Below are positions 1 to 64,000 of a stretch of DNA of 64,000 nucleotides, piece after piece. Every line of letters begins with the position of its first letter. The first letter of the stretch is position 1. This DNA comes from Bacteroidota bacterium (lineage in GTDB: Bacteria > Bacteroidota > Ignavibacteria > Kapaibacteriales > UBA961): positions 24,312-88,311 of the forward strand of contig JAFDZU010000005.1 in assembly GCA_018266765.1 (NCBI GenBank). Reading direction: 5' to 3'. Both the position numbers and the translations under genes were made by a program. The notes below the pieces were generated by a model that saw nothing but the letters and a program-made list of their open reading frames with translations, ran no database searches and had not been told where the DNA came from.

Positions 1-863
1 CAAAGATTTGATTTTCTATCGCTTCCCGTGATTTTTTTTCATGGGTTTGTTGCATGAATACTCTTAGTTCATCACGAAGTTCTTCCGTAGTTGTTAATCG
101 TCCTTTTGTGTATTTTTCTACAAATTCATTTGAAAAATCGGCAGGAACAACTTTTTGAATTTCCATTACGGTACAAAGGTATCTCAGAGGAAGGTTCTCT
201 TCATCTTTTGCAGGTTCCACATAATTAAATGTATCACCGAGACGAGTATTGAGCAGTGAAGATTTGAGGTCATCATCCACTTCTTCATTATCCAAGAATA
301 ATTCTTCCTCATGTGGCTTTTCGGAGAGCACCGGCATGTTCGTTTCATCATCGAGAGGAGTAAACTTAACCTTCACAAGGTGCATGTAATCTGTTACTTG
401 TTCAGCAGGTTCGAGAGTTGATGACCTTAAAAGCATTTCATCAATTTCACGAGTAACATCTTCATCAGAAATAGAATATGTTGGTTTTACTAAACTTAGA
501 TTTTTATAATTACCAAGCTCAAAATTAGGAATAATCTCGTAGCGTATAACAAATGTAACACCATTAGGATCTTTGCGGATATCACGAAGAGAAGGATTAC
601 CCAATATTCGTAAATTATCGCGACGAGCTATTGTTGTAAATTCTTCGTTAGCAATATTCTCCAACGCTTCGTTTTCAATTGCACGTCCGAAACGCTGTTT
701 AATAATAGGAAGAGGAACTTTTCCTTTACGGAAACCGGCCACTTCAATATTTTTTGCGGCTTCGGAATATGCTTTATTGTAGTGGGGCTGGAGTTCGTGA
801 TTCGCGAGGGTAATCTCAGCTTCTTGTGTGCAGAGATCGAGAGTAATATAATTCGTTTCCAAA
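1..863 (-). CDS. tig: Trigger factor, N-terminal part. Gene runs off the window start; probable TTG start at 863.
   Basis: Minus-strand translation contains the trigger-factor signature GFRKGKVP about 42 aa after the start (…NIEVAGFRKGKVPLPIIKQRFG…). Reading frame is open to position 1. An upstream in-frame TAA leaves TTG as the only plausible start. Confidence 0.85.
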
Positions 864-958
864 CAAAAATCCTTTGTTGAGTTTGCTGAAAGTTAAAAAC
901 TTATAATTAATAATCGTTGATATGACTGAACATAAGGTATGTCATACGAAGATAAGAG

Positions 959-1040
959 TGCGGATGGGGAGGGTCGAACTCCCATGTGTTTCCACGCTAG
1001 ATCCTAAGTCTAGTGCGTCTGCCAATTTCGCCACATCCGC
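959..1040 (-). tRNA. tRNA-Leu (anticodon TAG), type II with long variable arm; CCA not encoded
   Basis: Reverse complement folds as a cloverleaf. Acceptor GCGGATG/CATCCGC. Anticodon stem CTAGA/TCTAG with loop CTTAGGA. Variable arm CGTGGAAACACATG. T-arm GGGAG-TTCGACC-CTCCC. Confidence 0.8.
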
Positions 1041-1159
1041 TTTTTTAAGAATACAAAAATAACGATGTTTTTGATGAAAATGAATAATTTTGTTAAAATT
1101 AACTGTATCTTACGGTTGTTTCTGTGTCTCTGAATTACATTTAAAGTCATCATAACTCA

Positions 1160-2518
1160 ATGCAAAACGACGGATACGAATGTATTATTATTGGAGCAGG
1201 AGTAGCAGGAATTACTGCTGCTGTTGAATTAGCCAAAGCAAAAAAAAGAGTATTACTACTCGAATCTAAGAGCTATATCGGGGGTCGTGCTCGTTCATTT
1301 ACAGACACCACAACAGGTGAAACAATCGATAATGGACAGCATGTTCTTATGGGATGCTATACTTCTTTACTTTCAGTTTTAAAAGAACTTAGAACAGAAC
1401 AACTCCTTATAAAACAAAGCACCCTCACAGTAAATTTTATAGATAGTAAAGGACAACGCGACCTATTGGATACCTCTAAATTTCCGGGAAAAACCGGTGT
1501 TGCTTTTGGTATAGCTAACCTTCGTAATATTTCTTGGAAATCAAAATTTCATGCCCTCAAACTTGCAATACGTTTGCAACTTGGTACTTTCTCAACCAAA
1601 AATTTAACCGCTCAAGATTTTTTAAAAAAATATAATCAACCACAAGAAATAATTGAACGGTTTTGGAACCCGATTATCCTTGCTACACTCAATTCAACTC
1701 CACATCAAGCGGCGGCATCGCTCTTGGTTGAAGTATTGCGTCTTGCATTTTTTGGCGAAAGAGATGCCTCTCAAATTCTTATACCTTCTGTCGGATTATC
1801 AGCATTATTTGATACATTTCCACAATGGCTCGAACAACATGGGGGTAGTCTTTTACTTGGGACTACAGTAGATAAGATAGAAATTAAGAATGGTGCCATT
1901 TCAGGTATAACTACTTCAAGAGGTGAACATTTCAAAGCAAAAACTATTATTACCGCTCTGCCACCAAAACAGCTTTTAAAAATTCTTCCTATTGAATTGC
2001 AATCTCACGAGAAATTTTCAGCGTTACATAAGTATCAATTTTCACCGATTGTTTCTGTCTATCTATGGTATGATAGGGCTTGGTGTGACATAGATTTTGC
2101 GGCAATGCTTGGCACTACTACTCAATGGGTGTTTAACCGTCGCAAAATCATTCCTCATGATAATTCACTACAAGTCAAATACCCCGGACACATATCTCTA
2201 ACCGTTAGCGCGGGGAATGAGCTTATTGAATCAAGCCCTGAACAAGTAGTGATGCTCTGCAATGAAGAATTAAAAAGTGCTTTTCCTGAGTTTGCTAACG
2301 CAGAATTACAGGCATGGAAAGTAATTAAAGAAAAATCAGCGACATTTCTTTCTACACCGACGATGGAAATGCAACGAATACCAACAAAAACATTTATATC
2401 AAATTTATTTCTTGCCGGTGATTGGACTGATACTAAACTTCCGGCAACTCTCGAAGGTGCGGCACAAAGTGGCAAATATGCCGCTCATTTTGTATCGGAT
2501 TTACTTCAAAAACGATAA
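1160..2518 (+). CDS. FAD-dependent oxidoreductase of the amine-oxidase/phytoene-desaturase superfamily, HpnE-like
   Basis: N-terminal dinucleotide-binding motif IIGAGVAGITAA. Motifs GGRARSF and DNGQHVLMGCY match the hydroxysqualene dehydroxylase / CrtI-like pattern. No hpnCD neighbours. Confidence 0.55.
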   Translation: MQNDGYECIIIGAGVAGITAAVELAKAKKRVLLLESKSYIGGRARSFTDTTTGETIDNGQHVLMGCYTSLLSVLKELRTEQLLIKQSTLTVNFIDSKGQRDLLDTSKFPGKTGVAFGIANLRNISWKSKFHALKLAIRLQLGTFSTKNLTAQDFLKKYNQPQEIIERFWNPIILATLNSTPHQAAASLLVEVLRLAFFGERDASQILIPSVGLSALFDTFPQWLEQHGGSLLLGTTVDKIEIKNGAISGITTSRGEHFKAKTIITALPPKQLLKILPIELQSHEKFSALHKYQFSPIVSVYLWYDRAWCDIDFAAMLGTTTQWVFNRRKIIPHDNSLQVKYPGHISLTVSAGNELIESSPEQVVMLCNEELKSAFPEFANAELQAWKVIKEKSATFLSTPTMEMQRIPTKTFISNLFLAGDWTDTKLPATLEGAAQSGKYAAHFVSDLLQKR

Positions 2519-2650
2519 TATTTCCATATCAAATTAAATCTTTAAAGAATAATTTAGTGGATTTACAGTGATTTTTTTGGCGGTTTTGACTAAAAATCTT
2601 ATATTTGCGGTTCACAGTTTTGAACTCATCTCAATTTTTGGATAAAAATC

Positions 2651-2959
2651 ATGTTTGCAGTTGTTGAAATCTCAAAAGAACAGTATAATGTTCGTCCGGC
2701 TCAAGTCCTTACAGTAGCTAAACTTGAAGGCGAAGTTGGCGCAACACTTGAATTTACAAATATCTTGGCAGGCGGTAACGAAAACAGCCCTACTCTTGGT
2801 GCTCCTTATATAAAAGGTACAGTAAGTGCTACTATAGTTGGGCATGGCAAAGGTGATAAAGTATTGGTTTTCCATAAAAAACGCCGTAAAGGATACCAAA
2901 AAATGAATGGTCATCGCCAAAAATACACTCAAATCCAAATTAACAATATTCAGCTTTAA
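2651..2959 (+). CDS. rplU: 50S ribosomal protein L21
   Basis: MFAVVEISKEQYNV… has typical L21 N-terminus and length (102 aa). Immediately upstream of rpmA. Confidence 0.9.
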   Translation: MFAVVEISKEQYNVRPAQVLTVAKLEGEVGATLEFTNILAGGNENSPTLGAPYIKGTVSATIVGHGKGDKVLVFHKKRRKGYQKMNGHRQKYTQIQINNIQL

Positions 2960-3041
2960 TTTTTCATTTGAGAAATTGACTGATTATTGGATTTACGTAG
3001 CGAATATAAATTTATATATATAAAATCAAAGGAAAAGTATC

Positions 3042-3299
3042 ATGGCACATAAAAAAGGTGGCGGCTCTACCAAGAACGGAAGAGATTCAAATTCCCAACG
3101 TCTCGGCGTTAAAAAATTTGGTGGCGAAGTTGTTAAAGCAGGAAACATTATCATTCGTCAGCACGGTACACATTTTCATATTGGAAATGGAACCGGCTTA
3201 GGTAAGGATTATACAATCTTTGCTTTGGTAGAGGGAGCGGTTAAATTTGAACGTAAAGATAAATATCGCACTAAAGTTTCTGTCTATCCGATAGCATAA
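3042..3299 (+). CDS. rpmA: 50S ribosomal protein L27
   Basis: [29 protein letters not shown]…IIIRQHGT is a canonical L27 sequence. AAGGAAAAG ribosome-binding site upstream. Confidence 0.95.
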
Positions 3300-3325
3300 A
3301 CTTTTTAGCAAGTAGAATACTCACA

Positions 3326-3362
3326 GAAAAACCACATTGAAGTTGTTTCAATGTGGTTTTTC
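3326..3362. terminator. Bidirectional rho-independent terminator shared by rpmA (+) and rnc (-)
   Basis: Stem accacattga / tcaatgtggt with 7-nt loop. Flanked by an A-run upstream and a T-run downstream. Confidence 0.6.
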
Positions 3363-3400
3363 TATTTTGCTTAGAATTACTTTCAATGTGATTTTTCAAA

Positions 3401-4198
3401 TTATAACGCCTTCCCCATTCTTTTATCGAGAGCGTCTTTGGCAGCAAGTTGTTCGGCTTGTTTTTTGTTTTTACCTGTACCTGTACCAAAAATTTCTCCT
3501 GCAACTTGAACAGCTACGACAAATTCCTTTTCGTGGTCAGGCCCAAATTCTTTTGTAACAACATATTTTGGCGATTCCTTACCTTCAGATTGAACAAGCT
3601 CAAGAAAAATACTTTTGAAGTTTGTATCCTTCATAAGTTGTTCGTTCATCATAATTGGAAGCAACGATTGAATAATAAATTTTTCCACGTTTTCTATACC
3701 CGAGTCAAGATACATGGCTGCTATAACCGACTCAATCGCATCAGCAAGCATAGTTTCATTACCTTTTTGGAGCGATTGCCCTGCACTAAAACTTACCATT
3801 AAGAAATCTTCTAAATGCAAGTGTCGAGCGCAGAGTGCAAGTGATTTGCGGTTTACAAGCCACGAGCGCATTTTCGTTAGTTCACCTTCTTGGTCTTGAG
3901 TATAGTTATAAAATAAATATTCTGCGACAACTGAACCCAGAATAGAATCGCCTAAAAATTCTAAGCGTTCGTTCGACGTAAGATTAGGTATATTAGCGAC
4001 TTGTAAATAAGAACGGTGGGTAAGTGCTTGCTCAAAATATGCTACATTTGAAATTTTAGTTCCTAATGTTTTTTCGAGAGCAGATTTTCGTTTATCGTCT
4101 AAAAATCCAACAATCGGGAACATTTGTTCCTTGTCTGATTTTTGTAAATGAGTAAGCCGGAGAAAATTGCTATAAATTTGCTGAAGAATATCTTTCAC
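3401..4198 (-). CDS. rnc: Ribonuclease III; true start may be the internal Met (MFPIVGF…)
   Basis: ERLEFLGDSILG RNase III catalytic signature, with ALTHRS upstream. C-terminal dsRBD-like region (…GKNKKQAEQLAAKDAL…). Confidence 0.9.
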   Translation of the reverse strand: MKDILQQIYSNFLRLTHLQKSDKEQMFPIVGFLDDKRKSALEKTLGTKISNVAYFEQALTHRSYLQVANIPNLTSNERLEFLGDSILGSVVAEYLFYNYTQDQEGELTKMRSWLVNRKSLALCARHLHLEDFLMVSFSAGQSLQKGNETMLADAIESVIAAMYLDSGIENVEKFIIQSLLPIMMNEQLMKDTNFKSIFLELVQSEGKESPKYVVTKEFGPDHEKEFVVAVQVAGEIFGTGTGKNKKQAEQLAAKDALDKRMGKAL

Positions 4199-4260
4199 AG
4201 GTAAATTGACTTTTATTAATTTTAAATGTGCTGGAAATATCAGAATTTAGGATAGGTATA

Positions 4261-4290
4261 AAAAAAGGTCAGACTTAACTGCCTGACCTA
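4261..4290 (-). terminator. Rho-independent terminator downstream of fabF
   Basis: Read on the minus strand: aggtcag-gcagttaagt-ctgacct hairpin followed by TTTTTTT. Confidence 0.5.
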
Positions 4291-4352
4291 TAAAGGCACT
4301 ACTATTTCAGAAACACGAAAAAAAAACCATTCATACTATACACTTTCTAAAA

Positions 4353-5612
4353 TTATTCTTCAAACGCCTTAAAGCAAAGCGAAGCATTGTGTCCACCAAA
4401 TCCGAACGTATTGCTAATCGCCGCTCTAATTTTTCGAGCAACAGGTTTATTTGGCACATAAAACAAATCACATGCAGGGTCTGGAGTTTGATAATTTATT
4501 GTTGGTGGAATCATAGATTCCTTGATAGCTAGCACTGTTGCAATCGCTTCAATCGCTCCTGCCGCACCAAGTAAGTGTCCGGTCATGGATTTGGTAGAAC
4601 TGACTGCGATTTCGTTTGCACGCTCGCCAAACACAGTTTTAATTGCTTCCGATTCATTCTTGTCATTAAAGGGAGTCGAAGTTCCGTGAGCATTGATATA
4701 ATCAATATCAGCAGGAAGAAGTCCGGCATCTTCAATACAAATTTGCATTGATCGCACAGCACCTTCTCCGCCCGGGGCAGGTTGAGTTATATGAAAAGCA
4801 TCGTCTGTAAGTCCCATTCCACTAACTTCAGCATAGATTTTAGCTCCACGATTTACTGCATGTTCATAGGTTTCAAGAACTAACATTCCACTTCCTTCAC
4901 CCATAACAAATCCATCACGTTCAGCATCAAACGGACGGCTTGCGGTTTCGGGTGAGTCATTACGTGTCGAAAGAGCTTTCATTGCATTGAATCCACCAAT
5001 ACCCATCGGACAAATCACCGCTTCTGTTCCACCGACTAACATAACATCAGCATTGCCACGTTGAAGTAACATCAAAGCATCAGCAATTGAATGCGATGAG
5101 GTTGCACAAGCAGAAACCGTTGCATAGTTAGGCCCTTTTAGCCCCCACCGAATAGCCACATGTCCTGCCGCAATATCAGAAATAAGCATAGGAACAAAAA
5201 ATGGTGAAATCCTATCGGGTTTACCATTGCGTTCGTAGAGATTTGTTTGCTGATGATGATAAGTCCACATCCCACCAATACCCGAGCCGATAATAACTCC
5301 AACTCGGTTACGATCTGTTTTTTCAAAATCAATTCCTGAATCCTCTACAGCCATAACTGACGACGAAATAGCAAATTGCGTAAATAAATCCATACGCTGT
5401 ATTTCTTTGCGATTCATACAAAGAAGTGGGTCGTAATTCTTTACTTCACAAGCAAATTGCGTATCGAAATCAGTTGGATCGAAACGTGTTATTGGTCCGC
5501 CACCGGATTTGCCGGACATCATGCCATCCCAGAATTCACGGGCAGTATTGCCAATCGGCGTAACTGCGCCGATACCGGTAACAACAATTTTTGGAAAATT
5601 ATAGCGCGGCAT
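4353..5612 (-). CDS. fabF: 3-oxoacyl-ACP synthase II
   Basis: 419 aa. KIVVTGIGAVTPIGN… start, active-site region …SACATSSHSI…, GGHNASL near the C-terminus. Position directly after acpP. Confidence 0.95.
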   Translation of the reverse strand: MPRYNFPKIVVTGIGAVTPIGNTAREFWDGMMSGKSGGGPITRFDPTDFDTQFACEVKNYDPLLCMNRKEIQRMDLFTQFAISSSVMAVEDSGIDFEKTDRNRVGVIIGSGIGGMWTYHHQQTNLYERNGKPDRISPFFVPMLISDIAAGHVAIRWGLKGPNYATVSACATSSHSIADALMLLQRGNADVMLVGGTEAVICPMGIGGFNAMKALSTRNDSPETASRPFDAERDGFVMGEGSGMLVLETYEHAVNRGAKIYAEVSGMGLTDDAFHITQPAPGGEGAVRSMQICIEDAGLLPADIDYINAHGTSTPFNDKNESEAIKTVFGERANEIAVSSTKSMTGHLLGAAGAIEAIATVLAIKESMIPPTINYQTPDPACDLFYVPNKPVARKIRAAISNTFGFGGHNASLCFKAFEE

Positions 5613-5766
5613 AGTTTAATTAAGTGATTGTATCAAAGACACTGTAATTGTAAATCTTCTCAATATAATATAAAGGGAATGTATCTTTCACAGAAGCACT
5701 CCCTTCTGTTTGACCAAACTGATTCTTTGATTTATCATGCTTTTACAAAAGCAAGTAATTCAAAGA

Positions 5767-6006
5767 TTAAGCAGGAACTTTCGATTCTAAATATGTAACT
5801 GCATCACCTACTGTTTGAATTTTTTCAGCATCAGAATCTTCGATTGTGAGATTAAATGAGCGTTCAAATTCCATGATAAGCTCTACCGTATCAAGCGAAT
5901 CTGCGCCTAAGTCGTTTGTAAATGAAGCCGCTGAAGTTACTTGTGCTTCTTCTACTCCTAATTTATTAACGATAATTTCTGTTACTTTATCTGCTACAGC
6001 CGACAT
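5767..6006 (-). CDS. acpP: Acyl carrier protein
   Basis: 79 aa with the [14 protein letters not shown] phosphopantetheine attachment motif. Confidence 0.95.
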
Positions 6007-6093
6007 AGCTATTACTCCTAATATTTAAATAAAAAAATTGAAAACAATATAACCATATTAAAAAACATTCTTTTTTAAGTGTTCAGCATCGAA

Positions 6094-6843
6094 TTACATT
6101 GCTAAACCACCATCAACACTCAATACTTGTCCGGTCACATAATTGGCATCGTCCGACATGAAAAATGCAACAACAGAGGCAATTTCTTCTGCTTGTGCCG
6201 CTCGTTTTAGCGGTATCATTGTAGCAAAAGCGTTCCGTTGTTCTTCTGTTAATTTTTCCGTCATATCGGTTTCTACATAACCCGGAGCAATGCAATTTAC
6301 TAAAATATTTCGAGATGCGAGTTCTTTTGCCAGAGATTTTGTAAGCCCGATAATACCTGCTTTAGACGAACAATAATTTACTTGTCCCGGATTTCCGTTA
6401 ATCCCGACAATTGAACCAATGTTAATAATCTTTCCCTTGCGCTGTGACATCATTGTGCGGCAGACTGCTTTACAACAAAGAAACGCACCTTTTAAATTAG
6501 TATCAAGCACATCATCCCAATCTTTCTCGCTCATTCGCATAAGCAAAGTATCGCGAGTTATTCCTGCATTATTGACAAGAACATCTACTCGTCCAACTTC
6601 TTTAATAACTTCATCTACAAGTTCTTTAACTGACTGTTCGGATGTAATTTCTACTCGAAGAAATCGAACACTAAAGCCATCATTTGTTAATTCGTCTTGA
6701 ATTGCCTTTGCTTTTTCTTCGTTACTGTTAAACGTAGCATATACTCTCGCTCCTTCTGAAGCTAAGCGACGAACAATTGCTTCACCAATTCCGCGTGAAC
6801 CGCCGGTTACTATTGCGACTTTTCCTGCAAATCTTTTTTCCAT
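6094..6843 (-). CDS. fabG: 3-oxoacyl-ACP reductase
   Basis: SDR fold: TGGSRGIG, NNAG, catalytic Y-x3-K region (YCSSKAG). Position between fabD and acpP. Confidence 0.9.
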   Translation of the reverse strand: MEKRFAGKVAIVTGGSRGIGEAIVRRLASEGARVYATFNSNEEKAKAIQDELTNDGFSVRFLRVEITSEQSVKELVDEVIKEVGRVDVLVNNAGITRDTLLMRMSEKDWDDVLDTNLKGAFLCCKAVCRTMMSQRKGKIINIGSIVGINGNPGQVNYCSSKAGIIGLTKSLAKELASRNILVNCIAPGYVETDMTEKLTEEQRNAFATMIPLKRAAQAEEIASVVAFFMSDDANYVTGQVLSVDGGLAM

Positions 6844-6877
6844 TATTACCTCAAATACGTATTGAGTGTTTGTTTAG

Positions 6878-7792
6878 TTACACTATCTTGTGAATATCAC
6901 TGACGGTGTCAAATCCTGAAAATATCGCACCTGTAAGTGTTCTTTTTACTAATCCTTGCAATACTTTTCCCGGACCAATTTCTATAAAATTTGATATTCC
7001 GGCTGACTGCATATTTACCATCGTTTCTGTCCACCTGACAGGCGATACGAGTTGTTCGATGAGAGACTTACGTAATTCATCAGCTTCTTTTTCGGGCTGA
7101 GCCGAAATATTACAGTAAACATTTTTTGAACTATTATTAAACTTTGTAGAATGAATTGCTTCGGCAAGACGTTCTTTAGCAGATTCTAATAGTGGCGAAT
7201 GAAATGCACCGCTTACAGGAAGTTCAGTCACCATTCGCGCTCCGGCTTTTTTAAATGTTGCGATATGCTCACGTAAAAATTCAGCCGAACCGGAAACAAC
7301 AACTTGCCCGGGTGAATTATAATTAGCCGCAACGATAATTCCACCATTTCCGTTCAAATTCAAACAAATATCATTGACAACTTCATCTGCCAGACCAATT
7401 ATGGCAAGCATTGTTCCGGGTTTATCTTCTCCGGCTCTGAACATCAATTCACCACGCAAAGCTACAAGCTTGAGTGCATCTTCAAATCCAAGTACACCTG
7501 CGGCATACAGCGCGGAGTATTCGCCGAGTGAATGTCCGGCGACTGCTTCAAACAATATCTTATCTTTTAATAAATCTACTAATATTGCTTCATGGACAAA
7601 TAATGCTGGTTGTGTATAACGAGTTTCTTTGAGAGTTTCTACTGGCCCATCATAACAAATAGAACTCAGCGAAAAGCCAAGAATATCATCCGCTTGTATG
7701 ATACGAGTTTGTGCTTGAGGGAATTCACCCGCAAGCTCTCTTATCATACCAACATACTGCGAACCTTGTCCTGCAAAAAGAAGTGCATTCAT
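6878..7792 (-). CDS. fabD: Malonyl CoA-ACP transacylase
   Basis: LFAGQGSQYVGM start and GHSLGEYSAL active-site serine motif. Confidence 0.9.
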   Translation of the reverse strand: MNALLFAGQGSQYVGMIRELAGEFPQAQTRIIQADDILGFSLSSICYDGPVETLKETRYTQPALFVHEAILVDLLKDKILFEAVAGHSLGEYSALYAAGVLGFEDALKLVALRGELMFRAGEDKPGTMLAIIGLADEVVNDICLNLNGNGGIIVAANYNSPGQVVVSGSAEFLREHIATFKKAGARMVTELPVSGAFHSPLLESAKERLAEAIHSTKFNNSSKNVYCNISAQPEKEADELRKSLIEQLVSPVRWTETMVNMQSAGISNFIEIGPGKVLQGLVKRTLTGAIFSGFDTVSDIHKIV

Positions 7793-7814
7793 CGAAAATT
7801 AAACCTCAGAATAA

Positions 7815-8801
7815 TTATTTCATTCCCCAACGAAGATAAATACTTCCCCACGTATAACCGGCACCAAAACTTGCTAAAATCACACCATCACCGTATTTTA
7901 GTTTTCCTTGTTGCCATAATTCAGACAGACATATTGGAATTGTTCCGGCTGTTGTGTTTCCATAACGGTCAATATTAATCATTACTTTATCAGGACTTAG
8001 TCCCATGCGCCGAGCAGTGGCATCAATAATTCGTAGATTTGCTTGATGAGGTACAAGCCATGTAATATCGTCTGCTGTTAAATTATTTTTCTCCATAATT
8101 TCAGCAGAAACATCAGCCATGCCAACCACAGCAGATTTAAAAACCGTTTGACCATCTTGAACTGCATAATGTTCTTTATTATCTACTGTTTCGTGTGATG
8201 GAGGATTCGCACTGCCACCGGATTTCATGTAGAGAAAATCTCCACCCTTTCCATCCATTTTTAAGATGCTGTCTTTAATTCCTATGTTATTATCTTCTGA
8301 ATGTTCTATAAGAACAACACCTGCTCCATCTCCAAATAAGATAAAGGTAGAGCGGTCGTCAGGATTTAAAATCGAACTCATTTTATCTGCTCCGCATACC
8401 AATACTCGGCGAACTTGTTTGGATTCAACAAGTGCAGCTCCTGTCATTAGCCCGTAGAGGAAGCCAGAACAAGCAGCCGACAGGTCAAATCCCCATGCTT
8501 TAGTTAAGCCCAATTTACGCTGAACAGTAGCCGCAGTCGAGGGAAACATATTATCAGGAGTAACGGTGCAAACTATAACGCAGTCAATATCTTCAGGAGT
8601 AAGTCCGCGTTGTTCGAGGCATTCTTTTGCCGCAGGAACAATCAAATCGGAAGTTGCACCTTCCAATAAAAAACGGCGTTCTTTAATTCCTGTTCGTGTT
8701 CGTATCCACTCGTCAGACGTATCCAAACGACTTTCAAAATATGAATTTGGAAAAACATCAGGAGGAACAAAATGAGCAACTGCCGTAATATTTGCGGGCA
8801 T
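7815..8801 (-). CDS. fabH: 3-oxoacyl-ACP synthase III
   Basis: 328 aa. DEWIRTRTGIKERR, AACSGF active-site Cys, C-terminal GFGAGYTWGS. Confidence 0.9.
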   Translation of the reverse strand: MPANITAVAHFVPPDVFPNSYFESRLDTSDEWIRTRTGIKERRFLLEGATSDLIVPAAKECLEQRGLTPEDIDCVIVCTVTPDNMFPSTAATVQRKLGLTKAWGFDLSAACSGFLYGLMTGAALVESKQVRRVLVCGADKMSSILNPDDRSTFILFGDGAGVVLIEHSEDNNIGIKDSILKMDGKGGDFLYMKSGGSANPPSHETVDNKEHYAVQDGQTVFKSAVVGMADVSAEIMEKNNLTADDITWLVPHQANLRIIDATARRMGLSPDKVMINIDRYGNTTAGTIPICLSELWQQGKLKYGDGVILASFGAGYTWGSIYLRWGMK

Positions 8802-8817
8802 AAGTAGTATCTTTCGG

Positions 8818-9843
8818 TTAATTGTTATCGGTTGGAATTACAAGGGATGCCAGAGTCGTTGCTATCAATCCGTTTACATTTTTAGATGCAACATCAACAG
8901 CGCGAACTATCATATTTTGGATTGCTTTAGGAGAAGATTTACCATGACCTATAATAGCCACACCATTCACCCCAAGTAGCGGAACACCGCCATATTCCTG
9001 ATAATCAAATTCTTTGAGAACTTTTCTTAGTGTCGGAGCCATCGCCCCAACTGCTATTTTCTCAAGGAATCCCTTATCAGCATGTTGTTTAATTTTAGCT
9101 TTTAGAACTCCAATGATACTTTCGGCAAATTTCAGAATAATATTGCCTGTAAATCCATCACAAACAAACACATCTGCTTCTCCGAATAAAATATCTCGTC
9201 CCTCTACATTGCCAATAAAATTTAGAGCACTTTGCTGTAATAATTCATACGTTTGAAGAACGATTTCAGTGCCTTTGGTACTCTCCTCGCCGATATTGAG
9301 AAGTCCGACTTTAGGAGTTACAACATTTAATATTTGTGAATAATAAATACTGCCCATAATTGCAAACTCGTAGAGGTGTCTCGGTTTACAATCAATATTA
9401 GCACCTGCATCCACAAGCAATGCCGGACGAGTGTTCACTGTTGGAAAGAACGAACCGATAGTTGGGCGGCTCACGCCTTTAATTCTTCCCAAAACCAATG
9501 TAGCAGTCGTCATAACTGCTCCTGTGTTTCCGGCAGAAACAAAGCCCTCAGCACCACCATTTGCATGAAGTTCTATCCCTTTATACAAGGAAGAATTACG
9601 CTTTTTTTTAACTACGGTACTTGGCTCATCACCCATCCCGACAATATCGTCGGCATGAAAGATAGAATATCGCAATTTAGAAGCATCAACCTTGGAAAGT
9701 GAAGCTAGGATATCGCTCTCGCGACCAACAAAAACGACCTCTAATTCCGTTGTAGAAGGAATAGATTGAGCGGCTAATATTGCACCTTGTACTTCATTGT
9801 CGGGCGCATAATCACCACCCATTGCATCAAGTGCTATTCTCAT
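8818..9843 (-). CDS. plsX: Phosphate acyltransferase PlsX
   Basis: MRIALDAMGGDYAP… canonical PlsX N-terminus, 341 aa, downstream of rpmF. Confidence 0.9.
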   Translation of the reverse strand: MRIALDAMGGDYAPDNEVQGAILAAQSIPSTTELEVVFVGRESDILASLSKVDASKLRYSIFHADDIVGMGDEPSTVVKKKRNSSLYKGIELHANGGAEGFVSAGNTGAVMTTATLVLGRIKGVSRPTIGSFFPTVNTRPALLVDAGANIDCKPRHLYEFAIMGSIYYSQILNVVTPKVGLLNIGEESTKGTEIVLQTYELLQQSALNFIGNVEGRDILFGEADVFVCDGFTGNIILKFAESIIGVLKAKIKQHADKGFLEKIAVGAMAPTLRKVLKEFDYQEYGGVPLLGVNGVAIIGHGKSSPKAIQNMIVRAVDVASKNVNGLIATTLASLVIPTDNN

Positions 9844-9960
9844 TATGCCCTAAGGGAGTTTGAAGAATTGATTCTCTGCAAGAAAAAACACGAAATTTGC
9901 ACTTGCTCGCTTTTAGTTATTTAATGCAAGCAAATTGCAATATCTGTTATTCTACTGAAA

Positions 9961-10123
9961 TTACTTTACGGCCGTTATAGTACCCACAATCAGGGCAAGC
10001 GGCATGCGATAATTTTACCGAATTACAGTTTGGGCAGGTTGAAGTTGTAGGAGCAACTGCCTTATAATGAGTGCGGCGTTTATCGCGGCGTGATTTAGAA
10101 TGGCGGCGTTTAGGATTTGGCAT
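9961..10123 (-). CDS. rpmF: 50S ribosomal protein L32; not in the supplied ORF track
   Basis: Minus-strand translation gives MPNPKRRHSKSRRDKRRTHYKAVAPTTSTCPNCNSVKLSHAACPDCGYYNGRKV*. L32 N-terminus and CxxC…CxxC zinc ribbon; sits between yceD and plsX. Confidence 0.85.
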
Positions 10124-10150
10124 CTCGAGATCTCCAAAAAAAATTAGAAA

Positions 10151-10672
10151 TTAATTATTCAAATGTATATTTTTAAGAGTTGACCAACGTTCGTCAACTG
10201 TTTGCTCTTTATTGATATCAATGTTTGTTTCCGTACTACTGTCTTCCCGTTCTTTATCTCTAAATTGTGGGGATATTCGTTTCATAGGCAAATGAAGCGC
10301 AAGTTCTTCGCGCACATCATCAGTTAAATCTATAAACGATTCATCTTCACGGATAACATACACATTTTCGCTCGTATCTTCTTGCAATAAGAAAACTTGC
10401 GTGTCTGCTAGATACGATACTGTAATAGGAGCAGAGATTACTTCAGTATATTCAACGAGTGTTCGGTCGCAAACAAGCAATGCATTGCAAGTTGCACTTC
10501 CTTTGAAACTATACCGCTTCCCGAATTTCGTCAGAACCCCTGACAGTGAAATTTCACCGAAGAATTCAGGAAATATATATGGTATTTCACTTGCTTGCGC
10601 TGAGAGAGAAATATCCGTATTTCCGTCTTTTAACCCTTGAATTGATATCGTCAACATGGTGTTTTTACACAT
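10151..10672 (-). CDS. yceD: YceD/DUF177 family protein (large-subunit rRNA accumulation)
   Basis: 173 aa acidic protein with Cys pairs, located immediately upstream of rpmF-plsX as in the conserved yceD-rpmF-plsX arrangement. Confidence 0.65.
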   Translation of the reverse strand: MCKNTMLTISIQGLKDGNTDISLSAQASEIPYIFPEFFGEISLSGVLTKFGKRYSFKGSATCNALLVCDRTLVEYTEVISAPITVSYLADTQVFLLQEDTSENVYVIREDESFIDLTDDVREELALHLPMKRISPQFRDKEREDSSTETNIDINKEQTVDERWSTLKNIHLNN

Positions 10673-11359
10673 CTATTTCTATTACAGAATACAAATATAC
10701 CAATTTTGCTAATAGTATTCAAACATTCTCACAACGATTAGTTTTCGCATACGTATTTTTCTAAAAGTACTCAAAGTGTTACTCTATGCCTAATTTTAAT
10801 TGCAATGGCGTTCAGAATACATTATAGGGAATAGTTGGAGCTTCAAAACAACTGCTACATTTGATTTATAAAATCAGATTAATTGTTTATAGATGAGAAT
10901 GATAATATCTGCACAAATCTAATTTTTATAATAACAGGTTTTAATAATCAGCTCCCCTTTAACAACTCAGGTTATGTATCAAAAGTTTGAAATGTATAAC
11001 CATAGAATAAAACGAATTACGAATTACAACCCCTAGTATTTATTATCAACATTCATTCTATTGATGTTAAGTAGTTCAATAGTAGTAGCTCATTCTAAAT
11101 GCCTCGTGACTATTTCTTGGTATAGAAACAATATGTAGACTAACTTTAACTCAATCTTCAACACTATTCTAATACATTACTTTAGTTAAACACTGAGTTT
11201 TGTTTACTTTGATTTATGGCTAATTATCCATTCTCTTGGATTTTAGTCGATATAGAAAGTAAAAGTGATTATACGCTGTTAATTATCCCTTGCGATGAAT
11301 ATTCTCTTTGTAATTTTGCGATTGCAGATCATGAAAATTACAACTAATAAAAAACATCT

Positions 11360-11740
11360 ATGGAAAACCAAACAACAATTACGGGAATAGATATGATAAG
11401 TATCTATGCCGAAGACTATCCTGCATCGTTTGCATTCTACAATGGGCTTCTCGGGCTTGATGATTATTCTCCTATGGGAGATTTCGCTTGTTATTTTCGA
11501 TTGCCCGATGAGCGTGGGATGTATCTTATCGGCAAACGTATTCGAGCGGCACGACCAAAAACAGAAATTCGTACAACATTTTGTTTTGCCGTCGGTTCGG
11601 CTTCGGCAATGTTTGAAAAGCTACGCAATGCCGGGATAGAATGTTTATTTGAAGAGCCAATGGAAATGGGAAATAATTATTATTGGTTCGAGGCGGTTGA
11701 CCCTTCGGGAAATATAATCGAGTTTATAGGCAAGAAATGA
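11360..11740 (+). CDS. VOC family (glyoxalase/bleomycin-resistance-like) protein
   Basis: 126 aa, paired beta-alpha-beta-beta-beta modules (…ISIYAEDYPASFAFYNGLLGL…, …NYYWFEAVDPSGNIIEF…). Confidence 0.6.
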   Translation: MENQTTITGIDMISIYAEDYPASFAFYNGLLGLDDYSPMGDFACYFRLPDERGMYLIGKRIRAARPKTEIRTTFCFAVGSASAMFEKLRNAGIECLFEEPMEMGNNYYWFEAVDPSGNIIEFIGKK

Positions 11741-11804
11741 CAGCCCATTTTTAATGGCTGTGAGTGGAGGCAAATACAACGAATATTGAAACAAAACAAT
11801 GAAA

Positions 11805-11836
11805 CTGCATCAGAATTTCCGATGCAGTTTTTTTAT
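11805..11836 (+). terminator. Rho-independent terminator after the VOC gene
   Basis: ctgcatc-agaatttcc-gatgcag hairpin followed by TTTTTTTATT. Confidence 0.55.
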
Positions 11837-11915
11837 TGGCGAGATGTTGGGTAATTTTGGGTAATGATTCGGACTGTTCAGCTTAGATTTATGTACCAAT
11901 TACTGTTGTTATTTT

Positions 11916-14258
11916 ATGGATGAGAATTTACTTTCTGTGTGTATTATTGCCCGCAATGAAGAAAAGATGCTTGCAGAATGTTTGGAGTCTGTTGCTACAA
12001 TTGCCAATGAAATTATCCTTGTGGATACCGGGTCGACCGATGCTACTCTAAAAATTGCAGAGAACTACGGGTGCAGAATTCTTCATTACGAGTGGAATAA
12101 TAATTTCTCTGATGCACGCAATATTGCTCTTGATGTAGCACAATGTGAGTGGATATTGAGTATTGATTGCGATGAACGACTATTGAATCCCAAAGATGTC
12201 CTGTGGACACTTTCAGCAAGCAAACCCGTTACCGGAGGATATTTGGTAGATGTGCGTTCTGATGCCGCTCGCGCCGATGGAGCAACCGACACCTATTCAT
12301 CCAAACTGTTGCGTTTATTTAGAAATTCACCTGATGTTCGTTTTCAGGGAATTATTCACGAACAGGTTTTAGAATCAATTATCCAACTTGGATTAGAAAT
12401 CGAACATTCTCCCGTAAAACTTTATCACGAAGGATATAATTTATCACCGGAGGCAATGCTCTCCAAGCAAAAAAGGAATCTTACACTACTTGATATGGCA
12501 ATTCAAGAGCGTCCTACGTATGCGTATGCTTATATTAATCGAGCAAAAACGCATCTTGCTTTGGGGAATATCACACCCGCCGACAACGATATACGAAGTG
12601 CATTACACTATGCCGGGAAAAAAAGTATTGTACGTCCGCAAGCGTTATGTTACAGTGCAATTATTGCTTTTCAATCGGGGAATTACGAGCGTGCAATTAC
12701 ACAAGCAAAACAGGCATTGGAAATAATTCCACAACAGGCAATGGCACATTTTATTCTTGGTGAGGCATATTCAGCACTCGGACGCTACACAGAAGCAATC
12801 GAGAATTATACAGCAATGACGTTTGCCCAACAATCTCCCGGCGGACTCGCACAAATTGCCGGAGAATATCACTTACCACCGGAGCAGATTGCGTTTCGTT
12901 TGGGAAGAAGCTATGCCGCACTGCAATTATGGGATGAAGCAGGTGAAGAATTTAAACGTGGTTTAAAATCAAATAGCCACGAACTCGGTTGTCTTGTCGG
13001 AATTGCAAATGTTATGCTACGCAAACAATTATACGATGAAGCCGAGCAGTATTTGCAGCAAGCAGAAAAAATTGCTCCCGAGCGTGAGGATATTCGAGGA
13101 TTTTTGGCACAGATTCAGGTGCAGAGAGCCACCGCATTGCCAAAAATCCCTAAACCACCTTCAGATTTTTACAAAAAAGTAAATCTTTCGGAGAATACTC
13201 ATAAAGAAACCCCTCAAAAGAATACAACCAAAAAGCCGCTCCTCTCGCTCAGTATGATTGTAAAAAATGAAGCGAAAAATCTGGCAGGTTGCCTTGAAAG
13301 TGTTGCCAATATTGCTGATGAAATTATTATACTCGATACAGGTTCGACTGATTCAACAATGGATATTGCTCGTTCATTCAGTGCGGTCGTCTATGAGAAA
13401 GAATGGACGGGAGATTTTGCCGAAGCACGAAATGAATCACTCAAACATTGCACCGGAAAATGGATTCTTTATCTTGACGCTGATGAACGTCTGCATGAAG
13501 CAGCTCAAACGCATTTGCGTCCGATGCTCGATGCCTTACCCGATGAAATTGGTGCGGTTGTGTGTTCTATAATCAGTCCGCACAGGCAGTCCTCTGGCGA
13601 AAGTGAGGTTCATCGAGGCAGTTATCCGCGTATATTTAGGAATTATGGTTATCCGAATATGTATTTTCAAGGGAGGGTACATGAACAAATTACACCATCT
13701 ATTTTGATGCTTGGAGGACAGTTAATCCTGAGTGAAGTAGAAATACTCCATCTCGGATATGACCAGAACCGTGAAGTCATGGAGCAAAAAGTAAAACGCA
13801 ATTATGAATTACTCATCGAACACGTTAAGGAAGAACCCGAGAACAGTTATGCATGGTTTCAACTCGGACAAACACTTGGGCGGATGAATCTTGTGGAACA
13901 ATCTGAACAGGCATTGAAATTAGCAATTGAATTCGGTACGCTTTCTTCTACGATTGGTGCAAGTGCATCAGCGGCGTTGGCTCAGATTGCAGGAAACAGT
14001 AAACGATTCAATGAAGCGTTGATGTGGGCGGATGATTCACTCGAAAAAGCACCGAAACAAGCGTATGCACTTCATTTGAAAGCGTATGCACTTTTGTATC
14101 TTGGGCGAGCGCAAGAAGCAGAAGAAGCGTTTCTCGAAGTAAAGCGGAGAATTGTGGCACAACATGGCGTTCCGCACACAGGTTTTGAAATAGAGATTCC
14201 CGAACAAGCTATCGAACATGGTCTTACAGAAGCACGAAAACTACTTGAAAAATATTAA
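11916..14258 (+). CDS. Tandem family-2 glycosyltransferase with TPR repeats (GT2-TPR-GT2-TPR, 780 aa)
   Basis: Two GT2 cores begin at aa ~5 (LSVCIIARNEEKMLAECLESV…LVDTGSTD…DCDE) and aa ~437 (LSLSMIVKNEAKNLAGCLESV…ILDTGSTD…DADE). Each is followed by TPR-like helical repeats. Confidence 0.75.
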   Translation: MDENLLSVCIIARNEEKMLAECLESVATIANEIILVDTGSTDATLKIAENYGCRILHYEWNNNFSDARNIALDVAQCEWILSIDCDERLLNPKDVLWTLSASKPVTGGYLVDVRSDAARADGATDTYSSKLLRLFRNSPDVRFQGIIHEQVLESIIQLGLEIEHSPVKLYHEGYNLSPEAMLSKQKRNLTLLDMAIQERPTYAYAYINRAKTHLALGNITPADNDIRSALHYAGKKSIVRPQALCYSAIIAFQSGNYERAITQAKQALEIIPQQAMAHFILGEAYSALGRYTEAIENYTAMTFAQQSPGGLAQIAGEYHLPPEQIAFRLGRSYAALQLWDEAGEEFKRGLKSNSHELGCLVGIANVMLRKQLYDEAEQYLQQAEKIAPEREDIRGFLAQIQVQRATALPKIPKPPSDFYKKVNLSENTHKETPQKNTTKKPLLSLSMIVKNEAKNLAGCLESVANIADEIIILDTGSTDSTMDIARSFSAVVYEKEWTGDFAEARNESLKHCTGKWILYLDADERLHEAAQTHLRPMLDALPDEIGAVVCSIISPHRQSSGESEVHRGSYPRIFRNYGYPNMYFQGRVHEQITPSILMLGGQLILSEVEILHLGYDQNREVMEQKVKRNYELLIEHVKEEPENSYAWFQLGQTLGRMNLVEQSEQALKLAIEFGTLSSTIGASASAALAQIAGNSKRFNEALMWADDSLEKAPKQAYALHLKAYALLYLGRAQEAEEAFLEVKRRIVAQHGVPHTGFEIEIPEQAIEHGLTEARKLLEKY

Positions 14259-14296
14259 AGTCACAATTTTTATTTATTTATATAAAGGATAACTAT

Positions 14297-14560
14297 ATGA
14301 ATGACACAAGCATAGCAATCAAATACAAGAACAGCGATATTACTGTAGTGTGGCAACCAAATAAATGTATTCATTCCGGAATATGCGCTCGCGGGTTGCC
14401 AATCGTTTTTCGTCCTGCTGAAAAACCGTGGATTATTATGGACGAAGCATCGTCGGAGGCAATCGCCGAGCAAGTTAAAAAATGTCCGTCAGGCGCATTA
14501 TCATTTTTTGTAAATGATGGCGAGATGTTTACCCCAAGCGCAGAAGAACGAAAAGATTAA
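14297..14560 (+). CDS. Small divergent 4Fe-4S mono-cluster (Fer4_19-like) protein
   Basis: 87 aa with CIHSGIC…P…F and a distal …KKCPSGAL Cys. Pattern resembles the divergent single-cluster ferredoxin family; assignment tentative. Confidence 0.45.
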   Translation: MNDTSIAIKYKNSDITVVWQPNKCIHSGICARGLPIVFRPAEKPWIIMDEASSEAIAEQVKKCPSGALSFFVNDGEMFTPSAEERKD

Positions 14561-14594
14561 TAATCATCGGTATCAATTTTGAGAGAGAAAAACA

Positions 14595-15101
14595 ATGCGA
14601 AACGTTATTTTGAATCTTACTGTTAGTTTGGATGGTTTTATCGAAGGCCCAAATGGCGAGTATGATTGGTGTTTTACTGACCAAGACTATGGAATGTCTG
14701 AGTTCTTCCAAAAAACAGATACAATCTTTTTTGGTCGTAAAAGCTATGAATTACTAATGCAAACGGAGGGTAATCCTTTTCCCGAAATGACAAAATATGT
14801 GTTTTCTCGAACACTTCATCAGGCAGTAGGGGCAACTATTATCAGCGATAATCTTGAAAAGATGGTTAGGGAAATTAAAAGCCAAAATGGAAAAGATATC
14901 TGGTTATTTGGTGGTGCAAATCTCCTAACTGATTTTATGAATTATGGATTGGTAGATGAACTTATGATTTCTATTCACCCGCTACTGCTTGGCAGAGGCA
15001 CACCTTTATTTATTAATATCAACGATCGTATTCCGCTTGAGTTGAAAGATTCTCAAACATTTTCGACAGGACTTGTTCAATTGCGTTATCAAGTTTCATA
15101 G
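14595..15101 (+). CDS. Dihydrofolate reductase family protein (RibD C-terminal domain-like)
   Basis: 168 aa: LTVSLDGFIEGPNGEYDW…FFGRKSYE…WLFGGANL is the typical RibD_C/YwjB pattern. Confidence 0.7.
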   Translation: MRNVILNLTVSLDGFIEGPNGEYDWCFTDQDYGMSEFFQKTDTIFFGRKSYELLMQTEGNPFPEMTKYVFSRTLHQAVGATIISDNLEKMVREIKSQNGKDIWLFGGANLLTDFMNYGLVDELMISIHPLLLGRGTPLFININDRIPLELKDSQTFSTGLVQLRYQVS

Positions 15102-15144
15102 GAAATACTTACGCTATATTTTTCTTATTACTTTATTATTAATT

Positions 15145-15774
15145 ATGCACATACTTGTTGCTATTTTCAGTTATTTAATCGGTACAATTCCGAGCGCATA
15201 TTTACTCGTTAAATTCCTTACAGGCAAGGATATTCGAAGTGAAGGCAGTGGAAATGTTGGTGTATTAAACAGCTACGAAATAACAGGAAGCAAACTATTA
15301 GGAGCGATTGTTCTGCTTATTGATTTGGCCAAAGGATACGGAGCGGTAATGCTTGCTCGAATTGTGATGGATAATGAATTTTTTAGTGCGGCACTTGCGG
15401 GAATAATGGTTGTTATTGGTCATAATTTTAATGTGTTTTTGCGTGGGAAAGGCGGGCGAGGACTCGCTACGGCTGCTGGGGTTTCGCTGGCAATTAACCC
15501 ACTAACATTGATTTTCTGGTGTATAATGTGGGCAACGGGATATTTTGCAATAAGACGAAATGTTCATGTTGGAAATATCGCAGGTACACTCGGGGCGGCT
15601 GTACTTGTGGCGACTGCACCAACCGCAATTGTGCGGTGGTTTATGCAATTGCCCTGCGAGCCGCTACTACAACACACTATATTTGTTATGTTTATGTGTA
15701 TGCAGATATTTATCCGTCATTTAGAACCAATGCGCGAGCTATTAGATAAATGGAGCAATGAACCCGATGAATGA
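15145..15774 (+). CDS. plsY: Glycerol-3-phosphate acyltransferase PlsY; start chosen at ATG 15145 rather than the overlapping TTG at 15073
   Basis: …YLIGTIPSAYLL…GSGNVGVLN…VIGHNF…LRGKGGRGLATAAG motifs of PlsY, with multiple TM segments. Confidence 0.85.
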   Translation: MHILVAIFSYLIGTIPSAYLLVKFLTGKDIRSEGSGNVGVLNSYEITGSKLLGAIVLLIDLAKGYGAVMLARIVMDNEFFSAALAGIMVVIGHNFNVFLRGKGGRGLATAAGVSLAINPLTLIFWCIMWATGYFAIRRNVHVGNIAGTLGAAVLVATAPTAIVRWFMQLPCEPLLQHTIFVMFMCMQIFIRHLEPMRELLDKWSNEPDE

Positions 15775-15777
15775 TAC

Positions 15778-15833
15778 AAAACTCTTTTTTACATGAATTC
15801 ATGCAATTTATGAAAGAGTTTGCGACGTTTTTT
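15778..15833 (+). terminator. Possible terminator hairpin after plsY
   Basis: aaactcttt / aaagagttt stems enclose the perfect palindrome catgaattcatg. T-run follows 6 nt later. Confidence 0.3.
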
Positions 15834-16122
15834 ACAATTTTGTGTTATTCATTACAAGACACAATCAATTCGTTATTGCATAATAAAATTAATAGAAACG
15901 GATAAACGAAGGAAGATTGTTGTAACCTTTCAGATAACAAGTGGTTCCTCTAGTATCCTATTAAGATATAAAAGTATAAAATATTTTTATCAAAAAATTG
16001 ATAAATAGTGAAAACTATTTGCACATGAAGTAAATAATAACTAATTTTCGTAGCATTTTATTAAGTATGTATATTATCTTCTGTATTATCATCTAATTAT
16101 TTTCTTTAAGGAGTTTTTTATT

Positions 16123-19100
16123 ATGAAAAAACTGTACTCTCTGCTTACTGCTTTGTTGGTAGTAAGTGCGATGTTAATTTCAACGGCAAAAGCCGGGGAA
16201 ATAGATGTCAAAAAATTGCCGTCACTACTTGGTGGTGCGACAAATGCCGGAACAGAGTTCTACTTTTCGTTTCCACCTTGTTACGAAGAAGAATCAGCCG
16301 GTTTTATGAATAGCTGCCGCGTTTTTATTGCCTCCGGAGCAAAACAACTTATTACAGTTGAAATTCCAGGTAAGGGCTATAAAGTAACCAAACTTTGCCA
16401 AGCGAATGATGTTGTTGAATTTGTATTAGGCACCGGTGCTGCTCAGCCATTTTTAAAAGCAGGTAGAGCACAAGCTCCTGTTGAGCAAGTATATCCAGGT
16501 GCTGCAGTTCACGTAACGGCTCGTGCTCCTGTGGTATGCTACGGTGTTACACGCTATAATTATACAAGTGATGGTTTCCTTGCTGTACCTATATCTGCAT
16601 TAGGAAAAGAATATATCGTTGCCGCTTATCCGCAATATACGGCTGTTGGTTCAGGTTATCAACTGACAAGCGAAACCACCATTAGTGCCGCATATGATGA
16701 CACCGAGGTATTTTATGAAATGGGTGGAACAATCGGTTCGGAAACCTCAGGTGGACTAAAGCCCGGAAAAATAACCAGCTTTACAATGAAAAACAAAGGT
16801 GATGTATTATGCTTTTCAAGTAATGGAGATATCCAAGATATTTCAGGAAGCCGTATCACAAGTAGTAAACCTGTCGCTGTTGTATCGGGTAATCAATGCG
16901 CTAATGTTCCTGCAGGCGTTTATGCTTGTGATTATATGTCAGAAATGGAACTTCCTACGTTTACATGGGGAAAAGAATATCACGTAACTCCTTTCTTTGG
17001 TCGTAAGAATAATCCTGTAATTCGTATTTATGCTAAAGAAAAAAATACAAAAGTCTATCGTGATGGTCAAGAATGGCTTGTAATACCTCGTACAACTCGC
17101 AAACTTGATGATGGTTATGTAGAGCGTCGCTCGTCTGACGGCAGTCCACGTGCAGTTGTTATTAGTGCAGATAAGCCAATTTATGTTGAAGAGTTAAATC
17201 CCGGTCAAACGGATGATAATGTTCCGAGTGATCCATTCATGCTTATCCTCTCTCCGCTCGAACAATATCAAAAAGAAATAGTATGGTGTACTCCGGGTGC
17301 TCTCACAAGTAATAATAACTTTAAGAGCCACTATGTTAACTTGGTGTATCAACTAACACCTGATGGAACAATTCCTGATGATTTGGAATTTGCTATATCG
17401 GTAGCCGGAAAATTTGAGTGGAAAAAAGTAAGTGCACGTTTCGGTGGTAGTCCTGGGTATATCTTTAGCGTACCTGTAAATGGTCAAACGTATGCTTGTA
17501 AGCAACTCACATTACCGGGTGACAATGTGTATCGTTTACGTGCGAAAGCACCATTTGCCGCATATGCTTATGGATTCTCTAATTATGATTCTTATGGTAT
17601 GCCTACAAGCGTTGCTTTAGGTAATCTTGAAGTAAAGGATACGGTTAAACCACGCCCTACATGGACATTAAAATGTGATGGTTCTGTTTCCGATGGTTCT
17701 GTTATCGATTATCCGGATGATGACCTTTCACGATCGAACTTAGCACTTATCTACATGGATTTGGATTCGAGTACCAATTATGATTTTAATTATGATTCAA
17801 AACACGAATTTATTGCCGGAACTACCCGTAAAACCGATTGGACTTTGAAAGTAATTGACCCAAGTATTGATGCTCGTGCATTTTTAGTATTTGTAGATCG
17901 CGCAGGAAATGATACGGTTATCGTTATTAATTATAAGGCCTTTAACTTAACGATGGAACCGAATGATTTTCTCAATTACGGGTTGATGAAAAAAGACTCC
18001 GTGCAAACCAAGACTGTTACAATTCGCAATACAGGACCAACACCTCTTACTGTTCATCGTCTTGAATTGAAAGATAACAAACAAGGCTTTACAATTGACC
18101 CAAGTATAAAATTGCCATTTATCATGGCACCGGGTGCAACAAGAGATATTAAGATTACATTTACTAATATTCCGGATGGTCTCTATAATGACCAAATTGG
18201 TATAGGTGATACTTGTGTTTTCTTCTACAAAACTCTTTTGAAAGCAGAAATAGCAAGTCCTGAAATATTAGTTGATGATTATGATTATGGAACTCGCTCG
18301 AAAGGTACACGTACAGTATGGCAACAGCTTTATGTTAAAAATGTCGGGCGTGTGGACTTAGTCGTTACAGGTGATGACCATTTAACATCAATTACAGGTG
18401 GAAATTTTGAACCAATTGGTTGGGCACAAACATATCCTGTTAAGATTCCTCCCGGCCAAAAAATTGGATTCCAAGTAGATTTTGTACCTCCTGCAGTTGG
18501 ATCATTCACGAATACAATTACATTCTCAAGTGATGCTAAGGTTGGTGATAGTTTATCGATTATAAAAGGCAAAGCTGTAGAACCTGGTTTGATTGCAACT
18601 CCTTATGACTGGAAGCGCAAAAGAATTAACCCTACCGCTCCTTATGATGGAACAATTGACCTTCAAAACGATGGTTCTGCGCCTGTTACAATTCAAAGTG
18701 CAAATGGAACAGACCCGAATTTTATTGTTGATTTAAATCAATTTACAAATCTGACTCTTGCAGCCGGAGCAAAGAAAACATTCCCTGTACAATTCAATCC
18801 TCTGACAACTGGTGATCATACTGTAACAATTAACTTTGTTACCACTACAGCGGGTGTTTCTGCTTCGTCAGAATTAAGAGGAACAGGTATAATCGGACAT
18901 TTGAAAACAACAGACATAGATTTCGGTACTACTGTTGTAGGTACTTTGATTTCAAATCGCCGTCAATATAAAGTTGAATGTGAAAAATGGGCATTTGAAG
19001 ATTCAGTTACAATTACTGATTTAGTTGCATCCGTCGGAGCAATTAATCCTGATTTGACAACATTTAGTGCTAATGGTTTCCGTTATGATAAACAAATAAT

Positions 19101-20313
19101 CGGTTTGCCAAAAACTTTATTACCCGGTGCAAGTTTTGTTGTTGATATATGTGAATTTTTAGCACCATTACAAGGTAATCATGCATCAGCACTTACAACT
19201 GTGAGTGATGCCGAAGCTCAAGTAACATCAAATTGGACAGGTATCGGTAGAGTAGATTTTGTTAAAGTTCTTGATTTAGTCGCTAATGGTGGTCGTGTTG
19301 ATAATATTTGTGTCGGTACAGAAGGATTTATTGACTGTACTATTAAAAACAAAGGAAACAGTGCATTTTTGATTGACAGTGTTGCGTTAGATCCAGATGC
19401 TCAATTTAGCATCGTAGTTCCTGCAACACCTAACGTACCATTCCCATTATTAACAACATCTGATGTTTCAGTCAGAATTAGCTTTAAGCCATCAGCAACG
19501 GGAACGAAAACAATTAAACTTCATATATTTAGTTCTGAATTAGGACGCGATACTACAGTTGAAATTACTGGTGTTGGTGTTGATTATTCAAGTGTTGCTA
19601 CTACAAAAACGCTTACTAATATTGCAATCGGAAGTAAAGTAACAGTTCCGATTACATTAAAAGATCCAATTGTAGCATCTGCTAATGTTAATAAACTAAC
19701 AGTATCGGTAACCTATGACGGTCGTTTAATTGCTCCTTCATTAGCAGAATTTACTGCCGGTGCCGCAGCGGCGGGGTTTAAAGTAACAAATGCAAAAGAA
19801 GTAACAAAAGGAACGAACGGTTTACTTACGTTCGACTTTGAGAGCACAGGTTCAATCCTAACTGCTCCGGGCGATATTATTAATATGGTGTTCTTTGTTT
19901 ATTTACCAAATGGTATTGACTTTACAGCAATTACGCCAACGATTACAGTGGTTAACAGTCAATGTGCGAAAATTACGGCTGAGCCGGGTAAAATACAAGT
20001 AAGTCCTACATGTGCATTTAACTTGCGTAAAGTTGACAGCAAAAATGTAATGTATAGTATGACTGCAATTAGCCCGAATCCAATTGGTGCTAATGGTGCT
20101 GAAGTAGAGTTTTCAGTTGGCTTGAAAGCAATGACTGAACTCTCTCTCTATAACAGCACAGGTACAAAAGTAGCAGTTATAGCAGTCGGTTCTTTAGAGC
20201 CGGGTAGTTATAGCGTAAAAGTTCCCGTAGAAGGTTTAAGCTCAGGAACATATATGTTACGTCTAAATTCCGGTCAGTATTCTGAAGAACAGCAAGTAGT
20301 TATTGTCAAGTAA
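16123..20313 (+). CDS. T9SS-secreted large surface protein (1396 aa)
   Basis: Cleavable signal peptide (MKKLYSLLTALLVVSAMLISTAKA). N-terminal ~500 aa resembles the IgGFc-binding-protein N-terminal domain (GTEFYFSFPP…, repeated beta-helix-like strands). Middle region has many Ig-like (DUF1573/ASH-type) repeats. C-terminal ~80 aa is a typical T9SS sorting domain (…LSLYNSTGTKVAVI…SGTYMLRLNSGQYSEEQQVVIVK). Strong SD AAGGAG precedes the start. Confidence 0.75.
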   Translation: MKKLYSLLTALLVVSAMLISTAKAGEIDVKKLPSLLGGATNAGTEFYFSFPPCYEEESAGFMNSCRVFIASGAKQLITVEIPGKGYKVTKLCQANDVVEFVLGTGAAQPFLKAGRAQAPVEQVYPGAAVHVTARAPVVCYGVTRYNYTSDGFLAVPISALGKEYIVAAYPQYTAVGSGYQLTSETTISAAYDDTEVFYEMGGTIGSETSGGLKPGKITSFTMKNKGDVLCFSSNGDIQDISGSRITSSKPVAVVSGNQCANVPAGVYACDYMSEMELPTFTWGKEYHVTPFFGRKNNPVIRIYAKEKNTKVYRDGQEWLVIPRTTRKLDDGYVERRSSDGSPRAVVISADKPIYVEELNPGQTDDNVPSDPFMLILSPLEQYQKEIVWCTPGALTSNNNFKSHYVNLVYQLTPDGTIPDDLEFAISVAGKFEWKKVSARFGGSPGYIFSVPVNGQTYACKQLTLPGDNVYRLRAKAPFAAYAYGFSNYDSYGMPTSVALGNLEVKDTVKPRPTWTLKCDGSVSDGSVIDYPDDDLSRSNLALIYMDLDSSTNYDFNYDSKHEFIAGTTRKTDWTLKVIDPSIDARAFLVFVDRAGNDTVIVINYKAFNLTMEPNDFLNYGLMKKDSVQTKTVTIRNTGPTPLTVHRLELKDNKQGFTIDPSIKLPFIMAPGATRDIKITFTNIPDGLYNDQIGIGDTCVFFYKTLLKAEIASPEILVDDYDYGTRSKGTRTVWQQLYVKNVGRVDLVVTGDDHLTSITGGNFEPIGWAQTYPVKIPPGQKIGFQVDFVPPAVGSFTNTITFSSDAKVGDSLSIIKGKAVEPGLIATPYDWKRKRINPTAPYDGTIDLQNDGSAPVTIQSANGTDPNFIVDLNQFTNLTLAAGAKKTFPVQFNPLTTGDHTVTINFVTTTAGVSASSELRGTGIIGHLKTTDIDFGTTVVGTLISNRRQYKVECEKWAFEDSVTITDLVASVGAINPDLTTFSANGFRYDKQIIGLPKTLLPGASFVVDICEFLAPLQGNHASALTTVSDAEAQVTSNWTGIGRVDFVKVLDLVANGGRVDNICVGTEGFIDCTIKNKGNSAFLIDSVALDPDAQFSIVVPATPNVPFPLLTTSDVSVRISFKPSATGTKTIKLHIFSSELGRDTTVEITGVGVDYSSVATTKTLTNIAIGSKVTVPITLKDPIVASANVNKLTVSVTYDGRLIAPSLAEFTAGAAAAGFKVTNAKEVTKGTNGLLTFDFESTGSILTAPGDIINMVFFVYLPNGIDFTAITPTITVVNSQCAKITAEPGKIQVSPTCAFNLRKVDSKNVMYSMTAISPNPIGANGAEVEFSVGLKAMTELSLYNSTGTKVAVIAVGSLEPGSYSVKVPVEGLSSGTYMLRLNSGQYSEEQQVVIVK

Positions 20314-20340
20314 TTTTTACTGACGATACATTTCAAACTA

Positions 20341-20377
20341 AAGCGGAGGGACTGCAAAGTCTCCTCCGCTTTTTTTA
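20341..20377 (+). terminator. Rho-independent terminator
   Basis: aagcggaggga-ctgcaaagt-ctcctccgctt followed by TTTTTTTA. Confidence 0.7.
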
Positions 20378-20593
20378 TAAGAAAAATCTTAGAAATAAAG
20401 TGGCTGTTTTTAACCAAAAATAACAGTTGCTCTACAACAAACCTGCTTTTATTTCGTTTCAATAGTCCGTAATTATAAACAAAGTCAAAAGAGTATCTAT
20501 ATATTTAAACATATATATTTAATTAAATATATCAACGAAATAAAACGGAATACTGAGTAGAATACATAATAGATTGTAAAATAAAATATACAA

Positions 20594-21607
20594 ATGACAA
20601 ATTTAAACTCGAAAAATATTAAAATAGCAGTACTCGGCACAGGACATCTCGGAAGTATCCACACTCGACTTTGGAAAACAGCTGACAACGCAGAATTAAT
20701 TGGAATTTATGAACCCAATCCTGAGCAAGCTAAAAAAGTAGCTGACGAAAATAATGTACAGATTTTTGCTTCACCAAGTGAAGCATTTGCTTCTGTAGAT
20801 GCGGTAACAATTGCATCACCAACGCTATTTCACTACGAGCTTGCCGTTGCAGCAATCAAAGCCGGAAAACACTGTTTCATCGAGAAACCAATCACGGCTA
20901 CCTATCAAGAAGCTGAAAAACTGATTGCACTTGCAAGACAGAATAATGTACTCGTACAAGTAGGTCATGTAGAAAGGTTTAATCCCGGATTAGCCGCTCT
21001 TCATGATTATCATATTGCCCCACTTTTTATAGAAGCACATCGGTTGGCTCAATTCAAGCCGAGAGCCACAGATGTGTCTGTCGTTTTGGATTTAATGATT
21101 CATGATATTGATATAGCATTATCGCTTGTTAAGTCAACGGTGATAAGTATTGACGCCCATGGCGTAGCAGTTCTTACGGAAACTCCCGATATCGCTAATG
21201 CACGACTACGTTTTGCAAATGGATGTGTAGCAAATCTTACAGCTTCGAGAATATCAGCCCAACCAATGCGAAAAATGCGCCTATTCCAAAAAGATGCATA
21301 TCTCTCGGTAGATTTTGCCAAAGGTTCTGTCGAGGTTTATCGCATACTTAATGAAGGTGAAGAAACGTCATCTATTCCGGCGATGATGCTTGGAAGTATA
21401 GATGCCGGCGATGTAAAAAAATCAATCGTCTATGAACAACCGATAGCTCCACAAGTAAATGCTATCGCTGAAGAACAGCGTGCATTTATAAATGCTATAT
21501 TAGGACATTCACCTATTGCTGTTAGTGCTGTAGATGCCGCCGAAGCCCTTCGTATTGCCGAGGAAATTGCAGAAGCTATTAAACGCGAAGCGGCTACTTT
21601 CAAGTAA
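20594..21607 (+). CDS. Gfo/Idh/MocA family NAD(P)-dependent oxidoreductase
   Basis: IAVLGTGHLGSIH Rossmann start, …EKP… and …GHVERFNPG… motifs typical of the family. Confidence 0.85.
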   Translation: MTNLNSKNIKIAVLGTGHLGSIHTRLWKTADNAELIGIYEPNPEQAKKVADENNVQIFASPSEAFASVDAVTIASPTLFHYELAVAAIKAGKHCFIEKPITATYQEAEKLIALARQNNVLVQVGHVERFNPGLAALHDYHIAPLFIEAHRLAQFKPRATDVSVVLDLMIHDIDIALSLVKSTVISIDAHGVAVLTETPDIANARLRFANGCVANLTASRISAQPMRKMRLFQKDAYLSVDFAKGSVEVYRILNEGEETSSIPAMMLGSIDAGDVKKSIVYEQPIAPQVNAIAEEQRAFINAILGHSPIAVSAVDAAEALRIAEEIAEAIKREAATFK

Positions 21608-21698
21608 CTTTAAATTTCACGCTAAATAAATTATCCGTTAGGATATTAGATATTTCAACGTATAATAATTTTTTAAAAACAAATCAAGGAATTTCGTT

Positions 21699-23249
21699 AT
21701 GAATAAGCGTTCTCTCGCCGCCGCAATAATGCTTATCGGCGTAGGAATTATTTTTGGAGTCGTATTGGTCTCCAATTTTGGAAATGGTAGAGTGGGTTCT
21801 CTTTTTGCCGGAGGTGTTAAAGATATTGGAGCGAAAAACCCACCTATTGTAGTTAATGAAACAGTAAGAGCATTGAATGATGCCTACAAAGCTGTTTCAA
21901 AGTCAGTAAATCCATCTGTTGTAAGTATTAATGTTCTCACAGAAACTAAAGTCCCTAAAAACCGATTACCCGATATTTTTAAGTTTTTTGGTCAGCCGGA
22001 TGATGGTTCGCAAGACAATGGAGAAGAAGATCGCACTCAAAAATCTGAAGGAGCAGGTTCGGGAGTGATTGTAAGCGAAGACGGCTATATAGTCACAAAT
22101 AATCACGTGGTGGAAGACGCTAGTGCCGATGGCATCAAAGTAATTTTTAGCGATAAAAAAGAATATAAAGCAAAACTTATAGGTCGTGACCCGCTGACCG
22201 ACATAGCGGTTCTGAAAATCGAAGCAAAAGGTTTGCCGGCCGTTCATTTTGGAAATAGTGATGATGTTCAAGTAGGTGAAATGGTGCTTGCAGTAGGTAA
22301 TCCACTCGGGCTACATTCCACAGTTACATCGGGGATTGTAAGTGCTCTCGGACGTGGTGCATTAGGTTTGAATCGTGGTAGTTATGCCATCGAAAATTTT
22401 ATCCAAATAGATGCGGCTATCAATCCCGGAAATAGTGGGGGCGGACTTTTTAATCTTCAGGGAAGTTTGATTGGAATTAACTCGGCAATTGCTTCACGTA
22501 CCGGCTATTTTTCCGGTTACGGGTTCGCAATACCAATTAATCTTGCCAAGGCAGTTGTATTAGATATTATGGATGATGGAAAAGTTGACCGTGGATATAT
22601 TGGTGTACAAATTCGCTCGGTAGATGAAGTAATTGCCAAAAGTATGAAACTTGAAAGTGTAGCCGGAGTTTTAGTAGATAATGTACTTTCTGACGGCGCG
22701 GCATCGAAAGCCGGAATTGAAACAGGAGATGTTATATTAGAATTAGACGGTGTTCCGGTGAATACTTCTAATGAACTCCAAAGTCGTGTTGTTCAACATC
22801 GTGCAGGCGAATCTGTTAAACTTAAGATTTGGCGAGAAGGAAAGATGATAACTAAATCTGTAACATTACAGCCGAGAGAAGAAGATAAATTAGCTTCGAA
22901 CGCTAAAAAAGGTAATGCTCCCGGAGAAGAAATGGATGAAGATAGTAATAAACCTGTTGTATTTAAACAGCTTGGATTTACTATTGGTGCATTGACCGAG
23001 AAAGCAAAAAAAGATAATGAAGTAGAAAGTGGAGTATTAATTACTAAGGTTGACCAATTTAGCGAAGCTGCAGAGCGAGGACTTTTTCCTAATGCTGTAA
23101 TTGTAAAAGCAGATAAACAAGCAATTCAGACCCCCGCCCAACTCAAAAAAGCAATTGATTCAAAACGGGGTGATGTTGTTCGTTTACAACTAAAAACAAA
23201 AGATGGAACTCGTCTTATTTTTATAGAAGTTCCTAAAGAGAACAGTTGA
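21699..23249 (+). CDS. htrA: Do/DegP/HtrA periplasmic serine endoprotease with two PDZ domains
   Basis: Signal-anchor and catalytic triad context: TNNHVV (His), D…AVLKI (Asp), GNSGGGL (Ser). Two PDZ-like segments follow. Confidence 0.9.
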   Translation: MNKRSLAAAIMLIGVGIIFGVVLVSNFGNGRVGSLFAGGVKDIGAKNPPIVVNETVRALNDAYKAVSKSVNPSVVSINVLTETKVPKNRLPDIFKFFGQPDDGSQDNGEEDRTQKSEGAGSGVIVSEDGYIVTNNHVVEDASADGIKVIFSDKKEYKAKLIGRDPLTDIAVLKIEAKGLPAVHFGNSDDVQVGEMVLAVGNPLGLHSTVTSGIVSALGRGALGLNRGSYAIENFIQIDAAINPGNSGGGLFNLQGSLIGINSAIASRTGYFSGYGFAIPINLAKAVVLDIMDDGKVDRGYIGVQIRSVDEVIAKSMKLESVAGVLVDNVLSDGAASKAGIETGDVILELDGVPVNTSNELQSRVVQHRAGESVKLKIWREGKMITKSVTLQPREEDKLASNAKKGNAPGEEMDEDSNKPVVFKQLGFTIGALTEKAKKDNEVESGVLITKVDQFSEAAERGLFPNAVIVKADKQAIQTPAQLKKAIDSKRGDVVRLQLKTKDGTRLIFIEVPKENS

Positions 23250-23281
23250 TAATTACTCTGCTAATTCATTCATAAAATGTT

Positions 23282-23328
23282 AAAACCTCACTGATTTATT
23301 TAGTCGGTGGGGTTTTCTTTTTTCGTAA
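23282..23328 (+). terminator. Probable terminator after htrA
   Basis: aacctcac…gtggggtt imperfect hairpin followed by TTTTCTTTTTT. Confidence 0.4.
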
Positions 23329-23384
23329 TTTTGAATTGAAGTTTATCTGATTTTTTCCTTTATACAATTATTTTCTGAGTAGTA

Positions 23385-24353
23385 ATGAGCCATAATCACG
23401 ACCACCACGGGCATAACCATCAACATGGACATGACCATCATCATCATCATGCAGAAATTGCCAATGATTCACGTGCTCTAAAAATTGCAATGGCATGCAC
23501 TGCAAGCATTTTTGTAGCTCAAGTAGTTGGTGGGTTTTTGTCTCATTCACTTGCGTTACTTTCCGATGCAGGACACATGCTTGCTGATGTCGGAGCACTT
23601 TTAATTGCATTTTTGGCTCTTAAATTTTATTCACGTTCTCAGTCTGATATAGAAAAATTACAACAATATACCTTTGGATTTCGTAGGATTGAAGTATTAG
23701 CGGCTTTGGTGAATGGTGTCGTACTTGTGGGTATTTGTGGGTTCTTGATGTATGAAGCAATCGAGCGATTCTTTCATCCACAGGAAGTCTTATCGCTTCA
23801 AATGATTTTTGTTGCTACAATAGGCTTGATTGCTAACGGAATTAGTGCGCTTGTCTTGTATAAATCACATCATATCAGCACACGCAGTGCATATCTTCAC
23901 GTATTGACAGATTTACTTTCATCAGTGGCGGTAATAGTTGGTGGTGTAGCAATTTATTATACTCATTTATCGTGGATTGATTCTGTACTTTCCTTTGGTA
24001 TTTCGTTATTTATAATTCGGAGTGCGCTGAGATTAGTGCGTTCATCCGGAATTCTTTTGATGGATTCAGCTCCTCCAATGGTTTCAAAAGATGTTATCGA
24101 ACAAGCATTGATGGAAACCGATGGAGTGGTTAGCGTCCATGATATTCACATTTGGCAGAATAGTCCGGGTGAAAATACCGTAAGTGCTCACATTGTAATA
24201 TCTTCGGATTCACTTCATGATGAAATTCTAAAGACACTTTGTTCGATGCTGAAAGAAAAATTTTCATTAGTTCACTCAACGATTCAAATAGAATCTCAAA
24301 ACTATTCTGAACAGCAACATTGCGACTCGTGCCAACTCCAAAATCAGTTGTAA
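23385..24353 (+). CDS. Cation diffusion facilitator transporter (CzcD/ZitB-like) with His-rich N-terminal tail
   Basis: N-terminus MSHNHDHHGHNHQHGHDHHHHH. CDF signature …SLALLSDAGHMLAD… and six TM segments. C-terminal cytoplasmic domain. Confidence 0.85.
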   Translation: MSHNHDHHGHNHQHGHDHHHHHAEIANDSRALKIAMACTASIFVAQVVGGFLSHSLALLSDAGHMLADVGALLIAFLALKFYSRSQSDIEKLQQYTFGFRRIEVLAALVNGVVLVGICGFLMYEAIERFFHPQEVLSLQMIFVATIGLIANGISALVLYKSHHISTRSAYLHVLTDLLSSVAVIVGGVAIYYTHLSWIDSVLSFGISLFIIRSALRLVRSSGILLMDSAPPMVSKDVIEQALMETDGVVSVHDIHIWQNSPGENTVSAHIVISSDSLHDEILKTLCSMLKEKFSLVHSTIQIESQNYSEQQHCDSCQLQNQL

Positions 24354-24371
24354 AATAAATTGAACTGTTGA

Positions 24372-25682
24372 TTAAGATACATCATTGAACCAAACTCTGC
24401 ACACAAATTCTTCTCCGCTTCCAAAACGAAATGGTATGCTATAAATTTGTACCCGTCGAATTTCTGCTGTTTGCTTTTTCCAAGGTTCTTTGTTTACTTT
24501 TGCCGAGTAATTAAATTTTTTGAGAATTTCGAGGAATATCGTTGTAATTGCATTGAGGGTTTCTTGAAATATCTGGTTATTGTGGGCATTGGCAATATAA
24601 TTTGGGTCTCCACGAAGTTGAGCCAAATTATTGAAATCTACTACCATACCTTCAATACCAATTGTGATATCAATCTTTCCTTCTTTCACATAAACATTAA
24701 TAGTTTCAGAGTGTTCATTTGAGACAATATTAGCTACTTTATCTTCAAGGATTGCAACATTTTCAGTAATGAATGAAGGTAATTCAGTAATAAGTGCGGC
24801 TTGGATTTTTTCACTAAACTGATTAGTAACCACATGTCTGAAGGCACCTTCTTTCGATTCATCTTTGAATATTTTTTTAAGTAAAGATTCAATAAATAAT
24901 TTTTGTACAAAAGTACGAAGAATAATTCCTTGGAAGAATGTTTTTTCGTCCTCACGAAGTGTGTTGCGTTCGGAGCAAATAAGTATTTCAAGCGGCCGTT
25001 CACGTTTGAGTTGTCGTAGCTTTTTAGCTAAAAATTTTCGATTTTGAAGTCCGGTCCCCTCGGGTAAGTTTTCAGAAATACAGACATCGGTGATAAGGTC
25101 ATTTTCTTGGGCAAGTCGGTATGCCTCGCTACCATCTTCAGCAATTATTACTTCACAACGGTTACCAATCATCGAAGTAAAGAACATTCTAAAAGTAGGG
25201 TCATCATCGACAAGTAGGATTTTATGATTTTTTTCAATCGTGATATCGGTGACTTTAGGTAATTTAGGTTTGCCTTTCTGGTCACGAATAGCAAGTAACA
25301 ATTTACCAATTCGGATATAAGCAGTATCAATATCAATGGGTTTGAGGAGGTATCCCTCTATTCCCAACTGAGTAAGGCGCATGACAATAGATTTTTCTTG
25401 GATAGCAGAAGTTATAATAACAGGAGTTTCTGTATGCGATGGATCATTGCGTAGGGCTTCGAGCATTTCCATCCCATTCATAATAGGCATGCGCAAATCG
25501 AGAAATATTGCATCAGGAGAATCTTGACTTATTCGTTCTAATGCATCAAGCCCATTTTCGGCTTCTACTACATTGCAAAAAGGAAACCTTTTTGAGACAA
25601 AGCGAGATAGAATTGTCCTGCTTAATCGTTCATCATCTACAATTAACACTTTCATTGCATTAAGTATCGGCAAATAATTCAT
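24372..25682 (-). CDS. Response regulator with two tandem receiver (REC) domains and a ~150-aa C-terminal domain of unknown function
   Basis: REC1: VLIVDDE…D56-like LDLRMP…K in LLKPID. REC2: ILLVDDDP…IILRTF…. C-terminal ~150 aa (…ITELPSFITENVAILEDKV…VCRVWFNDVS) matches no family I can recognise. Confidence 0.7.
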   Translation of the reverse strand: MNYLPILNAMKVLIVDDERLSRTILSRFVSKRFPFCNVVEAENGLDALERISQDSPDAIFLDLRMPIMNGMEMLEALRNDPSHTETPVIITSAIQEKSIVMRLTQLGIEGYLLKPIDIDTAYIRIGKLLLAIRDQKGKPKLPKVTDITIEKNHKILLVDDDPTFRMFFTSMIGNRCEVIIAEDGSEAYRLAQENDLITDVCISENLPEGTGLQNRKFLAKKLRQLKRERPLEILICSERNTLREDEKTFFQGIILRTFVQKLFIESLLKKIFKDESKEGAFRHVVTNQFSEKIQAALITELPSFITENVAILEDKVANIVSNEHSETINVYVKEGKIDITIGIEGMVVDFNNLAQLRGDPNYIANAHNNQIFQETLNAITTIFLEILKKFNYSAKVNKEPWKKQTAEIRRVQIYSIPFRFGSGEEFVCRVWFNDVS

Positions 25683-25787
25683 GAAATCACTACGGAATAA
25701 TCAATTAAATAGAGTTGCAACTTACAAGAAAATACGGACTTGACATAGGACAAATTCGTAATTCTATTACTTTTTTATCTAATTCAT

Positions 25788-25827
25788 CAAAAAAACCCGC
25801 CTAATTAAAGTTATCAGACGGGTTTTA
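25788..25827 (-). terminator. Rho-independent terminator downstream of the P5C dehydrogenase gene
   Basis: Minus strand: aaacccgtct-…-aggcgggttt hairpin followed by TTTTTTT. Confidence 0.55.
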
Positions 25828-25871
25828 GGGTAAGTTATAATACTTATCTATCAATTTGCAAGTGTCATCTA

Positions 25872-27422
25872 TTACTTTTTAATCTTTTCGCTGATAGATT
25901 TAGCTTGGAGGAATAATAGGAGATAATCTCTTCCGCCTGCCTTTGAATCTGTACCGCTCATATTAAACCCACCAAAAGGATTTCCGCCCACTAAAGCGCC
26001 GGTACATTTACGGTTCAAGTATAAATTCCCTACGAAAAACTCCTCACGTGCTTTGGCAAGTTTCTCTTTGTTATCGGTATAAACTGCACCGGTTAAGCCG
26101 TAAATAGTATTATTAGCTATTGAAAGTCCATCCTCAAAATTTTCAGATTTGATAACTGCTAAAACAGGTCCAAAGATCTCTTCTTGCGAGATTCGTGCCA
26201 TCGGACTAATATCAGCAAATACTGTTGGTTGGATATAATATCCATTTTTTCCTTCTACTTTGTAGCCACCTGTGAGTAATCTTCCTTCTTTTTTGCCAAT
26301 TTCAATATAATTCAAAATTGAGCGTTCAGCTTTTGCTGATACAACAGGTCCACAGAATGTGTTATCAAGCGGATTTCCTACTTGAAGTTTTTCAACAGCT
26401 ACTTTTAGCTTCTCTGTAAATTCTTCGTAAATCTTAGAATCTACAATTACCCGTGAGCACGCAGAACATTTTTGCCCTTGGAAGCCGAATGCCGCCGCTA
26501 CAACGCCCTGAACTGCTACATCTATATTAGTTTCCGAATCAACTACTATCGAGTCTTTACCGCCCATTTCTGCCACTACTCGCTTAATCCAAATCTGGCC
26601 TTTCATTGTTTTTGCGGCAAGTTCGTTAATTCTCAAACCAACTTCCATCGAACCTGTAAATGAAATAAAACGAGTTTTTGGATGAGTTACTAAATAATCG
26701 CCAGCTTCTGCGCCACTTGCCACAAGGAAATTTAGAACACCGTCCGGCAAACCAACCTCGCGCATAATTTCTGTAAATATCCACCCCATCATTGGCGAAT
26801 CTGACGAAGGTTTCACGATAACCGGATTACCGCAAACAATTGCAGCCGCGCTCATTCCGGCTAAAATTGCAAACGGAAAATTCCATGGCGGAATAATAAC
26901 CCCGACTCCAAGCGGTGTATAAATCATTTCATTGTTTTCGCCTGCAATCGGTACAATCGGCTGTTTACCGCCATAACGCAATGCTTCTCGTCCGTAAAAA
27001 TCAAGAAAATCAATTGCTTCACAAGTATCAGCATCAGCTTCAAGATAGTTTTTTCCTACTTCGGAAATCATCCACGCATTAATTTCCAAACGTCGTTCGC
27101 GCATTACATTTGCGGCTTTGAAAAGAAATTCAGCGCGTGTTTCCATCGGCACTTTTTTCCACGACTCAAATGCTGTTAGTGCCGCTTGCATTGCTTTTTC
27201 AGCATCATCTTTGCCTGATTTTTGGAATATTCCAATTGTTTCATCAAGGTTCGATGGATTTATTGACCGTGTTTTATCGGTAGTTATTACCTTTTCACCA
27301 TTGATAATATTTGGGTATTCTTTGCCAAACTCTGTTCGTACTTTGTCTAATATTTGGCGTTGCTTTTGTGCTATTTCCGGATTTGAGAAGTCTAGATACA
27401 CTTCATTTGCAAATTCTTTCAT
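25872..27422 (-). CDS. L-glutamate gamma-semialdehyde (1-pyrroline-5-carboxylate) dehydrogenase, RocA/PruA type
   Basis: 516 aa aldehyde dehydrogenase: catalytic Cys in …GQKCSACSR…, EMGGK motif, C-terminal GGRDYLLLFLQAK typical of single-domain P5CDH. Confidence 0.8.
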   Translation of the reverse strand: MKEFANEVYLDFSNPEIAQKQRQILDKVRTEFGKEYPNIINGEKVITTDKTRSINPSNLDETIGIFQKSGKDDAEKAMQAALTAFESWKKVPMETRAEFLFKAANVMRERRLEINAWMISEVGKNYLEADADTCEAIDFLDFYGREALRYGGKQPIVPIAGENNEMIYTPLGVGVIIPPWNFPFAILAGMSAAAIVCGNPVIVKPSSDSPMMGWIFTEIMREVGLPDGVLNFLVASGAEAGDYLVTHPKTRFISFTGSMEVGLRINELAAKTMKGQIWIKRVVAEMGGKDSIVVDSETNIDVAVQGVVAAAFGFQGQKCSACSRVIVDSKIYEEFTEKLKVAVEKLQVGNPLDNTFCGPVVSAKAERSILNYIEIGKKEGRLLTGGYKVEGKNGYYIQPTVFADISPMARISQEEIFGPVLAVIKSENFEDGLSIANNTIYGLTGAVYTDNKEKLAKAREEFFVGNLYLNRKCTGALVGGNPFGGFNMSGTDSKAGGRDYLLLFLQAKSISEKIKK

Positions 27423-27532
27423 GGATTCCTTAAATTATGATAAATAAGATGATTATAGTTGTTAATTAACAAATAGTCTCTTATCCTTGACGATTCTTCT
27501 CTAAATTATTGTTCTGAACCTAAAGCAGTGGT

Positions 27533-27901
27533 TTATTTCTTGAAAATAAAATATACTGCCAACACCAAAAATCCAAATCCTATTAAATGATTGAGTTTGA
27601 GTGACTCATCTTTAAAAAAAACTGTCGTAAAAATCGTAAAAATCACTAAGGTAACAACTTCTTGAATCACTTTTAGCTGTACGAGTGAGAACGGCCCGCC
27701 ATTTTCACTATATCCAATTCGATTTGCGGGAACTTGGAAGCAATATTCTAAAAGCGCAATGCCCCAACTAATGAAAATAATCGAAACGAGTCCTAATTTT
27801 TTAAACCATTCCAGCTCGCTGAATTTCAGATGACCATACCATGCAAATGTCATGAATGTATTTGCAACTGCAAGCAGTAAGATTGTATAGATTGATTTCA
27901 C
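27533..27901 (-). CDS. DMT-superfamily small membrane protein (DUF486 family)
   Basis: 122 aa, four predicted TM helices. Conserved …FAWYGHLKF… and …GYSENGGPFSLVQLKVIQE… pattern. Confidence 0.55.
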   Translation of the reverse strand: MKSIYTILLLAVANTFMTFAWYGHLKFSELEWFKKLGLVSIIFISWGIALLEYCFQVPANRIGYSENGGPFSLVQLKVIQEVVTLVIFTIFTTVFFKDESLKLNHLIGFGFLVLAVYFIFKK

Positions 27902-27915
27902 TCTTCTATAAAATT

Positions 27916-30309
27916 TTAGTTATTCAAAATAATAAACGTGAAAATTTCACCTGTTCTATTTCTTCTGATAAAGTACATTCCTGCAGTTAAATCCTCTGTT
28001 TTAACCGTTAATTTACTTTGTCCATATTCTCCAAAAACTGATAGCAATTTCTGTCCTACTATAGAATACACATCGAATTGTTCTTTCGAATTATCTCCCA
28101 AATATCGAATTGAAACAGTTGAAGTTGCAGGATTTGGGTATATTGAAAACTGCATACTGTTCTCTTTGTTTTTCTCTAAAACATCAGCAGATGACTGAAA
28201 TTCTCTTGCTCCTATATCCGGCAATAAACCGGAATATGAATCATTAAATCCGAGAATAATTTCGCCCTTATCTATTAATAAACTGGTCGGAGATAATTCA
28301 TAATTACCGGATGAAATACTACTAAACACTGGATTGATTAATACAGCTTTTGAAATTGAACACCTATTGTCACCCGTGATAGTTCTCAGTTCTTCATCGA
28401 AAGGTAAAACATCTGAAAAAGCAATGCATTTAGGAATTCCATTCATTGGTTGTATTATTGCTAAGATGTTATTTTTATTATAATAACAATCACTTTGGGA
28501 ATTAAAATTATAGAGTGAATCTCCTTGAATTCCATCTAGAAAAAATGAAGATTTTCCTTCTGAATAGTAAATATTATTACGGCTAAAAATAGACTTCCAC
28601 GTAGAATTCCACAAATACATATCAAACCCCAATGTATCGGCTGTGTGGAAAGTATTATGGACAAAAATCATATCAGGAGGATTAATCGTCCGCGCAGAAG
28701 CATTAAGTTTTATTCCAGTGCCCCAAATTTTGGTAGAAGAAATATTATCACAATCCATAAAAAAAATGTCATTATGATTTTTCCGCTCAATGATATGATG
28801 AATTATATTTCTGAAAATATAATTCGGACCAAAACTCGCATTTATAAATGATAGTCCAACCGAGCAATAACCAACTGTGTTATTCCAAATACGAGAGTTT
28901 ATACTACCGCCATCGGCATTAATTCCATTGTAAGAATTGCTGATTTTGTTGTTGTAAATATCCGTTTCTTCGGAAGCTAGATCGGTAGTCAAACTTTTTC
29001 CGACTAATCCGCCTATATATCCATCTACACTATTATTACGAATAATATTTACTTGAGATTGACTGCTAAAATTAATGGCGGCATACTCCATATATCGTCC
29101 ATACGTACCTTGTTCGAGGATGGTAACATCACGCGTTTGTTTGAATGCGCCGTGCGAATACTTTCCGACACCATCTTGAAATGTACAATTTTGAACTATA
29201 GAATAATTACAGCTATCTGAAAAATTAATAGGCCAATTACAGTATTCAAAATGACAATTATCCAGTACAACATGATTTGTATTTTTGAACGAAAGAGTCA
29301 AAGCAGGATAATCGCCATCAACAAGTGAAAAAATATTTTTAGTAATAATCGGTTTTGCAAAATATTTAAAAGTAATTTCACTGAAATAAAGATAGTTATT
29401 CTTGTTATTCCCTTGAACTGTAATACATTGTGACAGTTTAGAGAAAGTGAGGTGTTCGTTATTTGGATTGCGATGGTCAAGAGTCTTGAAGTAAAACGTA
29501 CTGTCTTTTCGATAAAATCCCGAAAGGTCATACCCTAAATCAGACAAGCTCGGATACGGAAAAGCCGCCGGAATGAGCAAACCATAGGGATACAGCCGAA
29601 GATTTTTATTGAGTAAACAAAGAGAAGTATAAGCAATATCTGAACGAACAGTTGTTGAATACAGCGCTGAATCTTCTGCGGTTGCTTTCCAAATATAACG
29701 AGTGGTATCTCCACCATCAAATACGGGAGTTTCGCCCGGAGCTGCCATAAAAACAATGGGAGTTTCTTCGGTGCAATTACCATTTAATTTGATAGCTAGG
29801 TTACCAATAGCATAATTCCCACCTTTGAGTATTACCGTTGTTCCACAGGAAATTTCCGATGTCAGCAGAACCTTTAAACTACCGGGCAGTGCGGAAGAAT
29901 ATGCTGTTCCTGAACCAAATGGACTTACATATTTGATTATTCCGATAGGTATAATAACGGGAGGTGCAAGTGTTTTTACAGAATCGTTAATTTCATTGAT
30001 TTGTGGTGTTTGTGAACTATCAATTAGCGTTAGTTTTATGTTGTACTGTGCATTTGAGTCTAACAAAAACAGACTGCCTCTCCATTGTTTGGTTTGGTTG
30101 TCGTATGAAGGTGAAAAACCATTTTTCCAGAGAAAATCACCTTTTTTTTTGTAGATAATACTTAGGTTGGATTTAGAGCTGACATTCGAATTAGAAGACG
30201 ATAATGAATAGCCGATACTATTGAAGGTAGCTGTTGTTGTAAATCTAATTTGAGATTGTGCATCGGAAATACAGAATAGTATGAGAATAATTACAACACT
30301 TATTTTCAT
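27916..30309 (-). CDS. T9SS-secreted right-handed beta-helix (pectin-lyase-fold) protein, 797 aa
   Basis: Signal peptide, then repeated N-x-(I/V)-x-G/NN beta-helix rungs (…IIRNNSVDGYIGG…, …IWNNTVGYCSVGLSF…, …IFRNIIHH…). Terminal T9SS sorting domain (…FSIYPNPATSTVSIRY…AGMYFIRRNRTGEIFTFIILNN). Confidence 0.7.
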   Translation of the reverse strand: MKISVVIILILFCISDAQSQIRFTTTATFNSIGYSLSSSNSNVSSKSNLSIIYKKKGDFLWKNGFSPSYDNQTKQWRGSLFLLDSNAQYNIKLTLIDSSQTPQINEINDSVKTLAPPVIIPIGIIKYVSPFGSGTAYSSALPGSLKVLLTSEISCGTTVILKGGNYAIGNLAIKLNGNCTEETPIVFMAAPGETPVFDGGDTTRYIWKATAEDSALYSTTVRSDIAYTSLCLLNKNLRLYPYGLLIPAAFPYPSLSDLGYDLSGFYRKDSTFYFKTLDHRNPNNEHLTFSKLSQCITVQGNNKNNYLYFSEITFKYFAKPIITKNIFSLVDGDYPALTLSFKNTNHVVLDNCHFEYCNWPINFSDSCNYSIVQNCTFQDGVGKYSHGAFKQTRDVTILEQGTYGRYMEYAAINFSSQSQVNIIRNNSVDGYIGGLVGKSLTTDLASEETDIYNNKISNSYNGINADGGSINSRIWNNTVGYCSVGLSFINASFGPNYIFRNIIHHIIERKNHNDIFFMDCDNISSTKIWGTGIKLNASARTINPPDMIFVHNTFHTADTLGFDMYLWNSTWKSIFSRNNIYYSEGKSSFFLDGIQGDSLYNFNSQSDCYYNKNNILAIIQPMNGIPKCIAFSDVLPFDEELRTITGDNRCSISKAVLINPVFSSISSGNYELSPTSLLIDKGEIILGFNDSYSGLLPDIGAREFQSSADVLEKNKENSMQFSIYPNPATSTVSIRYLGDNSKEQFDVYSIVGQKLLSVFGEYGQSKLTVKTEDLTAGMYFIRRNRTGEIFTFIILNN

Positions 30310-30375
30310 ATAATTATTTGGGATTAAACCTTCACTAATTTTAATTTTATTAACAGGTTACTACGATGTTTAATG

Positions 30376-32055
30376 TTACCTTCCTGTACTCCCAATCGGG
30401 GATGGAAGAAGTGGCGGCTTAGCTTGTGATTTTTGTTTTTTCTGAACTTCAATCGTAGAAACTAATAAACTAGGAGAACTTGCCGATACCGGAACGCCGC
30501 CCGACTCAGCACCGCAAACTCCGTTGAATATTCCTAAATCATTAGCTGCAGCAATAATATTATTAAATGTTGTAAGAGGAGTTCCGATTAAGTCCACACC
30601 GCGTACAAGCTCATCGGGGCGACCGTCAGCATATATTTTATACACCACAAGCGGTTGTACATTAAAAGCATTAGGAATTGTACGGTTAGTAAATGTAAAT
30701 CCACCTGAAATTTCTACAAAATAGAGTCCGTATTCTTTGTTTTGCTTTTTACATTCAGCACGAAGCATTGTTTTGAGTGAGTCAAAGGGAACTTGTTTTT
30801 TTGCTTCAACTAAAAGATTAGACTGCCTCGAAACTGCTTTGTAACCGGCTTGCTTACGTCCATGTCCATTTGAAGAGCTAAAATTTTCAATCGGTGAGCG
30901 TGACATCAAAAAATTCTGAAAAATCCCATCTTTTACTGCGACTACTTTTTGACCTAAAACACCCTCGTCGTCATATTTAAAATAACCCACAATGTCTTTC
31001 CCTGCAAGAGTTTTTAAAGTTGGGTCAAATACCACATCAATAAAATCGGGGAGGATTTTTTTTCCAACAAATGACTTAAAAGTTTGACTGGAATTAGGAT
31101 CTTTTTGACGATGCCCCTCTACACGGTGACCGAATATTTCATGAAAAAATACACCCGATGCTTCACCAGAAAGAATAGCCGGACATGAAACCGTTTCAGC
31201 AAGTGGTGCTGAGCGAAGTTTAATTCCTATGGCTATCATATTACGAATGTCTTGCTCCATTTCCTTTTCTGTGGGTAATCGTTCGGGAGTAAATGCAAAA
31301 TAACTTCGATATAATGGAAGCGTCATACCATCATCAGATTTGGTTACGGCTTGTGCAAAGACACGGACATTTGGTTCACTGGTTTGGAGTTCAGTCCCTT
31401 CGCTACTTACAAAATATTTAGTGAGAATATCTGCTTGAAAATATACTTTTCCTTGATAAATATCTTGTTGTGAAGAAAATATTGCAGATAGTCGTTTTAG
31501 ACGTTCGCGCCAAACAGACGTATCTACAACAAATGTGGCACCGGGTTCGCTGTAATGAGCAGGTCGCTCAAATGAAAAGTCAGCCGAAGAATCTTCTTCT
31601 TTTACTTTAACTGCTTTATTAGTTAAAACCTTACCGTAACGTTCAACTGCTTTTTTGAATTGGCGGTCAGTATTTGCCCAAATTACTGAACGAAGAGTCT
31701 GCTCATCGTCCGAGAAAGGAAGTTCAACACCACGTCCGGCACCACCAAACTCAAACCGACTTCCACGCATAATGTGAGTATTATCTACGTTGTAATCACC
31801 AACGCGAAGGTCAATATCTAATATTCTATTTTTCGGTGCTTCATCAAGTTCGATACGTCCGAACGATGCAGAAATCCGAACTGTTTGAGTTTCAGTAACA
31901 CTATATGAGAGAAAATATGGTGGATTTTTCTGGGATTGAAGATCGGTCATTGTGCGGTTTAATTCAGCTTTGAGTGCTCTCATTACAGGAGTTTCTTGAG
32001 CATGAAGTGCTTGTGTTCCGATAATTAAAAAGCTGAGCAAAAGGATATATTTCAT
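30376..32055 (-). CDS. TldD/PmbA-family metalloprotease, secreted; start placed at MKYILLL… signal peptide (alternative upstream ATG at 32112)
   Basis: HExxxH-type motif FFHEIFGHRVEGH. C-terminal GxCG…GG glycine-rich region typical of TldD/PmbA. N-terminal signal peptide LLLSFLIIGTQALHAQ. Confidence 0.75.
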   Translation of the reverse strand: MKYILLLSFLIIGTQALHAQETPVMRALKAELNRTMTDLQSQKNPPYFLSYSVTETQTVRISASFGRIELDEAPKNRILDIDLRVGDYNVDNTHIMRGSRFEFGGAGRGVELPFSDDEQTLRSVIWANTDRQFKKAVERYGKVLTNKAVKVKEEDSSADFSFERPAHYSEPGATFVVDTSVWRERLKRLSAIFSSQQDIYQGKVYFQADILTKYFVSSEGTELQTSEPNVRVFAQAVTKSDDGMTLPLYRSYFAFTPERLPTEKEMEQDIRNMIAIGIKLRSAPLAETVSCPAILSGEASGVFFHEIFGHRVEGHRQKDPNSSQTFKSFVGKKILPDFIDVVFDPTLKTLAGKDIVGYFKYDDEGVLGQKVVAVKDGIFQNFLMSRSPIENFSSSNGHGRKQAGYKAVSRQSNLLVEAKKQVPFDSLKTMLRAECKKQNKEYGLYFVEISGGFTFTNRTIPNAFNVQPLVVYKIYADGRPDELVRGVDLIGTPLTTFNNIIAAANDLGIFNGVCGAESGGVPVSASSPSLLVSTIEVQKKQKSQAKPPLLPSPIGSTGR

Positions 32056-32128
32056 AAGGTTATTCAAGTCGTAATGAGATGTTTTACATCTAAAAATATG
32101 AGTAATTTTCAATGAATGAAGTAGGTAA

Positions 32129-32737
32129 TTATTCGAGGTATCGTTTGTCCAATACTTTCAAATCATTATCCAGAGTATAGAGAATTGGTCGTCCTGTGGG
32201 GATATTCAATTCGAGGATTTCAGCATTTGTAAGTTTATCTAATTCAGCAACTAATGCTCTGAGTGAATTCCCATGTGCTGTTACCAACACATTCTTCCCT
32301 TCGCGGAGTTTTGGTATAATATGCTCATGAAAATATGGAAGTACCCGCTCCTGAGTCATTTTTAAAGACTCACCGTTTGGAGGTGGAACGTCATAACTGC
32401 GTCGCCAAATTTTAAGTTGGTCAGTGCCGTATTCACGTCCGATATCATCTTTATTTAATCCTTGTAAATCACCGTAATGACGTTCATTCAAAGCTTCATT
32501 TTTCTCGGTAGGAATATTCGATTTGCCTGCAGTTGTCAACGCAATATCGGCAGTGCGAATAGCTCGTTTAAGAACTGAAGTAAAGAGGTAATCAATAGGA
32601 AATGGTGTAATAAGTTCACCGGCACGAATTGCCTCGGTTTCTCCCTTTGAGGACAAATCTACATCCACCCAGCCGGTAAATCGATTTTCAAGATTCCACA
32701 CAGATTCTCCGTGACGGAGCAAAATAAGATAGGACAT
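32129..32737 (-). CDS. gpmA: 2,3-bisphosphoglycerate-dependent phosphoglycerate mutase (short form)
   Basis: LLRHGESVWNLENRFTGWVDVDLS…LNERHYGDLQGLNK…TAHGNSLRAL, the full dPGM catalytic motif set. Confidence 0.8.
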   Translation of the reverse strand: MSYLILLRHGESVWNLENRFTGWVDVDLSSKGETEAIRAGELITPFPIDYLFTSVLKRAIRTADIALTTAGKSNIPTEKNEALNERHYGDLQGLNKDDIGREYGTDQLKIWRRSYDVPPPNGESLKMTQERVLPYFHEHIIPKLREGKNVLVTAHGNSLRALVAELDKLTNAEILELNIPTGRPILYTLDNDLKVLDKRYLE

Positions 32738-32789
32738 ATATTAATTTCAAGTATTAGTTATAAGTTTAATTTTTAAGAATCAGCTTCTG

Positions 32790-33191
32790 TTATTTTGGCT
32801 CACATAGTTCCATCAAAACACCACCTGTTGATTTAGGATGTAAAAAAGCTATCAACATTTCATGTGCTCCTTCACGCGCTTCCGAATTAATAAGTTGAAT
32901 ACCTACATCATTTAGCCGAGTAAGTTCATTGCCGATATTATTAGTTCCAAAAGCTATATGATGAATCCCTTCACCACGTTTTTCCAGGAACTTCGCAATT
33001 GCCGATTCCGGCGAAGTAGGAGCAGTTAATTCTACTAATACATTTCCGACTTTGAACGAAGCCACCTGAACCATTTGTTCTTCGACAATTTCAGTATGGA
33101 AATCTTTCACTTCAAATATTTTTTGATACAAAGCTTTGCTTATTTCAAGATCTCGAACTGCAATACCTATATGATTTAACGATGTTATCAT
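32790..33191 (-). CDS. mce: Methylmalonyl-CoA epimerase (VOC family)
   Basis: 133 aa. LNHIGIAVRDLE…GEGIHHIAF… pattern of MCE/glyoxalase-fold epimerases. Confidence 0.75.
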   Translation of the reverse strand: MITSLNHIGIAVRDLEISKALYQKIFEVKDFHTEIVEEQMVQVASFKVGNVLVELTAPTSPESAIAKFLEKRGEGIHHIAFGTNNIGNELTRLNDVGIQLINSEAREGAHEMLIAFLHPKSTGGVLMELCEPK

Positions 33192-33215
33192 TGTTTTACT
33201 GCGAAGTTAAATTAG

Positions 33216-33983
33216 TTACAATATTGTGTTCAATCTCTGAAGATAATAATGTTCTTCGGCACGGGCTAATTCTTCGGGGGTATTAATTCCTCTAAATTCA
33301 TCAAAATTTTCAGCTTTAATGGCACTGATACTCAGACCTTTTCGGCGGATAAGTTCGACAATATCCGTAAGATAATACTCACCCTGTGCATTCGCATTAG
33401 AAAGTTCTTTTAAGACTGCAAAAAGCGTTACAGATTTCACCACAAAAATACCTGTGTTAATTTCCGTTATTAGCTTCTCTTCGTCAGTGGCATCTTTTTC
33501 TTCCACAATTTTCATAAACTCTCCCACCGAAGAGCGAACTATTCTGCCATAACCTTTAGGAGTTGATGTAACAGCAGAGAGAACACATCCCGAAAGTATT
33601 CCTCGATATCGTTGATGTTCTTCTACAAAACTACCTAATGTTTTAGCTTGGAGCAATGGAGTATCTCCAGTGATTATAAGCACATCACCATAGAATTTTT
33701 CAAGCGCAGGTTCTGCCATTTTAACTGCGTGTCCCGTACCAAGTTGTTCGGCTTGTTCGATGCAATCTGCCCATGGAAATTGTTGCTTCACATAGTTAAT
33801 AATGGTATCCTTTTGATGCCCGACGATGACAAGAGTTTTGGTAGGATGTAGTTGAGTTATTTGTGATAGAACATGCCCAAGCAATGGTTCACCCGCAAGA
33901 GTTGCCATAACTTTTGGTATATTAGGATTATTCATTCGCTTACCTTTCCCGGCGGCAAGGATTATACAAGCAAGTTCATTCAT
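33216..33983 (-). CDS. Sugar-1-phosphate nucleotidyltransferase resembling the N-terminal (uridylyltransferase) domain of GlmU; no left-handed beta-helix acetyltransferase domain
   Basis: ILAAGKGKRM…PKV…AGEPLL…QAEQLGTGHAV closely follows the GlmU N-domain consensus. Protein stops at 255 aa. Confidence 0.7.
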   Translation of the reverse strand: MNELACIILAAGKGKRMNNPNIPKVMATLAGEPLLGHVLSQITQLHPTKTLVIVGHQKDTIINYVKQQFPWADCIEQAEQLGTGHAVKMAEPALEKFYGDVLIITGDTPLLQAKTLGSFVEEHQRYRGILSGCVLSAVTSTPKGYGRIVRSSVGEFMKIVEEKDATDEEKLITEINTGIFVVKSVTLFAVLKELSNANAQGEYYLTDIVELIRRKGLSISAIKAENFDEFRGINTPEELARAEEHYYLQRLNTIL

Positions 33984-34005
33984 ATTTATTAATTAGTGAT
34001 GGAAA

Positions 34006-34398
34006 TTATTCTGTGGCAAATATAGAGTTTGCCTCCACTGCAAACTGTTTATCAATTATATTATTATTATCATCTACAAGAACTACCGTTGGTCTATGTT
34101 TTTGCGCTTCTTCTTCAGACATATTGGCGTAACTGATAATTATAATTTTATCACCCACTGCGCCGCGCCGTGCCGCCGCACCATTCAAACATATAGTTCT
34201 ACTGCCTCGCTCACCTGTTATTACGTACGTCTCTATGCGCTCACCATTATTAATATTAACAATCGCAACTTTTTCATAGGCAAGTAAATTAGCTGCTTCC
34301 ATTAGTTCTTCATCAATAGTCAAGCTACCTTCATAGTGGAGCTCAGCTTGCGTTATACTTGCACGATGGATTTTTGATTTGAACATGATACGTTCCAT
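34006..34398 (-). CDS. panD: Aspartate 1-decarboxylase
   Basis: MFKSKIHRA…YEGSLTID…[16 protein letters not shown]… is canonical PanD, with the G-S self-cleavage site present. Confidence 0.9.
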
Positions 34399-34595
34399 GG
34401 TTATCTTCCTTATTAAGAGAGTGGGGCTTTTGTTGTAATCAACTCTTTTTATATACTATTATTACGATAAGACGTAAGTGGTACGTTTATATCGTTTTTT
34501 ATACAAATTTACCACAATTTTGCTAAAAATGAATATAAAATGCCTGTCCGAAACATCAATAATCTAAAAATTATGTTTCATCTGCTACATAAAAA

Positions 34596-34628
34596 AACCC
34601 TCTGCTTTTAAAACAGAGGGCTTTTTAT
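34596..34628 (-). terminator. Rho-independent terminator of the 1584-aa T9SS cargo gene; bidirectional geometry
   Basis: ccctctg-ttttaaaa-cagaggg hairpin preceded by A7 and followed by a T-run. On the minus strand it reads hairpin + TTTTTTT. Confidence 0.65.
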
Positions 34629-34635
34629 TAGGTTC

Positions 34636-34659
34636 TTAATGGTAATTAATTACCATTAA
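34636..34659. repeat. Perfect 24-bp palindrome ttaatggtaattaattaccattaa
   Basis: Direct inspection. Lies between the stop codon of the 1584-aa gene and its terminator. Confidence 0.9.
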
Positions 34660-34666
34660 ACATATT

Positions 34667-37600
34667 TTATTTGCTAAGAGTCATCTTACCATTTAATACG
34701 TGATTACCTGCTGATAAACGATAGATATATGTACCTGATGCTACAGGATTACCTTGAGCATCTGTACCATTCCAAGTAACTGAATGTGAACCTGAAGTTT
34801 GCTCAGCGTTTATCAAAGTAGTAACTACATTACCGAATACATCAATGATATCTAATTTAACCATAGATTTATCTTGCAATGCAAACTCTATGTTTGTTGA
34901 AGTCGAGAATGGATTTGGATTGCTTTGTCCCAAAGCAACTTCTGTATTTCCATCGAAAGTAAATTCGAGGATATCAGAAATCTGCTTACAAGACTCAGTT
35001 CCGTTCATATCAACTTGCATCAAACGATATTGATACGTATTGCCAAGACGAACACTATTGTCAGTATAGCTATAATCATTTTCGGCTGAGGTTGTTCCGT
35101 GTCCACCAATAAAGATAATTGATGACCACTGACCTTCAGTTCCTACACCACCGATTGCTCGACGTTCTACATGGAAACCGCTATTATTTTCTTCAGAAGC
35201 GGTATGCCAGAAGAGATCTACTCCACTTTGACGTTTTTGACCATCAAAATAGGTTAGTTCTACAGGAGTAAGACAGTTTTCGTCGAACAGAGGTGTTTCA
35301 GAGTATGTTTTATCTCCTAAGTATGGACGAAGCATCGGAAGCCATGTACCACGTGACCGTGTTTGATAACCTGCGATTGATGCACCACCTGCATGGTTAA
35401 GATGACCAAATGCAGGATTTCCAATACTTGGCATGAATTGATTCCATGTTCCTGAGAATCTTGTATTCTCATAAGCGAACAAATTATTATTAATCAATTG
35501 TTTGAACCCATTGTCTTGACGGAAACGTTTGTCAAGATTAAGATGAGTACCGCTTAATCCGTAAGTACCTGGAGGTAAATCACTATAATTTGTTATAATC
35601 TGACCTACACGTGCTTTTGAAGCACCTAAACAGTATCCATCAAATCCTAATTGAGCACATGAAATCCAATAATCACCCGGCTCAAGAACAATAGGTTTAT
35701 CAAGTAAATATGTAGTATATTCATCATAGAACAAATCTTTGCGAACATCATCATATCCTCTTTGACGTATCAACGCTTTTTCACCCGGTTTCAAGAAGAT
35801 AGGATTAGCACCCGGCTGACCACCGGCATCTTTATAGATGGAGAACGAAATTGGGTCAGGGCTTTGATTCAAACCGCCAAACCATGTCTGGAATCCTTTA
35901 ATAGAATCTTGTCTGATAAGCGTAAATTTAACTGCTATCTGTCCGGAACCGTTACCTGCTTCAGGACCGAAAGCATATCTTCCGTCAACAATATCTCCAC
36001 CTGCGTGTGGCCATAGACCTTCAGCATATCCGAACATATTTAGACCTTTTCCTACAAACTGACGGCCAAGTGCTGCAGTTGCAAAATCAGGTACATCATT
36101 TCTTGCGGCTGTAGGATCATATGCAAACACAGGACCATAGTTCAAAGTAAAAATACTATAATTTAAGTCATTAGTATTATCTAAATCGCCACCTTGTACT
36201 GTTGCTCTACCTTCAATAACGTAACGGCCAGGAGGTGATCTACGCGCATTCCAAGCAGGAACACTCGAATTAATTTCTTGTCCGGGATATATAGCAGGAA
36301 GAGGCGTAGAATTACAATAGACTGCATTAACTTGTTTAGTAATTTCATCTGAATTAAGCCATTGTTCTTGGTAAATTCTTACTTTAACAGTTACTGTTGC
36401 AGAAACTTTATTAGAATTATTTGAAATTTTAAATCTAATAGGCATTGTCGTTGCCTGACTTGCCGGTGTAACTGTATATGGCCAATTGACTTCACAAAGT
36501 TCCATTTCGACATCGGCACTTTCTTGTGAATAGATTAAGTGTACATTATCAATAAAGAAATCATCATCATCATCCTTAGGTTGAAGAGGTGTAGATTGAT
36601 TATTAACAGCTGAAACACGGAATCTGAATCTAAAGTTTTTAGCACCTAAACTTGGAGAATAAATTAATGAATCTGGCAAGAAGAAGAAGTATTTACTATA
36701 TTCCCAATCTTTACCATCATCATATTTATTTGCACGTAAACCTTGAGCTGCAGTCAAAGCTGAATCTTTACTTATATAATCAACAGTAGCCGGTTTGTTT
36801 TCCAAGAAACCACGACGTAAACCACCTGCTCCAAAGAGCGTCAAGACAGGATTACCGGTAATTGTCTGACCATCGCGACGTTTGTGAATATTCCATGTAA
36901 TATCTGAAGTTGATTGTTTTGCAATATTTTCAATTTCATCCGCACTTGGACGAGCAAATTCAAGATAGAATTCATCCGGTGCAGGTCCGTATGTTGTAGT
37001 TCCACCTGGAGGGTCATTATAAAGTACTCTTGGTTCTGGACCAACAAGTAGGGCATCAGACCATCCACGTCCTAAGTCACCATTCGCTTTACCGGTTCTT
37101 TGGTACGAGAAGGAAAGAACTGCATTTTTTGTTGGGCGATTTGGAAGATCTCTGACATCAATAGGGAATGAACGTAATTCATCACCTTTTGCAGGTGTTG
37201 TTGGTTCATCACCACTTAATGTCTTCCGATTTAACCTAATAACCGGAGAATTAACTCTTTGATTTGCTTTATTTGCAGCTGGATACGATCCACGTGGAGG
37301 AACCGGATTATAGGTATTTTCTTCACCGTCAGATACTTCACCATCTATATTAACCCATTTTAATACTGATGGCATAGCAGTTCCATTTATTATATGGAAT
37401 TGTGTAACATCATCATTAAATCCGTCACTATTCAAAAATGACAAACGACGCATAACAAAAATGTCTTGTTTTACTGTATCATCAAATGGCCATTGGTCAC
37501 CTAAACTTCTAAATAAAGTATCTACGGGCTCAGCTATAACTAAAGCTCTTAGACGACCGATATGGAAATCTATCAACTCATTTGGCTGAAATGCGGGGAA

Positions 37601-39421
37601 ATTAACTCTTACCATTCCATAAGGAGGAACTCCATTTAATGGACAAGAGCCATTATTATAAGGGAAATTTCCACCTGTAGAAGGAACCGTAAATGAAGAG
37701 CCACTAACATAATCAACAGTGGCAGTTGTACCAGGGCAAAAACCTTGTAAACAACTCATGCCAATTGGCACTGATTCTGAATACGCGGTTTGTCCAGTAG
37801 CTTGGTTAACAATACGGAAACGAGTTCTAAAATTAACATCCTGTTTTGAATAATTAACACCAGCTGGGCGTAGTGGATTTGCTAAACCAGGACCTTGTAT
37901 ATCATTCGTTAAGTTTTGGAAAACTGCTACAGGGCGAATTGCACCTAATTGAGCATGTCCGGCAAGCAATTCTATATTTGTTCCCGTTATGACTCTGGTA
38001 TAAGCATCTAAACTAGCAGTTGGATTTAACTCTCTACCAAGATAAGTAGGCTGACCAACAACTCTTAACACGTTCTTCCATTGTTTAAATCGTATAGCCA
38101 ATCCTGTCTGAGGCGTAGAAGCACCGGAACCAACTGGTCCGGCAACATTCACAGAGTTTCCTGGGAAATCTGCATTTGCCAAATATTGAGTAGATTGAGC
38201 ATAAGAGGTTAAATATTCCGGCTGACTGAGATTTGAAGAACAATTAGGGTTTTTATATGAATAATGACGTGCATTACCTTTTACACCGATCGTCGAATTC
38301 ATTCGTAGTAATTCACTTGCACCTATTGGAATATTACTTTTTACAATACTTCCTGCCAAACTTCTATAATAAATATAAACAGAACTGTCAGACTCATCAA
38401 GAGTTACCTGGAAGTCAATAAGTATTCTTCTGTCATCTTTGGGGAATGTTTCCGTTCCTGCACGAGTTGTCTTCGCCCCCATAAGGGATACGTTTTTATA
38501 AAAAATAACCAATCTACGTGTTCCATCAGGATTATCCGCACGTTTGAACCATACTTGACCTTTATCAGCATCATCAAGATTTTGATGTTGTGATAATTGT
38601 AAGTCAGTCCATAAAGCAGCAATAATCGGCGAAAATCTCATATCGTTTGGAACACCTGTTAAACTCGTGTTTGCAGGGTTTCTAATACCACCTTTAGGTG
38701 TTGCAGTATTTCCAGTTGCTACATACTGATAACCATAATCATCTGCTGTATTGTCACTCAATCCATCACCTATTTTTGGACGGGCTACATAAGAACTGGC
38801 ATCCACATTTTCTTCACGGTAGAAGTTATATGAATCAGACGAACCTGCAGGAATTGTTCTATTGCCTGAAGCATCATAACTGTAGCGGCGATTCGAAAGA
38901 GCAATCAGGCCATTCGTAGAGACATAAAAACTATCATATCTTACACCATTAAAGAAGAAAGGAAAGCCAATTTTAATTGGACCTGCGATTGCATCGTCAG
39001 TCGAATCAGTTAAAGCATTCGGGTTTCTAAAAAACATTTTGCCGTTATCGGCTAAATCTTGCGCATCGACAATTTGATTTGGTCCGGACACAATCCTTTT
39101 CCATTTAACAACTTCCGCTGGATCTGTCTCGGAATCTTTATCTAAATACGCTTTGAATAAGTCCGGACGCCATGCGTCACCGGCCTCATCATCACTATCC
39201 ACAATATAATAACCAGTCGAAACCGCTGGCTGAGTTTTTGCCGGACGGTTATTATTGACAGTATTAATTGCCGGGAATGCAGTGAATGGCTGAGGGAAAG
39301 AACCTTTAGCAAGATCTGCTTTACGCAGTACCTCGGCTCCACCATCTTTAGCATTTTCTGCTGCGAATGCTGTGCTTACGACACAAATGGCAATCGCAAA
39401 AAGTAGCAGTGTACTCTTCAT
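34667..39421 (-). CDS. T9SS-secreted very large protein (1584 aa) with FN3-like module before the C-terminal sorting domain; remaining ~1400 aa unassigned
   Basis: Signal peptide MKSTLLLFAIAICVVSTAFA. Near the C-terminus an FN3-like segment (…ELTYFDGQKRQSGVDLFWHTASEENNSGFHVERR…YQYRLMQVDMNGTE…) precedes the T9SS sorting domain (…NPNPFSTSTNIEFAL…SGTYIYRLSAGNHVLNGKMTLSK). Confidence 0.7.
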   Translation of the reverse strand: MKSTLLLFAIAICVVSTAFAAENAKDGGAEVLRKADLAKGSFPQPFTAFPAINTVNNNRPAKTQPAVSTGYYIVDSDDEAGDAWRPDLFKAYLDKDSETDPAEVVKWKRIVSGPNQIVDAQDLADNGKMFFRNPNALTDSTDDAIAGPIKIGFPFFFNGVRYDSFYVSTNGLIALSNRRYSYDASGNRTIPAGSSDSYNFYREENVDASSYVARPKIGDGLSDNTADDYGYQYVATGNTATPKGGIRNPANTSLTGVPNDMRFSPIIAALWTDLQLSQHQNLDDADKGQVWFKRADNPDGTRRLVIFYKNVSLMGAKTTRAGTETFPKDDRRILIDFQVTLDESDSSVYIYYRSLAGSIVKSNIPIGASELLRMNSTIGVKGNARHYSYKNPNCSSNLSQPEYLTSYAQSTQYLANADFPGNSVNVAGPVGSGASTPQTGLAIRFKQWKNVLRVVGQPTYLGRELNPTASLDAYTRVITGTNIELLAGHAQLGAIRPVAVFQNLTNDIQGPGLANPLRPAGVNYSKQDVNFRTRFRIVNQATGQTAYSESVPIGMSCLQGFCPGTTATVDYVSGSSFTVPSTGGNFPYNNGSCPLNGVPPYGMVRVNFPAFQPNELIDFHIGRLRALVIAEPVDTLFRSLGDQWPFDDTVKQDIFVMRRLSFLNSDGFNDDVTQFHIINGTAMPSVLKWVNIDGEVSDGEENTYNPVPPRGSYPAANKANQRVNSPVIRLNRKTLSGDEPTTPAKGDELRSFPIDVRDLPNRPTKNAVLSFSYQRTGKANGDLGRGWSDALLVGPEPRVLYNDPPGGTTTYGPAPDEFYLEFARPSADEIENIAKQSTSDITWNIHKRRDGQTITGNPVLTLFGAGGLRRGFLENKPATVDYISKDSALTAAQGLRANKYDDGKDWEYSKYFFFLPDSLIYSPSLGAKNFRFRFRVSAVNNQSTPLQPKDDDDDFFIDNVHLIYSQESADVEMELCEVNWPYTVTPASQATTMPIRFKISNNSNKVSATVTVKVRIYQEQWLNSDEITKQVNAVYCNSTPLPAIYPGQEINSSVPAWNARRSPPGRYVIEGRATVQGGDLDNTNDLNYSIFTLNYGPVFAYDPTAARNDVPDFATAALGRQFVGKGLNMFGYAEGLWPHAGGDIVDGRYAFGPEAGNGSGQIAVKFTLIRQDSIKGFQTWFGGLNQSPDPISFSIYKDAGGQPGANPIFLKPGEKALIRQRGYDDVRKDLFYDEYTTYLLDKPIVLEPGDYWISCAQLGFDGYCLGASKARVGQIITNYSDLPPGTYGLSGTHLNLDKRFRQDNGFKQLINNNLFAYENTRFSGTWNQFMPSIGNPAFGHLNHAGGASIAGYQTRSRGTWLPMLRPYLGDKTYSETPLFDENCLTPVELTYFDGQKRQSGVDLFWHTASEENNSGFHVERRAIGGVGTEGQWSSIIFIGGHGTTSAENDYSYTDNSVRLGNTYQYRLMQVDMNGTESCKQISDILEFTFDGNTEVALGQSNPNPFSTSTNIEFALQDKSMVKLDIIDVFGNVVTTLINAEQTSGSHSVTWNGTDAQGNPVASGTYIYRLSAGNHVLNGKMTLSK

Positions 39422-39623
39422 TGGAATACCTCACGAAGAAAAATGTAACAAAATTAAAAATATTAGAATTATATGAATGTTATCTGAATTTGCTGTGCTA
39501 AATATTGTTGTAATTAATTCGTTTTATTGCCTGTTTTTGTAATCTATATCTCTCTATATTCTTACTTTACCTGCAAAACTAACAACTAAGTTCTAAAAAA
39601 AAAAGCAAATAAACAAGAAAAAT

Positions 39624-40232
39624 TTACAAACCGCATATTATTTGTTTTGCTTGTTCGTTTAAAACTAACGGATAAATAATGTGTTCAGTTTGTAATATTT
39701 TTTCTGAAAGTGTTGTAGGTGTTTCGCTTTCCTCCACACATACTAGAGACTGACAAAGTATTTTCCCTGAATCATATTCGCTCTCAACGATATGTACTGA
39801 CGAACCTGAGATTTGTTCCCTATTCTCTATAACTTTTTTATGAACATGTATCCCATACATCCCTTTTCCGCCATATTTTGGAAGTAATGATGGATGAATA
39901 TTATAAATTTTATTGGGGAATTTATTTATCAATTCGTTCGGTATCATTCGTAAATACCCGGCTAAAGCAATCATCTCAATACCCATTGTTTCTACTATTT
40001 GCATTAAGCTTATTGTAGATTCAATATTATTTGTCATTCCGTCGGAAGGTATGCACTCACAACGTATGGAATACTTCTTAGCAATATCAACCACACCTGC
40101 CTTAGGATTATTTGTAATAATCCCAACCACTTCAAATGCGGCGTTGTTTTCAAAAGAGAACTTAATAATAGCTTCAGCATTGCTTCCCTTCCCGGAAGCC
40201 ATAATCGCCAAACGAATTTTTCTTGTAATCAT
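39624..40232 (-). CDS. purN: Phosphoribosylglycinamide formyltransferase
   Basis: IAIMASGKGSN…NIHPSLLPKYGG…GSSVHIV… motifs of PurN. 202 aa. Confidence 0.85.
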   Translation of the reverse strand: MITRKIRLAIMASGKGSNAEAIIKFSFENNAAFEVVGIITNNPKAGVVDIAKKYSIRCECIPSDGMTNNIESTISLMQIVETMGIEMIALAGYLRMIPNELINKFPNKIYNIHPSLLPKYGGKGMYGIHVHKKVIENREQISGSSVHIVESEYDSGKILCQSLVCVEESETPTTLSEKILQTEHIIYPLVLNEQAKQIICGL

Positions 40233-40238
40233 GGGCAG

Positions 40239-41933
40239 TTACCGTTTAAACCGCCAACCATTTTCTTCGACTTCAAATATCCATGAAGCAATTTTGCCGC
40301 CATCAATAGTGTGGAAATTTTCCCAATAAACTCTTGAATGTGTGAAACGCGAACTGGTATCTCCTATTGGAATGGCACTAACATCATTCATTATACGCTG
40401 TAATCTTTGTTGCCAAGCGAGCATGTTTTCTACTCGTAAATCAACCCAGCCGTCATTACACCATTTTTCTATATTTTCAGAGGTTGTTTCCAACTCTGTT
40501 TGACCGCGATACGGTGGAATTTTTACATCATTTCCACGCAAATAGGATTTTCCGTTAGGAAGCATAATTACAAGTCCAACCGACAGCATTTGAGCACGAA
40601 GTTTAGCATCAGATTTAACTAACATGTCTGCTTTCTCTGAAAGTTGTTCTGCCGGAGTAGCAATAGCCGACTCGAAAGAAACTGCAATTCGTTTCAGAAT
40701 ATATGCCTCATAGAGTAATTTAGATAACCGTGGAGGTCCAAGCATTTCAAATGCAACGCTATCAGCCCCTGTTTCCTGTTCTAATGCTTTCAATTGTTCC
40801 AAAGCAGAGTTTCTCAAAATCCCTCCGCGATAGGTAGGCCCCATCACTGAAGAATCCAAAGCCGCAATTACGTCTAAACCGGTATTTCCGCCTCGAAGTT
40901 CATGAATAGTTACCTCAGCAATTTCTTCGGGTGTTACGAGTTCCATTTGCCCCAGAGCACTGATAGTTTCGAATTCTGCACGCGAAAAAATTCCGTTTTC
41001 TCCTGTGTCAATAAATACAGATTTGAAATTTTCACCGAAATCTTTAACTCCCTCTACAGGACGTAAAGAAAACGTTCCTCCATCAAGTTGCATTGCATTT
41101 TCAGGTAACATATCCACAAGTGGAATTGGCTTGCCTTTGCGAATTACTTCGCCGTGACCTATTTTTTTCCAAGCAATTACAGCACTCGGCTTGATTTCTT
41201 TGACAATCGGCCCATTCGGTGTACGTGCCGTCAAAAACAATAGAAGAGAATGTGCTCCTGCAACTGCAGATTTCGCAAGTAATACTCTCGACGGTTGTTC
41301 CTCGCTGTGGGTATAAGGGATGTTTAACCCCATACCACCGGTGCCACTTGTGCCAATTTTAATATAGGATGTGGTTTTGGCATCTTTAAGCCCTCGATAT
41401 AATATCTGAATGTGTCGTGTGAGTTGCGGTATATACAAACTTGCAAGCAAACGCTCTACTGTTTCATTGCTCACACCACCTTTGTCTAATTCACCCAATA
41501 TTGATCTTGAACTTGAATAAATATCTTGATATGCTATAGCTGTTGCAGTATTAACACAGTCTATGACTGCATCTGGTCTTGCGGAAAGAAGAAGAGAATA
41601 TAACGCTGAATCCTGAAGAATAATATCATCTAATTCATCTATAACATCATGTATCAACCCTAAGCGTAATGAATCATTAACTAATAATGTCTCCCTCGGA
41701 GTATCTTTCCATTCACTCCGGGTGAAGATATTGCCCCACCATGCTTCAAACATCTCGGAAGGATAATTTGAATATTCCTTGCGTAAATCGGCTACTGCTT
41801 CTTCCGCCTCAGATTGTTTTAACGAAGTAATTACTAATTTCTTAGGACTAAATTCCATTAATTTACGGCACATAGCCGCACCTACAAGCCCCCAACCGCC
41901 GATTACCACTATTGTTGAATCTTTTATCTGCAT
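40239..41933 (-). CDS. Hypothetical 564-aa protein with N-terminal NAD(P)-binding Rossmann motif (saccharopine-dehydrogenase-like start); function unknown
   Basis: TIVVIGGWGLVGAAMCRKL…KLVITS dinucleotide-binding signature. Remainder (…KIGTSGTGGMGLNIPYTHSEE…) matches no family I can name. Sits 7 bp from purN. Confidence 0.5.
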   Translation of the reverse strand: MQIKDSTIVVIGGWGLVGAAMCRKLMEFSPKKLVITSLKQSEAEEAVADLRKEYSNYPSEMFEAWWGNIFTRSEWKDTPRETLLVNDSLRLGLIHDVIDELDDIILQDSALYSLLLSARPDAVIDCVNTATAIAYQDIYSSSRSILGELDKGGVSNETVERLLASLYIPQLTRHIQILYRGLKDAKTTSYIKIGTSGTGGMGLNIPYTHSEEQPSRVLLAKSAVAGAHSLLLFLTARTPNGPIVKEIKPSAVIAWKKIGHGEVIRKGKPIPLVDMLPENAMQLDGGTFSLRPVEGVKDFGENFKSVFIDTGENGIFSRAEFETISALGQMELVTPEEIAEVTIHELRGGNTGLDVIAALDSSVMGPTYRGGILRNSALEQLKALEQETGADSVAFEMLGPPRLSKLLYEAYILKRIAVSFESAIATPAEQLSEKADMLVKSDAKLRAQMLSVGLVIMLPNGKSYLRGNDVKIPPYRGQTELETTSENIEKWCNDGWVDLRVENMLAWQQRLQRIMNDVSAIPIGDTSSRFTHSRVYWENFHTIDGGKIASWIFEVEENGWRFKR

Positions 41934-42182
41934 AAATTTTAATTCTGACTTTATCTAAATTCTTATATTCGTTCGGGTTATTGTTGAATAAACAGAGATT
42001 GTTATGATTTGATTTTTTAACAATCTACAAAAATACAAACTTTCATCGGCTCTACAGACCTAAAAAATAACTTTTCTTTAAAAGTTTTTTACTTCAGTCA
42101 ATAATTTGTTTTCATAGTATACGTTTTATACCGTCCTAAATTTACTTGTTCAAATATTCACACAAAATTCATAGGATTATTC

Positions 42183-44513
42183 ATGACTGTTTTGTTTCGG
42201 TTTTTTTCTATTGTTTTTTTTTGTACCACGCTTTTTTCATACACTACTTTTTCACAGACGTTAGACTCTACTTCCAATGGAATCCTTACCGGAACAATTG
42301 TTAATTCTGCTACACAATCGCCTATTCAGAGCGTAACGGTTGTAATACTTGGTACTAAACTTGGTGCTATTTCTAAATCCGACGGGAAATTCATTATTAG
42401 AAATATTCCGGCTGGAATTTACAATGTTCGTGCAAGTGCTATCGGTTATGAAATCACAGTTCAATCTAATATTATGGTTAGTGCGGCAAAACCCACGACC
42501 ATCGCATTCCAGCTTAATGAAAGAGCCATTGAACTCCAAGCCACAGAAGTAGAAGCAAATTATTTCCAAAAGAATGCAGAAACAATTACTTCCACCCAAC
42601 AGCTCAACTCCGAGGATGTGCGCCGCGCACCGGGTGTCCAAGAAGATGTAATCCGCGCTGTGGCACTTCTGCCGGGTGTGGGAGTTACTCAAGCCGGACG
42701 TAACGACCTTGTCGTTCGAGGAGGTGCACCGTTTGAAAATCTTTTTGTTGTGGATAATATCGAAGTTCCAAATATTAACCACTTTGGTTCACAAGGTTCG
42801 ACCGGCGGGCCACTGTCACTTATTAATATTGATTTCGTTCGGGATGTTAGTTTCTCGGCAGGTGGATTTGGTGCCAGATTTGGTGATAGGGTTTCCTCGC
42901 TAACCAATATCAATCTACGCAATGGCAACGAAGAACGTTTTGGCGGACAGTTGAATCTCTCGGCAACCGGATTCGGTGTAATTGCCGAAGGCCCGATTGC
43001 AAATACAGGTTCATATTTAGTGAGCGTTCGTCGCAGTTATCTGGATTTTATATTTAAAGCCGCAGGTTTTAGTTTTATTCCCGAATATTGGGATACACAA
43101 GTTAAAGTTAATGTCAATCTAAACCAAAACAACTCACTTTCATTCCTTACAATAGGAGCTTTGGACGGTATTTCATTCAATAATGATGACGCAGATAAAC
43201 GATTCAATAATTCTCGAATAAACGGCTCGAATCAAAATCAATACTTCTCAGGTTTAACGTGGAAAAGTCTCTTCTCGACTGGTTTTTTTACCGTCACGCT
43301 TGGGCGTAATTTTTCGACGTTTGATACACGTCAGCGCGATTCTAACCTCGTTGAAATTTTCAAGAATACTTCCACCGAAGGCGAAACTATGCTTCGCTCC
43401 GATTTTTTCTTTCAAATTAATCCGACAACGGAGCTTTCTTTCGGAAATAATCTAAAATTTGCTTCACTGCTCGATTATCAACTTATTATTCCCGGATATA
43501 CACGGCTTGATAATAACGGAGTTCAGCAACCACTGTCGCTCGACAGCAATTTTACAGCACTTCGCAACGGAACTTATGCCTCAATTTCATCCTCGCTTTC
43601 AGATAAGTTACGCTATATTGCCGGAGTTCGTCTTGATTATTATAACTCTCTCAAAAATTCACTCTATTTCTCTCCACGGCTCTCACTTAGTTATTCTTTA
43701 AATTCAGTTTCTTTACTGAATTTCAGTGCAGGACGCTATTATCAGTCGCCGTCATTTATTTGGCTCATGGGTGATAAAAACAATGCGCAGACTCTATCGG
43801 CAATTCGAGCTGACCAAATTATACTTGGTTACGAACACACGTTGCAGTCTGACCTTAAATTTCAAATTGAAGGATATTACAAATGGTACGGTAATTATCC
43901 TACTCGTATGTTCCGCCCGCAAGCTGTTCTCTCGCCTTCCGGTTTTGACGATGTTACCAATGACATTCCGTACGGTTTAGAACCGCTTTCGAGTGATGGC
44001 ATTGGTTTTTCTCGCGGTGTAGAGATTTTCCTTCAGAAAAAACTTGGCGATATTCCTCTCTATGGACTCGTGAGTTTCACCGTAAACCAAACTCGTTTTA
44101 CGGCTCTCGACGGCATTGAACGTGCGGGTTCGTTCGACAGTAGAATAATTTTTAATGCTTCGGCCGGCTATCGGTTTAATCAACAATGGGAAGTCAGTGG
44201 TAAATTCCGCCTTTCTACCGGCAATCCGACTTCGCCATTTGTTACCGACACTGCAAATATTCGATTCGGACAGATTGATTTTACAAATTATAATAGCGGT
44301 GAGCGACTCGCTCTCTTTCACTCACTTGATGTTCGTGTAGATAAACGATGGGTTTTCTCGGGAATTCAGCTTGTAACCTACATTGATATTCAGAACATTT
44401 ACAATCGCAAAAATGAATCCGGCGTTCGCTGGGATGCTCGCAAACGTGAAGCAATTACTCAAGTATCGGGTATTGGATTGCTTCCAAGTATAGGCGTTAC
44501 TATGGAATTTTAA
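42183..44513 (+). CDS. TonB-dependent outer-membrane receptor with N-terminal carboxypeptidase-regulatory-like domain
   Basis: Signal peptide. CarbopepD_reg-like segment (GTIVNSATQSPIQSVTVVILGTKLGAISKSDGKFIIRNIPAGIYNVRAS). Plug-like region (…DVIRAVALLPGV…). Long beta-barrel ending in aromatic F. Confidence 0.8.
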   Translation: MTVLFRFFSIVFFCTTLFSYTTFSQTLDSTSNGILTGTIVNSATQSPIQSVTVVILGTKLGAISKSDGKFIIRNIPAGIYNVRASAIGYEITVQSNIMVSAAKPTTIAFQLNERAIELQATEVEANYFQKNAETITSTQQLNSEDVRRAPGVQEDVIRAVALLPGVGVTQAGRNDLVVRGGAPFENLFVVDNIEVPNINHFGSQGSTGGPLSLINIDFVRDVSFSAGGFGARFGDRVSSLTNINLRNGNEERFGGQLNLSATGFGVIAEGPIANTGSYLVSVRRSYLDFIFKAAGFSFIPEYWDTQVKVNVNLNQNNSLSFLTIGALDGISFNNDDADKRFNNSRINGSNQNQYFSGLTWKSLFSTGFFTVTLGRNFSTFDTRQRDSNLVEIFKNTSTEGETMLRSDFFFQINPTTELSFGNNLKFASLLDYQLIIPGYTRLDNNGVQQPLSLDSNFTALRNGTYASISSSLSDKLRYIAGVRLDYYNSLKNSLYFSPRLSLSYSLNSVSLLNFSAGRYYQSPSFIWLMGDKNNAQTLSAIRADQIILGYEHTLQSDLKFQIEGYYKWYGNYPTRMFRPQAVLSPSGFDDVTNDIPYGLEPLSSDGIGFSRGVEIFLQKKLGDIPLYGLVSFTVNQTRFTALDGIERAGSFDSRIIFNASAGYRFNQQWEVSGKFRLSTGNPTSPFVTDTANIRFGQIDFTNYNSGERLALFHSLDVRVDKRWVFSGIQLVTYIDIQNIYNRKNESGVRWDARKREAITQVSGIGLLPSIGVTMEF

Positions 44514-44643
44514 ACAAAGACAGATAACCTTTTCAGATACAACAAATTGCTGTCTAAAAATCTTGCTGTTTCCGTACTCCTCGATAAAAAAAGCTATTTT
44601 TGCATCGTATTTCATTTATATTGGTTGATTTTACTACCGGATT

Positions 44644-47079
44644 ATGACTCCTTCTGTACGTTTTTTATTAATAGAACTTCTTGCAATTTTTATTTGGATT
44701 CTTGGGTTTTCTCATATTTGGCAGAAACCTGCATTACCATTTGAATTACGCGGAGCAATGACCATTACTGCACCCGATTCGAGTGTGGCAACTGTACTTC
44801 GCGTAGGAGATACTCTCAAAATAATAGACAGCATACGAATAACTTCTCGTGATGAAGCAGAGTTTATTCTCGACCGACACGCTGTTGGTGACACTGTAAT
44901 GCTACGAGTAATGGGAACGATTTCACCCGAACCATTTGTTGCCTCGGTAATAGTGAAGCGATTTTATTCACCGATGTATTTTGTAATAATACTCGTGGGT
45001 GCCGGTATATTTCTTGGGCTTGCTATAATTGTACGCCGCCGCCGCCCTATTGGGGTAGATATTCAAATATTCCATACTTTGTGTATTGCTATGGGAAGTT
45101 TGATAATGACAACCTCAGGACGATATACGATGCCGCTTGGGATTGGCTATCTTGTTTCGGCTGTCTTTTATGCTTCGTATTCGTTTTCGCCTGTTTTGCT
45201 TCTGCTTTTCAGCCGAATATTCCCAACAGACCGCCGCGCGGAAACTCCCCAATTACAAAGCAGAGCCATTCAAATTGCATCGGTATTAACATTCTTGCTT
45301 GTTGTTTCATTTATAACTGCTGCTGTAAGTACCTCTATCACTTTCTATAAGATTCATTTTGTTCTCTTTCGTTTGTGTCAATTATGGTTTGCAGGAATTG
45401 TGGTTCTCACAATTATAAGTTTCTATTTGGCTTACAAATCAGTAACTCTCGAATCGGAACGTCGAAAAATTCTTTGGATTGCTACCGGTGCGAGTATCAG
45501 CGCCTTAGGATTTGTCGGGTTATGGCAATTGCCTCAGTTTATCATCGGTCATCCAATTTTACCGGAAACGATAATTATTCTACTTGCTACAATTGCGCCG
45601 ATTTCATTTGCAATTGCTCTTGTTCGGTATAGAATAATGGACATAACATTGCTTATCAACCGAAGTGCAGTTTATGCTATTGTTTCGGCGATTGCCTTGC
45701 TTGTTTATGCTATTATCTTTGGAATTGTTCTGAAAATTAGCGGAGTTCTCAATGCAAATACCACATTTATGGTAACAGCCGTTGCCGTTATTATCAATGT
45801 AGCATTATTTGCTCCCGCAAAGGGATTCGTTCAGAATTTTATAGACAAAAAGTTCTTTCGAGTGCAATATCATTACCGGAATGTCCAGCGTGCGATGAGC
45901 GAAAAAATAACTGTAGCAGTCAGCACGGGTGATTTAGGTCAATTTTTGGTGCAGGCACTCAATACTATTCTCGCAGTCGAACGCATCGGTGTATTTATTC
46001 GTGATGGCGACGAAATGGAGCTTACGGCGCAAATCGGCTTAGACAAGTTACTCCAATTTGGTACTGACCGAAGTGCATTGCATACCATGGCTGAAACAAA
46101 AAGAATTATTGGCTTGCCGCAATTTTTCGAGCCGGAAGTCGAAATTGAAATCGGTGATGAAGAGTTGCTTCGGAGTTTTGGATTAGTATTGCTTTATCCT
46201 ATGCTTTCGCCAACCGGTGAACTATTGGGATGTATTATTATTGGCGAAAAAAAATCGGGTGCACGGTTTACCGGCGAAGATTATGATGTAATTAGTGGTG
46301 CTGTCCATGAATCATGCGTTGGATTAGAACATATAGCCCTGCTTCGGCAAATGGCTGTGCAACAAGCAGAATCACAACGTCTGCACGAATTGAATCTGAT
46401 GAAATCCTATTTTGTTTCGGGTGTTTCACACGAACTAAAAACTCCGCTGACGGCAATTCGTATGTTTAGCGAAATGCTCCGCACTCGCACCGAAAGCGCA
46501 AAAGGGCAAGAATATTTAGATATTATCGAAGGTGAAAGCTCACGTCTTTCGCGTTTGATAGATACAGTCTTGGATTTTGCACAAGTTGAGCGCGGCATCA
46601 AGGAATACCGAAAAAATCCTGTTGAACTTAATTCTATAGTAAGAAATGTACTATCGGTAATGCGCTATGAAATTGAAAAAGAAGGGTTTATTATCGAAAC
46701 ACGTATTGCAACCGGCGAGCTTAACTTTACTGCCGATGCCGATGCAATTGCTGAAGCAGTGATGAATCTCATCGCCAATGCAATGAAGTATTCACAGCAC
46801 GACCATTCCATTCTGCTCTCTACATTTCAGAATGATGACTTTGTGTGTATGAGTGTGGAGGACAAAGGAATCGGGATTCCGACCGAATCATTCGAGACGA
46901 TATTCAAACCGTTTGTTCGACTGCAAGACGAGGCAACTCAGCGAGTCGGTGGTGCCGGCTTAGGGCTTGCACTTGTAAAACATATTACCGAAAGTCATGG
47001 TGGGCATGTCGAACTCGAAAGCACCGTAGGAACCGGCTCGAAATTCACCCTCTGGTTTGCGGCAAATAGTGCTAAATAA
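44644..47079 (+). CDS. Membrane sensor histidine kinase: PDZ-like sensor segment, multi-TM domain, GAF-like domain, HisKA + HATPase_c
   Basis: H-box …SGVSHELKTPLTAI…. N/G1/G2 boxes …NLIANAMKYS…, …DKGIGIP…, …GGAGLGLALV…. Around 7 TM helices upstream. PDZ-like GDTLKIID…GDTVMLRV near the N-terminus. Confidence 0.85.
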   Translation: MTPSVRFLLIELLAIFIWILGFSHIWQKPALPFELRGAMTITAPDSSVATVLRVGDTLKIIDSIRITSRDEAEFILDRHAVGDTVMLRVMGTISPEPFVASVIVKRFYSPMYFVIILVGAGIFLGLAIIVRRRRPIGVDIQIFHTLCIAMGSLIMTTSGRYTMPLGIGYLVSAVFYASYSFSPVLLLLFSRIFPTDRRAETPQLQSRAIQIASVLTFLLVVSFITAAVSTSITFYKIHFVLFRLCQLWFAGIVVLTIISFYLAYKSVTLESERRKILWIATGASISALGFVGLWQLPQFIIGHPILPETIIILLATIAPISFAIALVRYRIMDITLLINRSAVYAIVSAIALLVYAIIFGIVLKISGVLNANTTFMVTAVAVIINVALFAPAKGFVQNFIDKKFFRVQYHYRNVQRAMSEKITVAVSTGDLGQFLVQALNTILAVERIGVFIRDGDEMELTAQIGLDKLLQFGTDRSALHTMAETKRIIGLPQFFEPEVEIEIGDEELLRSFGLVLLYPMLSPTGELLGCIIIGEKKSGARFTGEDYDVISGAVHESCVGLEHIALLRQMAVQQAESQRLHELNLMKSYFVSGVSHELKTPLTAIRMFSEMLRTRTESAKGQEYLDIIEGESSRLSRLIDTVLDFAQVERGIKEYRKNPVELNSIVRNVLSVMRYEIEKEGFIIETRIATGELNFTADADAIAEAVMNLIANAMKYSQHDHSILLSTFQNDDFVCMSVEDKGIGIPTESFETIFKPFVRLQDEATQRVGGAGLGLALVKHITESHGGHVELESTVGTGSKFTLWFAANSAK

Positions 47080-47759
47080 ATATCAATCTATATAACTCTT
47101 AATGTTTATTAGTTCATATTTCAATCTACTATTGACAACACTATTCTAACTAAAATAAAAACGATCACTTCTAATAAAAAATATCTGTTTTATTATATTT
47201 AAAGTATTTCCTATAAAGTAAATATCAATTAGTCTTGTTACCTTGAACTTAATTCAAAATCCCCGGTGACTATTCAGTCAAGTTTTGTGTTATGCTTGCG
47301 GAGATGTTATAATGAATTCAGCATGACTAAGGTATTATTTGTTTTGTTTCTACTTTTTTTTCATTAATAACACCATATAATGCCTCTACCGTAATTGGAT
47401 GACCAAACCCATCCATTCTATCTTAATATAAAATATACTATGTTAATGTGCCGCAAAATAACATAATCTCAAAATTTGCGTAGCAAACAAAAAAAATAAT
47501 TTAGCAACATAAATTAGAATTGCGTTTACTTGATAAAAGATTAGTGTATCTTTTTGTTTTTTTAAAATTTAGGTTGGCAATAAGTTAATTATTGTTTAAC
47601 TTTATTTTAAGTAAATTTCTAATATATAAATTAATGATAAATTTACAAACAAAATTTATACTAAATGTTAAAAAAACAGAGGAAATACAGTTATTTGATT
47701 AATATTATTTTAACTATTATTAAAAAGTTTCAAACCATACCGAGAAAGCTTAGAAAAAT

Positions 47760-48389
47760 ATGAGTACTATCGGTAAAAGAATAAAAATATTTGCCAAAGA
47801 GAATTATAAATCTGTTAGCGCATTAACACGAGCTATGGGAATGAGTGCTACTGCTCTTGCTCCCTATATAAAAGGGAGTATTATTCCCGGAATAAGATTA
47901 CAAGAAAAATTAAAAGACGCAGGATGTGACATTGATTGGCTCATGACAGGTAATAAGAATACGGTTCTTGGTTTGGATTTACAAGTCATAAAAATAAAGC
48001 CGATGTCTAAAAACATAAAAGTTTCGGTAATGATTTCTTCTGGAAATTATGATAACCTCTTTCTTGATGATGAAGGAGTACTCTATACTGACCCGTCGTT
48101 ACTCTACAATGAAACATCATTTTATGTTATTGTAAACGACATTAGTCTCTTAGGACAATTTGGCATATCGGAAGGTGATTGGCTTTTGGTTGACACTAAA
48201 AAACAACCGCTTGTCAATTTTATAGTTTTGGCGTTGATAGATGGAAAATCAACTGTAAAACGACTGATTGAGCACGATAATAAATTTTATTTAGAGTCTG
48301 ATAACCCTGAAGACAGTTTGGTTCTCCTAGATAACGAATCAACGAGAATTATAGGAATAATAAAAAAAATAGAGCGTTTGATACTATAA
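47760..48389 (+). CDS. HTH-XRE + S24 peptidase (LexA / phage CI-like) repressor
   Basis: N-terminal HTH (…KSVSALTRAMGMSATALAPYIKG…). C-terminal S24-like fold with candidate Ser (…VNDISLLG…) and Lys (…DGKSTVKRLIE…) catalytic dyad. Motif GISEGDWLLVD parallels LexA GIMDGDLLAVH. Confidence 0.7.
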   Translation: MSTIGKRIKIFAKENYKSVSALTRAMGMSATALAPYIKGSIIPGIRLQEKLKDAGCDIDWLMTGNKNTVLGLDLQVIKIKPMSKNIKVSVMISSGNYDNLFLDDEGVLYTDPSLLYNETSFYVIVNDISLLGQFGISEGDWLLVDTKKQPLVNFIVLALIDGKSTVKRLIEHDNKFYLESDNPEDSLVLLDNESTRIIGIIKKIERLIL

Positions 48390-48741
48390 AATAAAAAACT
48401 TGAGAATGGTGTTGAGCCGAATAATTAACAATCAAAGGAGAATAAAATTCTGTTGTAATAGAAGTACTTCCTCATAAATTAATTGAAAAAATCAGAATCT
48501 CTATATCTGTAAGGGTTTGGGGTGTGTTGTATATGTATTATTTAGCCATTATTAAAAAAACAATGAATTTAGTTAACGTTATAACCAATTGAAGATATAA
48601 TCAATATTATTCTTGAATATTTCTATTATTTTTTGTAATTGGAATTCATACATTAACTAATTTATATCTAAATACATTAAATAAACATATATTAATCTAA
48701 ATATATCTAAATATATATTAAATATAACATGAGGTTATAAC

Positions 48742-51735
48742 ATGAAGTTCTCTTATAATTTAAAACTTGCTGTTGGTTTTGTAATATTACTGGCTTCTCT
48801 TGGCTTTTACAGTTGGACATTCAATAATATTTCAAAAAAAATGTTCGAAGTTACACACATGGTAAAGCACACCCATCAAGTACTCGAATTGCTTGAATCA
48901 ATCTTAACACGTGCTGTTGATATTGAAACCGGAATGCGCGGATATGTTATTACTTCCAATCCCGATTTCTTAGAACCGTACCAAGAGGGCATCAAAACAT
49001 TAGATTCTCTAACTGAGTCAATCCGAACCAAAACTGCTGCTAATCTTATTCAACAACATAATCTTGCCATACTTGATTCTCTGCTAAAAGTTAGAATCAA
49101 ACACTGTGATTCTGTTATTAACACTTTAAAAAACAAGGGTGTTGAAGCCGCAGCAATGATGGTGCGAGCAGGCAATGGCAAGTATTTTATGGACAAGGTT
49201 CGTGCTCAAGTAGAAATTATGCACCAAGAAGAAGACAATCTTTTAGCAATACGCAGTGATACAGAAAGAAAAGCAAAATCCACCCAATCAACGATGCTTT
49301 ATACTTCACTTTCCATAATTTTAGTCTTCCCGGTCTTTCTTTATATCAGTTTGCGGAGATATCCTACTTTGTTGGAAAAATCTAAAAAAGAATTAACACA
49401 AAAAGTAGAGGAACAAACAGCCGAACTCCTTTATACCAATAAAGAATTACAGCGTGAAATTGATGAAAAAACAAAAGCTCAAGAGGCAATTATAGAAAAT
49501 GAAAAAAAGTATCGTCATGTGCTTGATGCTATGATGGAAGGGTGCCAAGTTATCGGGTTTGACTGGAAACTTCTCTATATCAATCCGGCGGCAGAAGTAC
49601 ACAACCGCAGACCGAACGAAGAATTAATAGGCAAAGATTTTATAGAATCTTGGCCGGACATTGAATCTACGGAGGTATTCCAAAAAATAAAACATTGTAT
49701 GGAAAAACGAATTTCTCAGACTATGGAAAACCTCTTTGTTTTCCCTGACGGAACAACAGGATATTTCGATTTAAAGATTCACCCGGTAAAAGAAGGTATC
49801 GTCATTCTATCGAACGATATTTCAAACCGCAAAAAGGCCGAAAAAAATCTTGAAAATGCAATAATGAAGTTACATGAGCAAGCTCTTATGCTTGATGTTT
49901 CTACTGTGGTTACTCGGAATATGAACGGTGAGATTATCTTCTGGTCAAACGGCATGAAAACATTGTATGGTTGGTTTAAAGAAGAAGTGCTCGGCAAAAG
50001 AGCTCACGAGTTATTCCAAACAGAATTTTCCGAGCCACTTGAGGATATAATGACCAATCTTCTACAGAACGGGTATTGGAATGGCGAATTAACTCATGTC
50101 AATAAACAAGGAGACAAAATAGCAGTTGCAAGCCAATGGACTCTACAATATGATGATAATCACACCCCTAAAAATATCATTGAAGCCAATGTAGATATTA
50201 CTCCTCGCAAGCAGGCAGAAAAAGAGTTACAGAAAATGACAAATCTCTTCCAAACTCTCTATGATTCCTCTCCCGATGGAATTATCCTTGTCAATTCTTC
50301 CGGGGAAATAATTGAAATAAATAAGCACACTTGTTTGCTGTTTGGATATACTAAAGAGGAATTATTAGGAACATCTGTCGAAATTCTCGTTCCCGAGCGT
50401 TTTAAATGGCATGAAATTCTAAGACAACAATATAATTCCAATCCACGCATGCGCCCTATGGGAATAAACCAACAACTTTACGCAAAACGCAAGGATGACA
50501 CAGAGTTTCAGGTTGAGATTTTACTAAGCCATCTGCAAATAAATTCAGAGATACATGTAATAGCTACAGTTCGTGATATCACCGAAAAAAAACTGCTCGA
50601 ATCCCAGTTCCTCCGCGCTCAACGAATGGAAAGTATCGGAACGCTCGCCGGAGGTATAGCTCACGACCTTAATAATATTCTTGCGCCGATACTGATGTCG
50701 GTTGGATATTTAAGTTCAAAAGTAACTGATCCGCATAGCAAGAAAATGCTCGAGATGCTCGAAGTAAATACAAAGCGTGGCGCAGATCTCATTCGGCAAG
50801 TACTCACATTCGCTCGAGGTATCGAAGGTGAGCGTTCGACCGTCCAAGTGCGCCATTTGATTGATGATATTGCAAAAATCATTAATGAAACATTCCCGAA
50901 ATATATTACAGTGCATACTTCTATTCCCAAGGAATTACCTACTATTTCTGCCGATCCGACTCAAATTCACCAAATTCTTATGAATCTATGTATAAACGCA
51001 AGAGACGCAATGCCTGACGGAGGAAAAATTGAAATTGCTGCCGAAGAAGTTAGCATAGACGAGCAATATGCTACGATGCATATTGATGCAAAGGTTGGAA
51101 AATATCTCGTTGTTTCAGTTTCTGACCAAGGAATAGGAATGCCACCGGGTGTTATGGATCGAATCTTTGAGCCGTTTTTCACAACGAAAGAATTAGGAAA
51201 AGGAACCGGTTTAGGGCTTTCGACTGTTATTACAATTATCAAAAGTCATGGCGGCTTTGTGAATGTGTATAGTGAAGTCGGAAGGGGTACTGATTTCAAA
51301 ATATATTTGTCTCTATCTGAAGAACTTCAATCGCTTACAATTAAGGATCAAGAACAAACTTTTATTGATGGTAATAACAGACTTATTTTAGTAGTTGATG
51401 ACGAAGAAACCATCCGTGAAACGACAAAATTAGCGTTAGAATTATTCGGCTTCAAAGTAATTACTGCCGATGACGGTACTGAAGCCATCGCCGCGTATGC
51501 CGTTCATCAAGATAGGATATCGCTTGTGATTACCGATATGATGATGCCTCACATGGACGGCACTGCCACTGTACGAGCTCTGCAAAAAATGAATCCGGAT
51601 GTCAAAGTAATTGTTGTCAGTGGCTTGAAGCAGAATGGCCACACTGTCAACGATAAGACAGTAAAATTTATTCACAAGCCATACACAACGGAAAAATTAC
51701 TAAATACTATTGCTGAATTGATTGAGCAAGAGTAA
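48742..51735 (+). CDS. Hybrid sensor histidine kinase / response regulator: CHASE3, coiled coil, three to four PAS domains, HisKA, HATPase_c, REC
   Basis: CHASE3-type N-terminus with TM anchors. PAS segments (…YRHVLDAMMEGCQVI…, …MLDVSTVVTRNMNGEIIFW…, …FQTLYDSSPDGIILV…). H-box …GGIAHDLNNIL…. G-boxes …DQGIGMP… and …GTGLGLS…. C-terminal receiver LVVDDEE…DMMMPHMDG…K. Confidence 0.9.
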   Translation: MKFSYNLKLAVGFVILLASLGFYSWTFNNISKKMFEVTHMVKHTHQVLELLESILTRAVDIETGMRGYVITSNPDFLEPYQEGIKTLDSLTESIRTKTAANLIQQHNLAILDSLLKVRIKHCDSVINTLKNKGVEAAAMMVRAGNGKYFMDKVRAQVEIMHQEEDNLLAIRSDTERKAKSTQSTMLYTSLSIILVFPVFLYISLRRYPTLLEKSKKELTQKVEEQTAELLYTNKELQREIDEKTKAQEAIIENEKKYRHVLDAMMEGCQVIGFDWKLLYINPAAEVHNRRPNEELIGKDFIESWPDIESTEVFQKIKHCMEKRISQTMENLFVFPDGTTGYFDLKIHPVKEGIVILSNDISNRKKAEKNLENAIMKLHEQALMLDVSTVVTRNMNGEIIFWSNGMKTLYGWFKEEVLGKRAHELFQTEFSEPLEDIMTNLLQNGYWNGELTHVNKQGDKIAVASQWTLQYDDNHTPKNIIEANVDITPRKQAEKELQKMTNLFQTLYDSSPDGIILVNSSGEIIEINKHTCLLFGYTKEELLGTSVEILVPERFKWHEILRQQYNSNPRMRPMGINQQLYAKRKDDTEFQVEILLSHLQINSEIHVIATVRDITEKKLLESQFLRAQRMESIGTLAGGIAHDLNNILAPILMSVGYLSSKVTDPHSKKMLEMLEVNTKRGADLIRQVLTFARGIEGERSTVQVRHLIDDIAKIINETFPKYITVHTSIPKELPTISADPTQIHQILMNLCINARDAMPDGGKIEIAAEEVSIDEQYATMHIDAKVGKYLVVSVSDQGIGMPPGVMDRIFEPFFTTKELGKGTGLGLSTVITIIKSHGGFVNVYSEVGRGTDFKIYLSLSEELQSLTIKDQEQTFIDGNNRLILVVDDEETIRETTKLALELFGFKVITADDGTEAIAAYAVHQDRISLVITDMMMPHMDGTATVRALQKMNPDVKVIVVSGLKQNGHTVNDKTVKFIHKPYTTEKLLNTIAELIEQE

Positions 51736-51785
51736 ATTTAAGTCAAACGCTGCAAAAAATACTTGCTATATTCGTATAAGAAATA

Positions 51786-51814
51786 AACCGCCACTTCTAT
51801 AAAAAGTGGCGGTT
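51786..51814. terminator. Hairpin between convergent genes; likely terminator for the minus-strand YIP1-like gene and possibly the kinase
   Basis: aaccgccactt-ctataaa-aagtggcggtt perfect 11-bp stem. T-rich tract on the minus-strand side. Confidence 0.45.
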
Positions 51815-51844
51815 CTACATAAATTAATATTCTGCAAAATTTTA

Positions 51845-52630
51845 TCAGAAAAGCGTGGAAATAAGTTTCATAAATCCAAAAGTAACTAAAAACAAAAATC
51901 CGTAAGCAATACCACCAATAGTATAACCTTGTTTGTTTGATAATCCTGCGGCTGAGGCGATTGCAGTTCCAACAGCAGCATAATACCACAACGTAAAGAT
52001 ATTAACCCGCGACAAGACTCCAAACATTCCGGCATCACCCACTCCGACTAAAAAGCCAAGATTTGGTGCCATCAGCATCGAATCACCAAAAAATTGTATC
52101 AGCCCGGTAAGCAGATTCCCCAAAGCACTAATAGCCGCACCATAACTGACTAACCCGACAAGATGCATAAATTTAATCGGTTCGGCTGTAAATATCCGAT
52201 GGCATATCCAAAATAAAATTCCAAGTCCGAATATAGACAGTGCCGTTGTCAGTAATCCGATACCAATAGATTTAGTCGGATTAAAATTAAGCCCTTTTTC
52301 TATTTCGGCATACATTTCCGGTAATTTCTCTTTGGGAAAATTCGGGCCTTTTGCCATTTTATCTATCACTTGCGTTTGCATTTGAAACATTTCTTGCCGT
52401 ACACCCGGACTTGCCGAATAGAAATAACTGATTCCCGCTATAACAATCGTTTCGAGAAGAATTGCCAGTAATAATACTTTCAATGCAGATGATATTGTCC
52501 GCTTACCAACTTCCCAAGGCGAAGTGAACATATCAATAAAACCACTAAAAATTGAAACCGATTCTTCGGCTTCATTTTCAGTTACTTCGTGCTCGACAGG
52601 AGTAAGATTTTCGTCCATAGTATTCTCCAA
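51845..52630 (-). CDS. Multi-pass membrane protein, Yip1-domain-like
   Basis: Acidic 40-aa N-terminus followed by ~5 TM helices rich in G/A. Topology typical of Yip1/DUF1282-type proteins. Low-confidence assignment. Confidence 0.35.
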   Translation of the reverse strand: MENTMDENLTPVEHEVTENEAEESVSIFSGFIDMFTSPWEVGKRTISSALKVLLLAILLETIVIAGISYFYSASPGVRQEMFQMQTQVIDKMAKGPNFPKEKLPEMYAEIEKGLNFNPTKSIGIGLLTTALSIFGLGILFWICHRIFTAEPIKFMHLVGLVSYGAAISALGNLLTGLIQFFGDSMLMAPNLGFLVGVGDAGMFGVLSRVNIFTLWYYAAVGTAIASAAGLSNKQGYTIGGIAYGFLFLVTFGFMKLISTLF

Positions 52631-52697
52631 AAATTACTGAAAAAACATAATAATTACTTGATAAATAAGAATATCCGTATAATCATCCGATTGAATA

Positions 52698-53120
52698 TTA
52701 TTTCCTTACGGTTCGCCAAAGGAAAAGTTCCGTCCACGCCAAAATGACAACCCAAATACTTGCAATTATTTCAAACAACAAACGGAATGAATCTACGAAT
52801 ATAACGCGAACCGGTGAATATTTTTCAGATTTTCCCAATTCATCCAAAAGTGCACCGCGTTTTACCCCTGCAAACAGCATCATTCCCTTGAGAATGTGAT
52901 GATACCGCTGAAGTGCCAGTGATTTTGCCGCAAAAATAACAACCTGGGACGTATCAGCACGAAGCATCGAAATAGTTTTGCCAATCGAGAGTATTTGTTT
53001 TTCAGAGAAGGGTATTATCCGAGCATCCTCAGTGATTTGATGACGCTTAATAATTGTTTGCGCATTGCCTGAAAGAAGATAAATCGTAGTTTGAACCATA
53101 AAAACATAGTGAAGATACAT
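52698..53120 (-). CDS. Small TrkA-C (RCK_C)-like protein with C-terminal TM helix; putative regulatory partner of the adjacent CPA2 antiporter (start may be the internal MVQTT…)
   Basis: …ARIIPFSEKQILSIGKTISMLRADTSQVVIFAAKS… fits the RCK_C pattern (V-IP--S-L-GKTI-EL-…-VVAI). C-terminal hydrophobic helix IIASIWVVILAWTELFLW. Confidence 0.4.
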   Translation of the reverse strand: MYLHYVFMVQTTIYLLSGNAQTIIKRHQITEDARIIPFSEKQILSIGKTISMLRADTSQVVIFAAKSLALQRYHHILKGMMLFAGVKRGALLDELGKSEKYSPVRVIFVDSFRLLFEIIASIWVVILAWTELFLWRTVRK

Positions 53121-53301
53121 TATACATTATCGTTATCTGATATGCTACTGCAAAAATAAGAATATATAATTGCATAGTATTTTATTTGTGTCTCTTGGAT
53201 TGACTTTACCCAAACAAGGCAAGAATCGGAATCCATATCTTATATTGTGCGTCAACTAACGAATCAATTCCTCGTTATATATATTTACTGACATTATTGT
53301 G

Positions 53302-54687
53302 TTAGCCCTTCCGCAAAAGTTTGGAGAGAATCGGCGGAGTGATAAGCGTCGTAAGTATAATAATTAAAACAATAATTGAAAATTCTTCAGCATTGATAAC
53401 ATCCAACTGTCTGCCCATTGCGGCAAAGATAAGTCCAACCTCACCCCGTGGCACCATTCCAAAGCCCACAATTGCCTTACGAACGTTTCCTGCCACCAAT
53501 CCCGATGCTACTTTTCCGCCGATAGCAACAATTGTAAAAACAAACGCCACAACAACCACATGAAAATTACCCAATAGCTGAAGATTAACGGCAAATCCTG
53601 TCATAACAAAAAAGATAGGCGCGAGGAAATGTCCAATTGGCGCAACAATAGAATCTAAATGACGCTCTGCATAGCGTTCGAGAACTGTATGAGCTTCTTT
53701 TTGAGCTTTTTCGGGTGCATTTTTCAGAACTACTTGCATCTCGCTGACGATAGTCGGGTCAGCGAAATATCGAAAATGAACATTATCGAGAATAAGTCCT
53801 GCGGTAAAAGCCCCAACAATAGGCGCAAGTCCGATTGCATCAGCAAGGAATGCAAAAAATAATCCCATAGTAATTGCAAATGTCAATTTCATTGCGAGTC
53901 CACCACTGAGAATAGCGAGGAATTTACTGATTTTCCCTGCGGCAAACTGACCGATAATAATTCCGCTTGCTAAAAATCCTATTGCTTTGAGAATAATGAC
54001 ACCGATATTGCCAATATCTACCGCACCTGTTTTTACCATTGCCGAAACCACGGCAAGGATAATTAGCCCCATCACATCGTCAATTACAGCTGCACCAAGA
54101 ACGATTTGTGCTTCGGGCGTTTGAAGTGCATTTGCATCCTTGAAAACACGTGCAGTAATTCCGACTGATGTTGCTGTGAGAATTGCTCCAATAAATAAAT
54201 ACGCATTGAAGGATAGTCCGGGCAGAAGCAACGGCCCGAATATCCACGTTCCAAAAACAAATGGAATAACGACACCTACAATTGCGACTGCTAATGCTCT
54301 GCCTCCAACACGGCGCATCGCTTTTATATTCGACTCTAAACCTACTTGAAACAACAAAATAACAACACCTAATTCAGCGAGGAAATGAATTGTTTCATCT
54401 GTTCGCAAGAGTTCGAGACCATTAAATCCAAACAAGAATAGATTACCAAGCAACACACCGATAAGTAATTCACCAAGTACTTCGGGCTGTTTCCAACGAG
54501 TAACAATACTCGAAACTCGGGCCGCCACAAGCAGAAGCACAATCCATAATAATGTCGTGGCAAAATGGGAAGGCGCAAAAAAGTCACCTTCACAACTGCC
54601 AAGAGGAAGTGTCATTACCGCTAAAAGCCAGCCCCATGAACGTTTTTTCAAAAAAGAATTACCGAAGATTGAGGGGAAAATTTTCAT
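53302..54687 (-). CDS. Monovalent cation:proton antiporter, CPA2 family (Na+/H+ or K+/H+ exchanger)
   Basis: 461 aa, ~12 TM helices. Na_H_Exchanger signature regions (…LGELLIGVLLGN…, …ELGVVILLFQVGLE…). Confidence 0.85.
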   Translation of the reverse strand: MKIFPSIFGNSFLKKRSWGWLLAVMTLPLGSCEGDFFAPSHFATTLLWIVLLLVAARVSSIVTRWKQPEVLGELLIGVLLGNLFLFGFNGLELLRTDETIHFLAELGVVILLFQVGLESNIKAMRRVGGRALAVAIVGVVIPFVFGTWIFGPLLLPGLSFNAYLFIGAILTATSVGITARVFKDANALQTPEAQIVLGAAVIDDVMGLIILAVVSAMVKTGAVDIGNIGVIILKAIGFLASGIIIGQFAAGKISKFLAILSGGLAMKLTFAITMGLFFAFLADAIGLAPIVGAFTAGLILDNVHFRYFADPTIVSEMQVVLKNAPEKAQKEAHTVLERYAERHLDSIVAPIGHFLAPIFFVMTGFAVNLQLLGNFHVVVVAFVFTIVAIGGKVASGLVAGNVRKAIVGFGMVPRGEVGLIFAAMGRQLDVINAEEFSIIVLIIILTTLITPPILSKLLRKG

Positions 54688-54958
54688 AGTGTAAACTTGA
54701 TTTTCAAATTAATAACTTAATTAATATGTTGATTACTAACAGCACGTTAGATTTATGCGTATCTTAGGATTGCAACTTACCAAAATAAGTGGTGACGAGC
54801 AAGAATTGCAAACCACTCTCTGAGTAAACTACCACAAATCCTTTAATTCAGAGATTTTTTGGTTACGCATAGGAAAGTTGGTAAATTGCTTTTGATTTTA
54901 GCTCCATAGCGGCAATTTATCGCTCTATATTATTTTTATTAGGTTCAGACTTTATTTT

Positions 54959-55732
54959 ATGATTCAGCTTAAAAACATCCATAAGTCCTTCGGCGAGAAA
55001 AATGTTCTTAATGGAATAGATCTCAATATTCCCAACGGACAAACTATGTGTATTATTGGCAAGTCCGGCTGTGGTAAGAGTGTGCTGTTAAAGCATATTG
55101 TTCGACTTTTAGAGCCAGATAGCGGTATTGTACTCGTTGACGGTAAAGATATGTCTGTGCTCAAGCGTGAAGATTTATTTGAGATGCGACGCAGTATTGG
55201 ATATGTATTTCAAGGGGCTGCATTATTTGATTCGATGACTGTATTTGAAAACGTCGTCGTCGGACTTTTTGAGCATGGCGAAAAAGATAATTCCATATTG
55301 GATGGCGAAGCAAGACGAGTGCTTGCCGCAGTGGGTTTACTGCCTGATATTAGCGAATCCGGCACTCCGGCTTTTGAGAGAGAATACGGTATTTTACGTA
55401 ACAAAAAACCGTCTGACCTTTCCGGTGGAATGAGAAAACGGGTGGGTGTCGCCCGGGCATTAGTCGGAAGTCCTACGTATGTATTTTATGACGAACCAAC
55501 CACAGGTCTCGACCCCGTAACCTCAGAGCAAATTGATAATTTAATTGCTGACCTTGCCTCTAAACTCAATGTTACATCACTTGTTATTACTCATGATATG
55601 TTCTCGGTATTTAAAATTGCTGACCGCGTGGCAATGTTAGAATACGGAAAAGTCCGATTCGAGGGCACAGCCGAAGAATTGCAGACAACATCAGATGAAT
55701 CAGTCAAAGAATTTTTAGAACGGTATATGTAA
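54959..55732 (+). CDS. ABC transporter ATP-binding protein, MlaF/Ttg2A-like
   Basis: Walker A GKSGCGKS, signature LSGGMRKR, Walker B VFYDEPTTGLD, H-loop ITHD. 257 aa. No permease gene adjacent. Confidence 0.85.
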   Translation: MIQLKNIHKSFGEKNVLNGIDLNIPNGQTMCIIGKSGCGKSVLLKHIVRLLEPDSGIVLVDGKDMSVLKREDLFEMRRSIGYVFQGAALFDSMTVFENVVVGLFEHGEKDNSILDGEARRVLAAVGLLPDISESGTPAFEREYGILRNKKPSDLSGGMRKRVGVARALVGSPTYVFYDEPTTGLDPVTSEQIDNLIADLASKLNVTSLVITHDMFSVFKIADRVAMLEYGKVRFEGTAEELQTTSDESVKEFLERYM

Positions 55733-55733
55733 T

Positions 55734-56645
55734 TTATGTGTGTCCGGGCGGGTGGAACGCACTCTCTAAATGACTCGTAACATCTACAGGAGTAGGAAGT
55801 AATAACTTCTCAATTGTTTGTTCAGCGGCAGTAGCAATCGTATGGCAAACTTCTATCGGCGTACCGTCTTTAAATTGTAAATGGAAATCTGCATACACCT
55901 GTTGTCCTGATTCGCGCATCCGCAATCGGTGAAAAGAAATGTCATTGCGCAAGCAAAAATCTTCTAATCCAATGCGAACTTTCTGCTCAAACTCAGAATT
56001 TGTTTTGTCCATTAATCCATCTGCAGAACTGCGGAGTAATTTCATTCCCTCGAAAATAATATTCCCGCCAAACAGCAAAGCCGCAACAGGGTCAACCCAC
56101 GTTAGACCCGTCGCTTGGGCAATTAACAACCCAAGTATTGCTCCAAAACTCGTCCATGCGTCAGTGAGAATGTGCTTGCCATTGGCAGTGACAATTAATG
56201 ATCGTTCACGCTTTCCGGTTCTGACCAAAAACCAACCTAACAGTGCATTTACAGCTCCGGCAAACGCAGTAAGCGAAGTACCGAGCGTTATTTGTTCGAG
56301 CGTTATGCCGACTATGATTTTTTCGACAGCAGTGTAGATAATCACAAACGCGGCAAGAATAATTAATCCGCCTTCTAATCCTGCAGAGAAGTAGCTTATT
56401 TTATCGTGACCAAAGTGGTGGTCTTTGTCAGGCGGGCGATACGTAACTCTTAAACTATACGACGCAAAACCAACTGCAAAAATATGGACAATGGTTTCCA
56501 TTGCATCCGAAAAAATGGCAACTGAATGTGTTAGTGAATACGCTGACCACTTTATCGCAAGCATTAATATTCCAACAACAAGCGATATATTCATTGCTTG
56601 TGTTTCTTTGCGAGAGAGCGTATTTTGCGATTGATACTGAGGCAT
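55734..56645 (-). CDS. Cation diffusion facilitator transporter (start uncertain, 56645 or 56762)
   Basis: Six TM helices with CDF signature …SVAIFSDAMETIVH… and …HILTDAWTSFGAI…. C-terminal cytoplasmic domain. Confidence 0.75.
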   Translation of the reverse strand: MPQYQSQNTLSRKETQAMNISLVVGILMLAIKWSAYSLTHSVAIFSDAMETIVHIFAVGFASYSLRVTYRPPDKDHHFGHDKISYFSAGLEGGLIILAAFVIIYTAVEKIIVGITLEQITLGTSLTAFAGAVNALLGWFLVRTGKRERSLIVTANGKHILTDAWTSFGAILGLLIAQATGLTWVDPVAALLFGGNIIFEGMKLLRSSADGLMDKTNSEFEQKVRIGLEDFCLRNDISFHRLRMRESGQQVYADFHLQFKDGTPIEVCHTIATAAEQTIEKLLLPTPVDVTSHLESAFHPPGHT

Positions 56646-57455
56646 TATTACTCCGTATGCTGAGAAAATTGATGTACGTTTACGGTGAATTTTCGCTAGC
56701 TGACGACAAGCAATCTGTTTCATTGCGAAACATTTTGGGCTGTGTATCAAAAAGAATAACAATCAACGAACAGTGAAGTAAGTAGACCGCTTATTAGTTT
56801 ATAACAACAATAACAATCAGCGTTCATTGTCCTCACTGTTCATCTACACAAGTCGTTAAAAATAGAAGTAGATTTTAGTGGCGAATAGGATTTTTAATGC
56901 AAGATTTGTAAGGAACAGTTTCTTTTGAAGTACCATAATCGAAAAAGCAGACACAACACAACACGCCGTTTGATATTCAGCATGCTCGCCAACAACAGAG
57001 AGATTCGAGACATTTCTCGAGTTTTGCTGAGACAATTAGAATGCCTTTGTGACGGTCTTGCCAAAAGAAAAGCATAGAACTAAGCAAACAATATACAAAG
57101 TACATCGAGGTAGTCAACACAAACATCCTGTCTAAAAACAGACGATTAGTACGCAAAACCACAGCTTTTTCCAAGAAAATACTGTATCATAGTTGCAGCG
57201 TTAGACCATATATTGTATCACAGAAACAAATATCATACTTTTTGATACACAACCTTTTCTTATGCGCCGGTCGGATGATTGGAAAATTCTTGGTTGTCAT
57301 GTCATATTCTCGTAGTTTCGAGAAATGTACTGTAGCTGAGAGCAAAGAGAAGAAACAGCAGAAACTTTGGAAGTTCAGGAAATTTCTACGGAACAGAATC
57401 ATAACACGTACAGTATAATCATTCGATATTATTCTATTTCCTCTACCGTGATACT

Positions 57456-58929
57456 ATGAAATCCTTTATTCTTTATCTGGCTCTATTATTTGCCGCTCCG
57501 CTTTTTGCTCAAAAGCCCGTTCAAAACACAATCCCCCAACTCAAAGAATGGTGGCGGGCTGATGATATGGAGTATGGTAAAAACGGTATGACTTGGCTTG
57601 ATAACTTCTATAATGGCAAGGGTGCGCTTGTAGTCTCAACTCCAGACGGTGTAAAAAGTTGGCAAATGCGCTTTCCGGGTGATACGGTAAATGTATTTAC
57701 TTGGTCAGGTGGCAGTGCCGCTATAAGAACGGGTGATTTTAATGGAGATGGAATTACTGACTATCTTGATGGAAAAGGTAATATTTATGAAGGAATTCAA
57801 AATGGTGAATTACCCAAGCCACAATCTTCGGGTAAGGGCTTCTACCCTGACTTGGTAATGGATATAAACGCTGACGGTTATGATGATATGTTTTATCCTG
57901 AAGGTTATGTATTGGGCGGTGCTAATCTTCAAGAGTTACAAAGCAAAGTGATTAAGTTTCCTGAAATTGACAGTAATAATGTAGTTTTATTATCATATAT
58001 AGTATCCACAAAAGAGATACGTGTACTCTGTCGCCACTATTATTGGACAAATTTAACAAAATATCCTTTTGGAAAAGTGTATAAAGAAGGTTTGCGTTTA
58101 ATAGGTTTACATTGGGAAAACACAGGATTTACATCAAAAGTGCTTGATGAATTTACAGTCCCCACTCCCGATAGCACAGGAATATTATATACAGGCGCAC
58201 TACTTTCACAACCTTCCGGCAAGAATTATTTTATATGTGCAACGATGATAAAAGGAAAGAATCAAAATACTGATGTAACAGTTTATGATCTCAATAACGA
58301 TAAACTTGAAAAATTATACAGTAAAAGAATTGATGGTATTTCAAGTATAAATCAATTGAGTAAAAGTATAGATGGAGATGATATATCATCATTTTTTATC
58401 AATCAGTATAATCTTGGAGTCCCTACTCTTCATTTTTATAAAGGTAATATTACGGATTCTCTTCATGAAATAGCACAATTTACAACTGTTCAGATAGCAT
58501 ATTTGACTTCTATATCAGATATAAAATGGAGATGGTAGAGCGGACTTAGCATTAAGCAACCACTATTTTCCTTCGTTAGAAAGATTTAGGTTTAGTGTTG
58601 TTTCGCTAAAAGATACAACTACATCGGTAATAGAAAGCCAAGCAGAAAATAATGGTATTTGGATTAAAGCAATTTCCCCAATGTCTGTTTCAAAAGATAA
58701 AACTCTTCAACTAAAAGTAGCAGTTCCCCATGCAAGCATATACACCCTTTCTCTCTATGATATACTTGGCATGAAGCTACCGAGCAAGTCAGCCGAACGC
58801 TTTCAATTATAAGGCGAGCAGGTTTTGTTTGTGAATATTGGCGATTATGCGGTCAGTAGCGGCGTTTATACTCTGCGCTTAGAGGGTAGTCAGGGTTTGA
58901 TGGCTCAATGTTCGGTTGTTATTGAATAA
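57456..58929 (+). pseudogene. Disrupted T9SS cargo gene encoding an FG-GAP/VCBS-repeat secreted protein. Frameshift in the A4 run near 58523-58527; in-frame TAA at 58810-58812 inside the C-terminal sorting domain.
   Basis: The supplied ORF track ends at 58538 (…SISDIKWRW*). Shifting +1 in the A-run restores …DINGDGRADLAL…, a perfect FG-GAP motif matching earlier repeats (GDFNGDGITDYLDG, MDINADGYDDMF). It continues into …FSVVSLKDTTTS…IYTLSLYDILGMKL…QL*GEQVLFVNIGDYAVSSGVYTLRLEGSQGLMAQCSVVIE*, a T9SS CTD broken by TAA. Confidence 0.55.
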
Positions 58930-58993
58930 GACATTCCATCCTATCGGTTTTTCACACTACCGTACATCATTTTGAAATAGCAGAATAAAATGA

Positions 58994-59029
58994 AAAACGT
59001 TCGAGAGATTACTCTATCGAACGTTTTAT
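58994..59029 (+). terminator. Rho-independent terminator after the disrupted T9SS gene
   Basis: aaaacgttcga-gagattactcta-tcgaacgtttt perfect 11-bp stem followed by T-run. Confidence 0.6.
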
Positions 59030-59253
59030 GGTGGGATGAAAAGGCAAGTTCTTTCCGTTGTTTATTTAGTAATAACACAAAACTTGGAAAAGTGTCACCG
59101 AGTTTGAAAAATTAACACTAACAATTGTGGTGAAAAAAGATGAACTGTTGCCGTTATAACTTCGATTATCACTAAATTTGATTTCAGTTTGCGTCTTTTT
59201 TCCGATTTCTGTGTTATTGTCATTAAAGACACGAACACAATAAATCTTCGGCT

Positions 59254-59835
59254 TTGATTAAGAGCAGTCAGATGGAGAAACTCTACACCTCATATTCCGA
59301 CGAAGAACTTATCGCCCTACTATCAAAAGCGGGACGCGAGACTGAGCGTGCTTTTACTGTATTATACAATCGCTATTCCTCGCGTATTCACGCCTATTGC
59401 TATAGAATAATTGAAGATAGCGCGTATGCCGAAGATATGTTTCAAGAAACATTCATACGATTTTATCAAACAGCACAGTCGGGACGAGCAATTACAAACG
59501 TTCCGGGTTTTATGATTACAATTGCGCGGAATCTGTGCCTCAATTACAAACGAGATAAAAAAGATGCGTTAGTTCTGAGTGATATTGATTTTTTTACGGA
59601 CACGAGTCAGAACTACGAACAGAAAGAACTTTTAGATTTAATTGCTCGGTCGCTTGAATTGCTAAGTTTTGAATACCGAGAAGTTTTTATTTTGCGTGAA
59701 TACGACGGACTGGCGTATGAAGAAATAGCAGAAATTACAGGCACAACAGTTACGAATGCTAAAACGAGAGCATTTAGAGCAAAGCAAAAAGTAAAAGAAA
59801 TATTATCGCCCTATCTCAAAGATATCAGCGAATGA
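59254..59835 (+). CDS. RNA polymerase sigma-70 factor, ECF subfamily
   Basis: Region 2 (…YNRYSSRIHAYCYRII…AEDMFQETFIRFY…) and region 4 HTH (…YDGLAYEEIAEITGTTVTNAKTRAFRAKQKV…). About 190 aa. Confidence 0.85.
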   Translation: MIKSSQMEKLYTSYSDEELIALLSKAGRETERAFTVLYNRYSSRIHAYCYRIIEDSAYAEDMFQETFIRFYQTAQSGRAITNVPGFMITIARNLCLNYKRDKKDALVLSDIDFFTDTSQNYEQKELLDLIARSLELLSFEYREVFILREYDGLAYEEIAEITGTTVTNAKTRAFRAKQKVKEILSPYLKDISE

Positions 59836-59937
59836 ATAAACAAATCAAACAATCTTGTAAAATCAAATAAATATAATAATCAGACAGAGGAAATTTTCTA
59901 ATGTATTTCCTTAATCAACAACCAAATTATTGAAATT

Positions 59938-61158
59938 ATGGAACACTCAGAATTACTATATGACTTCATGGACGGCACGACCAATGCTGTTCAAGAGCAA
60001 ACTTTATTTATGGCTCTTGCTTCACAAGAAGAATTGCGCGCCGACCTCAAAGAATTATTGGCTATTAAAACAGCCGTTCAAAACGACTCAAAAGCGTATA
60101 ATCCTCCTGTAGAATCAACACTTGCACTTTTTTCTACACTCGGATTTGCCGCACCTCAAATGCCGGTAATCCCCAAAGCAGGAGTTTTTAGTCGCGCCTC
60201 GACATTTATTGGAAGTTCATCGAAAGCAATCTTGACGGGCTTGGCTATGTCGTCAGTAACAGCCGTTGCCATGTTTTTATTAATGAATAATAAAGCAGTG
60301 AATGATACTGTAAGCGCGGCTGATAAAGTGAATGCAACCTCAACTTCCATTGCAGAGATGTCGAACTCTAATTCATTAAGTACACCGATTGAAATTATAA
60401 AAACAGTTAAAGTTCCACCAAAAGAAATTATTAAATATGTCTATATTACTGTTCCCGAACATCAATCTGCTGCAGTAGTAACTCCTTCTGAAATTCCTGT
60501 TGCTACATCTATATCTTTAAGTGAAACTAATGAGAAATCATCACCTGCAATTATAGATGCTGATTATCATACGCCAACGATTTCACAGAATAGTATGCGC
60601 AACAGCTCGAAGTGGAAATCGGTAGATTATGATGCAAGCCAATTACCCAATGCTATAGATAATCCATCGCCAAGCAGTATTTCACGTTGGACACTCGAAC
60701 TTCGTCGTATTGACACTCGCTCAACGATTGAGCCGACTTTTATTAGTCAAACTCCACTCCTTAATAACCTTGCAGTTACTGCATTATATTCGCTTAGTTC
60801 TGAGTTTGCCGCGGGAATTGAAGTTGCTAACGAGCAATCTTTTCAGCGTTTTACAAGTAAAGATAACGCAGGGAGAACATTGCTCTACGAACAGAATCCA
60901 ACATTGCCATCCGTTGCCGCGACATTGCGATACTCTCCATTTGAATGGGGTAAATTTCAGCCGATTATACAGGCAAGTATTGGTGGAACAGAAGTCGGTC
61001 CGTTCGGTAGAGGACTCATTGGGGTGCAATATTTTCCTGAAACTTTTATAAGTTTTATCATTGGAGCAGAGGCAAATATGCTGAGTTATTCACACCAAAA
61101 TACAAATTACACTACTTCAAAATACGGGTTGAACTATGGAATATCCTTCCATTTTTAA
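59938..61158 (+). CDS. Putative anti-sigma factor-like membrane protein with C-terminal beta-barrel-like domain
   Basis: Immediately downstream of the ECF sigma gene. N-terminal ~60 aa helical domain (…LLYDFMDGT…EQTLFMALASQEELRADLKELLAI…). Single TM helix (AILTGLAMSSVTAVAMFLLM). C-terminal 170 aa has alternating hydrophobic pattern ending …YGLNYGISFHF, an OMP-barrel-like terminus. Confidence 0.4.
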   Translation: MEHSELLYDFMDGTTNAVQEQTLFMALASQEELRADLKELLAIKTAVQNDSKAYNPPVESTLALFSTLGFAAPQMPVIPKAGVFSRASTFIGSSSKAILTGLAMSSVTAVAMFLLMNNKAVNDTVSAADKVNATSTSIAEMSNSNSLSTPIEIIKTVKVPPKEIIKYVYITVPEHQSAAVVTPSEIPVATSISLSETNEKSSPAIIDADYHTPTISQNSMRNSSKWKSVDYDASQLPNAIDNPSPSSISRWTLELRRIDTRSTIEPTFISQTPLLNNLAVTALYSLSSEFAAGIEVANEQSFQRFTSKDNAGRTLLYEQNPTLPSVAATLRYSPFEWGKFQPIIQASIGGTEVGPFGRGLIGVQYFPETFISFIIGAEANMLSYSHQNTNYTTSKYGLNYGISFHF

Positions 61159-61813
61159 GAAGTATTCTTTCAGAGGATACCTGGTATTATCTGCAATACT
61201 TACTGAGTGTATTATATTGCTTGGTGGTATTGGCTGTACTCCTGCCGTTGATTTGAATACAGAACGAAGAATAACCACTATAGATTCATTAATACCTAAA
61301 AAATCGGAACCGTTTGTTGTTAGTACGACGTTTAAGTTTTATGAAGTCGGGCTTATTCAGGATACTAGTAATGCAGGGAAAGTAGATTCTTACAGCGACC
61401 AATGGTTGTATAAACCGGGTTCGGTCAAAGGAATTATTGATACTTCAACTTCACCTATAACCATTTGGTTAGATATAGCACTCGAAGGTGATTCGGAAAA
61501 TCCAACTCGTCAACGTCCTCGCCAAGAAGTTGTCACATCAATTCGGATTCGGTTGGATTCTATGCCCGCTAGCGGAACATATCCCCTTTCATTTCCACCT
61601 AATTTCGGAACCGGCTCGCTGATTATTACATCAGGTACAGTCGAACCCCAAAAAACTCATTTCGGGAAAGCAATTGTATCATTTTCACCGATAAATAAAA
61701 CTGCTGACGGGAAAAATTCAAAACTGACAATGGTAGTTCAAGCTACTGTTCCTTCAGCAAGTAAGAGTTTCCCTACGTTTAATTTTCAAGGCGATGTAAA
61801 TTTTCAGTGGTAA
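61136..61813 (+). CDS. Hypothetical lipoprotein
   Basis: Signal peptide with lipobox …IILLGGIGC. 225 aa with no recognisable domain. Overlaps previous gene by 23 nt (operonic). Confidence 0.5.
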   Translation: MEYPSIFKKYSFRGYLVLSAILTECIILLGGIGCTPAVDLNTERRITTIDSLIPKKSEPFVVSTTFKFYEVGLIQDTSNAGKVDSYSDQWLYKPGSVKGIIDTSTSPITIWLDIALEGDSENPTRQRPRQEVVTSIRIRLDSMPASGTYPLSFPPNFGTGSLIITSGTVEPQKTHFGKAIVSFSPINKTADGKNSKLTMVVQATVPSASKSFPTFNFQGDVNFQW

Positions 61814-62096
61814 AGAAATTTAACTGATTACAGTAGATTTACTTGGCGAAATCTTCATAAAATTTTAAAGACATTTTTGAGGCGCTTGACAAGAACAACG
61901 GCAACTAACATTACTATATATTTTTGTGCTCAAGCAATGGCTTCTGCTGAAAAGTCAACCCTTCGGAAAGCAGTAAAACAATAGAGAGCAACACTTCGTA
62001 TTTTCTCAAAGTTTAATTTTTACTCCCACTGCCGATAACCACCAATCAGCAATATTATTATCAATTCTAAGTCATTTTCTCCGATTTCTTCGTACT

Positions 62097-63683
62097 ATGT
62101 TGTACGGCAGTCGAAAGAAATATTTTTTTTGGATAATCATTCCGTTTAGAAAACACATTCTACTATTTCATGTCATGCCAATTATAAATCATTCGCAGGT
62201 ATTCACAACAATCAAGCAAGCAATGAAAATAGAGCCGGAGCGCCCTCCGAAAGAATACTGTCCGTCGTTTAGCCGTGATATTCAATCTGCTAATATCAAT
62301 CGGGTACGGTTATTCTCTATCGTGCTGTTTTTTGTCAGTACGTTACTTATTGCCCGCGACTTATTGATTACACGAGCACAAGGAGAGTGGTCACAAAATA
62401 TCGGAAACGTTTATCTATTCTATTCACATCTTAGTTTATTGCTAACGTCAGTTACTTTTTTTATACTTGCAAAGATTGGCTTACGGGATACGTATAATAA
62501 ATACTTCCGTAACGGGATCATTAGTTTGAGTTTTTCGTTTGTTATTCTTGTGTGGAGTGCTGTTCTTGGAGGATGGATAGATCAATATTTTCATGGTCAA
62601 ATTACTGAATATATTATTGCAATGTTTGGAATTGCCGCAACGATTTATTACCGTCCTCTGACAAGTATCGCTCTCTTTACTACTGTTCAGATTGTTTTCT
62701 TAGTTATTATTGAGAATGTATTGCCGAATCCTAATGCAAACGGTCATGTTACCAATAGTATAGTATTGTGTCTGTTGGCGTGGATTCTTTCGCGGATTAC
62801 GTATATAATGCGGCTTCGTGAGTTTATGAATCAGCATACTATTGCATCGCAAAAATCTGATATTGAAAGGGTTAATCAAGAATTACAAGAACGCAACACC
62901 TACCTTGCAGAATTGAACGCCGAGAAAAATGAATTTATGGGAATTGCTGCTCATGATCTCAAAAACCCACTTGCAGCAATTATGCTCACATCGGATATTA
63001 CCCGACGTTACTGGAAAAACCTTACTCACAAGGAAATCAGTGATAATATTGACGGTATTTATACCACAGCTCAAAAGATGAAAGCAATTATTATTAATTT
63101 GCTTGATACTCATGCTATTGAGTCGGGTGCAATAAATTTGAATATACGGCAATTCTCACTTTCTGAAGTTGTGGTAGCCGAAGCAGAAAATTACCGCGAA
63201 CGAGCGATAGCCAAAGATATCCAACTTCACATTCAGTCATCACCATCTGATATTGAAATTATAGCCGACGAGCAAATTCTTCGTGAAGTTTTGGATAATC
63301 TTATCTCAAATGCTGTAAAGTATTCACCGCATGACAAAAATATTTATATAAGTACCACACAAAGTACTGCTGAAGGAAAAAATGTAGTAAGGGTTTCTAT
63401 AAGGGATGAAGGGCAAGGCATATCCGAAGAAGACAAGAAGAAAATGTTCGGCAAATTTCAACGCCTGACTGCAAAACCTACAGGCGGCGAACATTCTACC
63501 GGACTCGGTCTTTCTATTGTGAAAAAATTAGTCGAAATGATGGGTGGCCGTGTGTGGTGCGAAAGTGAAGGAATCGGCTTAGGAGCAATATTTAATATTG
63601 AATTTCCAGCTCCCGAAAAGCAGAGTAAAAACATAGAAAATATATCTGAACTTGATTCGGAAGAAACATTTCAAAAGAAGTAA
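62097..63683 (+). CDS. Membrane sensor histidine kinase (start may be an internal Met, e.g. 62223)
   Basis: Five to six TM helices. H-box …GIAAHDLKNPLAAI…. N-box …LDNLISNAVKYS…. G-boxes …DEGQGIS… and …GLGLSIVKKLV…. Confidence 0.85.
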   Translation: MLYGSRKKYFFWIIIPFRKHILLFHVMPIINHSQVFTTIKQAMKIEPERPPKEYCPSFSRDIQSANINRVRLFSIVLFFVSTLLIARDLLITRAQGEWSQNIGNVYLFYSHLSLLLTSVTFFILAKIGLRDTYNKYFRNGIISLSFSFVILVWSAVLGGWIDQYFHGQITEYIIAMFGIAATIYYRPLTSIALFTTVQIVFLVIIENVLPNPNANGHVTNSIVLCLLAWILSRITYIMRLREFMNQHTIASQKSDIERVNQELQERNTYLAELNAEKNEFMGIAAHDLKNPLAAIMLTSDITRRYWKNLTHKEISDNIDGIYTTAQKMKAIIINLLDTHAIESGAINLNIRQFSLSEVVVAEAENYRERAIAKDIQLHIQSSPSDIEIIADEQILREVLDNLISNAVKYSPHDKNIYISTTQSTAEGKNVVRVSIRDEGQGISEEDKKKMFGKFQRLTAKPTGGEHSTGLGLSIVKKLVEMMGGRVWCESEGIGLGAIFNIEFPAPEKQSKNIENISELDSEETFQKK

Positions 63684-63687
63684 TATA

Positions 63688-63718
63688 TTGACAGGAAACA
63701 AGTTGAATCGTATATAAT
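63688..63718 (+). promoter_or_regulatory. Sigma-70-like promoter candidate for clpB: TTGACA - 19 nt - TATAAT (or 17 nt to TATATA)
   Basis: ttgacaggaaacaagttgaatcgtatataat, read directly, ~150 nt upstream of the clpB ATG. No CIRCE inverted repeat seen. Confidence 0.35.
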
Positions 63719-63865
63719 GCCATTGTCGAATACCTATTCCGAATCCTCACTCTCATTTTTACTTCTCACTTCCACAGAGAAATAGACAATCAATTTTTCT
63801 CCTTAATTTCCGTCTTTATTAGTAGAAATTTAATTGTATTCTTAACTCCAAAAGGAACAATCAAC

Positions 63866-64000
63866 ATGAACTTGCAAAAATTTACCCTCAAATCGCAGGA
63901 AGCACTGCAAACAGCACAAGAAATTGCCGCCAATTACAACAATCAAGCAATCGAGCCGATTCATTTGCTTGCCGCACTTATTCAAGATTCTGCGGGAATA
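63866..64000 (+). CDS. clpB: ATP-dependent chaperone ClpB, N-terminal fragment (continues beyond window)
   Basis: MNLQKFTLKSQEALQTAQEIAANYNNQAIEPIHLLAALIQD matches the Clp_N repeat 1 of ClpB (…LT-K-Q-AL--A---A-----Q-IEP-HLL-AL…). Confidence 0.8.
   Translation, partial: MNLQKFTLKSQEALQTAQEIAANYNNQAIEPIHLLAALIQDSAGI

Follow-up and report, generated by a model that had tools for sequence, protein, structure and literature searches.

Introduction

Type-A cargo proteins of the type IX secretion system (T9SS) of the Fibrobacteres-Chlorobi-Bacteroidetes share a common layout: a Sec signal peptide, a functional domain and a C-terminal β-sandwich of ∼ 85 amino acids, described by the Por_Secre_tail models (TIGR04183/PF18962). 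The secretion machinery comprises PorK/L/M/N, Sov/SprA and PorU/V. FG-GAP/VCBS propellers (PF01839, PF13517) have the fold of the integrin α headpiece. Segmental gene conversion is found in multigene surface-protein families such as tpr, msp2, vls and pilS. A literature search on Kapabacteria and type IX secretion found nothing pertinent.

Here we describe a gene that touches on all three systems. It lies in a 64,000-nucleotide stretch of DNA (hereafter the window) and had been read, from the sequence, as an FG-GAP and T9SS C-terminal-domain cargo gene broken by a 1-nt insertion and an in-frame TAA. Our analysis supports this reading and takes it further: at least six related copies make up a family in this genome, and the gene is a mosaic of three of them. 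The locus probably represents a genuine gene copy, inactivated not long ago, from a paralogous family specific to Kapabacteria; its lesions are seen in one assembly, and we put the probability of this reading at about 0.6.

Results

Two lesions interrupt the reading frame

The gene opens with ATG at 57456 on the plus strand and runs in frame 0 for 360 codons (segment 1, 57456–58538), covering the signal peptide and the greater part of the β-propeller with its FG-GAP repeats. It closes out of frame with ...LTSISDIKWRW and a TAG at 58536–58538, and all coordinates agree with the original prediction. The frame is lost at codon 357, in an A4 run (58523–58526, plus strand) with a 1-nt insertion that turns the ancestral ATA AAT into ATA AAA T; SDINGDGRADLAL thereby becomes SDIKWRW followed by the stop. 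From 58525 the +1 frame reads NGDGRADLALSNHYFPSLERFRFSV... (in a longer excerpt, NGDGRADLALSNHYFPSLERFRFSVVSLKD...). This second segment (58525–58809, plus strand) carries the final blade of the FG-GAP propeller (NGDGRADLAL...), followed by a linker and by the sorting domain up to about its midpoint, where an in-frame TAA at 58810–58812 (codon 452, plus strand) ends it. The text around this stop is ...SAERFQL, stop, GEQVLFVNIGDYAVSSGVYTLRLEG... (also given as GEQVLFVNIGDYAVSSGVYTLRLEGSQGLMAQCSVVIE). Beyond it, the +1 frame ends with ...CSVVIE and a final TAA at 58927–58929. With the A4 run shortened by one A, the gene reads through 1473 nt (490 codons) and meets just one internal stop; we refer to this as the repaired reading.

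The closest relative with readable DNA, P0003 (on contig L017), has GAC ATA AAT AAT GAT GGT at the shift site, with A3, where the window has GAT ATA AAA TGG AGA TGG, with A4. The lesion is thus an A3-to-A4 insertion. The TAA had been placed in the sorting domain, and it is indeed there; homologues carry Ser or Thr at this position, with Ser in P0037 (FQLSGEQ), Thr in P0002 and P0009 (FQLTGEQ), and Ser again in the form YQLSGEQ among the aligned homologues. One substitution would suffice to turn TCA into TAA. Relative to ∼ 50 intact homologues, the frame is disrupted by the 1-nt insertion and the TAA. In GenBank the 360-residue stump is MBS1536425.1, hypothetical protein JST20_01595, from a 'Bacteroidetes bacterium' metagenome-assembled genome (MAG) on a contig of 91,940 nt.

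Domain organization and fold

The Sec-type signal peptide, MKSFILYLALLFAAPLFAQ (57456–57512, plus strand), was recognized by inspection, with cleavage before KP. It is kept across the family, and in the paralogue P0002 this region is modelled as a helix (residues 4–20). The repaired protein matches Pfam FG-GAP (PF01839) in three stretches with 36 bits (cutoff 22.1) and FG-GAP_3 (PF13517) with 35.8 bits (cutoff 26.9). The proposal that an FG-GAP motif continues in the +1 frame is borne out, as the best FG-GAP stretch (residues 352–371) spans the repair site and homologues align through it. Upstream of the shift, the three copies that had been noted are DFNGDGITD, DINADGYDD and IDGDDISS; calcium-loop-like motifs of the type DxNxDGxxD are present in the repaired protein.

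The T9SS type-A C-terminal sorting domain (58672–58929, plus strand) comprises residues 406–490 and the final TAA. Its assignment stands for the family, since TIGR04183 is found at E ≤ 0.01 in 17 of the 19 members aligned, with 1.1e-9 as the best value; for the window sequence alone the match is sub-threshold at 18.1 bits (cutoff 23, E = 0.002, residues 419–483, spanning the TAA). A precomputed PF18962 match is present on nine homologues.

The fold was taken from P0002, an intact paralogue modelled with AlphaFold on an alignment of 43 sequences (pLDDT 83), and not from the window protein itself, which aligns with P0002 column for column. The model consists of the signal helix, a β-propeller that extends to about residue 387, a disordered linker (390–402) and a C-terminal β-sandwich (406–491). 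Its first fold match in the PDB is the integrin α6β1 headpiece (E = 1.3e-7), followed by further integrin α headpieces, DDB1 and semaphorin propellers; with TM-scores of 0.3–0.45 and 9–12% identity, these matches represent a generic propeller likeness. On this model, the frameshift would take away the final propeller strands, the linker and the sorting domain. An N-terminal motif, IPQLKEWWRAD...GMTWLDNFY, is strongly conserved, specific to the Kapabacteria family and without a named family. From N- to C-terminus, the family protein thus has a Sec signal peptide, an integrin-α-like FG-GAP β-propeller of ∼ 370 residues, a linker that is short and disordered, and the T9SS type-A sorting domain of ∼ 85 residues.

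Homologues and a second broken copy

A search of a 5.8-billion-protein collection gave 54 relatives, one of them the 360-residue stump itself and most of them from Candidatus Kapabacteria or Kapaibacterium MAGs. About 50 others are 480–520 residues long and cover 95–100% of the repaired reading, so that the intact homologues of ∼ 490 residues that had been called for do exist and align end to end. Across the shift site they read S-D-I/V-N/T-G-D-G-K-A/P-D-L-A-L-S, and the alignment passes both lesions. The ∼ 25 other copies for which DNA is available are intact single open reading frames (ORFs) that need no frameshift. A metagenome scan with the repaired protein returned no syntenic orthologue, only two distant loci, and the C-terminal 161 residues, used as a query for near-identical fragments over the lesions, gave a single match at 56%.

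Tandem arrays of two to four family copies are common in other genomes. In those of Kapaibacterium STL-BAC57, an ORF of 160–220 residues follows each family copy (L002:6416-6910, L003:180-668, L003:2252-2773, L004:6416-7087 and L006:1499-6532). This ORF corresponds to the N-terminus of a 1678-residue protein, which is complete in L006 only, so the unit that was duplicated apparently takes in part of the downstream gene, in truncated form. No remnant of these small companion ORFs was found within the window.

Another family member is also cut short. P0008 (357 residues; L017:2119-3353, ERZ12298642 scaffold_102924_c1), from an unrelated sample and another organism, ends by an in-frame TAA in the context ...TTCQAPIIA, stop, FPVEKDSQIAIVYSANKGWCFQ...; P0005 has Ser at this position, and in-frame homology continues to the end of the contig. 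The P0008 stop aligns about five codons upstream of the window shift site, and such nearness would occur by chance in ∼ 4% of cases. As a TAA cuts P0008 too, family copies are lost from time to time, and we read the two broken copies together as occasional loss in a birth-and-death family.

The two broken copies also bear on whether a full-length product could still be made, by slipped-strand phase variation at the A4 run, by +1 frameshifting at AUA-AAA-U and/or by readthrough of the TAA. Judged from the sequence, tRNA-Lys slipping by +1 would yield SDIKGDGRADLAL, which resembles the family motif, and the sequence downstream of the P0008 stop looks intact. We nevertheless consider recoding or switching scarcely credible. 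The A4 run is one of 1133 A/T runs of four or more in the window; a tract of this length is far below those known to slip at useful rates, phase-variable tracts typically having seven or more units. The slippage-based phase switch suggested in the original prediction lacks support on the same ground, and also because A8–T9 tracts are unbroken within intact ORFs and the second lesion would keep the gene off. None of the other copies with DNA needs a frameshift, the homologous proteins are read straight through, and the site has no evident stimulatory element and no Rfam match. One mRNA would, moreover, need two different recoding events. Reassignment of TAA was rejected: it is an ordinary stop here, ending 35 of the 42 ORFs in the window.

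Genomic context

The gene is a solo locus outside any cassette array, and no internal repeat of it was found elsewhere in the window. Its upstream neighbour is a CDF cation-efflux gene on the opposite strand (55734–56762). In the 693-nt spacer between the two (56763–57455) there is neither a convincing ORF nor homology to other loci of the family. The GenBank number MBS1536424 lies between those of the CDF protein and P0001, which points to a small hypothetical CDS annotated in this spacer. Downstream are an ECF sigma factor gene (59254–59835), then genes for two proteins without a Pfam match and a histidine kinase gene.

A hairpin of 11 + 3 base pairs (58994–59027; −15.4 kcal/mol, z = −3.3) begins 65 nt past the full-length stop and has no T-tract except a TTTT in its 3′ arm. 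A strict terminator scan and searches for Rfam families and tRNAs returned nothing in or around the locus. The position of the hairpin after the full-length stop fits an original transcription unit of 1.47 kb, of which it is likely to have been the terminator.

The window contains other T9SS cargo genes. One (27916–30309, minus strand) encodes a 797-residue protein with a Por_Secre_tail domain (PF18962, 39 bits); another (16123–20313, plus strand; PF18962, 26.8 bits) encodes 1396 residues with an IgGFc_binding domain, Ig-like domains and a Por_Secre_tail. No T9SS machinery genes were found among the window ORFs scanned. A large secreted-protein gene (34667–39421, minus strand) encodes 1584 residues with an FlgD_ig-like domain at the end. 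Two further regions of ∼ 680 nt each (10673–11359 and 47080–47759) have no stop-free segment of 45 or more codons on either strand and no Rfam or tRNA match; the latter is rich in A/T runs of 7–8 and lies upstream of a Peptidase_S24 (LexA-like) gene.

A patchwork of sister copies

The same MAG contributes the hits P0001, P0002, P0005, P0009, P0033 and P0037, so that at least six family copies lie in this genome; three carry JST20 locus tags, and the others were assigned from interleaved accessions (MBS1536303–MBS1537757). The copies that matter most here are P0002 (MBS1537212), P0005 (MBS1536303), P0009 (MBS1536788) and P0037 (MBS1537130). We compared these paralogues at the protein level by sliding-window identity, nearest neighbours per segment and breakpoint tests on informative sites. 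Block A (residues 76–278; 57681–58289, plus strand) is 91% identical to P0005 (JST20_00980) and 60% identical to P0002. Block B (residues 285–389; 58308–58623, plus strand) is 92% identical to P0002 and 28% identical to P0005. Block C (residues 406–490; 58672–58929, plus strand), which is the sorting domain, is 87% identical to P0037 (JST20_05225) and 85% identical to P0009, with 54% to P0002. The switch between residues 278 and 285 has a Fisher p of 5e-31 and that between residues 389 and 412 a p of 1e-13 to 1e-20. The mosaic is thus strongly supported: at the protein level the gene is a recombinant of at least three sister copies of the same genome, and segments must pass between members of the family through gene conversion or recombination. 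The sorting domain is near-identical in three otherwise divergent paralogues.

Such exchange could give a broken copy a role as a silent donor, a mosaic kept as a reservoir of blocks for the conversion of expressed paralogues, as in pilS, vls or msp2. Besides the three-block mosaic and the shared sorting domain, this would account for lesions without decay and for a patchy, conversion-like polymorphism of 4 nt between samples at the locus (see below). It is, however, very improbable. The gene still has a start codon and a signal peptide of its own, together with its upstream region and the hairpin downstream, all of which, to our knowledge, known silent cassettes lack, and it stands alone rather than in a cassette array. 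The ∼ 25 other copies are intact, expressible genes.

Independent assemblies and the possibility of sequence error

Logan contigs of the same organism from other runs (L020–L025), anchored on the flanking genes (a downstream 406-residue protein and the CDF transporter), have flanks identical to the window. On the left they stop exactly at 57245, 211 nt upstream of the ATG, in three runs, and earlier in two others; on the right they restart inside the C-terminal domain, at 58842 or 58845. The span 57246–58841, with both lesions, falls outside every independent Logan contig. The gene and the 210 nt upstream of it behave as a repeat or variant region. In L021 (SRR18313647), the window-specific 3′ end of the sorting domain (LEGSQG) is joined to the sigma-factor flank. 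L020 (SRR24111707; L020:40-47) differs from the window at 4 of 8 nt (58881, 58884, 58887 and 58888), changing LEGSQG to LEGGQG, the version present in P0009 and P0037; on sequence this looks like a short gene-conversion patch.

The lesions, and perhaps the mosaic as well, could therefore be an assembly or consensus artefact, in which a short-read assembler threaded or polished the contig through paralogues or strains while the real gene is intact. The breaks of other samples' unitig assemblies precisely at this span are consistent with such an error, as is the coexistence of variants implied by the patch in SRR24111707. Several of the MAG paralogues, moreover, end at contig edges (P0005 and P0037, both 'partial'), and near-identical blocks among paralogues, above all the sorting domain, are places where short-read assemblies break or may mis-join. 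Still, we judge an artefact the less likely reading. A simple chimera of the assembled paralogues was rejected, as the blocks are 85–92% and not 100% identical to them, and the block junctions carry neither lesion; the frameshift lies inside block B. All known paralogues have Ser or Thr codons at the TAA position, with C at the second position, so that a mixture of their reads would not give TAA.

A general error rate is no better as an explanation. Long ORFs, 42 in all, account for 84% of the window, and those of 4.2 and 4.8 kb among them contain A8–T9 runs. Most gaps between them hold small ordinary genes (e.g. L21, L27 and ACP), and neighbouring genes have full-length domain matches. The window has 44 homopolymer runs (A/T ≥ 7, G/C ≥ 6), all of A/T, with runs of A8–T9 within intact ORF spans. 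A platform-wide homopolymer error was rejected on the grounds that runs much longer than A4 are unbroken. That two random errors should fall within 290 nt of each other is unlikely in 64 kb that are clean elsewhere.

The gene is broken by two lesions, as had been claimed, but to call it decaying is too strong. It deviates from the family-conserved columns at 3 of 91 positions, which is typical of intact members, and it matches P0002 at 93% identity immediately ahead of the shift and at 91% immediately past it. In conserved columns and in identity to P0002 there is no degenerative change beyond the two lesions. Either the lesions are recent, then, or gene conversion homogenises the copy.

Discussion

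The reading that we prefer, a genuine copy that was recently inactivated, can be put as a short series of events. A first hit would have lengthened a short A run by one at codon 357, in the last propeller blade, with ATAAAT becoming ATAAAAT; a second, independent hit would have been the nonsense change to TAA at codon 452, in the sorting domain. What remains would be a 360-residue protein exported to the periplasm. Since this product would have neither the strands that close the propeller nor the T9SS signal, it could not be secreted or anchored, and we suggest that it is most likely misfolded and degraded. Block exchange among the sister copies, or the youth of the lesions, may have kept the disabled part undecayed.

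Apart from the gap in independent coverage over both lesions, three points speak against this reading. PGAP set no pseudogene flag and named the 360-residue ORF a hypothetical protein; the absence of relaxed constraint would also fit sequence errors; and a repeat family is where MAG assemblers and polishers are least reliable. A bolder view would take the whole family as recombination-driven variable surface proteins, with the undecayed broken copies (the window gene and P0008) serving as reservoirs or as loss-of-function alleles under phage or predator pressure. We regard it as a long shot.

As an inactivated copy, the locus alone carries little weight: it is a dead member of an uncharacterised family of secreted propellers, and the organism is Kapabacteria-like and uncultured. 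As a pseudogene it is ordinary, and the patchwork of three sister copies is its sole unusual trait. In annotation, JST20_01595 should be entered as a pseudogene, with both the frameshift and the internal stop noted. More broadly, the mosaic hints at block exchange in the evolution of T9SS cargo families in a little-studied lineage.

In its architecture the family follows the T9SS type-A cargo proteins, the sorting domain being placed at the extreme C-terminus after a linker, as in the P0002 model. The window copy departs from them in that its sorting domain scores below the cutoff and is interrupted by the TAA, so that it cannot direct secretion; and unlike in type-A cargo, the domain recurs almost verbatim in three otherwise divergent paralogues. 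Likeness to the FG-GAP/VCBS propellers consists in the scores of the repaired protein above both Pfam cutoffs and in the propeller of the P0002 model, although the resemblance to PDB structures is generic and the N-terminal motif is the family's own. With tpr, msp2, vls and pilS the family shares multiple, often tandem copies, mosaic blocks between paralogues and occasional disabled copies. It differs from them in that no dedicated expression site, promoterless cassettes or switching are in evidence, and in that the window gene has a complete 5′ end.
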